This document shows positions 1-64,000 of a DNA stretch of 64,000 nucleotides, in pieces. The DNA is from Candidatus Hecatellales archaeon. GTDB lineage: Archaea > Thermoproteota > Bathyarchaeia > Hecatellales > Hecatellaceae. The notes beneath the pieces are model-generated. The model ran no database searches and had not been told where the DNA came from. It saw only the letters and a list, made by a program, of their open reading frames with translations. Positions within the stretch are counted from its first letter, which is position 1. Every line of letters begins with the position of its first letter. The DNA lies in the NCBI GenBank assembly GCA_003661965.1, contig QMXD01000001.1, positions 1,258 to 65,257 of the forward strand, written 5' to 3'. A program made the translations under genes and the position numbers.

Positions 1-987
1 GCTGCACTTGCTGCTGGTGAGGCTTTTTTGGCTTTGGGTAGTGATACTGGGGGGTCTATTCGTTGTCCAGCATGTTTTTGTGGGGTTGTCGGTCTTAAAC
101 CAACCTATGGTTTGGTTAGCCGTTATGGTTTGATAGCTTATGCAAACACCTTTGAGCAGATAGGTCCTATGGCAAGAACAACCTTTGATTGTGCTTTGCT
201 TTTAACCGTTATTGCTGGCTGGGATTGGAGAGATTCAACCTCTGTTGAAACACCCCAAAAAAGCTATGTTGAGGTTTTAGATGGGGAGCTTAAAGGGTTA
301 AAGGTTGGTATTCCTAGGGAGATGGTTGGGGAGGGTGTTGAAGAAAAGGTTGTTAAGGCTGTTTATGACTATGTTTTTAGGCTTGAAGAGTTTGGGGTTA
401 AATGGGAAGAGTTTTCCCTCCCAATTTTAAATTATGCCTTGCCAGCCTACTATCTTATTGCAATGTCTGAGGCTAGCTCAAACCTTGCAAGGTTTGATGG
501 GGTGAGGTATGGTTACAGGTTTCCCTCAGATGGAAACCTAGACTGGAACGATGTTTTTTCTAAGAGTAGGAGGGATGGGTTTGGTGCTGAGGTTAAAAGA
601 AGAATAATCCTTGGAACCTATGCTCTTTCAGCAGGATACTACGGAAAATTCTTCCTAAAATCTCTAAAAACGATAACCTTGATAAAAAAGGATTTTGAGG
701 AGGCGTTTAAACGGTTTGATGTTTTAATAGGTCCAACCATGCCTATCCTACCTTTTAAGCTTAAAGAAAAAATAGATAATCCTTTGGCTTTATACCTATG
801 CGACATTGACACTGTTCCAGCAAACCTTACAGGTGTTCCTGCAATAAGCTTCCCATGTGGTTTTTCCAACGGTTTACCTATTGGTGTTCAGGTTATGGCT
901 CCACCTTTCAGGGAAGACCTAACCCTAAAAATTGCCTACAAATCCGAGAAAATTCTTGGGTTTGATAGGTTTAAGCCAAACCTTTAG
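1..987 (+). CDS. gatA: Glutamyl/aspartyl-tRNA amidotransferase subunit A (GatA), 5'-truncated by window edge
   Basis: Amidase signature GSDTGGSIRCPA in frame from position 1; the ORF has no start inside the window. Stop TAG at 985-987. Confidence 0.85.
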   Translation, partial: AALAAGEAFLALGSDTGGSIRCPACFCGVVGLKPTYGLVSRYGLIAYANTFEQIGPMARTTFDCALLLTVIAGWDWRDSTSVETPQKSYVEVLDGELKGLKVGIPREMVGEGVEEKVVKAVYDYVFRLEEFGVKWEEFSLPILNYALPAYYLIAMSEASSNLARFDGVRYGYRFPSDGNLDWNDVFSKSRRDGFGAEVKRRIILGTYALSAGYYGKFFLKSLKTITLIKKDFEEAFKRFDVLIGPTMPILPFKLKEKIDNPLALYLCDIDTVPANLTGVPAISFPCGFSNGLPIGVQVMAPPFREDLTLKIAYKSEKILGFDRFKPNL

Positions 988-1002
988 GTGGAGGTTAAAA
1001 CC

Positions 1003-2454
1003 ATGAGTTTAGATTTAAAGGTTAAGATTGGTTTAGAAGTTCACTGTCAACTAACAAGCCTAAAAAGTAAGCTTTTTTGCGGATGCTCCTCAAACTACCG
1101 TGGAAAACCTCCAAACACATGTGTTTGTCCTGTTTGTCTAGGTTTACCTGGTGCAATGCCTGTTGTTAACAGGAAGGCAGTTGAAATGGCTTTACTTATT
1201 GCTTTAGCCTTAAACTGTAAAATTGCTAAAACAACATTTTTTGCACGTAAAAACTATTTTTATCCAGACCTACCAAAAAACTTCCAGATTTCCCAGTATG
1301 ATTTGGAGGGTGGGGAACCTTTAGCCTCAAACGGATACGTAACCTTTACAGTAAACAAAACAAGAAAAACCGTTAGAATTAGAAGAATCCATTTGGAGGA
1401 AGACCCTGGAAAACTTGTTCATCCCGGTGGGATTGGTGTTTCACCTTATACGCTTGTGGATTATAATAGGTCTGGTATAGCTTTGGTTGAGATTGTGACT
1501 GAACCTGACTTTGAAAGTCCTGTTGAAGCTAGAAGTTTTCTTCAAAAGTTAAGGTCTATTCTTGAGCATCTTGGAGTTTTTGATGGTAGTCTTGAGGGTG
1601 CTATGCGTTGTGATGCTAACGTTTCTGTTGAGGGTGGGGGAAGAATTGAGATAAAAAACATTTCATCTTTTAAGGATGTTGAAAGAGCGTTAAGCTATGA
1701 GATTATTAGACAAAAAGACCTTATTAAAAAGGGTGTAAAGTTTGGTATGGAAACCAGACATTGGGATGAAACTAAAAGGGTGACGGTAACCCTACGCACC
1801 AAGGAAGAGGAGCAGGATTACAGGTATTTTGTTGAGCCAGACCTATGCCCAATAGTTATTGGTGATGAGCTTATAGAAAAACTAAAAAAAGAGATGCCTG
1901 AGCTTCCAGACGCTAGAAAAGAGAGGTTTATACGTGAATATGGTTTGCCTGAATATAATGCTGAGGTTTTGGTTGGTGAAAGAGCTCTTGCAGACTTTTT
2001 TGAGGAGTGTGTTAAAATCTACGGTAAACCTAAACCTATCGCAAACTGGCTTATGGGGGACTTTCTCCAATGTCTTCACAGCCTAGATGTTTCTGTTAGC
2101 CAATGTAAGGTTAAACCTGAACATTTAGCCGATATGTTGATGCTTATAGATAAAGGTGACATAAGCATAAAAATTGCGAAAAAGGTTTTATGGGAAATGA
2201 TGAAAACAGGTAAAACTGCCTCAGTAGTGGTTGAGGAAAAAGGTTGGCGTAGAATAACAGATGAAAAGTTTCTTTTAGAGGTTATAGGCAAGGTTTTTCA
2301 GGAGAATTCTAAGGCTGTAAAAGATGCTTTGGTGGATGGTAAGGCTATCCACTATCTTGTGGGTAAGGTTATGGAGATAACCAAAGGTATGGCTGACCCT
2401 GAACTTACAAACAAGCTTATACGTGAAAAGTTAGCTGAACTAAAAAATGATTAA
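1003..2454 (+). CDS. gatB: Asp/Glu-tRNA amidotransferase subunit B (GatB)
   Basis: LEVHCQLTSL...CPVCLGLPGAMPVVN motifs. ATG at 1003 lies 15 nt downstream of the gatA stop; the ORF track starts earlier at GTG 988. Confidence 0.85.
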   Translation: MSLDLKVKIGLEVHCQLTSLKSKLFCGCSSNYRGKPPNTCVCPVCLGLPGAMPVVNRKAVEMALLIALALNCKIAKTTFFARKNYFYPDLPKNFQISQYDLEGGEPLASNGYVTFTVNKTRKTVRIRRIHLEEDPGKLVHPGGIGVSPYTLVDYNRSGIALVEIVTEPDFESPVEARSFLQKLRSILEHLGVFDGSLEGAMRCDANVSVEGGGRIEIKNISSFKDVERALSYEIIRQKDLIKKGVKFGMETRHWDETKRVTVTLRTKEEEQDYRYFVEPDLCPIVIGDELIEKLKKEMPELPDARKERFIREYGLPEYNAEVLVGERALADFFEECVKIYGKPKPIANWLMGDFLQCLHSLDVSVSQCKVKPEHLADMLMLIDKGDISIKIAKKVLWEMMKTGKTASVVVEEKGWRRITDEKFLLEVIGKVFQENSKAVKDALVDGKAIHYLVGKVMEITKGMADPELTNKLIREKLAELKND

Positions 2455-3028
2455 AAAAATCTATTTTGCAACCACAAACCAAAACAAGTTTAGGGAAGCT
2501 GAAAAAATTTTTTCTTTTCATGGTTTAAAACTTGAACATCTAAAACTTAAAACCATAGAAATCCAGTCTGAAAGCTTGGAGGAAATAGCCTTAAACAGCC
2601 TAAACCAGGTTTTATCAAAATGTAGGCTTCCAGTTTTTGTTGAGGATTCTGGGCTTTTTATTAAAGCCTTAAACGGTTTTCCCGGACCATATTCCTCCTA
2701 TGTTTTTAAGACTGTTGGTTTTGAGGGGATATTAAGACTGATGAAGGGTGTTAAGGATAGAAACGCCTACTTTCTTTCTGTTGTTGCTTTTGGAAGCCCA
2801 AACCATAAACCAAAAATTTTTGTTGGAAGGGTTTATGGGAGGATAGCTTTAAAGGCTAAAGGTTTAAACGGTTTTGGTTTTGACCCTATCTTTCAACCAG
2901 GAAACCTTAAAAAAACCTTTGGGGAGATGGAGGTTAAAGAAAAAAACAGGTATTCTCATAGGGCTAAAGCCATAAAAAAGCTTGTAGGTTGGCTTAAAAA
3001 AGGAAAATATTTTAACAGTAAACTCTAA
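2447..3028 (+). CDS. Non-canonical purine NTP pyrophosphatase (Ham1/RdgB family)
   Basis: N-terminal ATTNQNKFREAEKIF and FVEDSGLFIKALNGFPGPYSSY motifs. The 8-nt ATGATTAA overlap with the gatB stop suggests an operon. Confidence 0.8.
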   Translation: MIKKIYFATTNQNKFREAEKIFSFHGLKLEHLKLKTIEIQSESLEEIALNSLNQVLSKCRLPVFVEDSGLFIKALNGFPGPYSSYVFKTVGFEGILRLMKGVKDRNAYFLSVVAFGSPNHKPKIFVGRVYGRIALKAKGLNGFGFDPIFQPGNLKKTFGEMEVKEKNRYSHRAKAIKKLVGWLKKGKYFNSKL

Positions 3029-3084
3029 ATGCTTTTTCTCCTATTCAGTTAGGGTTAAACAAAACCTTATGAGTGTAAAAGGGG

Positions 3085-4266
3085 ATGGCAAACCAGCAAA
3101 AAAACGCTTCTCTACTCTTTTTCCTCTACCTTTCAATGTTTATGGCAACCTTTAGTGTTGGAATTTATAATCCGCTTATCCCCCTTTACGCAAAACTTCT
3201 TGGAGCAACCTACATGGATTTAGGGGTTATTGGAACAGTTTTCGCTTTACCCTATGCAATCCTACCAGCCTTTATCGGAAGCCTAACAGACAAACTTGGA
3301 AGAAAACCGTTTTATGTTGGTGGGATTTCCCTCCTAACAGTCATAGCAATCCTATTTATTTTTGCATCAAACGTTAAAGACATAATCCTTATTAGGGTTT
3401 TAAACGGGGTTGCATACTCTTTCCTTTGGCCTGTTGCAGAACCTATGATTGTTGATGTAACATCCATCCATGAAAGAACAAGGGTTTTAGGTAGGTTTAG
3501 CTTTTTTTGGGCTTTAGGTTTTCTACTTAGCCCTTTTTTTGGAGGGTTTATTGTTGAAGGTTTTGGTTTTTATCCTCTTTTTATTGTGGCTATGCTTATA
3601 GGTTTAGCAGCCTCAACAGTAGCCTTCTACGGTTTAATCTATAAACAGGAAGATGAAGCCAGTCACACTAAAAAGGTTTGGATAGAAAATCCCGACAGTG
3701 AAAGCCTAAAAGGATCTGGTGGTCTTTTCCCCTTCTACCTAACAATAGTTGTTTATAGTATTGTTATAGGGATAGTTTTCTCCATTTTTCCTGTTTATGC
3801 AAACAGTTTTAATGTTTCCTCCTTCCAAATAGGAATCCTATTTACCGTTTTTGGTGTTTCAAGAGTTATTGTTTTCCTAAACTCTGAAAACGTCTCAAAA
3901 CTTTTTGGAGAAAAAAACTCTATAATTTTGGCTTTAATCACCCAGATAGCAGCATTAACATTAATGGCTTCAACAAAAAATCTAGCTTCATTCCTCTCCG
4001 CAATGGTTCTTTTAGGGTTGTCGTCAGGAATTATCTCACCAATCACAATATCTATAGCCTCAAAAATCGCCAAAAAAGAAAAAATTGGAGCAACCTTAGG
4101 CTCCATGGAGTCGTTTGTCGGGTTGGGTATGACTGTTGGACCTATTGTCGGTGGAACTTTAGCAGAAAAGGTTAGTATAGAGTCACCCTATATTGTTACA
4201 GGAATTCTCTGCCTTCTCCCATTAGCAGTTTTGGTTAAGGGTTTAGAAAAATCTAAGAAGGGTTAA
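3085..4266 (+). CDS. MFS transporter
   Basis: ~12 predicted TM helices, MFS-like D-R/K-x-G-R loop (LTDKLGRKP), 393 aa. Confidence 0.7.
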   Translation: MANQQKNASLLFFLYLSMFMATFSVGIYNPLIPLYAKLLGATYMDLGVIGTVFALPYAILPAFIGSLTDKLGRKPFYVGGISLLTVIAILFIFASNVKDIILIRVLNGVAYSFLWPVAEPMIVDVTSIHERTRVLGRFSFFWALGFLLSPFFGGFIVEGFGFYPLFIVAMLIGLAASTVAFYGLIYKQEDEASHTKKVWIENPDSESLKGSGGLFPFYLTIVVYSIVIGIVFSIFPVYANSFNVSSFQIGILFTVFGVSRVIVFLNSENVSKLFGEKNSIILALITQIAALTLMASTKNLASFLSAMVLLGLSSGIISPITISIASKIAKKEKIGATLGSMESFVGLGMTVGPIVGGTLAEKVSIESPYIVTGILCLLPLAVLVKGLEKSKKG

Positions 4267-4293
4267 AAACTAATAGATAGTAGGCTTAACGAA

Positions 4294-4572
4294 GTGTTAA
4301 AAGAGATGGTTAATAAACAACAACGTTGTGAAATTTGTGGGGAGGATGTTTACCCCCTACCCTACATATGTAAATATTGTGGGAAAACTTTTTGTGTTGA
4401 ACATAGACTCCCAGAAAAACACAACTGTGAAAGGCTTGCTGAAGCCATAGAAAAAACAAAAAACAGCAAAATTCTAGATTTAACAAGCGAAATAATAGAG
4501 TTTGAGAAAGCTCAAAAAGAAAGGTCAAAAGGGCTTTTAAAAAAGCTAGGCAAAAAGATAAGGTTTAAATAA
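4294..4572 (+). CDS. AN1-type zinc-finger protein
   Basis: CxxC...CxxC...CxxH..H..C spacing (CEICG..CKYCGKTFCVEHRLPEKHNC). Start is GTG 4294 or ATG 4306. Confidence 0.6.
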   Translation: MLKEMVNKQQRCEICGEDVYPLPYICKYCGKTFCVEHRLPEKHNCERLAEAIEKTKNSKILDLTSEIIEFEKAQKERSKGLLKKLGKKIRFK

Positions 4573-4582
4573 GGGTGGATAA

Positions 4583-4780
4583 ATGCCTATCAAAAACTTT
4601 TTCAAAACCTTACTTAAAAAGAAGTCAAACAACAAAAAAACCATGTTTGTATGTCCAAGATGTGGAAGCTTAAAAGTTTATCCCTCAAGCTGGATGAACG
4701 GATGGTTAACCCCAACCCAATACGTATGTGAAAACTGCGGATATAAGGGACCTATCCTCCTAAAACTTGAAAAAGAGTAA
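4583..4780 (+). CDS. Small zinc-ribbon protein
   Basis: CPRCG...CENCG pair, 65 aa. Confidence 0.45.
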   Translation: MPIKNFFKTLLKKKSNNKKTMFVCPRCGSLKVYPSSWMNGWLTPTQYVCENCGYKGPILLKLEKE

Positions 4781-4787
4781 GGGTGGA

Positions 4788-5105
4788 CTATTCAACAGTA
4801 ACTATCAGGTTTCTGTTTTCAGCAAGCATAATAGCAATTTTTCTTCTAGCATTTTCAAGACAACGCCAAAGCGTCCCCCTAGAAATCCCCATCCTACGAG
4901 CAGCTTCTTCTTGGGTTAAACCCTCATAAAATATAAGCCTATAAGCCTCAAACTCGTCGTAGGTCATATAGATAGGTGACCTATCAATTCTTGGGGTTCC
5001 ATTAGGGTTTAAAGGAACAAACTGGATTGTTCTAGGTTTTACGTTTATAATTCTAGGTTTCATAGGTCTACCTGGACCGCTCCACCTACGACGCCAAGTC
5101 CACAT
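4788..5105 (-). CDS. DUF134/UPF0251 family HTH protein (putative regulator of the Nif-like cluster)
   Basis: C-terminal sigma-70 region-4-like HTH (LTQEEAARRMGISRGTLWRCLENARRKIA). This family is classically adjacent to MinD-like 4Fe-4S ATPases and NifX-like genes. The conserved core probably starts at the internal Met (~5063). Confidence 0.6.
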   Translation of the reverse strand: MWTWRRRWSGPGRPMKPRIINVKPRTIQFVPLNPNGTPRIDRSPIYMTYDEFEAYRLIFYEGLTQEEAARRMGISRGTLWRCLENARRKIAIMLAENRNLIVTVE

Positions 5106-5182
5106 GCCAAATCCTACCCCTAAAATAGTTTAACAATCGTCTACCTAACTAAAAAAGTGGATATTCTACAACTCTTTTAAGT

Positions 5183-6052
5183 TTAACTCAAACCAAGAAA
5201 ACTGGTTATTCTACCCCAAACTCTCCTTATCTTTTCTGAGACATCAGAGTTTGGTGCATATTCAACAACAGGTTTTCCGTTGGTTAAAGCCTCAACAACA
5301 ATAGGGTTAAACGGTATTTTTTCAACAGCCTCAACCCCAGCCTCCCTACAAAAACCAACAATTTCCTCTGTTTTTTGCAGGTTTAAATCATACATGTTTA
5401 TAAGAACCATCGCTGGAATCCTAAAAAACCCTGTTAAATCCAAAATTCTTTGTAGGTCATGAAGACCTGAAACAGTAGGCTCTGTAATAACTAATGCAAG
5501 ATTAACCTCGCCAAGAGAAGCGATAACAGGACAACCTATCCCTGGAGGACCATCAACCAAAATAAGCTTTTTATCCTCTTTTAAGGCAAGGTTTTTAGCG
5601 TTATTTTTAACCAAGGTTACAAGCTTACCTGAATTAGACTCAGCAGCCTCAAGTTTTGCATGAACTAAGGGTCCATACCTTGTTCTTGAAACAAAAACAT
5701 ACCCTGAAACCTTCTCTTTTAAGGTTACAGCCTTAACAGGACATACATATGCACATACACCACAACCCTCACATAGGATAGGGTTAACCCTAAAATTTTT
5801 TATCGCATCAAACCTACAATGCTCCTCACATAACCCACATTTAACACATTTAGACTCATCTATTAAGGCAAGTTTTGAGCCTTTAAACTCCTCTTTAAAC
5901 TCAAGTTTTTCAGGTTTTAGGAGTAGATGTAGGTCTGGAGCATCAACATCACAATCAGCAACCACAAGGTTTTTTCCTAGAGAGGTTAGGGACGCAACCA
6001 AAGTTGTTTTTCCAGTTCCACCCTTCCCACTTAAAACAACAACCTGCTTCAT
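5183..6052 (-). CDS. MinD/Mrp-superfamily P-loop ATPase with inserted 2x[4Fe-4S] ferredoxin domain
   Basis: Walker A GKGGTGKTT, two CxxCxxCxxxCP clusters (CVKCGLCEEHC, CEGCGVCAYVCP). 4-nt overlap with the next gene. Confidence 0.8.
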   Translation of the reverse strand: MKQVVVLSGKGGTGKTTLVASLTSLGKNLVVADCDVDAPDLHLLLKPEKLEFKEEFKGSKLALIDESKCVKCGLCEEHCRFDAIKNFRVNPILCEGCGVCAYVCPVKAVTLKEKVSGYVFVSRTRYGPLVHAKLEAAESNSGKLVTLVKNNAKNLALKEDKKLILVDGPPGIGCPVIASLGEVNLALVITEPTVSGLHDLQRILDLTGFFRIPAMVLINMYDLNLQKTEEIVGFCREAGVEAVEKIPFNPIVVEALTNGKPVVEYAPNSDVSEKIRRVWGRITSFLGLS

Positions 6053-6894
6053 TTTCCCATCCTCTCCCTAATAGCCCTAAAAAGACCTGAAAACTTTTCT
6101 TTCCATTCAGGGTTTTCCTCAACCAAAGTTTTTCCTTGCGAATAAAGTTCAGCTATTTTTCGGCTATAGGGGATTTCAAGAAGTATAGGAATTTTTTCTT
6201 TCTCACAATATTTGTAGACATCCTTGTTTCCTATCCCAGCCTTATTAACAACAACACCAAACTTTATCCCCATCTTTTTAACAGTTTCAACCATAAGCCT
6301 TAAATCATATAAGCCAAAAGGTGTAGGTTCCGTGACAAGAATACAGAAGTCGCTTCCCTCAACCGAAGCTATAACAGGACAAGATGTTCCTGGTGGAGAA
6401 TCAACTATCACATTTTTTTCTTTAACAGCCTCCTTTTTCACCTCGTTTATTACTGGTACAGGTCTAGGTTCACCCACACTTAACCTACCAGAAACAAACA
6501 TTAAATTTTTTGAGTAGCCTTTTTCAACAACACCAACCTGTTTTTTATCTTCAGTTATAGCTTTTTTTGGGCAGATAAGTATACATCCTCCACAGTTATG
6601 GCATAACTCATAAAAAACCATAATTTTCCTAGGAACCACAACAATAGCATTATATTCACAAAACTCTGAACATTTTTTACAGAAGTCACAATTTTTTTCG
6701 TTGATTTTTGGGGTTAAAACGTGGACAGGTTTTTTCTCCACGATTTTAGGTTTTATAAATAGATGGCTGTTTGGCTCTTCAACATCACAGTCTAAAAGTT
6801 GGGCGTTATCTATGGATAAAGCCAAATTAACAGACACAAACGTTTTTCCAGTTCCACCCTTTCCACTCGCAACAGAAACAATCATCGTTGACAA
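6049..6894 (-). CDS. MinD/Mrp-superfamily P-loop ATPase with inserted ferredoxin domain (paralog)
   Basis: Walker A GKGGTGKTF, Cys clusters CDFCKKCSEFC / CHNCGGCILICP. Confidence 0.8.
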   Translation of the reverse strand: MSTMIVSVASGKGGTGKTFVSVNLALSIDNAQLLDCDVEEPNSHLFIKPKIVEKKPVHVLTPKINEKNCDFCKKCSEFCEYNAIVVVPRKIMVFYELCHNCGGCILICPKKAITEDKKQVGVVEKGYSKNLMFVSGRLSVGEPRPVPVINEVKKEAVKEKNVIVDSPPGTSCPVIASVEGSDFCILVTEPTPFGLYDLRLMVETVKKMGIKFGVVVNKAGIGNKDVYKYCEKEKIPILLEIPYSRKIAELYSQGKTLVEENPEWKEKFSGLFRAIRERMGK

Positions 6895-6936
6895 TAACTT
6901 TATCCTAAAGAAAAAAATAAAGTTTCCTAAAACTGT

Positions 6937-7386
6937 TTACTCATGTCTGTGCATTCTACAAACGTTTTCATCAGTTGCCATTTGAAGTTTTCCAGCCTGC
7001 CATGCACGGATAGCCTCTCTTACAGTCCCATAAGCACCAACATAAACTTCAACACCAAACCGTTCAAACATACGAACAGCCCTAGGACCAATCCCAGAAC
7101 AAATCATCACATCAACACCATGACTTCTCATTATTTCTGGTGGGAGACCACTACCACCCATATGTTCACTTGCATTTTGAATAACCTCAACCTTACCTGT
7201 TGACAAATCAACTATTGTAAAGGTTGGTGCTCTACCAAAATGTTCACATACCTCATCATCTAAGCCTCTCCAACCTAAGGTTGGAACACAAACCCTTAAA
7301 CCACCCATTCTTTTGGCTTCTTGGCTACGTGTTAACTCTAAAAGCTTTTTTCTCTTAATTTTTTCAAGCTCTTCATCTTCAGCCAT
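6937..7386 (-). CDS. NifX/NifB-like (dinitrogenase FeMo-cofactor-binding domain) protein with N-terminal coiled-coil motif
   Basis: The core (CVPTLGWRGLDDEVCEHFGRAPTFTIVDL...VMICSGIGPRAVRMFERFGVEVY) matches the NifX-NifB fold family. The N-terminus (EDEELEKIKRKKLLELTRSQEAK) matches the cluster-wide coiled-coil motif. ATG at 7386; the ORF track extends to TTG 7407. Confidence 0.7.
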   Translation of the reverse strand: MAEDEELEKIKRKKLLELTRSQEAKRMGGLRVCVPTLGWRGLDDEVCEHFGRAPTFTIVDLSTGKVEVIQNASEHMGGSGLPPEIMRSHGVDVMICSGIGPRAVRMFERFGVEVYVGAYGTVREAIRAWQAGKLQMATDENVCRMHRHE

Positions 7387-7440
7387 TCTAACCACCAAAA
7401 ATAACAAAAATGGTTATGTTGTTTATAGACTTAGATTCTT

Positions 7441-7758
7441 CTACTTTTTAAGTTCTTCAAGCCTTCTTCTTGTATCTTCAAGCTCCCTTTCAAGAGCTTT
7501 TGCCTGCTCTTCCAACATTGCTATCTCATCCTCTCTTGTTAAGGTTGGTGCTCCTGGAAAACTCCATGGTGTTATTGGACCGTAGATTCCTGTCCACCAC
7601 CATCTTGGAAGCCATGGGAACCATCTACAACGCCACCACCAATCCCATGGGAACCAGCTGTAAGCCCAATAGGTATAGTATGGTGTGTATGTGTAGCCGT
7701 AACCTCCGAAAAGGTATGGAAAAATAAACCATCCCCATGGACCTAAGCCAAAAGGCAT
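7441..7758 (-). CDS. Ultra-Trp/Tyr-rich low-complexity protein with C-terminal conserved coiled-coil
   Basis: 105 aa; the first ~70 aa are ~20% Trp (PWGWF, DWWW, RWWW, YTPYYTYW). C-terminus TREDEIAMLEEQAKALERELEDTRRRLEELKK. Strong SD GGAGGTG 6 nt upstream. Lies 54 nt upstream of the NifX-like gene on the same strand. Confidence 0.6.
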   Translation of the reverse strand: MPFGLGPWGWFIFPYLFGGYGYTYTPYYTYWAYSWFPWDWWWRCRWFPWLPRWWWTGIYGPITPWSFPGAPTLTREDEIAMLEEQAKALERELEDTRRRLEELKK

Positions 7759-7795
7759 GTTAGCACCTCCAAGGTTTATGGTCTGAGATGTTTAT

Positions 7796-7822
7796 GTGCA
7801 TTTGCATAAAATATATTTTTCG
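7796..7822. promoter_or_regulatory. Bidirectional promoter: TATA-like box plus palindromic operator GTGCATTTGCAT
   Basis: ATGTGCATTTGCATAAAATATATTTTT at 7794-7820. Sits between the divergent Trp-rich gene (-) and the radical SAM gene (+). The same motif occurs at 9964-9975 and 10578-10589. Confidence 0.55.
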
Positions 7823-7848
7823 CAAAACAATAAAACAGTTAGATGTAA

Positions 7849-8845
7849 AATGGGAGAATGGTCAACAGTATATGGACCTGTACCCTCATGGAGGCTAGGT
7901 TTTTCCCTCGGTATAGACCCTTTAAAACCACCAAAAACATGCACCTTCGACTGTATCTACTGTCAACTAGGTAAAACAGTTAAAAAAGTCTCAAAACCAG
8001 AGGATGTTTATCCCCATGTTTCCACGAGAAAAATTCTTAAAGACTTAGAAAAAACCCTAAAAAAAGTAGACTTAAAAAACGTAGACTATTTAACTTTTTC
8101 AGGGACTGGTGAGCCAACCCTAAACCCAAACCTTGGTGAGGTTGTGGATGAGGTTAAAAGGCTTATTAACGATAAGCCTATAGCAATCTTAACAAACTCA
8201 TCCTTGCTAGATAGGGAAACCGTTAGAAGAAGTCTTAAAAAAATGGATTTAGTTGTTGCAAAACTTGATGCTCCAAACCAGAAACTATTTAAAAAAATAA
8301 ATAGACCCTCTAACGGTATAACTTTAACCTCCATAATTAAAGGCTTAAAAAGTCTGAGAAAAGAATACTCCGGGAGACTTGCAATCCAAATAATGTTTGT
8401 TAAATCAACCATGGGTGAAAAATTAAACACGGAAAAAGAGGTTGTTGAAGGTTTAACAAGGATAATTGAAAAAGTCTCTCCAGATGAAGTTTACATAAAC
8501 ATACCTACAAGACCACCATCAGAAAACCATGTAACTATACCAGAAAACCAAGAAATAGAAAAAATATCTAAAATGTTTGGGGAAAGGCTTAACTGGATAA
8601 AAGTTGTTTCTAGGATGGCTACCAGTAAAACCTGGAAAAAAATGGAAAAAAAGGTTTTAGAGGATTTAGAGAAAAGAATAATGGAAACCTTAAAACGTAG
8701 ACCATGTAACCTTAAAGACCTAACTGAAATTTTTGGGGTCCCAGAAAAAACTTTAAGTCTTCATCTTAACAGTCTAGTGGAGAAAGGAAAAATTTTAGCT
8801 TTAAAATATCAGGGTTTAACCTACTATAAGTTGGCTAATCTTTAA
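7849..8845 (+). CDS. Radical SAM protein with C-terminal winged-helix domain
   Basis: CTFDCIYCQ (CxxxCxxC) after GPVPSWRLGFSLGI. C-terminal wHTH-like LNSLVEKGKILALKYQGLTYYKLA. ATG 7849 is preferred over ORF-track 7796, which overlaps the operator. Confidence 0.7.
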
Positions 8846-9188
8846 CAAGTCCAGCGTTTTTTATTGCTTCAGCAACCGTAATACCAGGTTCAACCTTAAT
8901 CTTTTCAATTTTGTTTTGTTCTAGGAGGGTTGTTGCTCCAGGACCTATCTCACCAGCTAAAACAACGTTAACGTTTGAGTCTGCAAGCATCTTAATAACT
9001 ATAGGTCCAACACCAGACTTATAGTCTAAAGCTGAGTTTCTAAGAACTTTTACATCCTTTATTTTTTTCTCTTCCAAGTCTACTATTGTAAAGGTGTTTG
9101 CTCTACTAAAAACCTCTGAAACAGTATCCTCTAAACCTTTATCACCGTTGGTTGGAACAGCAACCCTAATCTTCTTCAAAAAATTCAC
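8835..9188 (-). CDS. NifX/NifB-like cofactor-binding domain protein
   Basis: KIRVAVPTNGDKGLEDTVSEVFSRANTFTIVDL...VNVVLAGEIGPGA fits the dinitrogenase FeMo-cofactor-binding fold family. 117 aa. Confidence 0.7.
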   Translation of the reverse strand: MNFLKKIRVAVPTNGDKGLEDTVSEVFSRANTFTIVDLEEKKIKDVKVLRNSALDYKSGVGPIVIKMLADSNVNVVLAGEIGPGATTLLEQNKIEKIKVEPGITVAEAIKNAGLVKD

Positions 9189-9204
9189 CTAGAAAAATTT
9201 TTGT

Positions 9205-9735
9205 TTAGGTTTTTTGGGTTTTTGAACGTTCAAGAAGCTTTTTTAACTCATCCATCCTAGCCTTTACACCCTTAATTTCCTCTTCTAAATCCTTCTTATA
9301 AGCCTCCAACGATGCTAACTCCTCTTCTGGTGTCTGTTGGATTGGTGGATAAGTTGGCATTGGTGGAAACATCATTGGAAACATTGAAGGTTGATTTTGC
9401 TGGGTTGTTGAGGTTTTAGGTGAACTTTTTAACTCTTCTATTCTTCTACGGATCTCCTCAATTTGGCTTTCAAGCATTTTTGCCTGCTGCTCTAAAAACT
9501 GTTTTTCCTGCTCCCTTGTTGGTGCCTGTTGGAAAGGATAGGGAAACGTTGACTGTGGAGCTATAGGCTGGGTGGGAGGCTGTGCTGGTTGGGGTATTAA
9601 ACCGCTTTGAATTAGCCATTGGGCTGTTGGTGGGAGACCTGTTGGAGACCTGCCAAGCCATCCTGGTGAATAGCCAAACCTAAGCCATCCAGGTAAACCT
9701 GTTAAGTAATACATTCTCCTCCAACGGTAACCCAA
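9205..9735 (-). CDS. Pro/Gln-rich low-complexity protein with two coiled-coil segments; in-frame continuation of the upstream Trp-rich ORF
   Basis: TREQEKQFLEQQAKMLESQIEEIRRRIEELKS matches the cluster motif. Same reading frame as 9742-9948, separated only by TGA 9742-9744 plus two codons. Confidence 0.55.
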   Translation of the reverse strand: MGYRWRRMYYLTGLPGWLRFGYSPGWLGRSPTGLPPTAQWLIQSGLIPQPAQPPTQPIAPQSTFPYPFQQAPTREQEKQFLEQQAKMLESQIEEIRRRIEELKSSPKTSTTQQNQPSMFPMMFPPMPTYPPIQQTPEEELASLEAYKKDLEEEIKGVKARMDELKKLLERSKTQKT

Positions 9736-9741
9736 ACTTTC

Positions 9742-9948
9742 TCACCACCATCTAGGTGTATAGTATGGTGTGTATGGTAAGCTTCCTGTGAAAATGTATG
9801 GGGCTAAAAACCACCAACACCATCCTCTACCAAACCACCATCCTGGTCTTTGCCATGGTGGTAGCCAGCTCCATGGACCTCTTCCAGGCCATGGTCCTAT
9901 CCATCCTCCACGTCCTCTACCAAACCAACCCCAAGCCATATTTTTCAC
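9742..9948 (-). CDS. Ultra-Trp/Arg/Gly/Pro-rich small protein, possibly the N-domain of a split gene
   Basis: 68 aa, ~20% Trp (GWWFGRGWCWW, PWSWLPPW). Shares YTPYYT with the 7441-7758 paralog. Ends ...RWW-TGA. Confidence 0.5.
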   Translation of the reverse strand: MKNMAWGWFGRGRGGWIGPWPGRGPWSWLPPWQRPGWWFGRGWCWWFLAPYIFTGSLPYTPYYTPRWW

Positions 9949-9963
9949 CTCTAAAAGAATTTG

Positions 9964-9984
9964 TGCATATGCACATATTTAAGT
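9964..9984. promoter_or_regulatory. Promoter/operator: perfect 12-bp palindrome GTGCATATGCAC next to an AT-rich TATA-like box
   Basis: Minus-strand reading CTTAAATATGTGCATATGCAC. Sits 15 nt upstream of the ATG of 9742-9948, followed by SD GAGGTGA. Confidence 0.5.
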
Positions 9985-9985
9985 T

Positions 9986-10558
9986 TTACTCGCCCCTAAG
10001 CTCCTTAAGCCTCCGTTTAATCTCCTCAAGCTGTTGCTGTAAAATCCTCATCTGATTTTCAAGCATCATAATTTCCTGTTCTTTGTTTGGGGAGGGTGGA
10101 GGTGTTGGTGGGGGTGAGGGTGGAGTCCAACCCATACCCCTACCAAAACCCATACCTCTCCCCATACCCATGCCCATACCTCTACCCATTCCTCTTCCCA
10201 TACCAAAACCTGGACCGAAACCTGGAGCAAAAGCTTCTCTAAGTCTTCCAGCCTTATATGCTTCGATAGCCTCTCTTACAGTGCCAAAAGCTCCAGTAAA
10301 AATTTTTACACCTGCGGACGCTAAAACTTGGTAGGAGTTTGGACCTACATTTCCTGTGATAACAGCTTCAACCCCCTCATTAACGACTGTTTGAGCTGCC
10401 TGTATTCCTGCTCCACTTAAGGCTGAGGCGCTTGTGTTTGGTATTGCCTTAAAACTCATTGTGTCTGTGTCTACGATAATAAAGTATGCACATCTACCAA
10501 ACCTTGGGTCTATTTGGGCATCTAAACTTGGAGCAACAGCGGTTACACACACCTTCAT
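9986..10558 (-). CDS. NifX/NifB-like cofactor-binding domain protein with C-terminal GMGR (RGG-like) repeat, Pro-rich linker and conserved coiled-coil
   Basis: N-terminal 105 aa NifX-like (CVTAVAPS...RFGRCAYFIIVD...VEAVITGNVGPNSY). Followed by GFGPGFGMGRGMGRGMGMGMGRGMGFGRGMG, then PPSPPPTPPPSP, then EQEIMMLENQMRILQQQLEEIKRRLKELRGE. Confidence 0.7.
   Translation of the reverse strand: MKVCVTAVAPSLDAQIDPRFGRCAYFIIVDTDTMSFKAIPNTSASALSGAGIQAAQTVVNEGVEAVITGNVGPNSYQVLASAGVKIFTGAFGTVREAIEAYKAGRLREAFAPGFGPGFGMGRGMGRGMGMGMGRGMGFGRGMGWTPPSPPPTPPPSPNKEQEIMMLENQMRILQQQLEEIKRRLKELRGE
10088..10228 (-). repeat. Degenerate tandem ~9-bp coding repeat (CCCATACCY units on plus strand) encoding the GMGR/Pro-rich region
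   Basis: Visible periodic catacccat/catacctct/cccatgccc units on the plus strand. Confidence 0.6.
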
Positions 10559-10577
10559 TTTTCATACCTATGAAAGA

Positions 10578-10600
10578 GTGCATTTGCACAAAATATAAAG
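10578..10600. promoter_or_regulatory. Promoter/operator: GTGCATTTGCAC palindrome plus TATA-like box
   Basis: Minus-strand reading CTTTATATTTTGTGCAAATGCAC. Sits 19 nt upstream of the ATG of 9986-10558. 18/19 identical to the 7794-7820 site. Confidence 0.55.
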
Positions 10601-10615
10601 GTTGCTAAGAATCTT

Positions 10616-11197
10616 TTAGCTAGGATGGGCTAAAAGCTTTGATTTTCTTATCCCCACATGTCTTAAAGGTGCAATTTTTGTTGCATCGTTATAGATGTCT
10701 GAGGCAAGTTTTCCAAGAACAACCTCATGGGCTAACTGTTCATAGGTTAAATTCTTACTTTTCTCTAAAACTATTCTTTCCATAATTTTTCTAATTGCAG
10801 ACTCTTGGGATGGTTTTAGTCTTCTCCTAGAAAATGCAACAGCATAAACCCTAACCTTAAACCCGTCTTTTGTGGTTGCATCAAAAATACCGTCTATCCT
10901 TGAGCTTCCCCTACGTACAAGACTTCTAAGATACTCTCTTGCATACTCATGACCCTTAAAAATGGTTTCAGCTCTAGCATCCTCAATTTTTACAATCTGA
11001 AAATACATTTTTATGTTCATATGGGAAATGTTTTGTTTTGCGATATCGTATAGGGTTACCTCTACAACCCTACCAACAGCTTTTTCAGGGTCTGTTATAG
11101 GCACTAACGCAATCCCGTGACCTCCAAAGTAGGGTGGGGCATAAACAGTAACCCATGTTTTAAGACGCCACTTATCCCTAACCCTACGGCTTGACAA
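10616..11197 (-). CDS. rps3ae: 30S ribosomal protein S3Ae (eS1)
   Basis: N-terminal RRVRDKWRLKTWVTVYAPPYFGG. 193 aa, archaeal/eukaryotic-only family. Confidence 0.85.
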   Translation of the reverse strand: MSSRRVRDKWRLKTWVTVYAPPYFGGHGIALVPITDPEKAVGRVVEVTLYDIAKQNISHMNIKMYFQIVKIEDARAETIFKGHEYAREYLRSLVRRGSSRIDGIFDATTKDGFKVRVYAVAFSRRRLKPSQESAIRKIMERIVLEKSKNLTYEQLAHEVVLGKLASDIYNDATKIAPLRHVGIRKSKLLAHPS

Positions 11198-11252
11198 TCA
11201 ACCCACCAACAAACCTTAGAATATAATGTAGAAACAAACACCATAAATAAGC

Positions 11253-12878
11253 TTAACTTTCCTCCAAATCCTCTAAAGTTTTTTTAGGCCATAGAAGTGT
11301 TTTTGGAAGCCTGTAGGAGCCAAACTTTTCCCTAACCCTTGAAGGCCAATTTTTAGGGTTAAACCCGTGGTTTGCAAGAAAAGCTGTAACCCAACGTGAG
11401 GAGCCAAGCCCTGTACATCCAGTCCATATAGGTCTATTTTTAACCTCATGGATGCTAAAGTTTTTAACAAATTTGTCTTTATGGACAAAACATCCTGCGA
11501 TTTCAAGCCATTCAGTCTTCTTTCTCTCCCCCCTATAGGGTAAATATATTTCGATGTCGAATGCAGCAACGTTTTTGCTTTCGGTTAGGTCTCCTATTTC
11601 ACCCTCCCTCATGTAGAATGGTGTTGCAGCAACAACCCTCCACTCAAGCTCAAGAATATCGTTTACAACCCTTACCAGCTCATTAACAATAGAGTCTCTA
11701 ACCTCAACAACCTGTTCAGGTGTCCCAATATAGACAAGCTCTATCCTTCTAAACTCTTGAAGTCTAGCTAAACCTTCTACACCACCACCCTCCCAACGGT
11801 AGGTCCAACCAGACCTATCATAAAGCTTGATGGGTAAATCTTCAACCCTTAAAGTTTCATGGCTAAAAAAATACCAGAAAGGTTCACATTGGGCAGGTGC
11901 TAAAACATAGTCAGGCTCCTTAATAATATTTTTTAACATATCCTTTGGAACTGTTTTTGTAACCTTAACTGTTTCCTTAAATTCTGTGAAGGCTTTAGGG
12001 TCTCTTGGTGGAGGACAAACATAATACATACCCTCAGGAATCTCCTCCAAATATCCAGGCATCCTTTGCATAACCTCAAGCGGTATAAGTTTTGGAAGCA
12101 TAAAAGGCTGAAAATCAAGCTTTAAAACAACCTCCTCTAAAAGTATGCTTTCAATAGCGTCAAGAAGCTTAGCATAGGGTGTTGTGTAAATCCATTGCCC
12201 CCTACCAGGAAACTCTTTAATCCATCCAAGCTCTAAAGCAAGTTTTGCAGGGTCTTCCTTAAACTTTTGTATTCTGGATTTCCCCTGTTTAACAACAACT
12301 GTTTGAGGTTGTTGGATGGGTTTAGCTTCACCTTTAAACATCTCTTTTACAACTGAGAAAACTCTGTCAGGAACGTTCTTTTTAAGGTCAGCTTCCTCCA
12401 TAGGCTTTAAAAAAACTGTGACAAGGTTTTCCTGTTTAGCTACATCTTGAACATGGGTTAAACTTTTAATTTTTTCTAGGATTTCTTCTGAAGTTTTAAT
12501 TGGAAACTCAAATTTTATTTCTGGTGTTTCAAGTTTTCTAACACCAATTTTAAAGTTTAACCCTAACTCTTCAGCCAAAATTTTTCTAAACCTTAAAACT
12601 GCTGCTGGTGCTCTAAACCTTAACCCTGAAACTATTTTAACCGTTAAACTATTGTTTTCTATTTTCCAGTCAACTATTTTTGCAGCTTCATCAAGGTTTT
12701 CTCTTGGAACATTTTTAGTAAATATTTCCTTGTTTACCTTTTCAACAAGATTTCCGATAACGTTTTTTAGGTTTTCAGCTTCCTTACTCAGAATAAACTT
12801 TGAGGTTGCCTCTATTCTAGCCTCCCTTTTTTCCAAACCTAAACCACCCTTAAACTTTTCTCGGTAGCCTGTAAACAT
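11253..12878 (-). CDS. serS: Seryl-tRNA synthetase, methanogen-type (divergent class II aaRS)
   Basis: 541 aa. Class-II motif-2-like FRRIE and motif-3-like GLGSSRWVTAFLANHG (compare SerRS G.G..R..vA.LEN). Conserved Cys/Glu candidates for the Zn site. The 40-nt overlap with the upstream gene suggests the true start may lie downstream. Confidence 0.55.
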   Translation of the reverse strand: MFTGYREKFKGGLGLEKREARIEATSKFILSKEAENLKNVIGNLVEKVNKEIFTKNVPRENLDEAAKIVDWKIENNSLTVKIVSGLRFRAPAAVLRFRKILAEELGLNFKIGVRKLETPEIKFEFPIKTSEEILEKIKSLTHVQDVAKQENLVTVFLKPMEEADLKKNVPDRVFSVVKEMFKGEAKPIQQPQTVVVKQGKSRIQKFKEDPAKLALELGWIKEFPGRGQWIYTTPYAKLLDAIESILLEEVVLKLDFQPFMLPKLIPLEVMQRMPGYLEEIPEGMYYVCPPPRDPKAFTEFKETVKVTKTVPKDMLKNIIKEPDYVLAPAQCEPFWYFFSHETLRVEDLPIKLYDRSGWTYRWEGGGVEGLARLQEFRRIELVYIGTPEQVVEVRDSIVNELVRVVNDILELEWRVVAATPFYMREGEIGDLTESKNVAAFDIEIYLPYRGERKKTEWLEIAGCFVHKDKFVKNFSIHEVKNRPIWTGCTGLGSSRWVTAFLANHGFNPKNWPSRVREKFGSYRLPKTLLWPKKTLEDLEES

Positions 12879-13090
12879 ACGATTAAGTCGTTTATTGTGG
12901 AAAGAAACGTTTCAAAACTTTTATTACATTCAACCGTTGAAACAACCATCCTACCCACAGCCATAGTTTTAACTTTTAAACCCTTTGGGGCTGTAAGGTT
13001 GTCTGGAGTGACGCTTAAGGCTATTGCTTTAGCCACCCTAAAATTTTTTGCTTCAAACCTTATTGTTGCTTTAAACCTAGCTTTCCCCAA
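12839..13090 (-). CDS. KEOPS subunit Pcc1-like small protein
   Basis: 83 aa with a pattern resembling the Pcc1 family (AKAIALSVTPDN...SFETFLSTINDLIVCLQATEKSL). Confidence 0.45.
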   Translation of the reverse strand: MGKARFKATIRFEAKNFRVAKAIALSVTPDNLTAPKGLKVKTMAVGRMVVSTVECNKSFETFLSTINDLIVCLQATEKSLRVV

Positions 13091-13132
13091 CCTTGTTTAA
13101 CTAATGTTGGTTGGCTAAGATAAAGTTTAGGT

Positions 13133-14563
13133 TTACCTTTGTAACCCTATCATTTGGCTAACAAACTTCACAAAATTTTCTTCCTCATTAGCTGGTATGG
13201 TTGCTCCAGCAGCAATATTATGTCCTCCACCTTGACCACCAACCTTTTGAGCTGCATTCTGCATTATAACACCAAGGTTTAACCCTTTATCCACAAGAGT
13301 TTGGTTTGCTCTTGCTGAAACCTTTATTCTTCCTCCATCCTCGGTTTTTGTTAAAGCAATTATGGGTTTGTTTGGGTTTAATCCTCCAGAACTTGAAAGT
13401 ATTGTTGCTATTGGGCTAAGAATTCTCTCCTCAACTATCCCATGACACCTTACAAGATACATATTTTCAAACTCAACTATTGTTTGAGGCTTTTCGAAGA
13501 GAAGGCTTATCCTGTGACCTATGGTTTTACGGTATTCGTTAAGAAGGTTTTGAGCCTCGTCTAGGGCTTCTCCCCTATTCCCAAGACATAAAGCAACAGC
13601 CACCCCAGCCCTACCCATCTTTAAACATGCATTCAAAATTGAGGCAAATTCTCTAGCATCCCTTAAAGGAGTCCATTTATTCTCCCTAAGAAAAGTGTAA
13701 ACACAACCAATAAGCTGGAAAATAGCCTCCCCAGAAAAACCTTTTTTTGAAAGGTAGATTGTAAGCTCAGAAAAAATTTTTTGTTTTTCCTCATGGGTTA
13801 GGTCTGCCACCGAACGCCAATGGTCATCCTTTTTTAATGGTATGCCAAGGTTTACAATAAACCCTAAACACACATCCTCCTCCCCACTCAAACCTGGAAT
13901 AAACGGGTTCATTGTTGTTGCTATAGCCTTATGGATAGGTCTTGTTTCCCTCCCATAGAAAAGTAGGTCTGTGGTTACTTCAACAAGCCCTCTTTTTTCA
14001 GCCTCCTCAACTATCTGTTTGTTTAGGCTTTCTAAACACCTATTTCCTGTTCTGTCTTGTAGGTCTCCAAGAGCACCAACAATAGCTAAACATGACTGGT
14101 CAAGGTTTTCTTCACCCATGTTTTTAGCGACAAAATAGCATACACCAGAACCGCTAATCTCTTTTGCACCGTCTATTCCGTGGAGCATAGGGTTTACATG
14201 GGTAAGGTTTGGATAGGATACCTCTAAAGGTCTATGATGGTCTATAACAAGAATTTTTGTCTGCTCTGAAAGAGGCTTTAAAAGGTCTAGATAACCACTC
14301 CCTATTTCAGCAAAAACATAAAAGTTTGAGGGGATTTTCCTAACTTCGTTAACGGTTTTTTCGTCTATACGGTCTATAACCCTTAAAAGAAAATCTCCCC
14401 CAGCCCTATAAACAGCCTTAGCCAAAATAGAACCTGCAGTAACACCGTCAGGGTCGTTATGGCAAAAGATGGGGATAAATCCATCTTTTTCCACATGTTC
14501 TAAGATTTCTTTTGCAGCAGTCTTACAATCCTCAAAAAAACCCTTAACATCTTTACCGTTCAT
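13133..14563 (-). CDS. DHH-family phosphoesterase, archaeal RecJ/GAN (Cdc45-like) nuclease
   Basis: DHH motif region (HNDPDG, DHH) and DHHA1 GGGHNIAAGA near the C-terminus. 476 aa. Confidence 0.75.
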   Translation of the reverse strand: MNGKDVKGFFEDCKTAAKEILEHVEKDGFIPIFCHNDPDGVTAGSILAKAVYRAGGDFLLRVIDRIDEKTVNEVRKIPSNFYVFAEIGSGYLDLLKPLSEQTKILVIDHHRPLEVSYPNLTHVNPMLHGIDGAKEISGSGVCYFVAKNMGEENLDQSCLAIVGALGDLQDRTGNRCLESLNKQIVEEAEKRGLVEVTTDLLFYGRETRPIHKAIATTMNPFIPGLSGEEDVCLGFIVNLGIPLKKDDHWRSVADLTHEEKQKIFSELTIYLSKKGFSGEAIFQLIGCVYTFLRENKWTPLRDAREFASILNACLKMGRAGVAVALCLGNRGEALDEAQNLLNEYRKTIGHRISLLFEKPQTIVEFENMYLVRCHGIVEERILSPIATILSSSGGLNPNKPIIALTKTEDGGRIKVSARANQTLVDKGLNLGVIMQNAAQKVGGQGGGHNIAAGATIPANEEENFVKFVSQMIGLQR

Positions 14564-14582
14564 AAACCAAGCCTAAAACATT

Positions 14583-15032
14583 TTACATAAACGAGCCTAC
14601 CAAAGGCTCATACTTCCAGTCTGGTGGAAGAACTCCCTCCCTCTTATAATACTCTGAAAGCCTATGAATCTTTGACTCTAAAAGTTGTAGGTTATGAATA
14701 TTCCTTTTGTCACCCCTATTCTTCTCTAAATGTTTAGCCATCCTTTTTGCTTTCTGGAGTAAAGCATCCAAATCCTCAGGAATTTTTGGGGCTAAACCGT
14801 TTTCTTTAAGTATTTGGGTTATGCTTTTACCTATTATTGGTTTAACAAGCGGTATACCATATTGGTCTCTAAGAATCTGCCCTATCATTGATGGGGTTTG
14901 CCCCTCTCTTGCAAGCTTCACAACTAAAGCTTCAACCTCTTCAGGTCTATAGGTACACCATGATGGAGGTCTCTTACTTACAGGTCTTGTTGAATGGGAT
15001 TTACCTTTTTTGTGGGAGTGGATTCTTGCCAG
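14583..15032 (-). CDS. rps15: 30S ribosomal protein S15 (uS15, archaeal S13e type) with non-AUG (CTG) start
   Basis: The ORF-track start (GTG 14921) omits 37 in-frame conserved residues, [25 protein letters not shown]..., which align to archaeal MARMHARKRGKS. A TAA lies directly before the CTG at 15030-15032. Confidence 0.7.
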
Positions 15033-15137
15033 TTAACTCACCCTTAAACCTATATCTTTAAAGAATGAAGAAACCGTTAACATATAAGATTTTTTGTTAG
15101 CAGACCCTAACCCTAACCCATATTTATTAGTGTTATT

Positions 15138-15857
15138 TTGACTAGGTTTAGTGTGTTGGGTGGTTTTTTGGAGGTTAAAGTTTTAGCAACAAATGTTGAT
15201 GGAACCTTAACAGACCCAGAGTATAAGCTTTCGTTGGAGGCTATTAAGTATGTAAGAATTCTTGAGGAGAAGGGTTTACCTGTTATCCTTGTTTCAGGTA
15301 ACACTCTTTGCACCCTCAAAACCCTACAACGTTATATTGGTTGTAGTGGTGCTCTGGTTGCTGAAAACGGTGCTGTTGTAGAATATAAGGGTAAGCTAAA
15401 AATTCTTGGAAATGGTATGGAGGCAAGAAAGGCTCTAGAAAAGCTTAAAGAAAAATTTGGAAGCCTAATCGTTGAAAGCTGGACAAACCCTTATAGGTAT
15501 GTTGACATAGCCCTTCAAAGAACACTAGAGAAAGACAAAATTCTTGATGTTGTTCTTGGTTTTTCAGGTTTAAAACTTTTGGATAGCGGTTTTGCATATC
15601 ACCTACTAGACAAAAACGTTGATAAGGGTAAAGGGTTGAAGGTTGCTGTTCAGCTTATGGGTTTTAGGCTTGAAGAGGTTGCTGTTGTTGGGGATAGTGA
15701 AACAGACATAGAAATGTTTAAGGTTGCAGGCTTAAAATTCGCCCCAGCAAACTCACCACAAAACCTTAAAAACATAGCTAACCATGTAACATCCAAAAAC
15801 GGTGGTGAAGGTTTTGTTGAAGCCACAAAAATAATCCTTGGTGAAAAGACAGGTTAA
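15138..15857 (+). CDS. HAD-superfamily hydrolase, phosphoglycolate phosphatase-like (archaeal PGP/Cof type)
   Basis: VDGTLT motif I, GDSETD motif IV. Start ambiguous (TTG/GTG candidates 15138-15170). Confidence 0.65.
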   Translation: MTRFSVLGGFLEVKVLATNVDGTLTDPEYKLSLEAIKYVRILEEKGLPVILVSGNTLCTLKTLQRYIGCSGALVAENGAVVEYKGKLKILGNGMEARKALEKLKEKFGSLIVESWTNPYRYVDIALQRTLEKDKILDVVLGFSGLKLLDSGFAYHLLDKNVDKGKGLKVAVQLMGFRLEEVAVVGDSETDIEMFKVAGLKFAPANSPQNLKNIANHVTSKNGGEGFVEATKIILGEKTG

Positions 15858-15864
15858 CTGTTAG

Positions 15865-16743
15865 CTAAGGTTTAAACTCGATTTTTCTTCTACTCATTAG
15901 GAGTCTAAGCTCCTCAAAGGTTAGTTTTCCACCTTTACCAAGCTTTTCTTCAGCACTCCTAACAATTTTTTCACTAGCCTCTATAGCCTTCCTAATTCTA
16001 GCCTCCTCAACCATCTCCCTTAACCTTTCCTCAAGCCTTCTTTTTCTATTGGAAGCTTCAACAATCCTTCTATGTAAACTGTTTTCTTCACCCTTTAACA
16101 GGGAAATCTTCTGTCTAAAACCCTTAATTTCACCTTTCAACTCGTCTCTTCGTCTTAAAAACTCAACCATTTTTTCGTGTGCTTTACGGCTTTCCTCAAC
16201 CAAACCTGAAATCTTCTCTCTTAAATTGTCCACCTGCCTTTTTAAAGACTCAATCTCCATGCTTTCTCTTCTAAGTTCCTCCTCCCTAACCTCAATTTGA
16301 CTGTGAATTTGAAGCTCTTTTTCTAAAAACTTAATTTTTTCCATTAGGGCTTTTTCTTCTGTGGGTGTTAGATGGGTTACCTGAATTTTCCACTCTAAAT
16401 CTTCAAACACTTTTTTAGCGGTGTCTTTACCAGTAAAAACCTTTTTTCTAAAATCAGAAATTTCGTTTCGTAGTTTTTTACACTTTTCAATTCTTTCAAA
16501 AATTTCCTCTTTAAAAGTTTTAATCTTGTCTTTTAGCCCTTTAACTTCTTGGTTTATCTTGTCCCTTTGGCTTCTATACTCCTCTATTTTTCTTTTACAC
16601 TCCAAAATTTTTTCTTTAACCTTTTGTTCTTCACTAAGCCACCTTTTAATGTCGTTGGTTAGGGAGTCTCTCTTCTTTTTAAGTTCAAAAATTTCGTTTT
16701 CTAACGCCAAGATTTGGCTTCTTAGTTTTTCTTCCTCAGCCAT
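15865..16743 (-). CDS. Long coiled-coil protein (K/E/R-rich, 292 aa), function unknown
   Basis: Continuous heptad-like charged sequence with no recognisable globular domain. Confidence 0.5.
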   Translation of the reverse strand: MAEEEKLRSQILALENEIFELKKKRDSLTNDIKRWLSEEQKVKEKILECKRKIEEYRSQRDKINQEVKGLKDKIKTFKEEIFERIEKCKKLRNEISDFRKKVFTGKDTAKKVFEDLEWKIQVTHLTPTEEKALMEKIKFLEKELQIHSQIEVREEELRRESMEIESLKRQVDNLREKISGLVEESRKAHEKMVEFLRRRDELKGEIKGFRQKISLLKGEENSLHRRIVEASNRKRRLEERLREMVEEARIRKAIEASEKIVRSAEEKLGKGGKLTFEELRLLMSRRKIEFKP

Positions 16744-16823
16744 TGTAACCTTATCCTAGCTTCTTTTTCCATCAAACTTTTATTCTTGTCTTAATGAAAT
16801 TCTTTTAAGGCTTAAATAAAAGT

Positions 16824-17837
16824 TTGGTTGCCAGATGGTTTTCCATGGTTAGCCTAAAAAACTTGATTGTAAGGGTTCTTAGAAACAACCATAATACTGC
16901 TGTTTTTGCTTTAACAACCCAATGTAACTGTAAATGTGTAATGTGTGGTATGCATAAAAACCCTCCAAAATACATGCCTTTCGAGGATGTTAAAAAGGTT
17001 TTAAGAGTGCTTGCTGAAAACAAGTTTCTTATTGTTTATCTTACAGGTGGGGAGCCTTCCCTTCACCCAAACATAGTTGATGTTGTTAGGTTTGCTGACA
17101 GGTTAAACCTTGCAACCTCCCTAACAACAAACGGAACCCTACCAAAAAACATGTTAAAAGCCCTAAAGGATGCTGGTTTAAGAGTTTTAAGCATCTCTAT
17201 AGACCATTGGGACTCTGAAATTTGTGAAAAAATTCGTGGTGTTAAGGGGATAAAAGAGAAACAGGAGGAAGCCATCCTTTACGCTAGAAGTATTGGCTTA
17301 AAAACCTATGCCTTAGTCTATCTTAACCCATACCTTATTTTAGATGGTGTTGAAAAAATTGTTGAATATGTAAATTTTAAGCTTAAGGTTCCAGTAGGCT
17401 TCTGTTATCCAACCCAAGCAGAAATAAACACCTTTAGACTTTGTGGAGATTTTCGTGAGGAAAGACTTAGTAGGAAACTTGGGGAAAGTGTTAAAAAGAT
17501 TTTTTTGATGAAAAAACAGGGATACAAAATAATGAATGCGGGAACCTATCTTGAAGACCTTTTAGGTTTAACTGGTGAAAAACCAAACTTTTATTGTAAG
17601 GGTGGGGAAAACGTTGTTTATATCGACTGGTTTGGTGATGTTTACCCATGCTTCCTAAGAGAAAAACTTTTTAACATTCTTAAAGATAAACCAAAGTTTT
17701 TAAAAAATGTGAAATGTAACGACTGTTACATAAACTGTTTCCGTGAACCTTCACTTTTACCCCAAGCCTTTAAATCTCCAAAACTTCTAATCAAGGAAGC
17801 CGTTTATGCTTATAGGATAAAAAACATGATTTTTTAG
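16824..17837 (+). CDS. Radical SAM (SPASM-like) protein
   Basis: CNCKCVMCG CxxxCxxC motif. C-terminal Cys cluster (CKGG...CNDCYINCF). Confidence 0.7.
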   Translation: MVARWFSMVSLKNLIVRVLRNNHNTAVFALTTQCNCKCVMCGMHKNPPKYMPFEDVKKVLRVLAENKFLIVYLTGGEPSLHPNIVDVVRFADRLNLATSLTTNGTLPKNMLKALKDAGLRVLSISIDHWDSEICEKIRGVKGIKEKQEEAILYARSIGLKTYALVYLNPYLILDGVEKIVEYVNFKLKVPVGFCYPTQAEINTFRLCGDFREERLSRKLGESVKKIFLMKKQGYKIMNAGTYLEDLLGLTGEKPNFYCKGGENVVYIDWFGDVYPCFLREKLFNILKDKPKFLKNVKCNDCYINCFREPSLLPQAFKSPKLLIKEAVYAYRIKNMIF

Positions 17838-18604
17838 GTTGTTTCTCCCTCCCCCCTACTTAAAACCCTTAATATTGAGGCGTGTAGGTTAACGAAGTTA
17901 CCATAGTTTTTTGCTGAGCAGGCTATAAGAGAAAAATCAAGCCTTAACCTTGTAAGAGCATTAAAAAGGTCTCTGGTTAAAACATACATATCCCCACCCC
18001 TAGGATAACGGTCAAAAACAGATTTTAATGCGTTAGGTGTACTTGACCACTCAAGAATCTCTTTAACAGTCTTCTCCGGAACCAGGTCCGCCTTATTTAA
18101 AACGTTTAGCTGGGGAAGCATAAACCTAAGAAAAACAGCTGCTGAAAGAAATATGTTTGAAACATAGTTGAAAGGGTTTGCACAGAATGGGGCGTCAAAA
18201 AGGTATAAAACCATTTTTTGCTCTATAGCCAACTCTTTTGCTATAAGTGGACCGCTAACCCTAAAAGCAAAAAGCTCCATTTGTCCTGGAGTGTCAACAA
18301 GAACATAGGTTGGATTAAACTCTTCAATTTCTCTGTTTAATTCTGTTATCCTATCAACTATAAGGTCTGAGGCTAAAAGTAGGGCCCCGTTAGGTCCAAG
18401 CCTATAATTTTCCATAAGCTCATCTATAGAAATGTAGTCTCTAACATCAACATCCGGGTTGTAGGGTAGATGGATAACTCCTGGATCTAGGTTTAAAGCT
18501 ATAACGTTTTCACCTTTTTTTGAAAGCCATTCGGCTAGTGAGGCTGTAAGTAAAGATTTTCCTGAGCCTGCTGTTCCAACAATAAAGATTCCATAGTTAG
18601 CCAT
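17834..18604 (-). CDS. GPN-loop GTPase
   Basis: Walker A GTAGSGKS and a GPN motif (LGPNGAL). 256 aa. Confidence 0.8.
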   Translation of the reverse strand: MANYGIFIVGTAGSGKSLLTASLAEWLSKKGENVIALNLDPGVIHLPYNPDVDVRDYISIDELMENYRLGPNGALLLASDLIVDRITELNREIEEFNPTYVLVDTPGQMELFAFRVSGPLIAKELAIEQKMVLYLFDAPFCANPFNYVSNIFLSAAVFLRFMLPQLNVLNKADLVPEKTVKEILEWSSTPNALKSVFDRYPRGGDMYVLTRDLFNALTRLRLDFSLIACSAKNYGNFVNLHASILRVLSRGEGETT

Positions 18605-18646
18605 AGGTAAACCAACCTGTTAGGTTTAAGGTGGAATCCTATAGGT

Positions 18647-18913
18647 TTATTTTTCCTTTTTTGAAAGCCACCATCTCAAATATTCTCTTTTTTCACGTTT
18701 TCTTTTTTCGTCAGCATCAAACTCTGGCATGTTTTTTCTTCTAAGCTCAACAATCTCATGGTAGCGTAAGGTTAAACCACAGCTTTTACATGTGTAAACT
18801 TTTAGGTTTAGGTCGTAAACCATTTCCCCACCGCATTCAGGACAATATTCAACCTTCAACCTTCTCAAGATAGTTAGGTTTAACTTTCTATTTAAGCATT
18901 GAAACCAAAACAC
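18647..18913 (-). CDS. Zinc-ribbon protein with basic C-terminal tail
   Basis: CPECG...CKSCG. Start uncertain. Confidence 0.4.
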   Translation of the reverse strand: MFWFQCLNRKLNLTILRRLKVEYCPECGGEMVYDLNLKVYTCKSCGLTLRYHEIVELRRKNMPEFDADEKRKREKREYLRWWLSKKEK

Positions 18914-18981
18914 TAATTTTCCTTAAAAAGGAAGATTCAAGTAGCCTAAAACCTGTTGGGCTGGTTAGTCTTGAACGGTTG

Positions 18982-20725
18982 GATGGGGAAATGTTTAACC
19001 GTAAACCTTTCAACAAAAACCCTAAAAACTTTAGATGTAGATAAAGAGCTTCTTCTATCCTTTATGGGTGGGAGAGGTTTAGGTGTAAAACTTTTATGGG
19101 ACCTTGTTCCACCTTCAACAAAACCCTTCTCCGAGGAGAATATTCTGGTTTTTGCTGTTGGACCCTTAACCTCAACCCCAATCCCTACAACAGGAAGATT
19201 TTCTATTGTTTCAAAATCTCCACTAACAGGAGGAATTTTTTATTCAAGTTGTGGAGGCTTCTTCGGGTTTAAACTTAAAAATGTAGGGTTTGACTATATT
19301 CTTGTTGAGGGTAGGTCTTCAACCCCTATTTACCTCTACATTGACGATAAAAATTTTGAGTTAAGAGATGCAAGCCACCTTTGGGGGAAAACAACAAAAG
19401 AAACCTTTAAAATTTTAGAGGAGGATTTAGGGAAAGATTTTTCTTTTGTTTGTATTGGTCCTGCTGGTGAAAACCTTGTTAGGTATGCTTGTGTTATGGG
19501 TGGGTATGGTAATTTTGCTGGTAGGGGTGGTTTAGGTGCAGTTATGGGTTTTAAGAGGCTTAAAGCTATAGCAGTAAAAGGAACAGGAAAACCTAAAATT
19601 GCTGATGAGGAAGGTTTAGCTAAAGCCCTAAAAAATTTTAGAGACAGAATTTCATGGAACCCTGTTTTAGATAAGGCTTTAGCCTACTATGGAACCTCAG
19701 CACTAGTAAACGTTATAAACGAGCATAGAATCCTACCGACAAAAAACTTTCAGTTAAACAGGTTTGAGGATGCAGAAAATATTTCTGGAGAAACCCTTAA
19801 AGAAAAAATTTTTGTTAGGAGAAGAAGCTGCTACAACTGTCCTGTTGGATGTAAAAGGATGACAAAAACAGGTAGTGGAAGGGAGGGGGAGGGACCGGAA
19901 TTTGAAACTTTAGCTTCTTTAGGTTCTATGCTTTTAATAGGTGATGTTGAGGCTGTTGCTGAAATAAACTATCTTTGTAACGATTTAGGTTTGGATACTA
20001 TTTCGTTTGGTGGGACTGTTGCATGTGCGATGGAGCTTAGTGAAAAAGGTTTACCTGATGCTAGGGTTAAGTGGGGGGATGCTGAGACTGTAAAAAGACT
20101 TGTTGTTGATACAGCCTATAGGAGAGGTTTAGGTAGGTGGCTTGCTGAAGGCTCAAAAATTTTTTCTGAAAAGTTTGGTTTTGCTGAAGCTTCTATGAAT
20201 GTTAAGGGTCTTGAGCTTCCCATGTATCATCCTGACGGTGTTTTTGGTCAGGCTTTGGCTTATGCAACCTCTAATAGGGGGGCTTGCCATCTAAACGCAT
20301 ACCTTATTAGTGTTGAGGTTTTAGGTTACCCATACCTTATGGATAGGTTTTCACCTGTTAACAAGCCAAGTATTGTTGTCTACATGCAAAACCTTGCTGC
20401 TGTTATGGATAGTATGGTTGTATGTAAGTTTTTAGGTTTTGAGTTTGACGAGGAAACCTTTGCAAACCTGCTTACGCTTGTCACAGGAAAAACCTTCACC
20501 CAAGAATCCCTAATAACCATAGGGGAAAGAATATGGAATCTTGAAAGAGTTTTTAATTTTAAGGCTGGACTTGGATGGGAAACAGACAGGCTTCCATCAA
20601 GGTTTAAGGTTCCACTTCAACCAATGCTTAAAGAATATTATAGGGTTAGAGGCTGGAAACCTAACGGTTACCCAACAAAAAATAAGCTTAAAAGCCTAGG
20701 TTTAAACGTGGAGGATGAATGTTGA
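18982..20725 (+). CDS. aor: Aldehyde:ferredoxin oxidoreductase (tungsten-containing AOR family)
   Basis: AOR N-domain (GKCLTVNLS, GGRGLGVKLLWD), ~580 aa. Stop TGA overlaps the next start (ATGTTGA). Confidence 0.85.
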
Positions 20726-21318
20726 AGGTTCCAAAAGAAGTTTATGAGGAGCTAAAAGACTATTGTTTAAGAATTGCTAGAAGAGGCTATGTTACAGCCC
20801 ACGGTGGAAACGCAAGCATAAAAAGTGGAAACCTAATGTGGATTACCAGACATGCATCCTCCCTAGAAAACCTTAAACCTGAAGATGTTATTCAGGTAAG
20901 CCTAGAAAAACCCTCAAGTTTTGATGTTTTAGCCTCACTTGAAACAATTGTTCATAGGCAAATTTATCTTGAAACACCAAACCTAGCTGTTTTACATGCA
21001 CATCCACCAATAAGTGTGGCTTTATCCTTTTTCATGGATGAAATGATTCCTATTGACACCGAGGGTTACTATGTTTTAAAAAAGGTTCCAGTTGTTGAGG
21101 GGCAGCCTGGCTCCTTAGAGCTTGCAAAAAATGTTGCTATAGCCTTAAAATCTTATTATGCTGTTATTGTGAGGGCTCATGGTGTTTTTGCTGCTGCAAA
21201 ATACATGGATATAGCCTACCAATACCTATGTATGGTTGAGCATTCCGCCGAAATATTATGGTTGACAGAGGTTCTTAAAAAGTCTGGTTTAACCCTTCAT
21301 AAACCAAAAAAGTTTTAG
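20719..21318 (+). CDS. Class II aldolase/adducin-family protein
   Basis: HGGNAS...AHPP motifs, 199 aa. Translationally coupled to aor. Confidence 0.6.
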   Translation: MLKVPKEVYEELKDYCLRIARRGYVTAHGGNASIKSGNLMWITRHASSLENLKPEDVIQVSLEKPSSFDVLASLETIVHRQIYLETPNLAVLHAHPPISVALSFFMDEMIPIDTEGYYVLKKVPVVEGQPGSLELAKNVAIALKSYYAVIVRAHGVFAAAKYMDIAYQYLCMVEHSAEILWLTEVLKKSGLTLHKPKKF

Positions 21319-21382
21319 TTAGGGTTTAGGAAAACTAAAGCTTATGTTTATCCTCTGCAAACTTTAGGTTGGTGTGTTTTGG

Positions 21383-22441
21383 ATGAGTCTTTTTGAGCTT
21401 TTAAAAAGGCTTTCCGAGGCTCCGGGTGTTTCAGGTTTTGAGTATAGTGTATCCAACATTATTAGGGATGAGCTTAAAAACCATGTTAACTCCATCCAGA
21501 CTGATAAGCTTGGAAACCTTATCTGTGTTAAGGAGGGTTTAAAAGAAAAACCAACCCTAATGATTGCAGCCCACATGGATGAGATAGGTTTAATCGTTAA
21601 ACATGTTGATGAGAAAGGTTTTCTTAGGTTTGCAAAGCTTGGAGGTATATCAGACCATCTTTTGCTTGGAAGTAGGGTTGCTATCCACACTAGGAAGGGT
21701 ATAGTTTATGGTGTTATAGGCTGTAAACCTATCCACCTAATGAGGGAGGAGGAAAGAAAACAGTTGGTCCCCTACGATAAAATGTTTATCGATATTGGTG
21801 CAAAAAGCAGGGAGGAGGCTGAAGAGTTTGGTGTTAGGGTTGGAGACCCAATAACCCTAGAAAGAAACCTAATCCAGCTTAAAAACAATCTTGTATGTGG
21901 AAAAGCTTTTGATGATAGGGTTGGATGTGCAATCCTAATAGAGGTTTTAAAGAATTCTAAACCTAAAAGTAGGGTTTACGGTGTTTTTACAGTTCAAGAG
22001 GAGGTTGGGCTTAGAGGTGCAACAGTTTCAGCTTTCTCCCTAAACCCTGATGTTGGAATAGCCATAGACGTAACAACCTCAGCAGACCATCCAGAAGTTT
22101 CTGAGCATGAGTCACCAGTAAAGGTTGGTTTAGGTCCTGCAATTCTTGTGGCTGACGGTAGAAGAGACTCTTTGGCTGGGGGGCTTATCTCAAACATAAA
22201 TCTAAGGAATAAGCTTATAGAGTTGGCTGAAAGGCTTAAAATTCCTTATCAGGTTGAGGTTGCTGAGGGTGGAACAACAGATGCAACAGCCATCCATCTA
22301 ACCCAGAAAGGGATACCCTCCTGCGTCCTATCCATCCCAACAAGGTATGTTCATAGCTTTAGCGAGGTTTTAAGCCTAAAAGACGCTGAAAACCTAGTAA
22401 AGCTTTTAACAGCCTTTGTTGAAGAAGAGTTTTCCCCTTGA
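21383..22441 (+). CDS. M42-family (TET/FrvX) aminopeptidase
   Basis: N-terminus MSLFELLKRLSEAPGVSGFE and metal-ligand regions (HMDEIG, DDRVGC). Stop TGA. Confidence 0.8.
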   Translation: MSLFELLKRLSEAPGVSGFEYSVSNIIRDELKNHVNSIQTDKLGNLICVKEGLKEKPTLMIAAHMDEIGLIVKHVDEKGFLRFAKLGGISDHLLLGSRVAIHTRKGIVYGVIGCKPIHLMREEERKQLVPYDKMFIDIGAKSREEAEEFGVRVGDPITLERNLIQLKNNLVCGKAFDDRVGCAILIEVLKNSKPKSRVYGVFTVQEEVGLRGATVSAFSLNPDVGIAIDVTTSADHPEVSEHESPVKVGLGPAILVADGRRDSLAGGLISNINLRNKLIELAERLKIPYQVEVAEGGTTDATAIHLTQKGIPSCVLSIPTRYVHSFSEVLSLKDAENLVKLLTAFVEEEFSP

Positions 22442-22445
22442 AGCC

Positions 22446-22916
22446 ATGAGCAAATATAAGGTTGAAGAGTTTACAGAAGAGGATGCTGAGGAAATTTCAG
22501 AACTGACAAAAATTGTTTGGCCTAAAGCATTGGAGTATCCTGAAGAATGGAGAAGGAAACGTATCTTAACTAGGGAGCAGGTTGTTGAGGAGATGAGGAA
22601 AGGCTACCATTTTTTTGGTGTTAGACTTGACGGTAAGATTGTTGGTTTTTATAAGTTAAGCAGGGTTGGGGATGCATGTTTTGGTGAGCATCAAACGATT
22701 CATCCATCCTATAGGGGGCGTGGTTTAGCCTTAGCAATGTATGAACAGTTTCTTGAGTATGCGAAGAAAAACGGTTTTAAGAGGGCTCTTGTAAACGTTT
22801 TAACAACCCAAATAGCAAGTATAAAATGTGTAACTAAGTTTGGGTTTAAAAAGAAGGGTGAACCCTATGAGCAGGCTAAGGGTATGCTTGTTCAAATGTA
22901 TGAGAAAGAGGTTTAG
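22446..22916 (+). CDS. GNAT-family N-acetyltransferase
   Basis: R/Q-x-x-G-x-G/A-like segment (YRGRGLALAM) and acetyl-CoA binding fold pattern. Confidence 0.6.
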   Translation: MSKYKVEEFTEEDAEEISELTKIVWPKALEYPEEWRRKRILTREQVVEEMRKGYHFFGVRLDGKIVGFYKLSRVGDACFGEHQTIHPSYRGRGLALAMYEQFLEYAKKNGFKRALVNVLTTQIASIKCVTKFGFKKKGEPYEQAKGMLVQMYEKEV

Positions 22917-22932
22917 TTTTTAGTGGTGAAGG

Positions 22933-24372
22933 TTGGTTTTAAACCTAGAACAGTTTAAAGCATACCTATATAACTGCGGTATCCTTTTAATGGTTTCAGG
23001 TGTTGTTTTTCTTATACCCGGAATTGTTGCCTTAATCTTTAATGAGGTAAACGAAGAAATTGTTTTCTTTACGTTGGCTGGTATAGTTTTTGCTGTAGGG
23101 ATTATCTTATTCTATACCTGTAAAAATGCTAGATACGAGTTAACGGTTACAGATGCAATGTTTTTTTCAGCCTTTGTTTGGCTTTTAATTCCTTTTTTAG
23201 GTTCATTACCCTTCTTTTTAACCTCTAAACTTGGTTTTTTGGAAAGCTATTTTGAGGCTATGTCTGGTTTTACAGCCACAGGTTTAACCATGTTTACTGA
23301 GGTTGAAACCCTACCTAAAAGCATCCTTTTCCTACGTAGTTTTACCGAGTGGATTGGTGGTGTTGGTGTTATAGTTTTAATGTTGGTTGTAATAGTTCAT
23401 CCAAGTATGGCTGCTGCAAGACTTTATGTTTCTGAGGCTAGAACAGAAAAACTTGCTCCAACAATTAAAGGAACTGTAAGAGAAATATGGTGGATTTATC
23501 TGCTTTATACAGGAGTTGGTGTTGGGCTTCTCTATCTTACAGGTATGCCTATTTTTGACGCTATAAACCATTCTATGACAGCTATTGCAACAGGAGGTTT
23601 TTCTGTTAAAAGTGGTAGCATAGGAGCCTATAAAAGTCTAGGTGTAGAGGTTGCTACCATGTTTTTAATGCTTATAGGGATGACTAGTTTTGCTGTTCAT
23701 AGGAGGCTTTTACGTGGACGAATATATGATTTTCTACGTAACGTTGAGGTTAGACTTATGTTCACCCTAATCCTTCTATTCTCAACCATAGTTTCCCTTA
23801 ACCTAATGGTAAAAGCAGATTTATCCCCCCTAACAGCCCTTAGAGAATCCTTTTTCCAGTGTATTTCTGCTCTTTCAGGAACGGGGTTTTCTACGGTAAG
23901 TCTCCGCTCCCTAGACGATTTTACCAAGATTTTGCTTGTTATGCTTATGGTTGTTGGTGGAGGTTACGGTTCAACCTCAAGCGCCATAAAACTCATAAGA
24001 ACAGCCATAATTCTGGGTTCTTTTAGATGGTTTATAAGGAAGATTAGGTCTCCTAGAGGGGCTATAGTGCCTGTTAAGCTTGCTGGTAAAGTATACGCAG
24101 AATCTGAGGTTATAGAGGTTGTTCTTTTCACCCTCCTATACATAACCCTCCTTATAATAGGCTCAATTCTGATGACTTCTCTAGGGTTTAGCTTTATAGA
24201 CAGCCTATTTGAGGTTGCTTCAGCCGAGGGGAATGTAGGCTTATCCGTCGGTATAGCCTCACAAAACCTTCATACAATCGGAAAAATTGTGCTTATTTTG
24301 GAGATGTGGGTTGGAAGACTTGAAATTTTACCTGTGATAATGTTTCTCCAAAAGATAGCTGGGAAAGCGTAG
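22933..24372 (+). CDS. TrkH/KtrB-family cation (K+) transporter
   Basis: Repeated pore-loop GTGFS / TATGLT motifs, ~10 TM, 479 aa. Confidence 0.75.
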   Translation: MVLNLEQFKAYLYNCGILLMVSGVVFLIPGIVALIFNEVNEEIVFFTLAGIVFAVGIILFYTCKNARYELTVTDAMFFSAFVWLLIPFLGSLPFFLTSKLGFLESYFEAMSGFTATGLTMFTEVETLPKSILFLRSFTEWIGGVGVIVLMLVVIVHPSMAAARLYVSEARTEKLAPTIKGTVREIWWIYLLYTGVGVGLLYLTGMPIFDAINHSMTAIATGGFSVKSGSIGAYKSLGVEVATMFLMLIGMTSFAVHRRLLRGRIYDFLRNVEVRLMFTLILLFSTIVSLNLMVKADLSPLTALRESFFQCISALSGTGFSTVSLRSLDDFTKILLVMLMVVGGGYGSTSSAIKLIRTAIILGSFRWFIRKIRSPRGAIVPVKLAGKVYAESEVIEVVLFTLLYITLLIIGSILMTSLGFSFIDSLFEVASAEGNVGLSVGIASQNLHTIGKIVLILEMWVGRLEILPVIMFLQKIAGKA

Positions 24373-24434
24373 GGTAAAGCGTATAAGCTAAATCATAGCT
24401 AAGATAGTTTGTTTATGGGTGTGGTGAGTAGGCT

Positions 24435-24986
24435 GTGATTGAGGTAAGATGGCATGGGAGAGGAGGTCAGGGTGCTGTTACTGCGGCTGAAATTTTGGCT
24501 CATGCAGCCATAAACGAGGGAAAATATGCGCAGGCTTTCCCTTCTTTTGGTCCTGAAAGGAGGGGTGCACCTGTGGTTGCGTTTAACAGGTTTGACGATA
24601 AACCTATATGGATTCGTTCAGATGTTTATGAGCCTGATGTTGTTGTGGTTTTGGATCCAACTCTACTTAAAAACGTTAACGTTACTGAGGGGTTAAAGTC
24701 TGATGGTATAATTATTTTGAATACTTCAAAAAAGCCTTTTGAGGCTAAGGAAAGGTATGGGTTTAAGTTTAAGATGGCAACTGTTAATGCTATGAGGATA
24801 GCTTTAGATGTTATAGGTATCCCTGTTGTTAATACTGCTATGCTTGGGGCTTTTCTTAAGGCTACTGGTATTCTTAAGCTTGACTCTGTTCTTGAGGCTG
24901 TTAAGGAGAGGTTTAAGGGTAAGGCTGGTGAAAAAAATGTGGAGGCTGTTACACATGCATATAAGGAAACTGTTTTGGTGGGATAG
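24435..24986 (+). CDS. porG: Pyruvate:ferredoxin oxidoreductase gamma subunit
   Basis: IEVRWHGRGGQGAVTAAEILAHAA N-terminus. Confidence 0.85.
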   Translation: MIEVRWHGRGGQGAVTAAEILAHAAINEGKYAQAFPSFGPERRGAPVVAFNRFDDKPIWIRSDVYEPDVVVVLDPTLLKNVNVTEGLKSDGIIILNTSKKPFEAKERYGFKFKMATVNAMRIALDVIGIPVVNTAMLGAFLKATGILKLDSVLEAVKERFKGKAGEKNVEAVTHAYKETVLVG

Positions 24987-24989
24987 TTT

Positions 24990-25301
24990 ATGAGCCAAAA
25001 AAACGAGTTTAAATTAAATCCTAAACCATCATGGAAAGAATTGCCTATTGCATCTATAATTCCTCAACCTTCAACCTCACGTTTTTATTTGACTGGTGAC
25101 TGGAGAAGTTTTAGACCTGTGATAGATAAGGATAAGTGTGTTGGTTGTGGGTTGTGTTGGAGTTATTGTCCGGATGCAGCTATAAAATGGTTTGAGGATG
25201 GGAGTGTTGAGGTTGACCTTAACTATTGTAAGGGTTGTGGTGTTTGTGCTGAGGAGTGTCCTGCTAAAGCAATAACAATGGTTGAGGAGGTGGAGGAGTA
25301 G
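24990..25301 (+). CDS. porD: Pyruvate:ferredoxin oxidoreductase delta subunit (2x[4Fe-4S] ferredoxin)
   Basis: CVGCGLCWSYCP and CKGCGVCAEECP. Confidence 0.85.
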   Translation: MSQKNEFKLNPKPSWKELPIASIIPQPSTSRFYLTGDWRSFRPVIDKDKCVGCGLCWSYCPDAAIKWFEDGSVEVDLNYCKGCGVCAEECPAKAITMVEEVEE

Positions 25302-25302
25302 G

Positions 25303-26475
25303 ATGGCTAAAAGGATAGCCTTAGAATGTTCTCATGCAATTTCACTTGCGGTTAAACTTGCAAACGTTGATGTTATAGCAGCCTACCCTATAACACCCCA
25401 AACCCATATCGTTGAAAGGCTTTCAGAGTATGTTGCTGATGGGGAGCTTGACGCTGAATACATAAACGTTGAATCTGAACATTCAGCTATGAGTGCATGT
25501 ATTGGAGCTTCTGCTGTTGGTGCAAGATGTTTTACAGCTACAGCAGGTCAAGGTCTTGCTTTAATGCATGAAATGCTTTTTATTGCTGCTGGTAATAGGC
25601 TTCCAATAGTTATGGCTGTTGCTAACAGGTGTTTATCTCCAAACCTAAGTATTTGGGGAGACCAAAGTGACATGATGGCTTCAAAGGATTGTGGCTGGAT
25701 TCAGATGTATGGTGAAAATGCGCAGGAGGTTTTTGACCTTACACTTCAAGCGTTTAGGATAGCTGAGGATGAGAGGGTTCTTCTTCCTGTTGCTGTAAAC
25801 TTTGACGGTTTTTATGTTACCCATGTAATAGAGTCTTTAACGGTTTTAGAGCAGGAGGAGGTTAATAGGTTTCTTCCACCAAGAAGAAAGGCAAAATATA
25901 CGCTTCACCCAGATAATCCTACAACATGGGGTCCTATAGGGCTTCCAGACATCCAAACAGAGCTTAAATATCAGCTTGAAAAAGCCATTCAAAACTCAAA
26001 AAAGGTGATAAAAGAGGTTTGGAGGGAGTATGGAGAAATTTCTGGAAGATATTATGATGTTTTTGAGCCTTATAGGCTTGAGGATGCTGAGGTTGCAATC
26101 CTTATGATGGGTGGACATTGTGGAACAGCTAGAATAGCTGTGGATAGGCTTAGGGAAAAAGGTTTAAAGGTTGGGTTGATTAAGCTTAGACTTTTTAGAC
26201 CCTTCCCCTTTGAAGAGCTTGTGGAGGCAACAAAACATCTTAAAGCTTTAGCTGTTGTTGATAAGGCTTTTTCTCCAGGTGGGTTTGGTGGACCAATATT
26301 TAGTGAGGTTAGGTCTGCCTTCTACGATTTAGATGTTAAACCTAGAATTGTAGGGTTTATTGCTGGTTTAGGTGGGAGAGATATAAGGGTTGATGAGTTT
26401 ATGGGTTTGGCTGAAAAGGTTTTGAGGGGTGAAAAAATAGAGAAAAACTATGTTTTTCTACAGGTGAGGGAGTAA
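25303..26475 (+). CDS. porA: Pyruvate:ferredoxin oxidoreductase alpha subunit
   Basis: Gene order gamma-delta-alpha-beta. ~390 aa. ATG at 25303. Confidence 0.85.
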   Translation: MAKRIALECSHAISLAVKLANVDVIAAYPITPQTHIVERLSEYVADGELDAEYINVESEHSAMSACIGASAVGARCFTATAGQGLALMHEMLFIAAGNRLPIVMAVANRCLSPNLSIWGDQSDMMASKDCGWIQMYGENAQEVFDLTLQAFRIAEDERVLLPVAVNFDGFYVTHVIESLTVLEQEEVNRFLPPRRKAKYTLHPDNPTTWGPIGLPDIQTELKYQLEKAIQNSKKVIKEVWREYGEISGRYYDVFEPYRLEDAEVAILMMGGHCGTARIAVDRLREKGLKVGLIKLRLFRPFPFEELVEATKHLKALAVVDKAFSPGGFGGPIFSEVRSAFYDLDVKPRIVGFIAGLGGRDIRVDEFMGLAEKVLRGEKIEKNYVFLQVRE

Positions 26476-26477
26476 AA

Positions 26478-27404
26478 ATGTCTGAGGAAAAATATTTTAA
26501 AACTTTAAAAGACCTACCAAAAGAGGAGCTTTTTGTTCAAGGGCATCGTGCATGTTCTGGTTGTGGGGAGGCTATTGCTGTTAGACATATAATGAAGGCT
26601 ATAGGTCCAAACTGTATAGTTATTTCTCCGACAGGATGTCTTGAGGTTGTTTCTTCACCCTACCCATACACATCTTGGGCTGTTCCATGGTATCATGTGG
26701 CTTTTGAAAATGCGGCGTCTGTGGCTTCTGGTGTTGAGGCTGCTCTTAAAGTTTTAATGCGTAAAGGTGTTTTAGAGAAAAAGAAGATTCATGTTGTTGC
26801 TATTGCTGGTGATGGAGGAACAGTAGACATAGGTTTTCAAGCCTTATCTGGGGCTTTAGAAAGAGGTCATGGCTTTGCCTATATTTGTCTTGACAACGAA
26901 GCCTACATGAATACAGGAATTCAAAGGTCAGGTGCAACACCCTACGGTGCATGGACAACAACCTCTGCTGTAGGTAAAGCTATAAGGGGGAAGGTTCAGT
27001 GGAAGAAAAACATGCCTGCAATTGTTGCTTCCCATGGAATTCCCTATGTGGCTACAGCATGTCCAGCCTATCCTGTAGACCTTGTTAACAAGGTTAAAAG
27101 GGCTGTTGAGATTGAAGGTCCAGCCTATGTTCATGTGCTTACTCCATGCGTTCCAGGTTGGAGGATTCCTTCAAACATTTCGATAAAGGTTGCTAGGTTA
27201 GCTGTTCAAACAGGAATCTTTCCACTCTACGAAATCAAGGATGGAAAACTTACATTAACGGTTAAAGTTCCCAAGAGGAAACATGTTAAAGAGTATTTGA
27301 AGCTTCAGGGTAGATTTGCCCATTTAACCGATGAGGAGATAGAAAAGATTCAGGAACGTGTGGATAGGGAAAGTGAAAGCTTAGGTTTGGGTCCTAGAGC
27401 CTAA
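26478..27404 (+). CDS. porB: Pyruvate:ferredoxin oxidoreductase beta subunit (TPP-binding)
   Basis: GDGG TPP motif (IAGDGGTVDIG), Cys ligands. Confidence 0.85.
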   Translation: MSEEKYFKTLKDLPKEELFVQGHRACSGCGEAIAVRHIMKAIGPNCIVISPTGCLEVVSSPYPYTSWAVPWYHVAFENAASVASGVEAALKVLMRKGVLEKKKIHVVAIAGDGGTVDIGFQALSGALERGHGFAYICLDNEAYMNTGIQRSGATPYGAWTTTSAVGKAIRGKVQWKKNMPAIVASHGIPYVATACPAYPVDLVNKVKRAVEIEGPAYVHVLTPCVPGWRIPSNISIKVARLAVQTGIFPLYEIKDGKLTLTVKVPKRKHVKEYLKLQGRFAHLTDEEIEKIQERVDRESESLGLGPRA

Positions 27405-27419
27405 CCATAAAAACATTTT

Positions 27420-27833
27420 TTAGTCTATGGTCATGGTTTGCATTTTACCTTCATCATCAAGATAGACAACCTTTTTTATTCCAGCCTGCTTCATTAGCTT
27501 CCTGCAAATGTTACATGGTTTTGAGGTTACATACATGGTTCCACCATCAACAGATATTCCATGTTTTGCAGCCATAAGTAGGGCGTTTGTTTCAGCATGA
27601 ACACCTCTACAGTCTTCGTATCCATGTCCTCTAGGTTGACCTTCTCTCGCACAAAAACCTATGTCTATACAGTGTGGTTCTCCTCTTGGTGCACCATTAT
27701 AGCCTGTAGCAACAATCATATCTCCAACAACGATTATAGCACCAACACTTCTTCTTAAACAGGTGCTACGGGTGGAAACCTGTTTTGCTATAGCCATATA
27801 ATATTCGTCTCTAGTTGGACGTGGGTTTGGCAT
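27420..27833 (-). CDS. dCMP/CMP deaminase (zinc-binding)
   Basis: HAETNAL...PCNICRKL zinc-binding signature. Confidence 0.8.
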   Translation of the reverse strand: MPNPRPTRDEYYMAIAKQVSTRSTCLRRSVGAIIVVGDMIVATGYNGAPRGEPHCIDIGFCAREGQPRGHGYEDCRGVHAETNALLMAAKHGISVDGGTMYVTSKPCNICRKLMKQAGIKKVVYLDDEGKMQTMTID

Positions 27834-27895
27834 CCGAGTCTCTCCTATTCATCTAGCTTTTAATGGTAATTTTTTTGCGTATGAAAAATATTAGT

Positions 27896-28291
27896 TTAAC
27901 TAAAGCATTTGTTAAGCTTGTAAAGGGTTTCTAAAACCTTGTTTATGTTTAACGTTATTGTTGTTGGGTTGTTTTTTGTTAGGTTGGATAAGGTTTTTGT
28001 GTAGGTTGGTGTTACCCCTATTATTCTTTTCAGAAAATTTTCGTAGGATAGGGCTTTTTCTTTAAAGTCTTCTGGAAGCTCATTAAAAACCTCGTAGTTT
28101 TTTATGGACATGTTTGTTAAGCTTAAAAATTTTTTTGAGAGGTTTTCTTTGCTTGTTTTTGTTTGGAACCTTATTTTTAGGGTTGGGTTAGATGGTTTTC
28201 CTGTTGCTGTTAGGGTTTGGGTGGTTGTTAGGAGTAGGGTTAAAAGTATGGTTATGGTTAAGCTTAAAGCCAAAAATTTTTGTTTATTCAC
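27896..28291 (-). CDS. Hypothetical secreted/membrane-anchored protein
   Basis: N-terminal hydrophobic signal-like segment, Thr-rich linker. Confidence 0.35.
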   Translation of the reverse strand: MNKQKFLALSLTITILLTLLLTTTQTLTATGKPSNPTLKIRFQTKTSKENLSKKFLSLTNMSIKNYEVFNELPEDFKEKALSYENFLKRIIGVTPTYTKTLSNLTKNNPTTITLNINKVLETLYKLNKCFS

Positions 28292-28476
28292 CTTATCAAA
28301 CCCTAATTCCAGATTGATTTAAACCTGATTTTTTTAGGATTATGGTGTGATTCGTGGCAAAAATACTTTGTCAACAAAAAAATTGTTAACGTTTCCAGAT
28401 TCAGATTTAAACAAAAACTTTAGGTTAAAGTTTAAGGAAGACCGTTCACCAAATATTTTTAGCTTGGTGAAATGTT

Positions 28477-28911
28477 ATGGTTGAAAAGAAGTTTGAGTTT
28501 TTGGAGCATGTAAGCGACATTTATGTTGCGGCATACGGGGAAAACCTAGAAGAAGCTTTTGAAAACGTGGCTTTAGCCATGTTTGAATCTATGACAAACC
28601 TTAAAAACGTAGAGTCAAAGGTTAAGGTTGACTTTGTTGTTGAAGGTGAAGATAAAGGTTCACTACTCTACAACTGGCTTGAAGAACTTTTAGTCAAATT
28701 TGAGGTTGAAAACATTCTTTTCTCAAAGTTTAAGGTCCACAAAATTAAGAAGCTTAACGGTAGGTGGAGACTTGAGGGTGAAGCTTTAGGAGAACCCTAC
28801 AACCCAGAAAAACATGTTTCAAAGGTTGGAATTAAAGCTGTAACCTACCATGGGATGGAAATAAAAAGGGAGGATGGAAAGGTAACAGTTAAAGTTCTTT
28901 TTGACATTTAA
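28477..28911 (+). CDS. Archease (RtcB tRNA-ligase cofactor)
   Basis: FEFLEHVSDIYVAAYGENLEEAFENVALAMFE matches the archease N-terminus. 144 aa. Confidence 0.8.
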   Translation: MVEKKFEFLEHVSDIYVAAYGENLEEAFENVALAMFESMTNLKNVESKVKVDFVVEGEDKGSLLYNWLEELLVKFEVENILFSKFKVHKIKKLNGRWRLEGEALGEPYNPEKHVSKVGIKAVTYHGMEIKREDGKVTVKVLFDI

Positions 28912-28919
28912 AGGGAGGG

Positions 28920-29023
28920 TTGTCAGAGAGTGTGCCTTTCATCAACCCTTGTGCATGACACTGCAATGCAGTGCATTACACGTTTTAAAGGGTTTTTCAG
29001 TTTCGTCGCCACTCATCATCCAA
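28920..29023 (-). ncRNA. Candidate C/D-box sRNA (2'-O-methylation guide) with unusually long internal hairpin-containing spacer
   Basis: Minus strand: C box AUGAUGA (plus 29013-29019), an exact 12-nt guide, D' CUGA (28997-29000), then a 52-nt spacer. The spacer contains the perfect palindrome CACTGCAATGCAGTG (28959-28973). Then C' UGAUGA (28939-28944), an exact 12-nt guide, D box CUGA (28923-28926). A short terminal stem (UUG/CAA) flanks the element. Confidence 0.45.
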
Positions 29024-29072
29024 AATATAAATTTGTGGGGTTTGGGTTTTAAAGTTTGGGGGGTATTTTCTT

Positions 29073-29831
29073 TTGTTTGATGGTTCTGGTAGGGGTTGGA
29101 GGAGGAAAATTATTTTTCAGCCTATAGTTTTACCTCATTTTGTGGTTTTGGCTTTTTTAGCCTTCTTTTTCTTTCCTTCTTTCTTGTTTTTTTTGGGTCC
29201 TGTTTTTAGGTATGGTTTGGGTCTTCCGTGGTTTTTGGTTGTTTTGGTTGTTTGGTTTTCTTTGCTTGGTGGGGCTGTAAATTTTCCTGTTAAGGAGTTT
29301 GTTTCTGAAAGTCCTGTGATTGTTTCACGTGAGGTTTCTTTTTTTGGTTTTAGGTGGGTTGTTCCTGAGGTTGTTGAGAGGCAGAAAACTGTTTTGGCTG
29401 TTAATCTTGGTGGGGCTATAATTCCTATACTTGTATCCGCCTATCTTTTAGCCTACAGTATTCCCACGTTAGACCCGAATCCTTTTTTTGCCTACCTTAA
29501 AATTGTTGTTGTTACTTTTGTTGTTGCTGTGGTGGCTAAAAAAATGTCTAGGGTTATTCCAAGTTTGGGTATTGCTCTTCCAGGTTTTGTTCCACCAATT
29601 TTAACGGTTACTCTTACGTTGGCTGTTTTCCCCATCTATGTTTTAAACAACCCATATTTTATAGGGTATGTTTCTGGAACTATTGGAACTCTTATTGGTG
29701 CTGACATTTTAAACCTTGATAAGGTGGTTAAGGTTGGTGCTCCACTTGTAAGTATTGGTGGTGCTGGAACCTTTGACGGAATATATTTAACAGGAGTTAT
29801 ATCCGTGCTTCTTCTACTTCTTCTAGTTTAG
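29073..29831 (+). CDS. Polytopic membrane protein (DUF1614-like?), function unknown
   Basis: Multiple TM helices; Gly-rich C-terminal segment. Confidence 0.4.
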   Translation: MFDGSGRGWRRKIIFQPIVLPHFVVLAFLAFFFFPSFLFFLGPVFRYGLGLPWFLVVLVVWFSLLGGAVNFPVKEFVSESPVIVSREVSFFGFRWVVPEVVERQKTVLAVNLGGAIIPILVSAYLLAYSIPTLDPNPFFAYLKIVVVTFVVAVVAKKMSRVIPSLGIALPGFVPPILTVTLTLAVFPIYVLNNPYFIGYVSGTIGTLIGADILNLDKVVKVGAPLVSIGGAGTFDGIYLTGVISVLLLLLLV

Positions 29832-29876
29832 CTTTAACCCATCCTAAAACTTATAAGGCTTTAAAATTGTAGGGGG

Positions 29877-30080
29877 ATGGAGGCTATGAAACATAAACAT
29901 GTGGTTAAGGTTTCAAACTACCCTGAAAACGAAGCCTTTATCTACTGTCCAAAAAAGAATCTTTTTGCTCTTATTAGGTTAGGTTTCCCCTTAACATGCC
30001 CAGTTTGTGGTGAAACTTTTAAGGCGAAAAACGAGATAAAAATTGTTTTAAGACAAAACCTTAAAGACTTCAAGTTTTAA
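29877..30080 (+). CDS. Small zinc-finger protein
   Basis: CP....CPVCG pair, 67 aa. Confidence 0.35.
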   Translation: MEAMKHKHVVKVSNYPENEAFIYCPKKNLFALIRLGFPLTCPVCGETFKAKNEIKIVLRQNLKDFKF

Positions 30081-30151
30081 AGGCTAGTTTTAGCCTTTAC
30101 CCTAAACCTAAAAATATTAAAAAATTTTTGGGCTTAAATTTTTTTGGGTTT

Positions 30152-30481
30152 TTAGAGGTATGCTGGAAGCATCGTTATAATGAAGATTGCTACTATAAGT
30201 GCATAGATGGCGATTGCCTCAATAAACACGATGAAGATGAAGAATCTACCTATAATTTCAGGTCTTTCAGCACCAGCAGCAGCAATAGCTGAGGTAGCCA
30301 TACCAAGACCAAAAGCAGCAGCAAGACCTGGTATAGCAATAGCTATAGCTGCACCTAAGGCTACCATCCCTAACGCTTGAGAGTCTGCTCCAGCAGCGTT
30401 TGCAAAGGTGAAGGTTGCACCTACACCTATGAAGAATGCTAGGGTTGCTGTTAATAGGAGAATTTTAAGTTTTGTCTCCAA
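30152..30481 (-). CDS. atpK: V-type ATP synthase subunit K (proteolipid c)
   Basis: Two-hairpin proteolipid with conserved Glu (GAAIAIAIPGLAAAFGLGMATSAIAAAGAERPE). Confidence 0.85.
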   Translation of the reverse strand: METKLKILLLTATLAFFIGVGATFTFANAAGADSQALGMVALGAAIAIAIPGLAAAFGLGMATSAIAAAGAERPEIIGRFFIFIVFIEAIAIYALIVAIFIITMLPAYL

Positions 30482-30562
30482 TCATCTCCACCCATGCTAG
30501 TTTTGGTTGATGGTTTAACTGTTTGTGTTATACGTGATTTAAAACTTTCGGTTAAAAAGATT

Positions 30563-31645
30563 TTAGATTGGGTGTGGTGGTTGATGGAGAACAAGCGAAT
30601 ACTCTATTTTGTCTGCTGGAAGACCAAAATATTTTCCTGTTAGGATTGATATAAGGTCTTTAACCTCATACATTTTTAGGTATAGGTAGGCTAAAGCCTC
30701 CCCAAAATGGAAGAAAGGCTGGAAAAATATCCTTTCACACTCTTTTGCATGGTAACGTTTTAATGCAACCTCAAGAAGTGATAGGTCTCTTCTAACCTCA
30801 TATCCGCTTAAAAGTGGTGAAACAACATCCACATATTCTCCTGAAGCAAAAACCTTTAATGCGTCAGCATCGTTTGAAGCTGTAACAGCCCTTTTAACCT
30901 CCTTATCCTTCAACATGTAAAAAATAGGGATAAGAAAAGTCTCAATCTCGTCAGGTTTAAACTCAAGCTTTTTCAACCTTAAAACAGCCATAATGTTTAA
31001 CGTGTCAATAGTGATACCAACAAGCTTAACAGCAAGCCTATCTCTCCCCTTTAACCTTAAAAGCTTCTCCCAAACCCTCTCCAACGCATACCTGTTTAAA
31101 GCTAATTCAACCATGTTTGCCTGTAAAATTGGGTCTTCAACCTCTCCAACAATTTTTTCAACTTCTTTTATGAGGTTTTCATCCTCAATAAACCCAAAAA
31201 CATTTTTAACGTTTTTTTCCTCGATAAGCCTTTTACACGTTGAACTATCCAACCTGCCAAACGGAACCGTATATTCTAAGGCTTTCTCCCATCCAACACC
31301 AAGAACTATCGACCTAAATATTGAGGCTAAGGTTTTAAACTCGAAAAGACGGTTAAACTCACGGAAAAACTCTATGGCTCTCCTATTTTTTAGCTTTGAA
31401 AGAATAAAGTTAAAGTCGTCTAGGTATGCTTTAGTCAAGTTTTCTTCAGCCTTTCCAAGGTTAAACTCCTCTATTAGCATCTGGGAAATATAGGGTTGAT
31501 ATCTTGTCCCCTCAAGTCTTCTTAGGGCTGTTTGAATGTTTTCAGCACTAACCATAGCATCATAGTCGCTTTTCACAAGCATAAAAGACTTTTTTCCTCT
31601 AACCCTTACGGTTAATTCACCATACTCATAGATGGATTTTATCAC
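30563..31645 (-). CDS. atpC: V-type ATP synthase subunit C (V0 d)
   Basis: 360 aa; N-terminal EYGELTVRVRGKKSFML resembles the YGYxNARVRAMKSxLL signature; located between I and K. Confidence 0.55.
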   Translation of the reverse strand: MIKSIYEYGELTVRVRGKKSFMLVKSDYDAMVSAENIQTALRRLEGTRYQPYISQMLIEEFNLGKAEENLTKAYLDDFNFILSKLKNRRAIEFFREFNRLFEFKTLASIFRSIVLGVGWEKALEYTVPFGRLDSSTCKRLIEEKNVKNVFGFIEDENLIKEVEKIVGEVEDPILQANMVELALNRYALERVWEKLLRLKGRDRLAVKLVGITIDTLNIMAVLRLKKLEFKPDEIETFLIPIFYMLKDKEVKRAVTASNDADALKVFASGEYVDVVSPLLSGYEVRRDLSLLEVALKRYHAKECERIFFQPFFHFGEALAYLYLKMYEVKDLISILTGKYFGLPADKIEYSLVLHQPPHPI

Positions 31646-31845
31646 TTCCTTTTTACCTCCGCATACCTTAATATTCTATTTGAAAAACGTATAAGTATAA
31701 ATGTTCCAAAAGCAAAACCTGAAAAAGTCCATAGGAACGCAATCAAACATGCAATGTTTAGGGGAAGCCTAAAAGTCAAAGAAACATATATGCTTGAAAA
31801 AAGACCTAAAAAAACAAAAGCAGGTAAAATTAACCCCAAAACCAT
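31642..31845 (-). CDS. Possible small 2-TM membrane protein
   Basis: The ORF track gives 31642-32031, overlapping atpI out of frame. The internal Met (MVLGLILPAFVFLGLF) would give ~67 aa with two hydrophobic helices. Confidence 0.25.
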   Translation of the reverse strand: MVLGLILPAFVFLGLFSSIYVSLTFRLPLNIACLIAFLWTFSGFAFGTFILIRFSNRILRYAEVKRK

Positions 31846-31915
31846 AATCTTTTTTAAGGAATACCCTTGAATATCAGCAGGTTTTGGAGGTATAAGCCTC
31901 CGAAAAAAATCTTTT

Positions 31916-34450
31916 TTAAACCTTAGCAACAGTAAACCTCCTTCTAATGGTAAAACCTTCGAATGGGATACCATCCCCCTTATAAAACTTGCTAAACCAT
32001 TCAACCCAGTGAAGCCTAAGAGTATGGGCAAAAGTCAGCATACCCTCCAAAGCAATAATCATAAACAGTGTAACCATCAATAGGACAACCCAAAACATTG
32101 CAGGATTACCTGTCCCCATCAAACCTAACTCGCTAAATAGGGCGTGGGTTACACCCAAAGCCAAAATTCGTGCATAGGAAAACGTGTTTGAAAGAGACTC
32201 TATAGTTTTTGTTACAGCCTCAGAAAAAGCCTCCATAAAGTCTCCAACAGCAAACTTATGAAGCACAAGCATACCAACAAAAGGCACTATAAAAAACATT
32301 AGAATAAGGTTTTCAGCAGGAGGCTTAAACACAGAACCTATAACCTCAACCGGAGTTTTACCGTTTGGAATTATCGGTAAACCCGGAGACATCACAAGCA
32401 GGAATAGGTAGATTAGGCTTCCATAAAACCAAAGCCAAGAAGCTGGTGCTATAGCCTCCCTATACTCCCTTAGCCTAACCTTGTTAATAAGGTCCAAAAC
32501 TATTCCAAAGGTAAGATGAATCATACCAACAAACAACGCTACCTCAAAAAAGTAGATTAGATTCTCAGTTGGACTAAACCATATTGGGCCTTCTAACCCT
32601 GTAAGCTGAGAATACCATGCTGGAGGAACAACTCCACCATGTTCAACAGCATGCCTAATATACTCATAGTTTGTTGGACCGAAAAGCTCACCATACATAA
32701 AACCAAAAAACGTTGCTGTTATCCCACATGCAACTATAAGGTTTCTACCCTGACGAATCGGATCCCAAATCTCACCTTTAAGGTTAAACTTATCCCAAAT
32801 CTTGTTTAAAAGCAATCCTCCAATAAGCAAAATTAACCCATGACCAACATCACCAAACATCAAACCAAACAGTATCGGAAAAGTTATTAACGTGATAACC
32901 GTAGGGTCAAGCTCATGGTAGTTTGGAAACCCATAAGCCGCAACAAGCTTTTCAAAAGGCCATGCTATCTTAGGGTTTTCCATTTTGGTTGGCGGCTTGT
33001 CCCCCTCCTCCTCTTTCTCCTCAACGTTTACAACTGCTGTTGGACATGTCTCCCTTATAGCCTTCACAGCCCTATCAACATCAGATTTTCTAACCCAAAC
33101 CTCAAAAATACATGTTTTACCTGTTTGCCTAAACTTTTTGTAGAGGTTTTCTATTGTAAGCTCAATTTCAACAATCTCGTTGTAGGCATGAATATGGTCA
33201 GCCTTTTTAGCTATTTCAACAACCCTTTCTTTTAGTTTCGTAGGCTCCTTTGTAAGCTCCTGAATCCTATTCTCCATAGCCAAAATGTTAAAAGCTCTTT
33301 CAACGGTTTCAAGGTGTCTAAGTGGAAGTTTAGCTAAAAGTGTTTTACTCTCCTCAAAAACAGTTTTTATGGATTCAACATCTCCCCCACGGGCTTCCTC
33401 TATAAGCCTTCTAACAGAATCCAAAGTCAAATATTTTTCAGCGTTTTCAAGAACCTCAAACCCTCTACGTATCTCATAAACCAAACCTGAAACTTTCCCT
33501 GTTAACTCCTCAACCTTAGGTGAACCTAAACTTAAAACTTCAACTTCTCCTACAAGGTTTAAGGCTTGTTTAAGGCTTAAACTGAAACCTTCACCAAGAA
33601 GACTAACAATCTCACCTGTTAACTCCTTTTCAACCTTTTCAACCTTTTCTTTGAGTTGGCTGGTTTTAGCCTTTAACTCCCTAATTTTTTCTATAGCCTC
33701 AACCTTCCTTCTAACAACCTCTTTTATCTCGTTAAGCATAGCCTCAACTCTACCTATCTCCTCAGCAGCCTCAGGAATATCCTTTTTAACCATCTGGTTG
33801 ACTGCTAAAGTTTTTTCTAGGTCTTCACCAATTTTTTCTATTTCTTTTTCATCGTTTGGGATTGGCATATAGCTTGAAGCCATTTTTCCAGCGGTATCTA
33901 TAAGGGCAAGGTTTCTCTGGATTTCAACCAAATCCTCGTAGAGGCTTCTAATACTATCCTTAACCTCTAAAGCTTTAAGGGGTATTTTTGGTAGGGTTGT
34001 AAGGTCAACCTTGTTTTCAGCCAAAAACCTTTTAACGTTTTCATATTCCTCGTATAGTTGGCGAACATCCCTTTCAAGGGAGGCTTTTTCCTCATTAAGC
34101 TCCTTCACCATATTCTCTATTTTTGCATATTCAACCTCTAGGCTTGCTACCTTCTCCTCAATTTCCTTTAAAACCTTTTCAGGCTCCTCTTCAACAGGTA
34201 TAGGGTTTGGATATGGAACATTTTCAAGCTTTTTTATTAGGTTGTTTATCCTGTTTGAAAGCTGGAGAAGAAAGTTTTCTCTTTCAATTCTTCTTACTTC
34301 TCCAGCAACATCCCCATACTTTTTTTGTTTTGTTTTTGCAACATCTATAAAGTGGGCGATTCCTAGGTTTCCTATACCCCTAACAATTTTGTCAACCTTA
34401 TCTATGGGAGCTACAACTTCAACCCTAACCATCCTTACTGGCTGTAGCAC
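31916..34450 (-). CDS. atpI: V-type ATP synthase subunit I (V0 a), long form
   Basis: 844 aa. The N-terminal ~470 aa is coiled-coil-rich cytoplasmic domain. The C-terminal ~350 aa has multiple TM helices with a conserved Arg-containing helix. Confidence 0.75.
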   Translation of the reverse strand: MLQPVRMVRVEVVAPIDKVDKIVRGIGNLGIAHFIDVAKTKQKKYGDVAGEVRRIERENFLLQLSNRINNLIKKLENVPYPNPIPVEEEPEKVLKEIEEKVASLEVEYAKIENMVKELNEEKASLERDVRQLYEEYENVKRFLAENKVDLTTLPKIPLKALEVKDSIRSLYEDLVEIQRNLALIDTAGKMASSYMPIPNDEKEIEKIGEDLEKTLAVNQMVKKDIPEAAEEIGRVEAMLNEIKEVVRRKVEAIEKIRELKAKTSQLKEKVEKVEKELTGEIVSLLGEGFSLSLKQALNLVGEVEVLSLGSPKVEELTGKVSGLVYEIRRGFEVLENAEKYLTLDSVRRLIEEARGGDVESIKTVFEESKTLLAKLPLRHLETVERAFNILAMENRIQELTKEPTKLKERVVEIAKKADHIHAYNEIVEIELTIENLYKKFRQTGKTCIFEVWVRKSDVDRAVKAIRETCPTAVVNVEEKEEEGDKPPTKMENPKIAWPFEKLVAAYGFPNYHELDPTVITLITFPILFGLMFGDVGHGLILLIGGLLLNKIWDKFNLKGEIWDPIRQGRNLIVACGITATFFGFMYGELFGPTNYEYIRHAVEHGGVVPPAWYSQLTGLEGPIWFSPTENLIYFFEVALFVGMIHLTFGIVLDLINKVRLREYREAIAPASWLWFYGSLIYLFLLVMSPGLPIIPNGKTPVEVIGSVFKPPAENLILMFFIVPFVGMLVLHKFAVGDFMEAFSEAVTKTIESLSNTFSYARILALGVTHALFSELGLMGTGNPAMFWVVLLMVTLFMIIALEGMLTFAHTLRLHWVEWFSKFYKGDGIPFEGFTIRRRFTVAKV

Positions 34451-34505
34451 AAAACATCCCCTAGAAGCTTTGATTAGGGAATATTTTTTAAAAGCCTTAT
34501 AAGCC

Positions 34506-35714
34506 TTACCACAGGAAAGATTTTAAGGCAAACTTTGAAAGTCCAAGCAAAAGTTTTGGCTCTTTAACCATCAACCCAAAAACCTTAACTTGGCTTTGGG
34601 AAGAACATTCCTTTTCAACCTTAGCCAAAAACTTTTTATTTTCACCAACAAGCCTAAACAAACCATCCAACTCGTCATCAGAAAACCTATCAAGAAGTCT
34701 ACGTATAAAGGAGGTAAATTTTAGCCTCCAACCGTAGCTTCTCCAAAAAGCCTTCTCATAAAACCTTAAAGCCCCATATTTTCCACTCTCCAAAAAGTTT
34801 GAGATAGCTTCCCCAGCCAAATCCGAAGCCTTTAAACCAAAATATATACCACCACCAGTTGTAGACTTAACCTGTCCAGCAGAATCACCAACCAAAACAA
34901 TCCTCCCAAAAACAAGCCTTTTTAATGGACCATGAATAGGAATAAACCCTCCAAAAACCTTTAACACTTTCCCCTCCCGAGTTTTCCTAAAAATTTCCTT
35001 GTTAAGTTTTAAGGCTTTTTTAAGATGGTAGGCTGGAGACCTTAAGGTTAAGTCTTTGTTTACACATAATCCAACCCTTGCTTTCCCATCCCCCAACGGT
35101 ATAATCCAGCCAAAAAAACCTGGAAAAAATTTTTCTCCAAAATAGAGTTCAACAAACTCTTCATGGTTAAAGTTAACATTATCCATCTCGTATTGGAGAC
35201 CCTTCAAATATTTTATGTTTCTCCATAAACCAGCCTTTTTAGCTATTATGGGATTCCAACCTTCAGCATCAACCAAAACCCTTGTTTTAACCTCAAACTT
35301 TTCATCTCCACGTTTTAGCTTAACAGTATACCATAACCTATTCTCACCCTCAAAACCGTAACATTTTGTTTTTAAACTTAAAACCGCCCCAACATTAGAA
35401 GCCTCCTCAGCCATCCTAAAGTCTAAAATTTCCCTATCAACAATATACGAGTCAATACTCCGCCTTAAAACCTTAAACATATAACCTTTAGGAGAGTAAA
35501 AGTAGGCTCCCCTAACCCTACCAACAATCGCCTCCCTTGGAAGATTAAACTCTTTAAAGGCTTCAACATAAATTTTCCCTGCACAATGTGAAGGTTTACC
35601 TGGAACCTTATGCTCCTCAACAAGCAAAGTTTTCCAGCCTTTTTTCGCTGTTAAATATGCAACCCTAGAACCTATAGGACCTGCCCCAACCACAACAACA
35701 TCATAAGACTTCAA
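34506..35714 (-). CDS. Geranylgeranyl reductase-family FAD-dependent oxidoreductase (archaeal lipid saturation)
   Basis: N-terminal YDVVVVGAGPIGS Rossmann motif. ~400 aa GGR family. Confidence 0.75.
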   Translation of the reverse strand: MKSYDVVVVGAGPIGSRVAYLTAKKGWKTLLVEEHKVPGKPSHCAGKIYVEAFKEFNLPREAIVGRVRGAYFYSPKGYMFKVLRRSIDSYIVDREILDFRMAEEASNVGAVLSLKTKCYGFEGENRLWYTVKLKRGDEKFEVKTRVLVDAEGWNPIIAKKAGLWRNIKYLKGLQYEMDNVNFNHEEFVELYFGEKFFPGFFGWIIPLGDGKARVGLCVNKDLTLRSPAYHLKKALKLNKEIFRKTREGKVLKVFGGFIPIHGPLKRLVFGRIVLVGDSAGQVKSTTGGGIYFGLKASDLAGEAISNFLESGKYGALRFYEKAFWRSYGWRLKFTSFIRRLLDRFSDDELDGLFRLVGENKKFLAKVEKECSSQSQVKVFGLMVKEPKLLLGLSKFALKSFLW

Positions 35715-35735
35715 ACAAACCCCAACCGAAAAGCC

Positions 35736-36332
35736 TCAAAGAATCATGTAGTGTTTTAAGCCTTCGACAATAAAGCCTATAGCTATAGCAGCTATAAATA
35801 TAGCCATAACCCTTGCAATCACAGCAGAACCTGTTTTACCCAAAAAGTTGTGGATAGGGTCTATAAAGTAGAAGACAAGCCAAACAATAAGAGAAATAAC
35901 AAAAACAGATAGAATGGTAACAACTAAACCTGAAGTTTGAAGAATTAGTATGGTTGTGGTTATTGCGCCAGGACCTGCAAGCAAGGGACATGCTATCGGC
36001 ACCGCTCCAACACTTTCAGGTGAGATAGCTCTCTCCTCCCAACCTCCAAAAACAAGAATTTTAATGGCTATAACCATCAGCAAGATTCCCCCAGCAACCA
36101 TAAAACTATAAATTGAAATCCCAAAAACCGATAGTAGTTGTTGTCCAAGAACAGCAAAAACCATTAAAAGAACAAAAGAAACAATAACAGCCACACGAAA
36201 AGTTTTTCTTCTTTCAGCAGGACTCATGTTCTCGGTTAAACTTATAAAGATTGGAACATTACCTAGGGGGTCAACTATTATAAATAGGGCTATTATGGCT
36301 TTCAGGATTTCGTGGAGGGAAGGCTGAACCAA
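35736..36332 (-). CDS. MarC-family (UPF0056) integral membrane protein
   Basis: ALFIIVDPLGNVPIFISL signature, 6 TM. Confidence 0.7.
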   Translation of the reverse strand: MVQPSLHEILKAIIALFIIVDPLGNVPIFISLTENMSPAERRKTFRVAVIVSFVLLMVFAVLGQQLLSVFGISIYSFMVAGGILLMVIAIKILVFGGWEERAISPESVGAVPIACPLLAGPGAITTTILILQTSGLVVTILSVFVISLIVWLVFYFIDPIHNFLGKTGSAVIARVMAIFIAAIAIGFIVEGLKHYMIL

Positions 36333-36456
36333 AAATTTTCCCCAAACCCTAAGACTGACTATTATTTTAGGTTTAGCCTCCCAACCTTTTAGACTTTCGG
36401 TTAAAGCAATGTTTAATTAACAGATAATTCTGATAACTTAAAAGAAGCCTAAATGG

Positions 36457-38214
36457 GTGGATTGTTTGTCTAGCACCGATAAATGCCAAAAAATTATGGA
36501 GCTTGCTAGAAGAAGAGGATTCTTCTGGCAGTCCTACGAGATTTATGGTGGGGAAAGCGGTTTTATAGATTATGGTCCACTAGGAGCCCTACTAAAAAGA
36601 AAGATAGAGCAAAAGTGGATTGACGAGTTTGTGAGAAAAGAGGGTTTAATGCTTATAGATACACCAATAATAACACCAAGCATAGTTTTTGAGGCTTCAG
36701 GTCACACAACCTATTTTACAGACCCAGTTACAACATGTAAAAAATGTGGTAGGAAATGGCGTGCAGACCATCTGCTTGAAGAAAAAACAGGAGAATCTTT
36801 TGAAGGTTTAACCCTAGAAGAACTTTACAAAAAAATGTTGGAAAACAATGTTAGGTGTCCTGAATGTGGCGGAGAGCTTGAATCTCCAAAATTTTTTAAC
36901 GAGCTTTTTAAGACAACCATAGGACCCTATAGTGAAAATGTTGGTTATGGCAGACCTGAAACAGCTCAAGGAATATTTTCAAACTTTAAAAGGCTTTATG
37001 AGCTTGCAAGAGGAAAACTGCCTTTTGGGGTTGCACAGGCAGGTAGATGTGTAAGAAACGAGATTTCACCTAGACAAGGTCCTATTAGGCTTAGGGAGCT
37101 AACAATAATGGAGATTGAGTTTTTCTTTGACCCTGAAAACCCTAAATGTGAAAAAATTTTTGAGGTTAAAAATGAGAAGCTTAGACTTCTACCTGAAAAA
37201 CTTCTTTTGGATGGTGTAACCGAACCTATAGAGGTTACTGTTGAGGAGGCTTTAAAAAACGGCTATATAAAGTCTGAATGGAACGCCTACTTTATGGTTA
37301 AAGCCAAAAAGTTTGTTGAAATGTTGGGGATTCCCAGTGAAAAACAGTTTTTTAAGGAGAAGCTTCCAAACGAGAGGGCTCACTATTCCACCCAAACCTA
37401 CGACCAGCTTGTTGAGCTTTCAAGGTGGGGGACTGTTGAGCTTTCAGGTCATGCTTGGCGTTCAAACTACGACCTAAAAATGCATATGGTTTATAGTGGT
37501 GAAGACCTTAGGGTTTTTGTTCCCTACAATAAGCCTCAAAAGGTTAGAAGGCTTTTGGTTGAGCCTAACAAAAAGGCTTTAACAAAAGATTTTGGTGAGG
37601 AGGCTTTAAGGGTTTCTAGGCTTTTAACCTTAACCCAACCTGAATTTATCCGTAAATCTTTAGATGAAAACGGTTTTTATGAGCTTAAGGGTGACGGTAA
37701 AACCTATAGGATAACCTTTGAACATGTAAACCTAAAAGAGGTTGAGGTTGAGGAGAAGGGTAAACGGATTATTCCAAACGTTGCTGAACCATCTTTTGGT
37801 TTAGATAGGCTTTTTTATGCAACCCTAGAATATGCGTATTCTGAGAAGGATGGTAGGGTTGTTTTAAAGCTTCCAAGAGAATTAGCCCCTATAGAGGTTG
37901 CTGTTTTCCCCCTAATGACTAAGGATGGTCTTCCTGAGAAGGCTAAGAAAGTTTACTGTATGCTTTTAGACCATGGTTTTATGGTTGAATATGATGAGTC
38001 TGGAAGTATAGGGAGAAGATACGCCAGAATGGATGAGGTTGGAACACCTATAGCTGTAACCATAGACCATCAAACACTCCAAGACAACACGGTAACCCTT
38101 AGAGATAGGGATACATGGGAGCAGATTAGGGTAAAAGTGGAAAAACTACCCTTAACCCTAGAAAAATACTTTAGGGAAAAAGTTGATTTTAAGGATTTAG
38201 CCAAACTTTGCTAG
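36457..38214 (+). CDS. glyS: Glycyl-tRNA synthetase (archaeal/eukaryotic alpha2 type)
   Basis: IMELARRRGFFWQSYEIYGG N-terminal motif and class II motifs. GTG 36457 or ATG 36496. Confidence 0.85.
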   Translation: MDCLSSTDKCQKIMELARRRGFFWQSYEIYGGESGFIDYGPLGALLKRKIEQKWIDEFVRKEGLMLIDTPIITPSIVFEASGHTTYFTDPVTTCKKCGRKWRADHLLEEKTGESFEGLTLEELYKKMLENNVRCPECGGELESPKFFNELFKTTIGPYSENVGYGRPETAQGIFSNFKRLYELARGKLPFGVAQAGRCVRNEISPRQGPIRLRELTIMEIEFFFDPENPKCEKIFEVKNEKLRLLPEKLLLDGVTEPIEVTVEEALKNGYIKSEWNAYFMVKAKKFVEMLGIPSEKQFFKEKLPNERAHYSTQTYDQLVELSRWGTVELSGHAWRSNYDLKMHMVYSGEDLRVFVPYNKPQKVRRLLVEPNKKALTKDFGEEALRVSRLLTLTQPEFIRKSLDENGFYELKGDGKTYRITFEHVNLKEVEVEEKGKRIIPNVAEPSFGLDRLFYATLEYAYSEKDGRVVLKLPRELAPIEVAVFPLMTKDGLPEKAKKVYCMLLDHGFMVEYDESGSIGRRYARMDEVGTPIAVTIDHQTLQDNTVTLRDRDTWEQIRVKVEKLPLTLEKYFREKVDFKDLAKLC

Positions 38215-38216
38215 CC

Positions 38217-38627
38217 TTATTCACCTAAAACCTCAACCACAACTCTCCTATTTCTAGGTCCATCAGCCTCAACAAGAAAAACGTTTTGCCATGTCCCCCT
38301 TAAAATTCTTGAGTTTTTAACAGGGAAAATTCTTGAGGAGCCTATAAAAGCTGAAGCTAAATGTGCATGAGCATTATCATCTATCCTATCATGCTGGTAT
38401 CCTGCCCCAATAGGAAAAACCTCCTCAACCTTTCTAACAATATCGTTAATAAGCCCATACTCGTTTTCGTTTGCAACAATGGCTGCTGTTGCATGTGGTG
38501 CATGAATTAAACATAAACCGTTTTTTACCCCAGATTTTGTTACAGCCTCCTCAACCTGTCTAGTTATATCCACAATCTCAATTCTTTGTCTTGTTGAAAC
38601 TGAAATTTCATGGAAAAATATTTCCAT
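38217..38627 (-). CDS. YjbQ/UPF0047-family protein (secondary thiamine-phosphate synthase-like)
   Basis: 136 aa with conserved His/Asp pattern (HAPHATAAI...HDRIDDNAHAHL). Confidence 0.65.
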   Translation of the reverse strand: MEIFFHEISVSTRQRIEIVDITRQVEEAVTKSGVKNGLCLIHAPHATAAIVANENEYGLINDIVRKVEEVFPIGAGYQHDRIDDNAHAHLASAFIGSSRIFPVKNSRILRGTWQNVFLVEADGPRNRRVVVEVLGE

Positions 38628-38742
38628 AGGTTTCCCTCCAAACGTTTATAGGTTGCTGTTTATTGACTTAAACGCTAATTTTTTAAATAAGGCTTACCTA
38701 TCTTGTTTTCAAGTCTTTAAGGCTTAAAAGGTTGGATTAATA

Positions 38743-39402
38743 GTGACTTTTCCTCAAGAAACAAGTGAACAGTTAAGACGTAGAATCCTTGAAATCTGCC
38801 AAGACCACATTAGAAAGGTTTTAGATACCCTACGTGAAGTATGCCTCCTAATATCCGCCTACCAAACAGGTGATGAAAACCAGGTTTACCAACACCATAA
38901 TAATGTGGTTAAGTTTAATGAGGAGTCTGCTGCAAAAAAGAAAGCCTTAATGATGGAGGTTGCTGAGGTTGGAGCTGTTCTTTTAAGCAGAGACGACTTT
39001 ATACGTTTATCCTCAGAGGTTTCAACCATATCAGACTATTGTACAGGAATCTCCTACAGAATTATGGAGTTAACAAAAAGAAGGCTTCCTGTTAAAATGG
39101 GGATGATGAAGGAGCTTGGAAACCTGGCTGAGGCTGTGCTTGACTGTGTTATTAGGCTTAGGGAAACAATTCTTGCACTTGTTTATGGTGGACCAAAAGT
39201 TTTTGAGGCTGCTGAAAACGTTGAGTCAGCTGAAAAAATTGTTGATAATATTTATCGGAAGGTTGATTTAACAATTCTTTCAAGCAAAATGAAGGTTTCA
39301 GTTATTCTTTTGCTTAGGGAGGTTGCTGAGTTCTTGGAGGGTATAGCCGACGTCTGTGAAAACGCAAGTGATATAGCAAGAATTCTTGCTATAACAACAT
39401 GA
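38743..39402 (+). CDS. DUF47/PhoU-like family protein
   Basis: ~219 aa helical protein matching DUF47 size and pattern; weak assignment. Confidence 0.4.
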   Translation: MTFPQETSEQLRRRILEICQDHIRKVLDTLREVCLLISAYQTGDENQVYQHHNNVVKFNEESAAKKKALMMEVAEVGAVLLSRDDFIRLSSEVSTISDYCTGISYRIMELTKRRLPVKMGMMKELGNLAEAVLDCVIRLRETILALVYGGPKVFEAAENVESAEKIVDNIYRKVDLTILSSKMKVSVILLLREVAEFLEGIADVCENASDIARILAITT

Positions 39403-39413
39403 GAAATTAAACC

Positions 39414-39968
39414 ATGCAAAAAACAAAGTTTGAAGCGTATCTGGTTGAGAATAGGCTTATCGTCTGGAATCCTAAACATGGAAGTGAGCTTTATAGGCTT
39501 GGATACTATGGGAAACCGTTAGGGATACCTAAACCAAAAACACCAGAATTTAAGGTTCCCCTACTACTAGACCTCCTAGAAGGATTATATTTAAAGGAGA
39601 AGGGGCTACTAACCATCTACACAAACGGAAAAAAACTAACAAAAAGAGAGCTTATAAAAATAGCCAAAAAAACCTATGAAGATTTTCTTCTAAAATATAT
39701 GGTTTATAAGGATTTAAGGGAGCATAATCTGGTTGTTCAGCCTGGAATAAAGTTTGGATGTGATTTTGCTGTTTATGAGCATGGTCCAGGTATAGACCAT
39801 GCACCCTACCTAATCCAAGTGAAAAAACCAGAGGAAAACATAGATGCAACAGAGATTGTTAGAGCTGGAAGGCTTGCAACAACAGTGAGAAAAAGGTTTA
39901 TTATAGCAACACCAAACCCTAAAACTAAAAAAATAGCCTATCTAATGTTTAGATGGTGGAAAGCCTAA
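39414..39968 (+). CDS. endA: tRNA-intron (splicing) endonuclease
   Basis: YKDLREHNLVV...GIKFGCDFAVYEHG...H catalytic block, 184 aa. Confidence 0.8.
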   Translation: MQKTKFEAYLVENRLIVWNPKHGSELYRLGYYGKPLGIPKPKTPEFKVPLLLDLLEGLYLKEKGLLTIYTNGKKLTKRELIKIAKKTYEDFLLKYMVYKDLREHNLVVQPGIKFGCDFAVYEHGPGIDHAPYLIQVKKPEENIDATEIVRAGRLATTVRKRFIIATPNPKTKKIAYLMFRWWKA

Positions 39969-39990
39969 AAAGTTTGGGGTGTATTAGAGA

Positions 39991-40431
39991 GTGGAGGAAG
40001 AATGTGTTTTTTGCAAAATTGTTGAGGGAAAACTTAAAGCTTGGAAAGTTTACGAAGATGATTCTACCCTAGCCATCCTTGACATTAAACCTGTAATGGA
40101 TGCTAGAAACATAGGTCAATGTGTTGTTTTCCCCAAAAAACACGTTAGCAAATATTATGAGCTTGATGATGAGGAGCTTGCTAAACTATTTAAGGCTGTA
40201 AAAAGGGTTGCCATAAAAATTCTTGAAAAACTTAAACCAAAATATTTAACCACGTTTGTTAGGGGGATGAGGGTTCCAGGACATGCACACATCCTTCTAA
40301 TTCCTTCAACAGGTGAAAGTGCTTGGGATATGATGTTGGAGGCAAGCTACCTATGCTGGTTAAAGATTCCCCCACTTTCAGAGGAGGAGATGGAGAAGGT
40401 TGCAAAACTGTTAGGAGCAACCAAAACATAA
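39991..40431 (+). CDS. HIT-family protein
   Basis: N-terminal CVFCKI, His-rich motif GHAHILLIP. Confidence 0.55.
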   Translation: MEEECVFCKIVEGKLKAWKVYEDDSTLAILDIKPVMDARNIGQCVVFPKKHVSKYYELDDEELAKLFKAVKRVAIKILEKLKPKYLTTFVRGMRVPGHAHILLIPSTGESAWDMMLEASYLCWLKIPPLSEEEMEKVAKLLGATKT

Positions 40432-40456
40432 TTATCTAAAGACTACGTATAAACTA

Positions 40457-40756
40457 TTGGTGGATTTTATGCCTCTATACATAATGTTAACAACACTAAC
40501 AGATGAGGGTAGAAAAACCATAAAAGTTAATCCTGAAAGGATAAAAGAGGTTAATAAGGAAGTTGAAGCAATGGGTGTAAAAATTTTGGCTCAATATGCA
40601 CTTTTAGGACCCTATGATTTTGTTAACATTCTTGAAGCTCCAAACAACGAGGTTATAGCTAAAGTTGCAATAGAGCTTGGTTCAAGAGGAACAGTTCAAA
40701 CCCTAACCATGGCAGCATTAACAGTCGACGACCTAATAAAATCCCTCAAAAAATAG
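40457..40756 (+). CDS. GYD-domain protein
   Basis: LLGPYDFVNILEAPNNE and size (99 aa) typical of the GYD family. Confidence 0.6.
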   Translation: MVDFMPLYIMLTTLTDEGRKTIKVNPERIKEVNKEVEAMGVKILAQYALLGPYDFVNILEAPNNEVIAKVAIELGSRGTVQTLTMAALTVDDLIKSLKK

Positions 40757-40778
40757 TTTCAAAAACTTTTCCCTTATT

Positions 40779-41324
40779 CTACTTTTTGCTCCATGCCTCC
40801 TTAAGCTTCCTGTAGGTTTCGGTTAAGGCTTCAGGAATAACTTTTGTATCCGAGATAACAGGCATAAAGTTTGTGTCTCCAAGCCATCTTGGCACAATAT
40901 GGGTGTGAATATGGTTTTCAACACCAGCTCCAGCTGTTTTTCCAAGGTTTATTCCAATGTTAAACCCATGAGGATTATAAACCTTCTTTAAAACCTCCAC
41001 ACTTTTTCTTACGATTAGAAAATGTTCATTAAGCTCCTCCATACTCATGTCTTCAAGGTTTTTTATGTGGCGGTAGGGTGCAACCATAAGATGTCCATTG
41101 TTGTATGGGTAATTGTTTAAAACAACAAAGTTTTTTTCAGCCCTAAAAACAACAAAATTTTTCTCATCGTTTTTCTTGTCCTTGGAAAACCTACAAAAAA
41201 TACATCCTCTCTCCTTTTTCTCTTTTTTAAGCAGGATATAGTTTATTCTCCATGGAGCCCATAAATGCTTCATCATCCCACCAGTAAAGGCTAAACCACT
41301 TAGAATAAGATAAAACCCAAACAA
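40779..41324 (-). CDS. HIT-family hydrolase (Ap4A/GalT-like) with N-terminal hydrophobic segment
   Basis: Histidine triad HIHTHIVPR; CIFC N-terminal motif. Confidence 0.65.
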   Translation of the reverse strand: MFGFYLILSGLAFTGGMMKHLWAPWRINYILLKKEKKERGCIFCRFSKDKKNDEKNFVVFRAEKNFVVLNNYPYNNGHLMVAPYRHIKNLEDMSMEELNEHFLIVRKSVEVLKKVYNPHGFNIGINLGKTAGAGVENHIHTHIVPRWLGDTNFMPVISDTKVIPEALTETYRKLKEAWSKK

Positions 41325-41375
41325 AATAAAAAACTATTTTAGGCTGGTAAACCTAGTTTAGCGTGGTGAAAAATT

Positions 41376-41624
41376 TTGGAGGAGGAAATAGGTAGGGTTA
41401 CCCACTACTACCCAAAAATAGGTGTTGCTGTTGTTGAGTTAAAGTCAACCCTAAAAGTTGGTGATAAAATTCTGGTTAAAGGTGCAACAACAAACTTTGA
41501 GCAGGTTGTTGAATCTATGCAGATTGAACATAAAAACGTTGAAAAAGCTGAGGCAGGACAGTCTGTAGGATTAAAAGTTAAAGAAAGGGTAAGAGAAAAC
41601 GACAAGGTTTACAGGTTAACCTAA
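41376..41624 (+). CDS. Small beta-barrel protein (EF-Tu domain-2-like fold?), function unknown
   Basis: 82 aa, K/V-rich alternating pattern; weak. Confidence 0.3.
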   Translation: MEEEIGRVTHYYPKIGVAVVELKSTLKVGDKILVKGATTNFEQVVESMQIEHKNVEKAEAGQSVGLKVKERVRENDKVYRLT

Positions 41625-41664
41625 ACCATAATTTTATTAGGGAAATTAAAGTTTTGTTTTTTAG

Positions 41665-42702
<1,038 letters not shown>

Positions 42703-42720
42703 TTTTCCAAAAACTATTTT

Positions 42721-43842
42721 TTATAGGATTGCTCCAAGAAAAACTCCTGCAACAATAGCAGAACCAATAACACCCGCAACATTAGGACCCATAGCATGCA
42801 TTAAAAGAAAGTTTTGAGGATTTGCTTTTTGAGCCTCCCTTTGAACAACCCTAGCTGACATCGGTACTGCTGAAACACCTGCAGCACCAATCAAGGGGTT
42901 TATTTTTTCCTTTAAAAACAGGTTCATAAGTTTTGCGAAAAAAATACCTGTTGCTGTGCATGCTGTAAAGGCTATTATTCCTATTGCAAATATGAGGAGG
43001 GTTGAGGGTTTAAGAAAGTTTTCTGCAGTCATACTTGAACCTACAGCAATTCCCAAAAAAATTGTTAGAATGTTCATAAGCTCGTTTTGGGCTGTTTTAC
43101 TTAGCCTCTCAACAACACCACTCTCCCTAAAAAGGTTTCCAAGCATAAACATTCCTATTAGTGGAGCAGCCTTCGGAACAAAAAGAATGGATACAATCCC
43201 AACAATAATCGGGAAAAGAATTTTTTGCTGTTTTGAAATTTTACGTAAAGGCTTCATAACAATTTTTCTTTCCTCAAGACTTGTCAAAACCCTAATTACC
43301 GGAGGCTGAATCAGCGGAACCATAGCCATATAAGAGTATGCCGCTACAGCAGTTCCACCAAGTAGATGTGGGGCAAGCTTTTGAGTCACATAGATGGTTG
43401 TTGGACCGTCAGCCCCACCTATAATCCCTATAGAACATGCTTCAGGAAGACTAAAACCTGCTAGTATGGCTAGTAAAAGCGAAATAAAGATTCCTATTTG
43501 AGCTGCAAAACCAAGCAGAAAGGTTTTTGGGTCTGCTAGAAGAGGTTCAAAGTCTGTTAATGCTCCAAGACCTAGAAAGATAAGTGGAGGGATAACCTCC
43601 CACTCTATACCATAACGAAAAATTATTTCTAGGAGTCCACCGTTTTCCGTTAAACCTGTAAGTGGAAGGTTTGCAAGAATCGCTCCAAAACCTATTGGGA
43701 GGAGGAGTAGAGGCTCCATCTCCTTTGAGATTGCAAGATAAATTAAAACCAGTCCAATACCTATCATTATAAGGTTTCCTAAGGTTAAACTTTCAAAGCC
43801 TGTCTCAAAAAAGCCAAACATAAATGCTCCCACATCAACCAT
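42721..43842 (-). CDS. Na+-translocating decarboxylase beta subunit (OadB/MmdB/GcdB family)
   Basis: 373 aa polytopic membrane protein with conserved Asp/Ser-containing helices typical of the OAD beta family. Confidence 0.75.
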
Positions 43843-44192
43843 TAAACGTTAAATTTTTCATTTTTAGAAAGTTTCTCAATTTTTGCTTTCTCCATCCAGC
43901 CAACCTTCTCATCTCTAAGTCTATCTGCAAACTTCCATAAAGAAATTTTTGGCTGAAAAACCGTTGAATACTGTTTTGGTGGGGAAGATAGGCTTCCAGT
44001 ATGAACGGTTAGTGCTCCAAGAATCCCTGCAAAAATCTCGTTTTTAAACTCTGAAAAAAGCTTTTTCTCATATTTTCTTTCTTCTAGTTTGCTTGTTAAC
44101 TCTATCATAACCTTTATTGTAACGGTCAGGATTAGCAGAACAACAAACACTGTAAGAATCCCTACAAGACAAAGTTCAACAACACTAACCAT
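43842..44192 (-). CDS. Putative decarboxylase membrane-anchor subunit (OadG/MmdD-like)
   Basis: Single N-terminal TM helix plus charged tail. Located between the beta and biotin-carrier genes. Confidence 0.4.
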
Positions 44193-44194
44193 TC

Positions 44195-44617
44195 TTATCC
44201 ACTCCTAACCAAGACTACCAATGTGTCTTCCGTGGAAACGCTTTCACCAACCCTCACCTTAACCTCTTTAACAACACCCTTAACTGGTGAACGTATTTCA
44301 TTCTCCATTTTCATAGACTCCATAACCAGTAAAATATCACCCTGTAAAACCTCCTTACCAGGGGAAACTGAAACTGAAAGAATTTTTCCTGGTAAAGGAC
44401 TTTTAACAATAAATTCTTTCCCGCTGGGTTTAACCTGAATTTTCTTCTTTTCCTCCTTGATGGATGGTGTTGTGGTCTCTCTACTTATACTAACATTGTA
44501 TTTTTTTCCCTCAATTGTAACGGTCATGGAAATGTTTGTTGAGGATGTCCGGTTAATGGAAACCTCAACCTCATATGGTTTCTCCTCAAACCTTACCTTA
44601 AACCTTCTTTTAGGCAA
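44195..44617 (-). CDS. Biotin carboxyl carrier protein (biotinyl domain)
   Basis: C-terminal ILLVMESMKMENEIRSPVKGVVKEVKV biotinylation motif (E-A/S-M-K-M). Confidence 0.8.
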   Translation of the reverse strand: MPKRRFKVRFEEKPYEVEVSINRTSSTNISMTVTIEGKKYNVSISRETTTPSIKEEKKKIQVKPSGKEFIVKSPLPGKILSVSVSPGKEVLQGDILLVMESMKMENEIRSPVKGVVKEVKVRVGESVSTEDTLVVLVRSG

Positions 44618-44878
44618 CCTTTTTTCTCATCCCCAACCTAAACAAAGTTTACCATATACGGATAACCTGCATTCTAATACGCTATATTTTTCCAAAGATT
44701 AATTCTTCCTTTAAATCATAACATTACATGGCTATATCTCTTTTGCTGTTATCTTCTAAAACTAAACATAGATGTTTATATTAAAGTTGTATTATGCATG
44801 AAAGATTTTATCTTGGCATAGAAAAATAGTTATAAAACTTTAAAAATAAATTCTAGGTTAACTGTGAGTGGTTAAGCT

Positions 44879-46462
44879 ATGAGCGGTGAAAGAGAGATTA
44901 AAGAAAGAATGCTTGAGGAGCTTAAAGCAAAAAAACAAAAAGTTTTAGCGATGGGAGGACCGAAAGGGATAGAAAGACAAAAAAAGCTTGGGAAGCTGAC
45001 GGCAAGAGAAAGAATAGAGCTTCTGCTTGATGAGGGAACCTTTGTAGAGATAGGTGCTCTTGTTAAACATAAAGGTAGAGAGTTTGGTTTGGATAAAAGA
45101 GAGATACCTGCTGACGGTGTGGTAACAGGGTTTGGGAAAATCGACGGAAGAAAGGTTTACGTTTTCTCCCAAGACTTTACAAGTCTAGGTGGAACCTTGG
45201 GTGAAGTGCATGCAAAAAAGATTTGTGAGGTTTTAGATAGGGCTGCAAAAGAAGGCTGTCCAGTCATAGGCATAAACGACTCTGGTGGTGCAAGAATTCA
45301 GGAGGGTGTTGATGCTTTAGCAGGTTATGGGCAAATATTCTTTAGAAACAGTATTTATTCAGGGGTTATCCCACAAATATGTGCTATTCTTGGACCGTGT
45401 GCTGGTGGAGCTGTATATTCTCCAGCTCTAATGGATTTTATTTTTATGGTTGAGGGGATAAGCTATGCGTTTATAACAGGTCCAAGGGTTATTAAACAGG
45501 TTATCGGTGAAGAAATAAGCGAAATGGAGCTTGGTGGACCTATACCCCAACAAGAAAAATCTGGTGTTGTTCATAGGGTTGAAAAAAGCGAGGAGGAGTG
45601 TTTAAGAAACATTAGGAGGCTTTTAAGCTATCTTCCATCAAACAACCTTGAAGACCCTCCAAGGGTTGATGTTGGAGATGATCCTAACAGGAGGGATGAA
45701 GGTCTTTTTGATATTGTTCCAGCAGACCCCATGAAACCATACGACATGTATGATATAATACGTAGGGTTTTTGATAGGTCTCCTGAAGGTGAAGAAGAAA
45801 ACTATTTTGATATTCTTCCAAGGTTTGCACCAAACATTATAACATGTTTTGCAAGATTAAACGGTTACACTGTCGGAATAATTGCTAACCAGCCAAAGTT
45901 TAAGGCTGGATGTTTAGACATAGACGCCTCAGATAAGGCTTCAAGATTTATCAGATTTTGTGACGCTTTTAACATACCCCTAATCAACCTTGTTGACGTT
46001 CCAGGATACCTACCAGGAACAGAGCAGGAGTGGGGTGGAATAATCCGACATGGAGCCAAAATGCTTTACGCGTATTCTGAGGCTACCGTTCCAAAAATAA
46101 CCTTGATAATAAGAAAGGCTTATGGAGGCTCATATTTGGCTATGTGTAGTAAGGATCTTGGTGCAGACATGGTTTTAGCTTGGCCTACAGCCGAACTTGC
46201 TGTTATGGGTCCTGAGGGTGCAGCTCAAATAATATTTAGGGAGGAGATAGCTAAGGCTGAGGATAAGGAGAAGGCTTTAAAAGAGAAAATTAAGCTTTAC
46301 AGGGAGACTTTTGCAAACCCGTATAGGGCTGCAGAATCTCTCCATATTGATGATGTGATAGATCCTGCTGATACACGTCCTATGCTTATTAAAGCCTTAG
46401 AGGCTTCCCTAACAAAAAGGGAGCGGAGACCACCTAAAAAGCATAGTGTTCCTCCGGTGTAA
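44879..46462 (+). CDS. Acyl-CoA carboxyltransferase (methylmalonyl-CoA decarboxylase alpha / propionyl-CoA carboxylase beta, 12S type)
   Basis: 527 aa. Carboxyl-transferase N and C halves (GGARIQEG..., AYGGSYLAM...). Confidence 0.85.
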   Translation: MSGEREIKERMLEELKAKKQKVLAMGGPKGIERQKKLGKLTARERIELLLDEGTFVEIGALVKHKGREFGLDKREIPADGVVTGFGKIDGRKVYVFSQDFTSLGGTLGEVHAKKICEVLDRAAKEGCPVIGINDSGGARIQEGVDALAGYGQIFFRNSIYSGVIPQICAILGPCAGGAVYSPALMDFIFMVEGISYAFITGPRVIKQVIGEEISEMELGGPIPQQEKSGVVHRVEKSEEECLRNIRRLLSYLPSNNLEDPPRVDVGDDPNRRDEGLFDIVPADPMKPYDMYDIIRRVFDRSPEGEEENYFDILPRFAPNIITCFARLNGYTVGIIANQPKFKAGCLDIDASDKASRFIRFCDAFNIPLINLVDVPGYLPGTEQEWGGIIRHGAKMLYAYSEATVPKITLIIRKAYGGSYLAMCSKDLGADMVLAWPTAELAVMGPEGAAQIIFREEIAKAEDKEKALKEKIKLYRETFANPYRAAESLHIDDVIDPADTRPMLIKALEASLTKRERRPPKKHSVPPV

Positions 46463-46468
46463 AAAGGT

Positions 46469-46939
46469 TTGTCAACCCAAGTTTCAAGGGAGGAAGCTGC
46501 CATAATTTCGGCGGCTGTTCTTGCATATATTGCTAAACCTGTAAGTTTTCCACGTGTAAAGGTTTCTAGGGAGGATATTCAAGATATTCTTGAGGAGTTT
46601 GGTAGGGAGCTTACGGAAAAAATTTTGAGGGAGTTTAAGGATTCTCTTGGAAGACTTGAAAGAAGAATTAGTGTTCTTGAGAGGAATTTGGCGTCTTTTA
46701 GAAATAGGCTTACCGAGGTTGAGAAGGCTTTTCTTGGGAAGGGTGGTTTAAGGGTTGAGGCTGGTGGTGGTTTTGGGTTTTTATGGGGACTTGCTAGCAG
46801 ACATGAGGTTGGCTCTCAAAGAGAGTTTATTAAAAATCTTCAAAAACCATCTTCTTTTTGGGGTTTAGTTAGTAAAGTTGAAAAACAACTTTCCCCACCT
46901 AATACACGTAAAAAGAGAACGGTTTTAGCTGGAGGTTAA
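46469..46939 (+). CDS. Hypothetical coiled-coil protein between the carboxyltransferase genes
   Basis: 156 aa, TTG start. N-terminus EEAAIISAAVLAYIA. No confident family assignment. Confidence 0.3.
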   Translation: MSTQVSREEAAIISAAVLAYIAKPVSFPRVKVSREDIQDILEEFGRELTEKILREFKDSLGRLERRISVLERNLASFRNRLTEVEKAFLGKGGLRVEAGGGFGFLWGLASRHEVGSQREFIKNLQKPSSFWGLVSKVEKQLSPPNTRKKRTVLAGG

Positions 46940-46943
46940 TGTT

Positions 46944-48404
46944 TTGGTTCAGATTCATGAGCTAATTTTTAGGGATGCTCACCAGTCACTTTTAGCAACA
47001 AGAATGAGAACTGAGGATATGCTTCCAATAGCCTCAATAATAGACCAGATTGGGTTTTTCTCTTTTGAGGTTTGGGGTGGTGCAACTTTTGATGCATGTT
47101 TAAGGTTTTTGGCTGAAGATCCTTGGGAGAGGCTTAAAAAGCTTAAGGAGGCTATGCCTAACACTCCAATGCAAATGTTGGAAAGAGCTATGAATATTGT
47201 AGCCTACAGAAACTTTCCAGACGACATTGTTATAAAGTTTATAGAGTTAGCCCATAAAAACGGTTGCGACTACTTTAGAATATTTGATGCTGTAAACGAT
47301 TTAAGAAACATGGAGGTTCCGATTAAAACCGTTAAAAGGATAGGTGCTCATGCCCAAGGATGCTTATGTTATGCCATAAGCCCTGTCCACACAGTCGAAT
47401 ACTATGTGGAAAACTTTAAAAAGCTTGAAAAGATGGGTTGTGACTCCCTATGTATCAAGGATATGGCTGGTATGTGTTCACCCCAAAGAGCCTACGAAAT
47501 TATCCGTAGATGTAAGGAGGAGGGAATAAAGATTCCCATAGACCTACACTGCCACACAACAAGCGGAATGACCATGATGACCTACATGAAGGCTTGTGAG
47601 GCTGGAGTTGACATAATAGACTGTGCAATCTCAGCAATCTCATGGGGAACAGGACATCCACCAACAGAATCAGTGGTAGCAGCCCTCCAAGGAACACCCT
47701 ACGACCCAGGATACGACATGGAGTTGCTGATGAAATGTAGAGAATATTTTCTAAAGGTTTGGAAGAAGTATGCTCATCTACATAAGGATGAGGCTAGAAT
47801 AGCAGACCCATCCGTAATCATGCATCAAATTCCCGGAGGTATGATGACAAACCTTATAGTTCAGCTTGAACAGCAGGGTGCAATCGATAAGCTTCCTGAG
47901 GTTTTGGTTGAAACTGCTAGGGTTCAAAAAGATTTTGGTTGGCCTCCACTTGTAACTCCAACCTCCCAGATTGTTGGAACTCAGGCTGTTTTAAATGTGC
48001 TTTTTGGCAGGTATAAGAGGGTGACAAGGGAGACTGTTGACTATATTAGGGGTATGTATGGTAAGCCTCCAGGTGAGATTCCAAAAGAGGTTTATGAGGC
48101 TGTTTTGGGTAAGGATTGGAAAGACAAAATTATTAATTGTAGACCAGCAGACCTTCTTGAGCCTATGTATAAAAAGTGTAAGGATGAGCTTGAAGCTAAA
48201 GGTTTTACACCTAGAGAAGAAGATGTAGTATCCTATGCCATCTATCCTCTTCAAACCGAGAAGTTTTTACGTGGGGAGGTTAAACCTGAGTTTACCTCTG
48301 ATGAGCTTCCACTTGAAACCGAGATGAAGGGTAGAAGGTTTAGGGTTTCTTATGCTGGTGAAGAATATGAGGTAGCTATTAGAAAGTTGGCGGGTAAAAA
48401 ATGA
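46944..48404 (+). CDS. Oxaloacetate decarboxylase alpha / pyruvate carboxylase subunit B carboxyltransferase (5S type, no fused biotinyl domain)
   Basis: IFRDAHQSLLATRM...FEVWGGATFD HMGL-like TIM-barrel motifs. 486 aa. Confidence 0.8.
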   Translation: MVQIHELIFRDAHQSLLATRMRTEDMLPIASIIDQIGFFSFEVWGGATFDACLRFLAEDPWERLKKLKEAMPNTPMQMLERAMNIVAYRNFPDDIVIKFIELAHKNGCDYFRIFDAVNDLRNMEVPIKTVKRIGAHAQGCLCYAISPVHTVEYYVENFKKLEKMGCDSLCIKDMAGMCSPQRAYEIIRRCKEEGIKIPIDLHCHTTSGMTMMTYMKACEAGVDIIDCAISAISWGTGHPPTESVVAALQGTPYDPGYDMELLMKCREYFLKVWKKYAHLHKDEARIADPSVIMHQIPGGMMTNLIVQLEQQGAIDKLPEVLVETARVQKDFGWPPLVTPTSQIVGTQAVLNVLFGRYKRVTRETVDYIRGMYGKPPGEIPKEVYEAVLGKDWKDKIINCRPADLLEPMYKKCKDELEAKGFTPREEDVVSYAIYPLQTEKFLRGEVKPEFTSDELPLETEMKGRRFRVSYAGEEYEVAIRKLAGKK

Positions 48405-48868
48405 AAACAAGAAAATTTAGAATTTTATCTTCAAATAGGGAGTTTGAGGTTGAGGTTGAAGATTTAGGTGAGGGAGAATTAGAGGAGGAACTAAAACCCA
48501 AAACCAGTGTTGGAGATGAAGTCGAATTGATGGTTGGAAAAGAAGAATACAGTCTAAAAGTTGAAGATTTAACTGTTTTTCCTGTCTCCCCAACTCCAAC
48601 CCTAAAACCTGAAGCCCCCAAAAAAGCTGAAACCGAAAAGGTTTTGGTTGAGGGGACACCTGTTAAAGCTCCTATGCGTGGCACAATAACAAAAATACTT
48701 GTTAAGGTTGGTGATAAAGTTAAAAAGGGAGATCCTGTGGTTGTTTTGGAGGCTATGAAAATGGAAAACCTTATAGAAACACCTGTTTCAGGTGTTGTTA
48801 AACAAATAGTTGTTTCTGTTGGAAGTACTGTTGCAACAGGAGAACCTCTTGTAATTGTGGGTGAGTAG
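48401..48868 (+). CDS. Biotin carboxyl carrier protein (1.3S-like, separate polypeptide)
   Basis: C-terminal VVLEAMKMENLIETPVSGVV biotinylation motif. 4-nt overlap with the upstream gene. Confidence 0.8.
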   Translation: MKTRKFRILSSNREFEVEVEDLGEGELEEELKPKTSVGDEVELMVGKEEYSLKVEDLTVFPVSPTPTLKPEAPKKAETEKVLVEGTPVKAPMRGTITKILVKVGDKVKKGDPVVVLEAMKMENLIETPVSGVVKQIVVSVGSTVATGEPLVIVGE

Positions 48869-48870
48869 GT

Positions 48871-49062
48871 TTGGCTGGGGAAAAGAGTAGTCTTAGGTTT
48901 TATTGTCGTAGGTGTAGGAAGATGGTTGATGTTTATGAGTGTTATAGGGAGGAGAAGGTTTTTCCAGAGCTAAAACCCGAGTTTGATGTGGTTACATGGT
49001 GTTGTTCTATCTGCCATTCACCAATAGTAGAAGTTTCAAAACTCCATAAGGAAGGTGGATAG
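48871..49062 (+). CDS. Small Cys-rich zinc-ribbon protein
   Basis: CRRCRK...CCSICH. Confidence 0.35.
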   Translation: MAGEKSSLRFYCRRCRKMVDVYECYREEKVFPELKPEFDVVTWCCSICHSPIVEVSKLHKEGG

Positions 49063-49076
49063 GGGGAAGATAACTT

Positions 49077-49442
49077 TTGCCTGAAAGGATAATTCAAAGA
49101 GCAAGAAGCTTTCCACCAAACCTATACTTTATAGCTCCGTTTGAAACAAAAAGAAGGTTTGGAATTGTTAGAGGTTCAAAGCTTAACTGTTTTTTTCAAA
49201 GGGTTTTAGACTCTGATGGTAATGTTCTTCAAAGGATAGATAGGGAGGTTCTGTGTGAGGTAAGGGATAGAGATGGAAGATTTTATGTTCCACCAAAACT
49301 AATTCAGGAGCTAAACCTAACTGGTAGAGAATACTATGAAATTATTTTAAGAAAGCTGATAAAACCAAACAACGAGGAAGTTGAAATCTACCCAGGAGAA
49401 ATGATTGAAAAAGAGGTAAGGGTAACTCCAAAAGAAAAATAA
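49077..49442 (+). CDS. Hypothetical protein
   Basis: 121 aa, no recognised motif. Confidence 0.3.
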   Translation: MPERIIQRARSFPPNLYFIAPFETKRRFGIVRGSKLNCFFQRVLDSDGNVLQRIDREVLCEVRDRDGRFYVPPKLIQELNLTGREYYEIILRKLIKPNNEEVEIYPGEMIEKEVRVTPKEK

Positions 49443-49443
49443 C

Positions 49444-50781
49444 CTACTTTCCAACAACCCTAACCTTAGCCACCTTAACTGGTGGAGCAACCAGAAAACC
49501 CACCTTCCTAGGATTATCTGCAACCTCAACTACATTCTCAAGAACATCATAAATAACCCCTGTTAACATAACTCCTTTTAACGGGTAGGCTAATCCACCT
49601 TTTTCAACCATCCATGCTGGTGTGGCTACAACAGAAAACTCTCCACTTTCAGGATTACTACTATGTGCCCCTTGAAGATGTAAAACATAAATCCCTTTAA
49701 CAGTTTCCTCAAACATTTTTTCAAGCGTATTTTTACCTGGTAGGATTGTAAAGTTTGTTGGTTCTATGTGGGGTGTTGAAGAGTAGGGTGGTATGGTTGT
49801 TCTTTGAGCGTTTCCAGTGCTTTCAACAAAGTCCTTGTCTGCTGTATACTTGTCGTACAGGAAGCCTTTTAAGATACCCTTCTCAACCAAAACAGTTTTT
49901 TTGCTTACTGTCCCCTCATCATCAAACCTCCATGTGTTTAACCCTCCATCCAGCAAGCCATCATCCACTATGGTTAAGTTTTCTGAGGCTATTTTTTCAC
50001 CCAGCCTACCTTTTAGCTTAGATTTCCCTCTTTGAACGTTATCAGCCTTTAAAGCATTAACCAAAGTATAGTAGAGTAGGCTTTCAAGAGCATGGGGACT
50101 AAAAATAACCTCGTAGAATCCTGTTTCAAGGGTTTTTGCGTTTAAAGACAAAATAGCCTGTTTTGCAGCCTCAACACCAACTTTTTCAGGGTTTATTTTA
50201 TAGGTTCTTTCATGTTCAAACTCAAAACATGTTGGGGTTGTTTCACCTTTATCTTTTGCAAGTGTGCTTAAAAGACACCCTATTCCTGTTCCCTTATCCG
50301 TATAGCTTACCCCATTCGAGTTTACCAGAATCTTTAGGGATTCTCCAGCAACAGTTAAACCTTCAAAAGCTAAAACTCTTTTGTCAAAGTTTAAGGCTGA
50401 GTTAAGCATTCTTGAGGTTATTTCCACAGCATCCTCTAAAGACGTTTCAGCCACCCTTTTATCGTAGGTGTTCTTTACCTCTGGAAGCTTAGATGGAGCT
50501 GGAAAACCTTTTCTATCCTTGTCTGGTTTTCCAGCCTTAGCCACCTTAACAGCCCTAGAAACTGTTTCCTCAAGACTTTTTAGGTTTGTATGGTTTGTAT
50601 AGGAAAACCCTATAGAACGGTTGTAGATAACCCTAACACCAAAACCCTCATCACAAAACCTGTCAGCCTTAACAATCTGGTTACGTTCAACCTCAACCCT
50701 TACAGCCATACTTCTACTAAAATAAACCTCAACCTCATCAACACCAAAACCAGAAGCCAGCTTAACAGCCTTTTCACAAAT
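49444..50781 (-). CDS. TldD/PmbA-family metallopeptidase (PmbA/TldE-like)
   Basis: ~445 aa from MEICEKAV. TldD/PmbA fold pattern without a full HExxxH. Confidence 0.7.
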   Translation of the reverse strand: MCEKAVKLASGFGVDEVEVYFSRSMAVRVEVERNQIVKADRFCDEGFGVRVIYNRSIGFSYTNHTNLKSLEETVSRAVKVAKAGKPDKDRKGFPAPSKLPEVKNTYDKRVAETSLEDAVEITSRMLNSALNFDKRVLAFEGLTVAGESLKILVNSNGVSYTDKGTGIGCLLSTLAKDKGETTPTCFEFEHERTYKINPEKVGVEAAKQAILSLNAKTLETGFYEVIFSPHALESLLYYTLVNALKADNVQRGKSKLKGRLGEKIASENLTIVDDGLLDGGLNTWRFDDEGTVSKKTVLVEKGILKGFLYDKYTADKDFVESTGNAQRTTIPPYSSTPHIEPTNFTILPGKNTLEKMFEETVKGIYVLHLQGAHSSNPESGEFSVVATPAWMVEKGGLAYPLKGVMLTGVIYDVLENVVEVADNPRKVGFLVAPPVKVAKVRVVGK

Positions 50782-50791
50782 TTCCATTAGG

Positions 50792-52174
50792 TTAACCTCT
50801 TCCCCCAACTCTAACCTCCCCAACACGAATAGAAGGTCCACCATCACAAACAAAAGCAAGCTGACCCTTACCACAACGTCCAGGCCAAAGCCTAAAATCT
50901 TTTCCAACAGCCTCAACCTTCATCAAGGTTTCAAGAGTGTTTCCGCTGATAGACATGTTTCTTACAGGTTCTCCAACCTCACCTTTAACTATCTCATAGG
51001 CTTCTTGAACCCCTACATGGAAGGTTCCATCTAGGTTTGCTTGTCCACCTCTAAAGGTTTTTAGGTAGTATCCAAACTTTATGGGTTCAAGTAACTCTTC
51101 AAACCTATGGTCTCTTGGTTCTAGGTAGGTGTTTCTCATCCTAATTATTGGTGTATACCTAAAGTTTTCAGCTCTAGCATTACCTGTTGGTTGACTGTTA
51201 AACTTTTTTGCTGTTTCTCTGTTATGCATAAGCCCAACAATAAAACCATCCTTGACAAGAAGTGTTTTTTGGGTTTTAACACCCTCATCATCATACATGA
51301 AGGAGCCAAAAGCACCTTCAACAGTCCCATCATCAAAAATTGTTACAACATCAGAAGCAATTTTCTTGCCAAGCTTATCCAAAACCACAGAACCTGAAAG
51401 GGTAAGGTCAGCTTCAGCAAGATGTCCAAAAGCCTCATGAACAAAAACACCCACAACGTTTGAACCTAAAACAGCTGGAAAAACTCCTCCTTTAGGTGTT
51501 TTAGCCTTTAACTGTTCCCCCAACCTTCTAGCAATCTCGACACCAACCTTTTCAGGGGGATTTTCATCAAAAACATCGTAGCCTGATGTTGAGCCAAACT
51601 CTTCTCCTGCTGAAGCGAAAACATCTGCTTCTGTCGCTGTTGCATAAACCCTAAACCAAACATAGATTTTGTTTTGTTCTACGTTTGCACCCTCACTATT
51701 AACATAAAACTCTTTTTGGAAAACATCTAGATAGTCTATTGTACAGCTTTTTGTTTGAGGGTTTAAACTAAAAACTGTTTTATCAACACCTAAAATGTCA
51801 CCTATTTTTTGTTCTATGGGGATGTTTCTAGGGTCTTTTTTAGGTTTTAGGGTAACCTTATCCTTTACCTGTTTAACCTCAGCAAGCTTAACTTTTTCTT
51901 TAACTTTTTGGCTTAAGGCTAAGGCAAGCCTATAAGCATCCTCAACAGCCCTAAAAACACTCTGCCTATCCGTTTTCGATGTTGAAACAACCCCCCAAGC
52001 ACCCCTAGCTAAAACCCTAACGTTAACACCTTTTTCAAAACCTTCTCTTACAACCTCAACCCCACCATCCTTGGTCGTGATTGAGGTTCTAAGGCTCTCC
52101 TCACACCTTAACTCAACAAACTCAACCCCAAGCTTTTCCCCAAGCTTAACAGCCTCTAAAAGCAAGTCATCCAT
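50792..52174 (-). CDS. tldD: TldD-family metallopeptidase
   Basis: HEAFGH zinc motif. 460 aa. Adjacent to the PmbA-like partner. Confidence 0.8.
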   Translation of the reverse strand: MDDLLLEAVKLGEKLGVEFVELRCEESLRTSITTKDGGVEVVREGFEKGVNVRVLARGAWGVVSTSKTDRQSVFRAVEDAYRLALALSQKVKEKVKLAEVKQVKDKVTLKPKKDPRNIPIEQKIGDILGVDKTVFSLNPQTKSCTIDYLDVFQKEFYVNSEGANVEQNKIYVWFRVYATATEADVFASAGEEFGSTSGYDVFDENPPEKVGVEIARRLGEQLKAKTPKGGVFPAVLGSNVVGVFVHEAFGHLAEADLTLSGSVVLDKLGKKIASDVVTIFDDGTVEGAFGSFMYDDEGVKTQKTLLVKDGFIVGLMHNRETAKKFNSQPTGNARAENFRYTPIIRMRNTYLEPRDHRFEELLEPIKFGYYLKTFRGGQANLDGTFHVGVQEAYEIVKGEVGEPVRNMSISGNTLETLMKVEAVGKDFRLWPGRCGKGQLAFVCDGGPSIRVGEVRVGGRG

Positions 52175-52191
52175 AAAGCTTTTCCACCAGC

Positions 52192-53547
52192 CTAAACACT
52201 TTCTAAAACTTTTTTAGTCTCCCCTAAAATATACTGTCTAATCTTTTCAAGTCTTTCTTGGGTTTGAGCCTCAAACCTTAAAACTAGGGCTGGCTCGGTG
52301 TTTGAAGCTCTTACAAGCCCCCAACCATCCTCAAACTCAACCCTTACACCATCAATCGTTATCAGCTTATAGCCTTCCCTTTCAAACTTCTCCCTTAAAA
52401 CATCAACAACCCTAAACTTTTTTTCGTCTGAACATGGGATACGAACCTCGGGTGAAGAGTAATATTTTGGAAGTTTTTCAACCATCTCAGAAAGTTTTAG
52501 GTTTGTTTTACCTAAAAGCTCAACCATTTTTACAGCAGCAAAAATTCCATCATCAAACCCATAATACTCCTTTGCAAAATAGTAGTGTCCACTAATTTCT
52601 CCAGCCAAAACAGCCTTCTCCTTTAGTAGGGCTTCATGAATATAGGAATGTCCAACCCTAGTCATTACAGGTATACCACCTAAAGCCTTAACCTCCTCAA
52701 ACAAGGCTTTTGAACCTAAAACGTTAAAGATTATTTTTGAGTTTGGATAACGTTTTAAAGTCTCCCTAGCAAAAAGCATAAACGCCTGGTCTCCCCTCAC
52801 AATCTGACCTTTCTCATCCACAAAACCAACCCTATCCCCATCCCCATCAAAAGCTATTCCAAGGTCTGCTTTTTCCTCAACAATTTTTTCACGTAAAGTT
52901 TTTAGGGTATCCTCCTTTAAAGGGTCTGGAATATGGTTTGGAAACCTTCCATCAGGTTCTCCAAATAAAACCTTAACCTCACAACCAAGAGCCTTAAAAA
53001 TTTTTTCTGTAAAACCACAGGTTCCATTTCCAGCATCAACAATAACCTTTAACTTTCTCTCCAAAACCCTATCTTTTACCAGATAGTCCATGTAGTCTGA
53101 AAGAACATCTTGTACATTGATTTTACCAGTTTTTTCCCAGCTAACAAGCCTAAACCTTCCTTCTTCAACTATTTTTTCAACCTCTCCTATACCTGTCTCA
53201 TAGGAGTAGGAGATTCCTCCCCTACAAAGCTTAAACCCGTTGTATTGGGGTGGGTTATGGGAGGCTGTAACCATTACACCTCCATTTTCACCATAATGGA
53301 TTGATGCAAAGTATAGGGTTGGTGTTGGAACAAGACCTATATCAAAACAGTCACATCCTGTTGAGGCTAAACCAGCTACTATACAGCCTTTTAAGGTTGG
53401 GCTTGTTAGTCTTGAGTCTCCACCAACAAAAACTTTTCCACCGTTTAAAAAGGTTCCAAAAGCCATTCCTATCCTTAAGGCTAACTCTGGTGTTAAATCT
53501 TCACCGTAAACCCCTCTAATATCGTAGGCTCTAAAAACCTTTGCCAT
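52192..53547 (-). CDS. Phosphoglucomutase/phosphomannomutase-family (archaeal GlmM/PMM)
   Basis: Active-site GGVMVTASHNPPQYNGFK. Start at MAKVFRAYDIRGV is preferred over the TM-containing ORF extension to 53685. Confidence 0.85.
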   Translation of the reverse strand: MAKVFRAYDIRGVYGEDLTPELALRIGMAFGTFLNGGKVFVGGDSRLTSPTLKGCIVAGLASTGCDCFDIGLVPTPTLYFASIHYGENGGVMVTASHNPPQYNGFKLCRGGISYSYETGIGEVEKIVEEGRFRLVSWEKTGKINVQDVLSDYMDYLVKDRVLERKLKVIVDAGNGTCGFTEKIFKALGCEVKVLFGEPDGRFPNHIPDPLKEDTLKTLREKIVEEKADLGIAFDGDGDRVGFVDEKGQIVRGDQAFMLFARETLKRYPNSKIIFNVLGSKALFEEVKALGGIPVMTRVGHSYIHEALLKEKAVLAGEISGHYYFAKEYYGFDDGIFAAVKMVELLGKTNLKLSEMVEKLPKYYSSPEVRIPCSDEKKFRVVDVLREKFEREGYKLITIDGVRVEFEDGWGLVRASNTEPALVLRFEAQTQERLEKIRQYILGETKKVLESV

Positions 53548-53608
53548 ACCTTTCAATCCTCCACAACTACCTACTATTTTTAGGTAATGGTGGCTAAAAT
53601 TTCTTAGC

Positions 53609-53830
53609 TTAACGTTTTTCCTCAAGCCAAATAAAACAAAACAGGCAAAAACCAGAAAAAACAAGCCCAGCAACCAATAGTCCAACCCTTAAAACCTTTA
53701 GCTCTGTGGGGAATACCTGAAAAAATCCCTCCAAAAACCAGTAAAGTGAAATAACCCCACAAAAAAGTTCTGATAATAGAAGTAGGCATAAGAGGAAAAG
53801 TTTTATTATCCATATAGGTTTTTTAAGCAT
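53609..53830 (-). CDS. Possible small 2-TM membrane protein in the PGM upstream region
   Basis: 73-aa ORF with two hydrophobic helices in a 290-bp gap; weak. Confidence 0.2.
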   Translation of the reverse strand: MLKKPIWIIKLFLLCLLLLSELFCGVISLYWFLEGFFQVFPTELKVLRVGLLVAGLVFSGFCLFCFIWLEEKR

Positions 53831-53838
53831 TCCTTATC

Positions 53839-54510
53839 CTATACTCCAAAAAACGTTTTTAAGGCTATAAGGGTTAGGGTTGTGGAAAGAGGAACTGTAG
53901 CGTTATCTGAAACTTTTACTGGTAGGGTTTCAACAAGCATCCCAACACCAACACCCACAAAAGACATAGAAAAACTTTTGGTGATTAGAAGGGAGAAAAG
54001 AAAGGCAACAGTAAACCCTGACAAATGACCCTCAACAGTTTTTCTTTGATTATAAAAAATTTTGTGTTTTCCGAAGAGTATCCCTATGATTCCTGCAAAA
54101 CCATCCCCCAAAATAACTGTGCAAGCCATTATGTATGCTATCCTAACATCTCCAACCAAAAAAGATAGAAGAGTGCATGTGCTAAGGGATAAGCCAAGCC
54201 AGCAAACATCCCAATAATATTTTCTTCCATTCAGGTCTTCTGGGCTTCCAAGCTTCCACCAAAGCTTTTTTATGTGGATAAGCTTAAAACCTAAAAACTT
54301 TAGAAGGTTGTAGGCTACATAAACACTCATCGAAAACATTGTTAGTGAAACAAGAAGAATGGAGGCTAAATAAAAACCATAGTTTAAAGTGAGAAACCAA
54401 ACCCCAAAAATATAGAGGACTCCTGTAAGATGGGTAAGCTTTCTTCTAAGAGTATGTTTTTCTTCAGGTTTTAGTTTTCCAATAGTTAAGAACAAGATTC
54501 TTTCAGCCAA
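53839..54510 (-). CDS. Polyprenol/dolichol kinase-like or CdsA-superfamily CTP-dependent membrane enzyme
   Basis: Polytopic membrane protein with QRKTVEGHLSGF motif (K-T-x-E-G of the DolK/CdsA superfamily). Confidence 0.4.
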   Translation of the reverse strand: MAERILFLTIGKLKPEEKHTLRRKLTHLTGVLYIFGVWFLTLNYGFYLASILLVSLTMFSMSVYVAYNLLKFLGFKLIHIKKLWWKLGSPEDLNGRKYYWDVCWLGLSLSTCTLLSFLVGDVRIAYIMACTVILGDGFAGIIGILFGKHKIFYNQRKTVEGHLSGFTVAFLFSLLITKSFSMSFVGVGVGMLVETLPVKVSDNATVPLSTTLTLIALKTFFGV

Positions 54511-54527
54511 ACTATAAGAGATTCTTT

Positions 54528-55136
54528 CTATGTTTTAACCTGTCTAATAGCTTCTTCGTATTGGCTAATATTAATTTTCCCCGCTTTAACAAGAAAACCT
54601 AAAACTTCCCTTATCCTAAGAAAACTATGCAACCTCACCCCTTTATCCCTAAGACTTTTTTCACCTCCCTCCTCCCTATCTATAAGCACCAAAGCATCCG
54701 TTACCATCCCACCCTCCTCCCTAACACAGTCAACAGCCTCAACCAAAGATTTGCCTGTTGTTATCAAGTCGTCTACAACCAAAACCCTAGCATCCCTATT
54801 TAAAACACCTTCAATTCTTCTTTTTTCACCCCAGCTTTTTGGCTCCTTTCTAACATAGAGAAAGGGTTTTTTAAGTGTGTAAGCAAGAACCGACGCATAA
54901 ACCATGCCTGAAGTAGGTATCCCTGCAACAGCATCAAACCTTTTTAAGCCTATTTTTTTAGCCTCCTCAACATAAACCCTAACAATCCTTCTAAAAGTTT
55001 TTGGGTGGCTTGGAACAAGCCTAAGGTCGATATAGTAGCTGCTTTCTTTTCCGCTTGTAAGCTTAAACCTCCCAAACTTTATTGCTCCCAGTTCAGCTAA
55101 GGCTAAAGAAATTTCTTTTTTTAGGTTTTTAACCAT
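54528..55136 (-). CDS. pyrE: Orotate phosphoribosyltransferase-like (type I PRTase)
   Basis: PRPP-binding VLVVDDLITTGKS. Confidence 0.75.
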   Translation of the reverse strand: MVKNLKKEISLALAELGAIKFGRFKLTSGKESSYYIDLRLVPSHPKTFRRIVRVYVEEAKKIGLKRFDAVAGIPTSGMVYASVLAYTLKKPFLYVRKEPKSWGEKRRIEGVLNRDARVLVVDDLITTGKSLVEAVDCVREEGGMVTDALVLIDREEGGEKSLRDKGVRLHSFLRIREVLGFLVKAGKINISQYEEAIRQVKT

Positions 55137-55242
55137 TTTAAACGCTACCTAAAACTATTAGGCTTTTTTCTTTCATTAGGTTTTCTATGTTAACAGTTAG
55201 ATTTTTGAGTTAAGATATGGTTAAAAAAGATTTAACGGTAGG

Positions 55243-56520
55243 GTGCTGTATATGGTTGAAGTTTGGCTTCCCTACGGAGACACAGAAGTCTGTTTAACAG
55301 TTCCACCTGAAAACCTTTTAGACATAGTTAACCCTAAACAGGAGCCTCAACCAATAAACCTTGAAGAAGAGTTAAAAAAAGCCTTAGAAAACCCCTTAAA
55401 CACAAGTAAACTAGCTGAAACCATGAAACCTGAACAAAAAATAGCCATAGCCTTCAACAAAAGTGTAAACATGGATTTTATAAGCTTAGTTTTAGCTAAG
55501 CTAGCTGATGAGGTAAAAAAGGCTGATGTTCCTCTTTCCAACATTAGAGTAATTGTTGGGTGTAGAGAAGGTAAACCCATAACTCCTAACGAAGCTGAAA
55601 ACCTTCTCTCCAAAATTCCTGAAGGTTTTGAAAAGAAGATTCATAATCCAAAGGTTGAGGAGGAGCTTGTTGAGGTTGGTGTTACAAGCTATAAGACAAG
55701 AGTTTTTTTAAATAAGAGTTTTTTTGAGGCTGACCTTAAAATTTTGGTTGGAGAGGTTAACCTAAACCCTTTAACTGGTTTTGGTGGTATAGATGCTGTT
55801 CTTTCCGTTTGCGGTTTAAAAACAATCCATCATAGTTATGGCTTATCTTTAAACCCAAAATCAAGAATAGGTTTTCTGGAGGAAAACCCAACCCATAAAA
55901 ATTTGGTTGAAATAGCTGGTTTAGCTGGAGTTAACCACATCCTAAACCTTGTTGTAGGTTTGGATGGTAAAGTTTTAAGGGTGTTTTTTGGGAGTCTTGA
56001 AAAAACTTTTAAGGAGGCGGTAAACAGTTTTAAAACAATTTTTGGTGTTGAGGTTGAGGATAAAGCTGAAATTGTTGTTGTAAGTCCTGGTGGAAACCCT
56101 TTTGACCAAACCTTCTATGATGCTCAAGAAAGCCTTGAACGTGCATGTTTGGTTGTTAAGGATGGAGGTATCATAGTTTTGGTTGCTGAATGTTCTCAGG
56201 GGCTTGGAAACAGGGATTTTCAAAAGCTGGTAAACACCGTTAAAAGTGTTGAGGAGCTTAAAACTATCGCAAAAAAAGAGTTTAACCCCACTCTATACAA
56301 AATCTTTAGGCTAATGAATATTCTAAAAGATTTTAGGGTTGTTCTTGTTTCAACCCTCCCAAACACCATATCTGAGGTTTTAGGGTTTAAAACATCAAAA
56401 ACGGTTAATAATGCTGTTGAATATGCTTTAAGAGTTCTTGGTAAAAAATCAAAAATTCTTGTTCTACCCTACGCAATGAAAATTTTCCCTATCCTTAAGA
56501 CCAAAGAACCACAGCACTAA
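55243..56520 (+). CDS. LarA-like (DUF2088, nickel-pincer-dependent racemase family) protein
   Basis: N-terminus VEVWLPYGDTEVCLTVPPENL resembles LarA N-domain. 425 aa. Confidence 0.5.
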   Translation: MLYMVEVWLPYGDTEVCLTVPPENLLDIVNPKQEPQPINLEEELKKALENPLNTSKLAETMKPEQKIAIAFNKSVNMDFISLVLAKLADEVKKADVPLSNIRVIVGCREGKPITPNEAENLLSKIPEGFEKKIHNPKVEEELVEVGVTSYKTRVFLNKSFFEADLKILVGEVNLNPLTGFGGIDAVLSVCGLKTIHHSYGLSLNPKSRIGFLEENPTHKNLVEIAGLAGVNHILNLVVGLDGKVLRVFFGSLEKTFKEAVNSFKTIFGVEVEDKAEIVVVSPGGNPFDQTFYDAQESLERACLVVKDGGIIVLVAECSQGLGNRDFQKLVNTVKSVEELKTIAKKEFNPTLYKIFRLMNILKDFRVVLVSTLPNTISEVLGFKTSKTVNNAVEYALRVLGKKSKILVLPYAMKIFPILKTKEPQH

Positions 56521-57598
56521 AAACAAGCATTACATAAGCCAAAACCCCTAAAACTTTTCTGCCAAAAGAAACTGAGGAAACATTATCTAAAGGCTCAACA
56601 CTTCTTGCATGAAAAGAAAGAAGCATTATTAGCAACCCAAAAAACCAGAAACCCGTAGCAAATGTGACAAGTAAACCAATAAAAGATGCTATTTGACGCC
56701 CCCTCACCCCAAACAAGGCTGAAGCAATATGACCTCCATCCAGCTGCCAAATAGGTAAAAGGTTTAAAAAGGTGATTACAAAACCAAGCCAAGCAGCCCA
56801 ACCTATAGGAGGCATCAACATCAACTGCTCCTCAGAAGCAGGTCTAATAAAATGGGTAAGTAAAGCCCAAGCCAAATTAACAGGAATAGTCATAATGGTG
56901 GTTTCCTTTAAAAGTTCTGGGGGGACAGGCTGCATCAGATTTATAGATATAGCTGCAACAACTAGGGAAACAACAAAACTTACCACAGGACCGCTAAACC
57001 CAAGATCAAAAAGTTCATCCCTATTTACCGGAGGCTCCTTCTGCATTATTACAGCTCCAAAGGTTCCAAAACCTATTGGGAATGGTGGTCCTGGAATAAA
57101 GTATGGTAAGCTTGCTTCTGTTCCTTTCAGCCAGCAAACAATTTTATGTCCAATTTCATGAAGCCCAACGATGGCTAAAAGAGCTATTGTAAAATAGGCT
57201 GCATGGGTGAAGGTGTTTCCACCGAAAGTTTTTACCCAAGCTATAGAGTTAAAGTATCCGCTTAAAAATATGGTTATGGTTGTGACTATGAGAAGGATAA
57301 GGTTTGTTCTTATTCTTCCAACCTTAATTTTTGGTTTTGGAACAACGTATAGGGCTATTTTGTCTTTATCTCTTTCTCTTAGCATTGGGGTAAGGTTGTA
57401 AGGCTTCATTTTTTTAACAAGATTTTCAAAAGACTTTTTAGGTGTATCCGTAAACCTAACAAAAAACGTTATAACCCCAAACTCCATCCTAGTTTCTTCA
57501 ATAATAAACTCTGATTCAACCAAACTTCTTATCTCGTTAAAGCTAAGGGTAAAACCTAGATTTTCCGTGTTTTGAGTTTCAGCAGCCACAACAACCAC
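56495..57598 (-). CDS. M50-family (site-2 protease-like) membrane metalloprotease
   Basis: HEIGH zinc motif within a TM helix, multiple TM segments. Confidence 0.7.
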   Translation of the reverse strand: MVVVAAETQNTENLGFTLSFNEIRSLVESEFIIEETRMEFGVITFFVRFTDTPKKSFENLVKKMKPYNLTPMLRERDKDKIALYVVPKPKIKVGRIRTNLILLIVTTITIFLSGYFNSIAWVKTFGGNTFTHAAYFTIALLAIVGLHEIGHKIVCWLKGTEASLPYFIPGPPFPIGFGTFGAVIMQKEPPVNRDELFDLGFSGPVVSFVVSLVVAAISINLMQPVPPELLKETTIMTIPVNLAWALLTHFIRPASEEQLMLMPPIGWAAWLGFVITFLNLLPIWQLDGGHIASALFGVRGRQIASFIGLLVTFATGFWFFGLLIMLLSFHARSVEPLDNVSSVSFGRKVLGVLAYVMLVFSAVVLWS

Positions 57599-57733
57599 TC
57601 TAACTTTAATCTAATTATTCTTTATGAATAGGTTAAGTTTAAGTTTATGGCAAACATGTTGAAAGAACAGTTAAATATTTCTTAGGAATGTAAAAAAGTT
57701 AGCGTTTAAAGCATACATGTATGGTTTAGGGTT

Positions 57734-58261
57734 ATGGAAAACAAGCCTTTAACCGTTAAGGGAGACTACAAGTTTAGAAAATTTAGGGAGGAAGACCTTT
57801 TAAGAGTAGTTGAGATAAATAGGCTTTGTCTACCTGAAAACTATTCACCCTTCTTTTTTCTTGAACTCCACAAAAGCTATCCTGAAACCTTTATTGTTGC
57901 TGAATATGAAAACAACATTGTAGGCTATGTGATGGTTAGAGTTGAAACAGGTTTCTCAGATTTTCATAGGTTTAAGATAACAAGAAAAGGTCATATTGTG
58001 TCGATTGCTGTTATACCAGAGCATAGGTTAAAGGGTGTAGGTTTAACCCTAATGCTTACAACACTTAAAAACATGGTTCAGTATTATAGGTGTCAAGAAA
58101 CCTATCTTGAGGTTAGAGTTAGTAACACAAGCGCAATAAACCTTTATAGGAAGCTTGGCTACCGTCAAATCAGAATAATACCACACTACTATCTAGATGG
58201 TGAAGACGCCCTACTAATGAGTAGAGAATTAAAACCCTCAGAAGAAATTTTTAGAGTTTAG
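57734..58261 (+). CDS. GNAT N-acetyltransferase (RimI/Ard1-like N-terminal acetyltransferase)
   Basis: IAVIPEHRLKGVGLTLM acetyl-CoA binding motif. Confidence 0.7.
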   Translation: MENKPLTVKGDYKFRKFREEDLLRVVEINRLCLPENYSPFFFLELHKSYPETFIVAEYENNIVGYVMVRVETGFSDFHRFKITRKGHIVSIAVIPEHRLKGVGLTLMLTTLKNMVQYYRCQETYLEVRVSNTSAINLYRKLGYRQIRIIPHYYLDGEDALLMSRELKPSEEIFRV

Positions 58262-58275
58262 TTGAGGCTTAAACC

Positions 58276-59511
58276 TTGAAATACATTCTAATCATAGGGG
58301 ATGGGATGGCAGACTATCCAAACGAAAAGTTTAACGGAAAAACCCCGCTTGAGGCTGCTCATCATCCAAACATGGATAAAATTGCTTCCATGGGTTTTTG
58401 TGGAACTCTTAAAACAATACCCGAAGACATGGAGCCAGGCTCAGATGTTGCTATCCTCTCAATTTTAGGTTATAACCCGAAAAAATACCATACGGGGAGA
58501 GGAGCTTTTGAGGCTGCTGCTTCAGGTGTAAAACTTGGGAAAAAAGACTTAGCCTTTAGATGTAACCTTATAACAGTGGAAAACGGTTTTCTTGCGGATT
58601 ATTCTGCTGGGCATATATCGACAGAGGAGGCTTGGAAGCTTATAACCAGCCTAAAAAGAAAGCTAAAACTGGGTGGAGACATAGCCTTCTATAGGGGGGT
58701 TAGCTATAGACATATCCTAGTTTTAAACGGAAAAAAGTTTTCTGGAAAACTTAAATGTACTCCTCCTCATGATGCTGTGGGGAAAAAAATTTCTGAAATT
58801 CTGATTAAACCAGCCTCAAAATCTGCTATAAAAACAGCTGAGTTTCTTAATAGGCTTATGCTTGAGTCAAAAAAGATTCTTTCAAACCATCCAATAAATC
58901 TTAGAAGGGTTGCTGAGGGTAAAAAGCCTGCAAACATGGTTTGGTTTTGGGGTGTGGGAGGAAAACCTCGTACACCAAGTTTTAGGAAAAGGTTTGGTGT
59001 TAAAGGTGCAATAATTTCGGCTGTAAACATAGTTAAAGGTATAGGGATTCTTCTAGGTATGGATGTTGTTAAGGTTCCTGGTGTAACAGGCTTTATCGAT
59101 ACAAACTATGAGGGTAAGGCTGACTACGCCTTAAAAGCTCTTAAAAACCACGACCTAGTTGTAATTCATGTTGAAGCTCCGGATGAGGCTGGTCATCTTG
59201 GTGATTTTAGGCTTAAGGTTAAAGCCATAGAAGATATGGATAAAAGGCTTATTGGAAGAATTCTTGAAAGGCTTAGGGGAGAATACACAATTTCTATTCT
59301 TTCAGACCATCCAACACCAATAAAAATTAAAACTCATGTAAGAGACCCTACACCCTTCACCGTCTACTCAACATGTCTTAAACAAAAACCTTCAACAAAA
59401 AAACATTTTTGTGAGAAGGAAGCTGAAAAGTCTGGTTTTCATCTTGAGGGAGCAAGGTTTATGTCTTTCTTTTTAAAGCTTGGAAGATGTGGTGTGGTAT
59501 CTAAAAAATGA
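58276..59511 (+). CDS. apgM: 2,3-bisphosphoglycerate-independent phosphoglycerate mutase, archaeal type
   Basis: N-terminus KYILIIGDGMADYP, 411 aa. Confidence 0.85.
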   Translation: MKYILIIGDGMADYPNEKFNGKTPLEAAHHPNMDKIASMGFCGTLKTIPEDMEPGSDVAILSILGYNPKKYHTGRGAFEAAASGVKLGKKDLAFRCNLITVENGFLADYSAGHISTEEAWKLITSLKRKLKLGGDIAFYRGVSYRHILVLNGKKFSGKLKCTPPHDAVGKKISEILIKPASKSAIKTAEFLNRLMLESKKILSNHPINLRRVAEGKKPANMVWFWGVGGKPRTPSFRKRFGVKGAIISAVNIVKGIGILLGMDVVKVPGVTGFIDTNYEGKADYALKALKNHDLVVIHVEAPDEAGHLGDFRLKVKAIEDMDKRLIGRILERLRGEYTISILSDHPTPIKIKTHVRDPTPFTVYSTCLKQKPSTKKHFCEKEAEKSGFHLEGARFMSFFLKLGRCGVVSKK

Positions 59512-59717
59512 AGGATAAGGATGGGTGGCTTTCAGCATCATTAACCCTAACCCTAGCTTCAGCAATCCTATGGTTTATAGAAAAATTTTTTGTAAAAATT
59601 TTTACATCGGATTTTGAGGTTATGGTTCTTTATTTTCCAACAATCCTTTCAATCCTAATCTACGTTTTTCTTGTAAAAAAGGAGGGAAGGTTTAAGGTTA
59701 AAGAAAAACCTGCATAG
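59508..59717 (+). CDS. Small membrane protein (hypothetical)
   Basis: 69 aa with two hydrophobic helices; 4-nt overlap with apgM. Confidence 0.3.
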   Translation: MKDKDGWLSASLTLTLASAILWFIEKFFVKIFTSDFEVMVLYFPTILSILIYVFLVKKEGRFKVKEKPA

Positions 59718-59724
59718 GCTTCCC

Positions 59725-60039
59725 CTATATTCTTTTCCTCTTTTTTGCTTCTTTTTCAAGTTTTAGGAGGGTTTGAAGAGAGATGTAGGCGTAGGTTCCG
59801 TCTGGAAGTTTTCTTCTTATCGTAATTGGTAAAATTCCTTTTTCAAACTCAAGCATAGCTATTTCTGTTGGTCTTGTAATGTTTGGTGGTGGAGTAATTA
59901 GAACAGGAGCTCCAAGAGCAATTTGGAGCGCTCTAGCTCCAACAATTCTTGCCTTCTCAAATCTTGTTAATCTTGGAGGTCCTATAAGTGATGATGTTTC
60001 GATGTTTAAATCAACCTCCCAATAATTCTCTTTCTCCAA
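59725..60039 (-). CDS. rpoK: DNA-directed RNA polymerase subunit K (Rpb6/omega)
   Basis: LTRFEKARIVGARALQIALGAPVLI signature. Confidence 0.75.
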   Translation of the reverse strand: MEKENYWEVDLNIETSSLIGPPRLTRFEKARIVGARALQIALGAPVLITPPPNITRPTEIAMLEFEKGILPITIRRKLPDGTYAYISLQTLLKLEKEAKKRKRI

Positions 60040-60223
60040 AATTTTTAAAGCTATAATTTTTCACCAAAACTCCTTAAACATTTTTTTATTCTAAAAGTCA
60101 AAATGCCTTTTTTAGGTTTTTCTTGGCAAAAACTATAGGTTTTACTTTTCCTCAAAGCTTCCACCTTACAACCTAGAAAAGAAGTTGATGCTAAAAGCAT
60201 CTAAATCCAACAATATATAAGCT

Positions 60224-61507
60224 TTATTGTTTATAAAGCCCTAAAACCAACGGTTTTAACCCTATTTTCTCCGATATTAGGGCTAGGGTTAAACCATACA
60301 ACCCATAACCCACAACATGATGATTTCCCGTTTCCTCAAAAAACCTTTTAACATCACCATCAAGCCTAACATAAGCCTGACTCCTACACTCGTTTTTTAA
60401 GCCAAGCTGAGACCTTAAAATTTCCCCCTCAACAACAATAAGCGTTGGAGGTTTCAACCTTAAATGTGCTAACGTTACAAACCCCCTACCCAAAGGCACA
60501 TCCAAGGAAACCCCTAAACCAGACTCAAAATGAGGTTTAAGTATCACTTTTCCATCTTTCCCGGAAAGTTTTGTTGCTGCTGTGCAGTGTGTAAGCAAAA
60601 CAGTATTATTTTGAAAGTCGACTTTTGCAAGATTAGCAAGCCAAACAGGTTTCCCTGAAATTTCTCTCATAATAAACATTAAAGGTGCATAGGAAACCTC
60701 ATTTTCGCAAACACCAAGAAAGTTTTCATCGTTTAAAAGGGAAAATGGGAGACATGGTGTTCCACCTAAACTTTTCAGGTATTTAAAACAGTCAAAAGTA
60801 ATACAGTCTAAACCCTCTTCTTCCATAACCTTTTTCATGGCTAAATAAAACCTAAAAGCCTTAACCAAATCCTCCCTTGAAACTTTACACACCCATTTTT
60901 CCCCTAATCTACGCTTTAACTCATCCTCAACATTTTCAGCTAACTTTTCTTTTAATGTTGAAAAAAGTTTTTTGAGGGGGAAAACCTTAACTTTAACCCC
61001 AAAATATTTTTTGGTAAACTTTATTTTTTCCCATGTGTTTTTTCCAGCACCAAAAACTCCAATCCTAACTTTTTTAAGCGTTTTTAGGGCTTTAAATCCG
61101 TAGGCAGCATAAACAACATCTTTAGGTTCCTCCTGAAGGTTTGTATAAACAATTTTCCCCCTCCATTTACCCATAGAAACCATTTTTTCTTTTGCACTTA
61201 AAGCTGAAGGTAAACTGTTGTTTTCATCATAAGCAACTATAAACCAATCCTTGTTTGAGGCTATGTTGGTTATGGTTTTGCTTGCGCCACCACTCCCAAC
61301 AAAAACAACACCCAAATCAAAATCTTTAACCTTAACCCTAGAAAAATCTTTTAAGCTTAAAACAAGTTTTTTAGGACCTAAAACATCCAGCTTTCTTTCA
61401 AGAATTTTTCTCATTTCTAGGGTGGCTTTAAAAATTTTTTTCTCATGAAGTTTAGATGCTACTGGAACAAACAAAATTTTTGGTTTTTCTTTCAATAAGA
61501 TTCCCAC
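60224..61507 (-). CDS. Hypothetical protein, possibly L-fucose/arabinose isomerase-like family
   Basis: 427 aa, no clear catalytic motif; weak similarity impression only. Confidence 0.25.
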   Translation of the reverse strand: MGILLKEKPKILFVPVASKLHEKKIFKATLEMRKILERKLDVLGPKKLVLSLKDFSRVKVKDFDLGVVFVGSGGASKTITNIASNKDWFIVAYDENNSLPSALSAKEKMVSMGKWRGKIVYTNLQEEPKDVVYAAYGFKALKTLKKVRIGVFGAGKNTWEKIKFTKKYFGVKVKVFPLKKLFSTLKEKLAENVEDELKRRLGEKWVCKVSREDLVKAFRFYLAMKKVMEEEGLDCITFDCFKYLKSLGGTPCLPFSLLNDENFLGVCENEVSYAPLMFIMREISGKPVWLANLAKVDFQNNTVLLTHCTAATKLSGKDGKVILKPHFESGLGVSLDVPLGRGFVTLAHLRLKPPTLIVVEGEILRSQLGLKNECRSQAYVRLDGDVKRFFEETGNHHVVGYGLYGLTLALISEKIGLKPLVLGLYKQ

Positions 61508-61608
61508 TAAAACTTTTGTAAATAAATTTAAAAACCCTAAACTACAAATAAATTACTATCCAGAAGCCTAAATATCCCACTTCTACTTTTAAAGCGGGGA
61601 AAACAAGG

Positions 61609-62730
61609 TTGAGAAAAGTTATCCCAATCGCCCAACCTATGATTAACAAGGAGGAAATAGAGGCTGTTGTTGCTGTTTTAAAAAGCGGTGTTTTAACATC
61701 CCAGTTTGGAGATGGACCATACACAAAAAAATTTGAGGAAAGTTTTGCTAAATATGTTGGTGCAAGATATGCTGTAACGGTAAACTCTGGAACAGCCGCT
61801 CTTCATGCAGCCCTACTTGCAGCTGAAATTGGTGAGGGGGATGAGGTTATTGTTCCAAGCTTTACTTTTGTAGCGACTGTTGAGGCTGTTGTTTTAATTG
61901 GTGCTAAACCTGTTTTTGTGGATATAGACCCAAAAACCTACACTATCGACCCTGCTGCTGTTGAGGAGGCTATAACAAGCCGAACAGCAGCAATAATACC
62001 TGTCCATCTTTACGGTTTGATGGCTGACATGGAAAAAATTATGAAGATTGCAAGGGAGCACGACTTGGTTGTTATTGAGGATGCTGCTCAAGCTGTCGGT
62101 GCTGAGTTTGCAGGTAAAAAAGCAGGTTCTTTTGGAGATTTTGGATGTTTTAGCTTTTATGGCTCTAAAATAATTACAACTGGTGAGGGTGGAATGGTTA
62201 CAACCAATAGAAGGGATAATGCTGAAGCCCTCTATGCTATAAGAAGCCATGGGTTTGGAAGACATCATTCAAGTGAAAGACTTGGACACAACTATAGAAT
62301 GTCTGAAATAGCTTCTGCTATGGGATACTATCAGCTTTTAAAGCTTCCAAGACTTTTAGAGGCTAGAAGAAAAAACGCAAACATGCTTACAAACATGCTT
62401 GAAGACATTGGAAGACTTGAGCTTCCCTTTGAACCTAAAGGCTACAAGCATTCATGGTATGTTTATACGGTTAGGCTTAGGGGTTGTAGGGCTGGTGAAA
62501 GAAATAAGGTTGTGGCAAAACTTGTAAATGCTGGTATTCAGGCTGAAGTCTACTATCCAACACCAGTCCATATGGCACCATACTACAGAAGAAAGTTTGG
62601 GTTTAAGCCAAGATCCCTTCCAAAAACAGAGGCTGCAGCAAGACAGGTTTTTTCGCTTCCCTCTCATTCTGGTTTAACTGAGGAGGATATAAGGTATATA
62701 AGCCAAAAACTTAGAAAAATTATTGGATAA
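61609..62730 (+). CDS. DegT/DnrJ/EryC1/StrS-family PLP-dependent sugar aminotransferase
   Basis: N-terminus IPIAQPMINKEEIEAVVAVLKSGVLT and PLP-Lys region (SFYGSKIITTGEGG). Confidence 0.8.
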   Translation: MRKVIPIAQPMINKEEIEAVVAVLKSGVLTSQFGDGPYTKKFEESFAKYVGARYAVTVNSGTAALHAALLAAEIGEGDEVIVPSFTFVATVEAVVLIGAKPVFVDIDPKTYTIDPAAVEEAITSRTAAIIPVHLYGLMADMEKIMKIAREHDLVVIEDAAQAVGAEFAGKKAGSFGDFGCFSFYGSKIITTGEGGMVTTNRRDNAEALYAIRSHGFGRHHSSERLGHNYRMSEIASAMGYYQLLKLPRLLEARRKNANMLTNMLEDIGRLELPFEPKGYKHSWYVYTVRLRGCRAGERNKVVAKLVNAGIQAEVYYPTPVHMAPYYRRKFGFKPRSLPKTEAAARQVFSLPSHSGLTEEDIRYISQKLRKIIG

Positions 62731-63967
62731 AAACCTGTTTTCCTACTTCTTCCCTCACCTTTCTAAGGGGTTTACCTGTTTCAGATGCTATCCTTTTTAG
62801 GTCTTCGTATTCAGGTTTAGCTTGAAAAACTTTTCCAGTTTTGTCTTTTGCTTTTTTAACTCTAACCTCAAATGTTTTATCGTCTATTTTAACCTTAGCC
62901 GTAAAAATTTCTCTTTCAAGGGTAAACCGTTTACAAGGATAAACTCTTACACCAAGAGTTCCTGTTTCACTAAAAATTAGGTTAATGGTTTTTTCCATGT
63001 TTTCCATGCTTGTTAAAGCTTTAACGTTTAAAACAACCCTACTCTTCTTACCAACTGCTGGAATAACATAAGCATCTTTCACACCAGACTCTATTAGCTT
63101 TTCAATCAGGTAGCCTACAGTTTCACCATCAACATCATCAACATTAGTTTCAACCACATAAATTTCCTCCCCAAAACTAACGGTATCCTCTCTTTTTTCT
63201 CCAAGGATTACCCTTAAAAGGTTTGGTATAGCCTCTAAATCTTTTTTTCCAGCACCATAACCCACCTTACCCCCATAGGTTAAAGGATAACTTTCAACAG
63301 GTTTAGCAAGACTGGTAAGCAAGGCAACCCCTGTTGGTGTTGCTAACTCCTCCCCAATTTTTACTCCGAAAAAAGGAAACCTTTTTGAGGTGAGAATTTC
63401 GAGTGTTGCAGGTGCTGGCACAGCCAAAACCCCGTGGGATGTTATGGTTTTCCCTCCACCAACACAAACAGGAAGCGAAAAAACCTCCATGTTTTCCTTA
63501 AAAACTTTTAGGTTTTCTAGGGCTGCTGCAACACCAATAAGGTCTGCTAAGGTGTCAATAGAGCCTGTCTCATGTAAACGTAGCTTGTTAATTTGTGAAC
63601 CATGTATTTTTGCTTCAGCCTTAAGCAAAGTTAAAAGAGATTCTAAAACAAAGTTTTTTGCTTTTTTTGAAAGGCTACTCTCATCCAAAAACTTTTCCGC
63701 GATACTTTTTAATTCTCCTCCTGTTCTATGTGTATGTTTTTCCTCGGCTTTTATTGTTGCTTTAACACCTCTAATCCCATGCTTAACTGTCTCTTCCACA
63801 GCCAACTCCAAGCTTTTGCATGTATCCACATAATTTGAAAGTTTAGCTATAGTTTCTCCAACAATTTTTTTATCTGCTCCTAAACCTAAAAGTGCACCTA
63901 AAAACATATCACCAGAAATTCCTGCTTGTTGAGGGTCAATAACCATTATTTTCCTCGAGAAAACCAT
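62720..63967 (-). CDS. larC: LarC-family (DUF111) nickel insertion protein
   Basis: N-terminus DPQQAGISGDMFLGALLGLGAD matches the LarC/DUF111 signature. ~410 aa. Confidence 0.7.
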   Translation of the reverse strand: MVFSRKIMVIDPQQAGISGDMFLGALLGLGADKKIVGETIAKLSNYVDTCKSLELAVEETVKHGIRGVKATIKAEEKHTHRTGGELKSIAEKFLDESSLSKKAKNFVLESLLTLLKAEAKIHGSQINKLRLHETGSIDTLADLIGVAAALENLKVFKENMEVFSLPVCVGGGKTITSHGVLAVPAPATLEILTSKRFPFFGVKIGEELATPTGVALLTSLAKPVESYPLTYGGKVGYGAGKKDLEAIPNLLRVILGEKREDTVSFGEEIYVVETNVDDVDGETVGYLIEKLIESGVKDAYVIPAVGKKSRVVLNVKALTSMENMEKTINLIFSETGTLGVRVYPCKRFTLEREIFTAKVKIDDKTFEVRVKKAKDKTGKVFQAKPEYEDLKRIASETGKPLRKVREEVGKQVFIQ

Positions 63968-64000
63968 AAGAGTTTCCTCAAAAATCTTAATCTTGGTTAG

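Follow-up and report, generated by a model that had tools for sequence, protein, structure and literature searches.

The coiled-coil motif shared by the small proteins of this archaeal cluster is Pfam DUF5320 (PF17253), an uncharacterised family, and its short helix, as judged from sequence, probably brings Trp-rich proteins and a cofactor-binding protein together in one iron-sulfur-holding particle. Our best overall reading of the cluster, held tentatively and with a little less than even confidence, is a split, zipper-assembled scaffold for Fe-S storage or trafficking, similar to IssA and ORP. The cluster lies in a 64-kb stretch of Candidatus Hecatellales (Bathyarchaeia) DNA, hereafter the window, and comprises 10 genes, of which nine lie on the minus strand and one, divergently oriented, on the plus strand (Table 1). 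The ORF check bore out the coordinates and the divergent gene of the initial annotation, but its ten minus-strand genes are nine, and the GMGRGMG repeat, which it listed as an item of its own, is part of g10 (residues ~117-143) and not a separate gene. Pfam matches confirm the DUF134 protein, the two MinD-like ATPases with ferredoxin motifs and the radical SAM gene with a winged helix-turn-helix (wHTH), and all three NifX-fold assignments, for which an HMM check had been proposed, score above the curated cut-off. Together, the locus holds three NifX-fold proteins, two MinD-type ATPases, DUF134, a radical SAM protein, three DUF5320 proteins, and one relative of the DUF5320 family.

Table 1. Features of the cluster in window coordinates; Pfam curated cut-offs are 27 bits for DUF134, 26.3 bits for Nitro_FeMo-Co/NifX-like (PF02579) and 27 bits for DUF5320 (PF17253).
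Feature	Position	Strand	Support
g1, DUF134 protein with sigma-70 region-4-like HTH	4788..5105	-	PF02001 2.1e-20, 73.5 bits
g2, MinD/ParA-type P-loop ATPase (KGGTGKT) with two inserted 4Fe-4S ferredoxin motifs	5183..6052	-	Pfam CbiA, ParA (NUBPL), Fer4 x2
g3, MinD/ParA-type ATPase with two 4Fe-4S motifs, g2 paralogue	6049..6894	-	Pfam
g4, NifX-fold with Cys/His motifs (VCEHFGRAP ... CRMHRHE) and N-terminal helix	6937..7386	-	PF02579 4.7e-25, 88.2 bits
g5, 105 aa, aromatic N-terminal part and C-terminal DUF5320 helix	7441..7758	-	PF17253 28.7 bits
g5 DUF5320 helix, residues 71-105	7444..7548	-	motif HMM 59.4 bits
g5 invariant Trp motif WWRCRWFPWLPRWWWTGIYGPITP, residues 41-64, single conserved Cys44	7567..7638	-	alignment
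g6, radical SAM (CxxxCxxC) with C-terminal ArsR-like wHTH	7850..8845	+	PF04055 3.9e-15; HTH_5 8e-6
g7, short Cys-free NifX-fold without tail	8835..9188	-	PF02579 3.4e-17, 63.0 bits
g8, N-terminal motif GYRWRRMYYLTGLPGWLRFGYSPGW, Pro/Gln-rich linkers, two DUF5320-type helices (9424-9519, 9238-9327)	9205..9735	-	PF17253 42.0 bits (2 stretches)
g9, 65-aa Trp/Gly/Arg/Pro protein without helix	9742..9939	-	homologues, core motif
g10, NifX-fold (1-112), tail and DUF5320 helix	9986..10558	-	PF02579 6e-25, 87.8 bits; PF17253 7.9e-14, 53.1 bits
g10 tail, residues 113-157, disordered, Gly/Arg/Met/Phe then Pro-rich	10088-10234	-	sequence, AF2
g10 DUF5320 helix, residues 158-189	9992-10087	-	PF17253, AF2

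We found four DUF5320 copies in three proteins, one each in g5 and g10 and two in g8 (residues 73-104 and 137-166), rather than a motif in five proteins as first proposed; g9 has no copy. The C-terminal placement in 7441-7758, 9205-9735, and 9986-10558 stands, but the N-terminal one in 6937-7386 does not. That helix of g4 (ELEKIKRKKLLEL) gave 0.1 bits with the motif HMM and had no Pfam DUF5320 match; it is unrelated and, by N-terminal alignment, lineage-specific. The custom motif HMM, run over the 64-kb window, detected no copy outside the cluster, the copies inside having E-values of 1e-14 to 1e-18, and the two g8 helices scored 39.4 and 23.5 bits. In the g5 sequence, the hydrophobic positions of the helix follow an a/d spacing (I77, L80, A84, L87, L91, T94, L98, and L101), and residues 75-104 form the only confident part of the g5 AF2 model, a helix.

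The Trp-rich ORFs are genuine genes, as indicated by dN/dS values of 0.07-0.18, Shine-Dalgarno motifs, and 77-90 homologues each. For g5 (77 homologues; dN/dS 0.09-0.18), the ATG is preceded at 6 nt by GGAGGTG, and for g9 (90 homologues; dN/dS 0.07-0.11), the ATG at 9939 has GAGGTGA upstream; purifying selection on the Trp proteins equals that on the NifX genes in strength. Conservation in related genomes had been put forward as a test, and these ORFs are indeed conserved there. Tryptophan makes up 21% of g9, in line with the ~20% first given for it; the same figure for g5 applies to the first 70 residues (20%) but not to the whole protein (13%, 14/105). The g9 protein has a pI of 10.9, no acidic residues, one Cys, and a core with 16 invariant columns. 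Although g8 and g9 share one frame with a single TGA between them, we regard them as separate genes because the g8 start in relative L005 is in another frame and relative L008 has a TGA TAG double stop.

The aromatic parts of these proteins contain invariant motifs, RCRWFPWLPRWWWTGIYGP and GPWPGRGP.S.LPPWQRPGW..GRG.C, with one conserved Cys each. In the g5 motif, C44, F47, P48, W49, P51, R52, W55, G57, and Y59 are invariant in 26/26 aligned sequences, and a search with the pattern WLPRWWW yielded 176 confirmed relatives; the N-terminal motif of g8 is likewise conserved, in 42 ORFs of related loci. Such motifs show that the Trp-rich parts, previously described as low-complexity, are not mere compositional bias, and the invariant, motif-like Trp segments weaken the eukaryote-style phase-separation framing. 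In natural fusions, the modules occur in other combinations (g8N+Wm+helix in P0188; g9 core+Wm in P0283, P0284, P0297, and P0305), and about a third of the g9-type relatives carry a DUF5320 helix, but an exhaustive profile search retrieved no protein with the g9 core fused to a NifX domain.

The label "Nif-like" holds at the level of the domain superfamily only: the nifX and nifB equivalog models gave 20 bits, far below their cut-offs of 112 and 344 bits, and the Nif system was rejected. Among NCBIfam models, g4 has its best partial match in the Di-Nase section of MrpORP (54.8 bits; cut-off 450), and the best PDB matches of g4 are PH0822 and TM1816. The best PDB matches of g7, the gene with which the canonical cassette ends in relatives, are TM1290 and MTH1175; the two published IssA peptide fragments match g7 best, which is weak evidence. 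In the AF2 model of g10, the pLDDT is >90 in the domain, ~40 in the tail, and 83-92 in one long helix. The top PDB match of g10 is 2WFB (orange protein ORP; 7.8e-22), followed by TM1290 and MTH1175, and among its >6500 homologues, all of the best 120 combine PF02579 with PF17253.

The g1 protein is presumed to be a local transcription regulator. The g2 ATPase, named "(4Fe-4S)-binding protein" in GenBank, has the same architecture as Orp3/Orp4 of the ORP system and is 32% identical to g3; the MinD pair is also present in related loci. For g6, with the 331-aa start taken from the public gene call, three of the 5 Cys are in CxxxCxxC and there is no SPASM or auxiliary Cys cluster. No NCBIfam model comes near its cut-off for g6, the best being W_rSAM_matur (tungsten cofactor oxidoreductase radical SAM maturase; 50 bits against 380), and the best PDB matches are viperin-like at just 1e-5. 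Homologues of g6 occur in 22/85 related loci. Of 19 loci with enough flank, 7 have a radical SAM gene no more than 3 kb from the g5-type gene; L008 lacks this gene but keeps g5, g8, and g9.

The cassette of g9-type, g8-type, g5-type, NifX+DUF5320, and NifX genes recurs in about 80 metagenome loci from many Thermoproteota and Bathyarchaeia contigs, so that the helix motif does recur in orthologous clusters, as had been asked of it beforehand. In 59/66 evaluable loci, the gene immediately after the g5-type gene is a NifX gene. The cassette usually has DUF134, a pair of MinD/ferredoxin ATPases, and a radical SAM gene close by, and it often has DtxR/FeoAB there as well; in loci with at least 3 kb of flank on both sides, we counted NifX in 19/19, DUF134 in 16/19, and MinD in 12/19, and in those with at least 6 kb, DtxR in 5/9 and FeoB in 3/9. 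By locus, the neighbors include DtxR (12), FeoA (8), and FeoB (7), compared with a Mo/W-type binding protein in 2. No feo or dtxR gene is present within the 64-kb window itself. Coupling of NifX-like domains to aromatic/Arg/Gly-rich partners through the helix would fit this strict co-operonic conservation.

Among characterised systems, this cluster comes closest to the Desulfovibrio ORP complex and to Pyrococcus IssA. To call the architecture undescribed was therefore too strong, since the motif is DUF5320, the Desulfovibrio ORP cluster has a matching parts list, and IssA is a tailed NifX particle (PMC5524996). IssA possesses a NifX-like domain with a Trp/Gly/Arg tail and forms large thioferrate nanoparticles (PMC5524996), and the g10 domain is nearest to orange protein and to MTH1175, the latter an IssA-type protein according to Vaccaro et al. 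(PMC5524996). By published composition alone, g9 (65 aa, 10 Pro, 6 cationic, 22 aromatic, 12 Gly, 1 Cys, pI 10.9) resembles the IssA tail (70 aa, 11 Pro, 7 cationic, 14 aromatic, 15 Gly, 1 Cys, pI 10.7; PMC5524996). In Thermococcales, SipA/IssA is co-induced with an adjacent second NifX-like gene, CbiA-type Fe-S ATPases, and feoB (PMC6981617), the same parts list as here. However, g10 has 1/40 Gly in its last 40 residues, where the operational IssA criterion is at least 20%, because the DUF5320 helix occupies its C-terminal end. An IssA survey with 0/3 Bathyarchaeota genomes positive (PMC8351635) also counts against the IssA/ORP reading, and what the ORP complex does physiologically is itself unsettled, a putative part in cell division having been described (PMC6345978).

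In the assembly that we propose, the NifX-fold domains of g4, g7, and g10 would hold inorganic Fe-S species, while the acid-free Arg/Gly/aromatic segments (the g10 tail, the N-terminal parts of g5 and g8, and the entire g9) may wrap around an anionic Fe-S polymer or cluster and neutralise its charge, modelled on the role proposed for the IssA tail. Two of the acid-free segments have a single invariant Cys each. The four-heptad DUF5320 helix of g5, g8 (twice), and g10 would zip the chains into hetero-oligomers, joining tails with NifX domains with no need of covalent fusion, and g8, with two helices, could act as a bivalent cross-linker through which the assembly grows to a particle. The g2 and g3 ATPases would drive cluster loading or unloading with ATP, and g1 would regulate the operon. 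The position-specific invariance of the Trp motifs is no less compatible with a defined partner, either a protein or a membrane, than with non-specific electrostatic wrapping around a mineral.

The last point bears on an unlikely alternative, an ORP-type complex with a mainly positional or cell-division role, in which the MinD-like ATPases localise, the Trp/Arg motifs of g5, g8, and g9 anchor to the membrane, and DUF5320 tethers the NifX-fold subunits. Motif invariance argues for a defined partner, and Trp-, Arg-, and Pro-rich stretches such as RWFPWLPRWWW presumably resemble interfacially active peptides. The parts match those of ORP, with a paralogous pair of MinD-like Fe-S ATPases and a NifX domain resembling orange protein, and ORP components were reported at the cell pole and tied to division (PMC6345978), but this link is merely "putative" in the literature. 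Moreover, the proteins concerned have neither a transmembrane segment nor a signal peptide, the g10 tail is Gly/Arg/Met-rich rather than Trp-rich, and the neighbors in relatives are genes of iron uptake and regulation, not of division. Handling of a Mo/W (or Mo-Cu) sulfide cofactor, implied by the "Nif-like cofactor" title of the initial annotation, is rather improbable, with NifX-folds carrying thiomolybdate/thiotungstate-type clusters and the radical SAM enzyme maturing a Mo/W cofactor. As neighbors, DtxR, FeoA, and FeoB are far commoner than Mo/W transport genes. Orange protein, the best PDB match of g10, does bind a Mo-Cu sulfide cluster (PMC6345978), a molybdate/tungstate-type binding protein is near the cassette in 2 loci, and the best NCBIfam match of g6 is a tungsten-cofactor maturase; however, that score is far below cut-off (50 against 380), as are those of nifX/nifB (20 against 112/344), no nitrogenase or Mo/W enzyme genes adjoin the cluster, and L008 has no radical SAM gene.

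Compared with the Fe-S scaffold, two further readings of the small proteins are weaker. It is very unlikely that they are regulators whose Arg-Gly segments in the DUF5320 proteins, with the DUF134 N-terminus, provide RGG-like RNA/DNA/G-quadruplex binding. An archaeal G4-motif survey flagged Methanosarcina mazei DUF134 and DUF5320 proteins for an RG-rich motif, but this is a motif match alone (PMC7565180); g1 is an HTH protein, but the Trp motifs of g5 and g9 are not RGG repeats, and general nucleic-acid binders would not be expected to be so strictly linked in operons with genes for NifX-fold proteins and Fe-S ATPases. We give hardly any credence to the Trp-rich proteins being RiPP-like precursors and substrates of g6, with the wHTH as a peptide-recognition element. 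Radical SAM enzymes that cross-link Trp are known, the g6 gene divergently adjoins g5, and its homologues are found in 22 related loci; yet g6 lacks a SPASM or twitch Cys cluster, a protease or exporter gene is absent from the cluster, L008 keeps g5, g8, and g9 without the radical SAM gene, which is within 3 kb in just 7/19 loci, and conservation extends over both halves of the small proteins, which does not resemble a leader/core layout.

The ten genes found between positions 4788 and 10558 (g1-g10, numbered by rising coordinate) comprise nine minus-strand genes and a single divergent gene, and every domain assignment among them exceeds its curated Pfam cut-off. Three of the proteins, g4, g7, and g10, have a NifX-like fold, scoring 88.2, 63.0, and 87.8 bits, respectively, with PF02579 (Nitro_FeMo-Co, IPR003731; cut-off 26.3 bits), and the PDB entries matched by these proteins are 2WFB, 1RDU, 1EO1, 2YX6, and 1O13. 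The closest solved structures are PH0822 and TM1816 for g4, TM1290 and MTH1175 for g7, and the Desulfovibrio gigas orange protein (2WFB, E = 7.8e-22, 81 bits, residues 2-112), followed by TM1290 and MTH1175, for the g10 domain. The paralogous g2 and g3, with a mutual identity of 32%, each contain a CbiA/ParA domain and two Fer4 domains. The GenBank proteins of the cluster are RLG92785-RLG92792, where the Trp-rich genes are named "hypothetical protein", and the ENA metagenome contig ERZ1742239 NODE_260 matches the window. No RNA genes, tRNAs, or Rfam families were found in the window, and it contains no homologues of feo, dtxR, or the metallo-beta-lactamase fold.

Genes of the cluster and other features discussed, with positions in the window
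Feature	Position	Strand	Content
zf-AN1 and zinc-ribbon ORFs	4294-4780	+	zf-AN1 protein (92 aa); 65-aa CPRCG...CENCG ORF
g1	4788-5105	-	DUF134
g2	5183-6052	-	MinD/ParA-type ATPase, two 4Fe-4S motifs
g3	6049-6894	-	g2 paralogue
g4	6937-7386	-	NifX-fold
g5	7441-7758	-	Trp-rich part + helix
g6	7850-8845	+	radical SAM + wHTH
g7	8835-9188	-	NifX-fold
g8	9205-9735	-	Pro/Gln-rich, two helices
g9-g8 junction	9733-9747		g9 end, g8 start
g9	9742-9939	-	Trp/Gly/Arg-rich
g10	9986-10558	-	NifX-fold + GMGRGMG tail + helix
g10 repeat tract	10092-10232		GMGRGMG + Pro-rich coding region
Seryl-tRNA synthetase	11253-12878	-	541 aa, N-terminal tRNA_bind_4 domain

The helix that links several of these proteins corresponds to the C-terminal half of Pfam DUF5320 (PF17253; profile positions about 60-99), a family without a described function, for which the full-text literature search returned nothing on function. 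With a gathering cut-off of 27 bits, PF17253 is present in g5 (28.7 bits), g8 (42.0 bits), and g10 (53.1 bits); g4 and g9 gave no hit and by this score are not members, and about a third of the g9 homologues carry the family. A motif HMM built on the 35-residue helix from g5 homologues located four copies in three proteins, at residues 71-105 of g5, 73-104 and 137-166 of g8, and 158-189 of g10, and no copy outside these three over the 64 kb. The initial annotation was largely right about the cluster, but its count of ten minus-strand genes plus a divergent one is corrected to ten in total, and the coiled-coil motif that it placed in five proteins is confined to three. The five-protein count was too high because the N-terminal helix of g4 (ELEKIKRKKLLEL), considered as a fifth copy, scores 0.1 bits on the motif HMM, has no Pfam hit, and is conserved in close relatives only. 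Read from the sequence, the hydrophobic residues of the helix show a clean a/d spacing across four heptads. The consensus common to the paralogue classes is KEQE.xMLE.Q...L...L..I(K/R)KRLEELKK, and the NifX-fused class is Q-rich with LKEL where the other classes have LEEL. In the AF2 model of g10, the NifX domain (1-112) has a pLDDT above 90, the tail (113-155) is disordered with a pLDDT of about 40, and one long helix spans 159-188 with a pLDDT of 83-92. In the g5 monomer, the C-terminal helix (75-104) alone is confidently predicted, and the model is uninformative on the Trp motif.

The Trp-rich ORFs are real genes. In comparisons with relatives at 71-84% identity (the related loci L005, L008, and L015), dN/dS is 0.07-0.11 for g9 and 0.09-0.18 for g5, as low as that of g10 (0.06-0.10); the value for g7 is higher (0.17-0.26). 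Shine-Dalgarno-like motifs precede g5 (GGAGGTG), g9 (GAGGTGA), and g8 (GGTGGTGA), the last overlapping the stop codon of g9. At the g9-g8 junction, g9 ends in ...TGG TGG TGA and the TTG start of g8 follows 6 nt on in the same frame, an arrangement resembling a single readthrough gene. However, the ATG of g8 lies in another frame in L005 and a double stop separates the genes in L008; g9 and g8 are therefore separate genes, and the junction reflects their tight translational coupling.

We found 77 homologues of g5 and, by a word-index search, 90 of g9; among 1.84 billion representatives, searched exhaustively by profile, only 121 g9-type clusters were found, every one consisting of small proteins. 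Within RCRWFPWLPRWWWTGIYGP, the conserved aromatic segment of g5 (Trp motif), residues C44, F47, P48, W49, P51, R52, W55, G57, and Y59 are invariant among 26 family members, and 26 members of the g9 family have 16 invariant columns within GPWPGRGP.S.LPPWQRPGW..GRG.C (g9 core). The N-terminal motif of g8, GYRWRRMYYLTGLPGWLRFGY, is likewise conserved and present in 42 related ORFs. The Tyr/Pro/Gly stretches around the motifs of g5, g8, and g9 vary in length. Judged by these alignments, the Trp-rich segments are motifs and not loose low complexity; Pfam covers neither the g5 Trp motif nor the g9 core, and g9 receives no Pfam match. The modules are also naturally shuffled: the related protein P0188 combines the g8 motif, the g5 motif, and the helix; the g9 core is joined to the g5 motif in P0283, P0284, P0297, and P0305; and the DUF5320 helix stands at the end of about a third of the g9 relatives. 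The g9 core and the g5 Trp motif were rejected as homologues, since hhalign aligned only the helix of some g9 relatives, and a Rosetta-stone fusion of the g9 core with NifX was sought and rejected, PF02579 occurring in none of the 90 word-index hits or 121 profile-search clusters. In P0188 (L012 710-1150) and P0338, three additional Cys sit in an insert, C-x7-C-x13/14-CP.FAPR, that separates the Trp motif or g9 core from the remaining protein and may bind a metal.

Scanning metagenomes for the pattern WLPRWWW yielded 176 confirmed relatives, and the ORFs of the 80 loci retained were annotated by profiles built from the window proteins. The canonical order begins with a divergent DUF134 gene, after which come g9-type, g8-type, g5-type, NifX+DUF5320, and short NifX genes, the last five forming a recurrent cassette usually accompanied by two MinD/ferredoxin ATPases and a radical SAM gene; the Hecatellales lineage (L005, L008) has the same set in a rearranged order. 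A NifX gene directly follows the g5-type gene in 59 of the 66 evaluable loci. Binned by the flank available on both sides of the g5-type gene, neighbours at loci with at least 3 kb and at least 6 kb were NifX (19/19 and 9/9), DUF134 (16/19 and 8/9), MinD (12/19 and 6/9), DtxR (2/19 and 5/9), and FeoB (2/19 and 3/9). Fusions of NifX with DUF5320 are very frequent: homologues of g10 number more than 6500, and both domains are present in every one of the top 120; these come from MAGs of Bathyarchaeia, Hecatellales, Nitrososphaeria, Methanocellales, and other Thermoproteota. In some lineages, the NifX protein encoded after the g5-type gene bears a Gly/Arg tail with a terminal zinc-ribbon-like motif, C.CP.CG...H..G.PC....CPRCG..M.R, in place of the DUF5320 helix (L012 1147-1629, L080 8366-8848, L068 5802-6332, and L087 532-1059). 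A metallo-beta-lactamase-fold protein of about 280 aa, without a homologue in the window, lies near the cassette in 18 related loci (L011 10458-11291; L012, L016, L018, L020, L023, L030, L044, L055, L074, L076, L080, L082-L084, L090, and L092). The cassette-adjacent FeoB of L009 / L010 (2087-4669) is an 860-aa protein with an intein (Pfam Intein_splicing before the FeoB domains).

Pyrococcus furiosus IssA (SipA, PF2025) is an iron-sulfur storage protein that forms thioferrate nanoparticles of 20-300 nm; it consists of a NifX-like domain and a 70-residue tail (11 Pro, 7 cationic, 14 aromatic, 15 Gly, one Cys, pI 10.7), which its authors proposed to wrap anionic thioferrate, and the tail residues conserved in its clade are Trp, Gly, and Arg (Vaccaro et al. 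2017, PMC5524996). A NifX-like (IPR003731) domain and an unstructured, Pro-rich, cationic/aromatic/Gly-rich segment with a single Cys occur in both systems, here with the Trp-rich parts on proteins other than the NifX-like ones. The 65-aa g9 contains 10 Pro, 6 cationic, no acidic, 22 aromatic, and 12 Gly residues and one Cys, with a pI of 10.9, and in g10 the IPR003731 domain is followed by an acid-free tail of 49 residues, a third of them Gly (16 Gly, 4 Arg, 11 Pro, but only 5 aromatic), and then the helix; g9 and the g10 tail are close to the IssA tail as matched by published composition only. As indirect evidence, the g10 domain is also close to MTH1175, which Vaccaro et al. called IssA-type (PMC5524996). 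Induction of SipA/IssA in Thermococcales is accompanied by that of a second NifX-like gene next to it, of CbiA-type Fe-S ATPases, and of feoB (PMC6981617, PMC4463584), partner types that are also found here, with feoB in the related loci, and two IssA-like genes, four loci apart, go up in M. voltae on pyrite (PMC8516115). The systems also differ: the Trp-rich segments here are mostly separate polypeptides (g5, g8, g9) and hold invariant motifs beyond a conserved "chemical character", and the g10 tail ends in a DUF5320 helix not described for IssA. Under the operational criteria of the IssA clade (pI of at least 9, fewer than 5 Cys, and a Gly content of 20% or more over the last 40 residues; Vaccaro 2017), g10 falls within the first two (pI 9.30, 2 Cys), but its final 40 residues include just 1 Gly (2.5%), because the helix occupies its C-terminus. 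Two primer-deduced IssA peptides, MKIAIPTNGGG and PVEEAIKVAT, find their best match in the Cys-free g7 with the right spacing, which is weak evidence.

The Desulfovibrio ORP complex (orp3-orp4-orp5 and orp7-orp8-orp9; Fievet 2011; Pardoux 2019, PMC6345978; PMC8359166) includes, besides MrpORP and a small Fe-S protein, the orange protein Orp8 and the MinD-like ATPases Orp3/4, each of which bears two 4Fe-4S motifs, and is anaerobe-specific and polar, with a suggested archaeal origin (PMC6345978, PMC8359166). At the level of architecture, g2 and g3 form a comparable pair of paralogous MinD-like ATPases, the g10 domain matches the orange protein, and g4 resembles the Cys/His Di-Nase domain of MrpORP. 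In contrast to Orp8, the g10 domain is extended by the tail and helix; the window lacks an Mrp/NBP35-Di-Nase fusion (NF041136 reaches at best 54.8 bits, in g4 and for the Di-Nase part only, against 450); and the cluster, from an archaeal host, has a DUF134 HTH gene and no sigma-54/OrpR regulator. Neither DUF5320 nor Trp-rich partners are mentioned for ORP in PMC6345978 and PMC8359166. The likeness to NifX, NafY, and NifB comprises the common PF02579 fold and the nearby radical SAM gene. Against the NCBIfam equivalog cut-offs of 112 bits for nifX (TIGR02663) and 343.65 bits for nifB (TIGR01290), the best nifX score is 20.7 bits (g7) and the nifB scores are 19.9 (g4) and 19.1 bits (g7), g6 giving no match; there are no nif structural genes near the cluster. 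A NifB-like or SPASM-type assignment of g6 found no support.

Given DUF5320, ORP, and IssA, the earlier description of the architecture as undescribed and its comparison to eukaryotic phase-separating scaffolds were overstated, and the part of that interpretation that fits the data is the proposal of a hetero-oligomerisation tag, itself an inferred step. What appears to be new is the explicit link of DUF5320 to IssA/ORP-type clusters, the invariant single-Cys Trp motifs, and the layout of split tails sharing a zipper. The conserved cassette, the shared helix, the invariant Trp motifs, and the iron-gene neighbours would be explained most economically by a multi-subunit scaffold for Fe-S handling, functionally related to IssA and ORP. 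In such a scaffold, the NifX-fold domains would bind inorganic Fe-S, and the cationic aromatic/Gly segments would bind or cap anionic Fe-S species. Through the DUF5320 helix, the tail proteins, as separate chains, would be zipped to the NifX-helix protein. Units could be cross-linked by g8 with its two helices, the MinD/ferredoxin ATPases may load or unload clusters, and DUF134 may act as the regulator.

Some of these observations also bear on other explanations. Modification of the Trp proteins by the radical SAM enzyme encoded among them is disfavoured, since g6 lacks auxiliary-cluster cysteines and is missing from L008, which retains the small proteins. One less likely alternative is a positional, membrane-tethered ORP-like complex, to which the ATPase pair and the orange-protein-like domain point. 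Handling of Mo/W-sulfide also remains; over all loci, a Mo/W-type binding protein was counted in 2, DtxR in 12, FeoA in 8, and FeoB in 7. A further rival is RGG-like nucleic-acid binding; a DUF134 protein and a DUF5320 protein of M. mazei were flagged in a motif survey for an RG-rich G-quadruplex-binding-like motif (PMC7565180).

Within the Fe-S scaffold reading, a more specific form is conceivable, though we consider it rather unlikely: a split IssA-type function, serving a store of Fe-S mineral widespread in archaea, in which the four-heptad DUF5320 helix is the assembly module and zips Trp-motif and Arg/Gly-rich "tail" proteins to NifX-fold proteins, g8 cross-links units into a growing membrane-less Fe-S particle, and the particle is filled and emptied by MinD-type Fe-S ATPases. 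The storage and movement of iron and sulfide in strict anaerobes are poorly understood; of the systems that bear on them, the role of ORP is unsettled and the biochemistry of IssA comes from Pyrococcus furiosus only. The locus and its 80+ relatives tie DUF5320, DUF134, and MinD-ferredoxin ATPases, all of "unknown function", to the IssA/ORP parts list and to feoAB/dtxR, and the short invariant single-Cys Trp motifs and common zipper helix offer mutable, testable targets. If the split IssA-type function were true, the function of a Pfam family whose members number in the thousands would be explained, and DUF5320, DUF134, and the ORP-type ATPases would have one function in common. It would also account for the building of thioferrate-type particles outside Thermococcales and make Fe-S mineral particles genetically accessible in Bathyarchaeia and their relatives.

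Several minor features were observed in and beside the cluster. The DUF134 protein g1 has a Trp/Arg-rich N-terminus (MWTWRRRWSGPGRP), and directly downstream of its gene lie the zf-AN1 and zinc-ribbon ORFs, which hold the same position in L005 and L008. The adjoining seryl-tRNA synthetase (PF18490 and tRNA-synt_2b in the public gene call, L001) is a 541-aa form, which we take to be the rare "methanogen-type" enzyme. At the DNA level, the part of g10 that encodes GMGRGMG and the Pro-rich stretch consists of tandem repeats (periods of 12, 24, and 36 nt). This tract is rich in C on the plus strand and in G on the coding strand, and its repeat number varies among the window, L005, and L008.

Follow-up and report, generated by a model that had tools for sequence, protein, structure and literature searches.

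What does an archaeal protein do in which one in five of the first 70 residues is tryptophan, and is it a protein at all? The question is raised by an ORF in a 64,000-nucleotide stretch of Candidatus Hecatellales DNA, the whole of which is called the window here. A preliminary description had placed this ORF in a conserved paralogous family and had likened it to antimicrobial peptides and to aromatic sticker-type low-complexity domains. The gene and its parts are:

7441-7758, minus strand: flagged Trp-rich DUF5320 gene (ATG start, 105 aa; composition and PF17253 match)
7764-7770, minus strand: Shine-Dalgarno (SD) sequence GGAGGTG of the flagged gene, 5 nt upstream of the ATG (direct read)
7576-7632, minus strand: core motif RCRWFPWLPRWWWTGIYGP, residues 43-61 (conservation of 90% or more per column across 49 sequences)
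7447-7536, minus strand: predicted amphipathic helix/coiled-coil tail, residues 75-104 (AF2 pLDDT 73-90)

The Trp-rich ORF is a genuine gene

The 105-aa product contains 14 W, 9 Y, 7 F, 11 P and 9 G. Trp accounts for 13.3% of all residues and for 20% of the N-terminal 70 aa (14/70), as had been claimed, against a mean of 1.0% across the window's 57 ORFs of at least 150 aa; the N-terminal strings quoted earlier were also found in the translation. Only this ORF and ORF 9742-9948 reach 14 W per 70-aa stretch in the window, the third-highest W count being an antisense by-product. With the TGG frequency set generously at 0.02, the probability of at least 14 W in 70 codons was 1e-10, or ~1e-5 when corrected for all positions and both strands. 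The protein consists of an aromatic, Gly- and Pro-rich N-terminal part (W 19%, P 15%, G 12%, net charge +2, one Cys and only three Arg), followed by a C-terminal coiled coil.

To be weighed against this is the reading that there is no gene here, the ORF being a compositional artefact or an opposite-strand ORF being the real gene. Three antisense frames are indeed open (7313-7585, 7470-7727 and 7543-7743), and one of them has 10 Trp, which arise from CCA codons of the sense strand, each giving TGG in the antisense direction. However, the synonymous:non-synonymous counts in the sense frame (24:20, 23:19 and 29:24) were the best of all frames, while those in the antisense frames ranged from 1:42 to 4:40, with the exception of the wobble-sharing frame, whose ratio was still poorer than that of the sense frame. 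Opposite-strand ORFs 7313-7585 and 7470-7727, named earlier as possible rivals, are present in the DNA but are not supported as genes by their substitution patterns. The sense frame also has the strong SD that had been described, a promoter with a putative operator, a Pfam match and hundreds of homologs. The match to PF17253 (DUF5320) scored 28.7 bits (gathering cutoff 27; E = 3.2e-6) and aligned residues 40-103 with HMM positions 43-99. NCBI holds an identical protein from a Candidatus Hecatellales MAG, we collected 77 homologs (65 of them with a precomputed PF17253 assignment), and a profile search of 1.84 billion proteins returned 587 cluster representatives at E <= 1e-3. The earlier suggestion to check conservation in relatives was borne out by W46, W49 and W53-55, which are near-invariant among homologs; these homologs, the synonymous variation around the motif and the sense-frame ratio uphold the view that the composition is no frame artefact.

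Judged by its sequence, 7441-7758 is a genuine gene that evolves under protein-level selection, and it is predicted to encode a small cytoplasmic DUF5320-family protein; the reading without a gene is effectively refuted. Tryptic peptides from so Trp-rich a protein, of which TLTREDEIAMLEEQAK is an example, are expected to be long and hydrophobic.

The gene heads an operon with NifX-like and MinD-like iron–sulfur proteins

The flagged gene is followed on the same strand by four further genes and faced by one divergent gene:

6937-7407, minus strand: tail-less NifB/NifX-type (Nitro_FeMo-Co) gene, directly downstream in the same operon (PF02579, E = 4.7e-25)
6049-6894, minus strand: MinD/ParA-type P-loop ATPase with a 4Fe-4S ferredoxin insert, Orp3/Orp4-like (Pfam CbiA, ParA, Fer4)
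5183-6052, minus strand: second MinD/ParA-type ATPase with a 4Fe-4S ferredoxin insert (Pfam Fer4, ParA, CbiA)
4788-5105, minus strand: DUF134 protein with a sigma-70 region-4-type HTH, last operon gene (PF02001, E = 2.1e-20; Sigma70_r4_2)
7850-8845, plus strand: radical SAM protein with a C-terminal ArsR-type winged HTH, divergent (Pfam Radical_SAM, HTH_5)

Read from the promoter, the operon order is thus the W-protein, the NifX-like protein, two MinD-like 4Fe-4S ATPases and the DUF134 HTH protein. The operon and the C-terminal coiled coil had both been claimed before, and both were found (ORF order, Pfam and AF2). The flagged gene and 6937-7407 share a frame with three stops between them; the probable start of the latter is the ATG at 7383, and its product carries an N-terminal helix-like extension, EDEELEKIKRKKLLEL, that is kept in related loci L001, L002, L003 and L018.

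The arrangement is widespread. Of 80 related loci, 60 have a NifX-like ORF in the same orientation immediately after the W-motif gene; these loci span Bathyarchaeia, Hadesarchaea, DPANN, Methanocellales, Thermoplasmata, Omnitrophica, WOR-3, Clostridia, Planctomycetia and others. A MinD-like gene is part of the locus in 50 of the 80. Many of the genes downstream of W-motif genes, in archaeal and bacterial loci alike, are fusions of NifX with low-complexity and coiled-coil regions.

Radical SAM enzymes crosslink Trp in other peptides, and the divergent neighbor, with which the flagged gene shares an operator-bearing intergenic region, raises the idea of a ribosomal peptide precursor (RiPP) whose Trp or Cys residues would be modified by the 7850-8845 product. 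Radical SAM homologs do occur in 22/80 related loci; most loci, however, have none. No SPASM/peptide-maturase family matched above threshold in NCBIfam, where all matches were sub-threshold (best 49.9 bits against a cutoff of 380). The enzyme bears a DNA-binding wHTH domain, and the putative substrate is strongly conserved instead of hypervariable, with a coiled-coil tail in place of a leader/core layout. We therefore regard a RiPP precursor as very improbable. We also considered the 7850-8845 gene as an ortholog of the radical SAM gene near issA in Pyrococcus furiosus; at 23% identity and E = 0.002, the two were judged not to be orthologous. PDB relatives were distant viperin-like enzymes only.

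A near-invariant motif precedes an acidic coiled coil

Across 49 sequences, the near-invariant columns were R43-W55, G57, Y59 and G60, a stretch that holds the single Cys44 and five near-invariant Trp. The string C-R-W-F-P-W-L-P-R-W-W-W recurred almost without change in 46 archaeal and bacterial instances, among which the codons for C, R, F, P and L differ synonymously. In sequence terms, the subfamily of the flagged protein is marked by the near-invariant motif CRWFPWLPRWWW(T/A)G.YGP.

AF2 gave the flagged protein a mean pLDDT of 63.8, with the part outside helix 75-104 below 70 (46-68), and no confident fold was obtained for its W-rich part or for that of the 9742-9939 product described below. 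The tail makes up the main portion of the DUF5320 HMM match, is acidic and has readable heptad-spaced Leu/Ile; a tail of the same type is present in 9986-10558 and 9205-9735 (Pfam). Many bacterial members of the W-motif family have no coiled coil at all, and W-rich motifs combine variously with coiled coils in different proteins.

Could such a protein be a nucleic-acid binder or a condensate former, in which Arg, Gly and aromatic stickers together with the coiled coil would bring about phase separation or binding of G-quadruplexes or RNA? The RG/aromatic composition and the disorder predicted by AF2 are consistent with this, and a scan for G4-binding motifs flagged a Methanosarcina DUF5320 protein (PMC7565180). 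However, the N-terminal part of the flagged protein has too few Arg to fit comfortably, the constant partners are metal-cluster proteins and not nucleic-acid enzymes, and the near-invariant motif exceeds mere composition, so that we consider this reading quite improbable. The same observation disfavors the likeness to aromatic sticker-type domains drawn in the preliminary description: 12-19 residues near-invariant across domains of life are unlike a composition-driven sticker.

A second Trp-rich gene lies upstream

Four further genes of the cluster lie upstream of the flagged gene:

9742-9939, minus strand: second Trp-rich gene (ATG at 9939, 65 aa; ORF 9742-9948 = 68 aa)
9205-9735, minus strand: DUF5320 protein with N-terminal motif YRWRRMYYLTGLPGWLRFGYS and two coiled-coil segments (PF17253, 42 bits)
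8835-9188, minus strand: second tail-less NifX-like gene (PF02579)
9986-10558, minus strand: NifX-like domain, Gly/Arg/Met-rich and Pro-rich regions and DUF5320 coiled coil, fused (Pfam)

ORF 9742-9948 has 14 W in 68 aa (20.6%) and so shares the W-rich composition ascribed to it; it had been called downstream, but its position is upstream, and it belongs to a different transcription unit from the flagged gene. The string YTPYYT, from which paralogy had been argued, does occur in it but is not conserved in its orthologs and does not establish paralogy; the two genes belong to related but distinct motif families. That of 9742-9939, characterized by PWPGRGPFSYLPPWQRPGW, has 44 homologs, Thermococcus proteins among them, and gave no match to Pfam. 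The 9742-9939 product has a net charge of +6, one Cys, no coiled coil and an AF2 mean pLDDT of 53.1.

Since 9742-9948 and 9205-9735 are in the same frame with a TGA between them, readthrough, selenocysteine insertion or a pseudogene was considered as a link between the two. This was rejected because in related locus L002 the first of these ORFs ends with tandem stops (TGA TAG), and because the ortholog of 9205-9735 starts with ATG in L002 and L018. The final codons of 9742-9939, TGG TGG TGA, resemble an SD for the next gene; on this sequence evidence there are two genes, with TGGTGGTGA as an SD-like sequence.

The fused protein encoded at 9986-10558 matched PF02579 at 87.8 bits and PF17253 at 53.1 bits. 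For the 8835-9188 product, a 107-aa composite query, made up mostly of this protein with short ends from IssA primer sequences, retrieved IssA at E = 2.8e-16 and 48% identity, a figure that is inflated because the query ends derive from those primer sequences.

The cluster promoters share a putative operator with issA

A 14-bp palindrome, TGTGCA-NN-TGCACA, directly follows a TATA-like box in each of the three cluster promoters:

7795-7808, unstranded: putative palindromic operator TGTGCATTTGCATA, 37 nt upstream of the W gene, past an A/T-rich TATA-like box
9962-9975, unstranded: perfect putative palindromic operator TGTGCATATGCACA, upstream of 9742-9939 and identical to the issA site
10577-10590, unstranded: third putative operator copy, upstream of fusion gene 9986-10558

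The first site falls within the intergenic region common to the W gene and the divergent radical SAM gene; the third reads AGTGCATTTGCACA on the plus strand and TGTGCAAATGCACT on the minus strand of its gene, directly after the TATA-like TTTATATTT. The three sites of the window amount to 6 strand matches against 0.31 expected, a number that 0 of 100 shuffles reached. In 704 kb of related loci, we counted 55 operator sites compared with about 1 in shuffles, and 32 of the 55 lay at most 120 bp upstream of a W-rich gene. In P. furiosus, issA is preceded by a perfect TGTGCATATGCACA at a distance of 20 nt, and another site at that locus faces divergent MinD/ferredoxin (Fer4) genes; the layout of TATA box, operator, SD and ATG is alike at the window promoters and at issA. 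A scan for sigma-70 promoters and terminators was uninformative for an archaeon, and a literature search with the operator sequence found no relevant paper.

Together, these results indicate that the gene set appears to be co-regulated through a repressor-type operator. The DUF134 protein (4788-5105) may, we infer, be the regulator that acts there; a literature search for DUF134 gave only unrelated matches.

The operator shared with issA also bears on the idea that the flagged gene encodes a secreted Trp/Pro/Arg-rich antimicrobial peptide or bacteriocin, which its likeness in composition to indolicidin and tritrpticin had suggested. That likeness is one of composition only, and against it stand the operator and the conserved operon with cytoplasmic NifX-like, MinD-like Fe-S ATPase and DUF134 proteins in two domains of life. 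Selection on the gene is strongly purifying and not diversifying, the tail is an acidic coiled coil, and the annotated neighborhood showed no genes for immunity or export. Inspected by eye, the N-terminus MPFGLGPWGW... is without a basic n-region and without an AxA-type cleavage site. We find an antimicrobial role barely credible.

The flagged protein as a possible separately encoded IssA-tail-like module

To our knowledge, no thioferrate-binding protein other than IssA has been characterized, and what its Trp/Gly/Arg tail does is only proposed. IssA (PF2025) joins a NifB/NifX-type domain to a 70-aa cationic, aromatic, Gly-rich tail that holds its sole Cys and is predicted by the IssA authors to be unstructured on its own; the prevalence of Trp, Gly and Arg is conserved across IssA-like tails, and the tail has been proposed to wrap an anionic thioferrate polymer assembled on the NifX-type domain (PMC5524996). 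Thioferrate-like iron is still formed by P. furiosus cells without IssA (PMC8219758), a point against the proposed role of the tail. In Methanococcus voltae accumulating thioferrate-like iron, tail-less NifX-type homologs of IssA are up-expressed (PMC8516115).

We compared the IssA tail with the non-coiled-coil part of the W-motif family. The latter has a median of 71 aa, with 13.1% W, 14.4% P, 8.8% R+K, 0.9% D+E, a net charge of +4 and exactly one Cys in 90% of members; the IssA tail has 72 aa, with 11.1% W, 15.3% P, 9.7% R+K, 0% D+E, a net charge of +7 and one Cys. Order-specific homology was sought as well and rejected: HMMs of the two W-rich families scored the IssA tail like shuffles (z = 0.67 and 0.28), with 437/2000 and 697/2000 shuffled tails, respectively, scoring at least as high as the real one, and Pfam DUF5320 did not match the tail (E = 8.1). 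With no detectable homology, the parallel is compositional, contextual and regulatory only.

By this analogy, we tentatively favor the explanation that the flagged protein is a separately encoded IssA-tail-like module, brought to NifX-like proteins by its coiled coil. The ~70-aa N-terminal part, rich in Trp, Tyr, Phe, Gly and Pro, cationic and with a single Cys, would be the counterpart of the C-terminal tail of IssA. The NifX-type domains of the cluster are mostly tail-less (6937-7407 and 8835-9188), and the tail-like modules would be supplied as separate genes (7441-7758 and 9742-9939), with the DUF5320 coiled coil common to 9986-10558 and 9205-9735 uniting tails and NifX domains through oligomerization. 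Arg would provide charge, Trp and Tyr cation-pi and stacking contacts, and the invariant Cys a possible ligand for Fe or sulfide, while the whole set would be controlled by the repressor-type operator behind the TATA box, as at P. furiosus issA.

The near-invariant motif of 12-19 residues points to a site of specific docking or binding, something that the position-independent electrostatic wrapping proposed for IssA would not need. Such a site could also serve a docking adaptor with no direct Fe-S contact, in which the CRWFPWLPRWWW peptide would be a linear motif binding the NifX-like proteins or the MinD-like Fe-S ATPases and the coiled coil would oligomerize an ORP-like Fe-S maturation complex. 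Near-identity of the motif across bacteria and archaea despite synonymous codon drift is typical of a specific interface, the synteny with NifX-like and MinD-like genes is tight, motifs and coiled coils mix and match across proteins, and components of this kind make up the multi-protein ORP complex of Desulfovibrio (PMC6345978). However, a docking adaptor leaves unexplained why, outside the motif, the family as a whole is cationic, free of acidic residues and limited to a single Cys, as the IssA tail is, and the coiled coil is missing from many bacterial members; we consider it unlikely.

Trp and Tyr favor membrane interfaces, and the N-terminus MPFGLGPWGWFIFPYLFGG of the flagged protein is hydrophobic-aromatic, so an aromatic segment that sits at the lipid-water interface and holds a NifX/MinD complex to the membrane or at a cell pole was also weighed. 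MrpORP of the related ORP system is located at the cell pole (PMC6345978). Conversely, Pro and Gly often break the aromatic stretches, AF2 gave no confident helix there, Gly/Arg-rich relatives in the family are not hydrophobic and IssA particles are cytoplasmic (PMC5524996). A membrane anchor is, in our estimate, improbable.

The favored reading of an IssA-tail-like module can be extended to a more specific hypothesis, possible though doubtful in our view: the two Trp-rich families (CRWFPWLPRWWW and PWPGRGPFSYLPPWQRPGW) would be trans-acting mineral-handling peptides that, with the tail-less NifX-like proteins, nucleate, cap or solubilize a thioferrate-like polymer, the Cys/Arg/Trp motif acting as a clamp on the Fe-S chain, and the module, Thermococcales issA included, would form one ancient regulon through TGTGCA-NN-TGCACA, possibly under DUF134. 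If this is true, Fe-S storage of the IssA type would be modular and far wider than the fused Thermococcales protein suggests, extending to Bathyarchaeia, DPANN, Hadesarchaea and many anaerobic bacterial phyla. The storage, detoxification and trafficking of iron and sulfide in strict anaerobes are poorly understood, and this locus presents the tail-like modules as separate, strongly conserved genes with an invariant Cys/Arg/Trp motif, which occur beside tail-less NifX-type proteins in numerous phyla of archaea and bacteria and are wired to the operator of issA. It offers a defined motif, a single Cys, predicted partners, a cis-element and a candidate regulator as handles, and it would give two families of unknown function, DUF5320 and DUF134, a first functional context. 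The family is also among the most Trp-rich conserved ones likely to be met, which makes it of interest for protein chemistry.

Comparison with known systems

Indolicidin and tritrpticin are secreted host-defence peptides of mammals, roughly 13 residues long. The flagged protein shares with them a high content of Trp, Pro and Arg in a short stretch; it differs in its 105 aa, its acidic coiled coil and its conservation in prokaryotic Fe-S gene clusters.

With DUF5320 (PF17253), the flagged protein shares the C-terminal coiled-coil tail after a low-complexity N-terminal part and the association with Nitro_FeMo-Co genes, natural NifX-DUF5320 fusions included; this association is an empirical feature here, outside the Pfam definition. 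The Trp-rich N-terminal part and CRWFPWLPRWWW set its subfamily apart. The searchable literature offers only two incidental mentions of DUF5320, and a search on the domains of the cluster, PF17253 and PF02579 included, returned nothing describing this Trp-rich subfamily.

The ORP cluster of Desulfovibrio vulgaris likewise combines single-domain Nitro_FeMo-Co proteins with paired MinD-like ATPases that have two 4Fe-4S motifs each (PMC6345978). In the window, Pfam assigns the corresponding pairing to the 6049-6894 and 5183-6052 ATPases and the 6937-7407 and 8835-9188 Nitro_FeMo-Co proteins, and the neighborhood is anaerobe-specific in both cases. In contrast, none of the five listed members of the ORP complex is like DUF5320 or the Trp-rich protein (PMC6345978), the two-domain MrpORP (Mrp/NBP35 P-loop plus Nitro_FeMo-Co) is represented here only by partial NF041136 matches (30-55 bits; cutoff 450), and regulation is by sigma-54 in Desulfovibrio but linked to a TATA-proximal palindrome here.

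IssA differs from the flagged protein in that its NifX domain is fused to the tail, whereas the two are separate polypeptides here: the 105-aa protein gave no match to PF02579, the domain being encoded by 6937-7407, 8835-9188 and 9986-10558. The near-invariant motif and the coiled coil are both absent from IssA, and charge is the weakest match, +2 for the flagged N-terminal part against +7 for the IssA tail. Nevertheless, that N-terminal part is, like the IssA tail, ~70 aa long, rich in W, G and P, nearly acid-free, cationic and endowed with a single Cys; the W-rich parts have no confident AF2 fold and the IssA tail is predicted to be unstructured. The NifX-plus-tail architecture of IssA recurs in the 9986-10558 product, the W-rich family is tied, as IssA is, to a NifB/NifX-type domain and to MinD-like 4Fe-4S ATPase neighbors, and the window promoters carry the TGTGCATATGCACA operator of issA right after the TATA box.

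A tryptophan-rich gene under protein-level selection

The minus-strand gene at 7441-7758 (the W gene) starts with ATG and encodes a 105-aa protein, MPFGLGPWGWFIFPYLFGGYGYTYTPYYTYWAYSWFPWDWWWRCRWFPWLPRWWWTGIYGPITPWSFPGAPTLTREDEIAMLEEQAKALERELEDTRRRLEELKK. This W protein contains 14 Trp, i.e., 13.3% overall and 20% within its first 70 residues, compared to a mean of 1.0% in long ORFs of the same window (38% GC), together with 9 Tyr, 7 Phe, 11 Pro and 9 Gly. Among the window ORFs, 14 Trp per 70 residues was reached only here and in 9742-9948, and the probability of such a density arising by chance is ~1e-5 after correction for all positions. The Trp richness and strong Shine-Dalgarno sequence reported in the preliminary description were thus both recovered, the latter as GGAGGTG 5 nt 5' of the ATG. 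The protein matches Pfam DUF5320 (28.7 bits; threshold 27), and an identical sequence is deposited as a hypothetical protein from a Candidatus Hecatellales archaeon MAG; DUF5320 and "hypothetical" are its existing catalogue status.

We found 77 homologs, mostly of 73-140 aa, in Bathyarchaeia and other Thermoproteota MAGs. When 1.84 billion representatives were searched with a profile, 587 members passed E ≤ 1e-3 and, of these, 67 passed E ≤ 1e-10. P48 and Y59 were invariant among 49 aligned homologs, and R43, C44, R45, W46, F47, W49, L50, P51, R52, W53, W54, W55, G57 and G60 were at least 90% conserved; five Trp positions therefore recur in relatives, the lack of which had been named as evidence against the gene. 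With each species represented by a single genome, the peptide WLPRWWW occurred at no fewer than 599 places; 103 matches were confirmed as relatives, and 80 loci from many archaeal and bacterial phyla were fetched. Across 46 motif instances, C-R-W-F-P-W-L-P-R-W-W-W was almost constant, while synonymous positions of the Cys, Arg, Phe, Pro and Leu codons varied freely, so the conserved object is the peptide rather than a DNA or RNA element. A nucleic-acid role for the W protein itself is among the less likely readings.

It had also been suggested that opposite-strand ORFs could be the real genes. Against three orthologs, synonymous:non-synonymous substitutions were 24:20, 23:19 and 29:24 in the sense frame, but 1:42, 4:40 and 3:50 when read as antisense ORF 7470-7727. 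For antisense ORF 7313-7585, whose frame has its wobble positions in common with the sense one, the ratio was still worse than sense. Neither is supported as a gene. With these ratios, the DUF5320 match, the homologs and the conserved peptide, 7441-7758 is almost certainly a real, extremely Trp-rich gene of a conserved DUF5320 subfamily. A further antisense ORF, 7543-7743 (+), encodes 67 aa with 10 Trp because sense CCA (Pro) codons read TGG on the opposite strand; as a coding sequence it was rejected, with ratios of only 1:52 to 4:40.

Shared modules

Four short conserved modules are mixed in varying combinations within Trp/Tyr/Phe/Gly/Pro/Arg-rich sequence: module 1, PWPGRGPFSYLPPWQRPGW; module 2, C(R/A)RFPWLPRWWW; module 3, YRWRRMYYLTGLPGW.RFGYS; and module 4, a C-terminal coiled coil of the type KE.EI.MLE...L...I.KRLEELKK. 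All four are encoded in the window:

7441-7758 (-), module 2 and coiled coil
9742-9939 (-), module 1 without coiled coil, 14 Trp in 65 aa (second W-rich family)
9205-9735, module 3 and two coiled coils
9986-10558, NifX-like domain, Gly/Arg/Met-rich and Pro-rich region, then coiled coil

AlphaFold2 was confident only for the C-terminal helix of the W protein (residues 75-104), in agreement with the coiled-coil tail described earlier; pLDDT was low for the Trp-rich parts of both this protein and 9742-9939.

ORFs 9742-9948 and 9205-9735 share a frame with a TGA between them. A single gene was rejected, as an ortholog has tandem TGA TAG and relatives start the downstream gene with ATG. The upstream gene ends in TGG TGG TGA, with the next start 6 nt on in the same frame (9735-9750, -), and together its final Trp codons and stop supply the gene that follows with an SD-like GGTGGTGA. 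Two relatives keep this arrangement (L002 5015-5032; L018 3977-3994), one with tandem stops. In the related Hecatellales MAG locus L002, the ortholog of the 9986-10558 fusion (4399-4758) has 119 rather than 190 aa: it lacks the Gly/Arg/Met- and Pro-rich region entirely and retains just the last part of the coiled coil. Either the low-complexity linker is labile in evolution, or it collapsed during assembly.

Fe-S neighborhood

As previously proposed, the W gene sits in an operon:

7441-7758 (-), W protein
6937-7407, NifB/NifX-type protein
6049-6894 and 5183-6052, MinD/ParA-type ATPases with 4Fe-4S ferredoxin inserts
4788-5105 (-), DUF134 protein with sigma-70 region-4-type HTH

On the upstream side of the operon are a radical SAM gene, divergently transcribed, and a second unit comprising the NifX-DUF5320 fusion, the second W-rich gene, the double-coiled-coil DUF5320 gene and a second NifX-like gene. 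Among the 80 related loci, a same-strand NifX-like ORF follows the W-motif gene in 60, and MinD-like genes occur in 50; the W gene is tightly syntenic with these Fe-S genes. Many of the 3' NifX-like genes are NifX, low-complexity and coiled-coil fusions.

The NifX-like protein 3' of the W gene carries an N-terminal helix-like extension, (D/E)(F/E)ELE.I(K/R)RKKLLEL (7336-7383, -), conserved in four relatives (L001 1996-2469; L002 6320-6784; L003 6379-6852; L018 6274-6732) and absent from other NifX-like paralogs. This extension might be a pairing partner of the DUF5320 coiled coil.

The radical SAM protein (7850-8845, +) has a CTFDCIYC cluster motif and a C-terminal ArsR-type winged HTH. No family assignment exceeded threshold, and the closest relatives with a solved structure, viperin-like enzymes, are distant. 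Just 22 of the 80 loci have a homolog, and we regard the W protein as less likely to be a radical-SAM-modified peptide (RiPP).

A shared operator

The 14-bp palindrome TGTGCA-NN-TGCACA occurs in the window at 7795-7808, 9962-9975 and 10577-10590, each immediately following an A/T-rich TATA-like box and preceding the gene that opens a unit, so that every cluster promoter has one (6 strand hits; 0.31 expected). The fetched loci hold 55 sites in 704 kb, compared to ~1 in shuffles; these are often tandem, 32 precede a W-rich gene by no more than 120 bp, and lineages such as Bathyarchaeia, DPANN, Thermoplasmata and a Thermococcus are represented. In Pyrococcus furiosus, a perfect TGTGCATATGCACA precedes the issA start codon by 20 nt, with the same TATA-operator-SD-ATG layout, and a second site faces divergent MinD/ferredoxin genes; the two sites are at 5968-5981 and 5885-5898 of the COM1 locus (L082). 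Given this common operator, a single conserved regulon appears to take in both issA and the Trp-rich genes. The position of the palindrome suggests a repressor operator of an Fe-S regulon, for which the DUF134 HTH protein is a candidate regulator.

Comparison with IssA

IssA is the one characterized protein combining a NifX-type domain with a Trp/Gly/Arg-rich tail, and thioferrate nanoparticles are the form in which it stores Fe and S. The IssA study proposed that the 70-aa cationic, aromatic, Gly-rich tail, which holds its only Cys, wraps the anionic Fe-S chain (PMC5524996). Thioferrate-like iron forms even without IssA (PMC8219758). We compared the composition of the tail with the non-coiled-coil part of 154 W-motif sequences.

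Composition of the IssA tail and the W-rich families (W-motif values are medians)
IssA tail: 72 aa; W 11.1%; P 15.3%; R+K 9.7%; D+E 0%; net +7; one Cys
W-motif family: 71 aa; W 13.1%; P 14.4%; R+K 8.8%; D+E 0.9%; net +4; exactly one Cys in 90%
Second W-rich family: 81 aa; W 15.3%; net +7

The W-motif family thus resembles the tail in length and composition, although the flagged W protein itself differs in its low net charge. Profiles of both W-rich families scored the tail like its shuffled versions, giving no order-specific homology, and the tail did not match Pfam DUF5320; among IssA-like tails, too, it is the Trp/Gly/Arg prevalence and not the sequence that is conserved (PMC5524996).

By analogy, the Trp-rich part of the W protein may act like a separately encoded IssA tail, its target being Fe-S material assembled by tail-less NifX-like partners and the coiled coil serving as tether; we hold this trans-encoded reading tentatively, at slightly less than even odds. 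The chief alternative is a protein-docking adaptor serving an ORP-like complex (PMC6345978). A specific docking site would account for the invariant Cys/Arg/Trp motif no less readily than would loose electrostatic wrapping. Antimicrobial-peptide and membrane-anchor readings are less likely. In the searchable literature, we found no description of the Trp-rich motif subfamily or its sister family, of their modular relation to IssA-type systems, or of the shared operator.

In P. furiosus COM1, the MinD/ParA and ferredoxin genes 5' of and divergent from issA (L082 4084-5836) are called as several short fragments of 68-141 aa, as if disrupted, and genes for an IS605-type transposase and a resolvase are found just 3' of issA. 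A Thermococcus locus (L081) is broadly reminiscent of the issA layout: a stand-alone 59-aa W/G/R-rich protein (3238-3417), carrying PWPGRGPFSYLPPWQRPGW and no Cys, is encoded behind a perfect operator (3217-3230), flanked by ParA-like ATPase and metallo-beta-lactamase-fold genes. We propose that the archaeal locus may belong with the IssA/NifX-type systems for Fe-S handling, its tails being encoded in trans.
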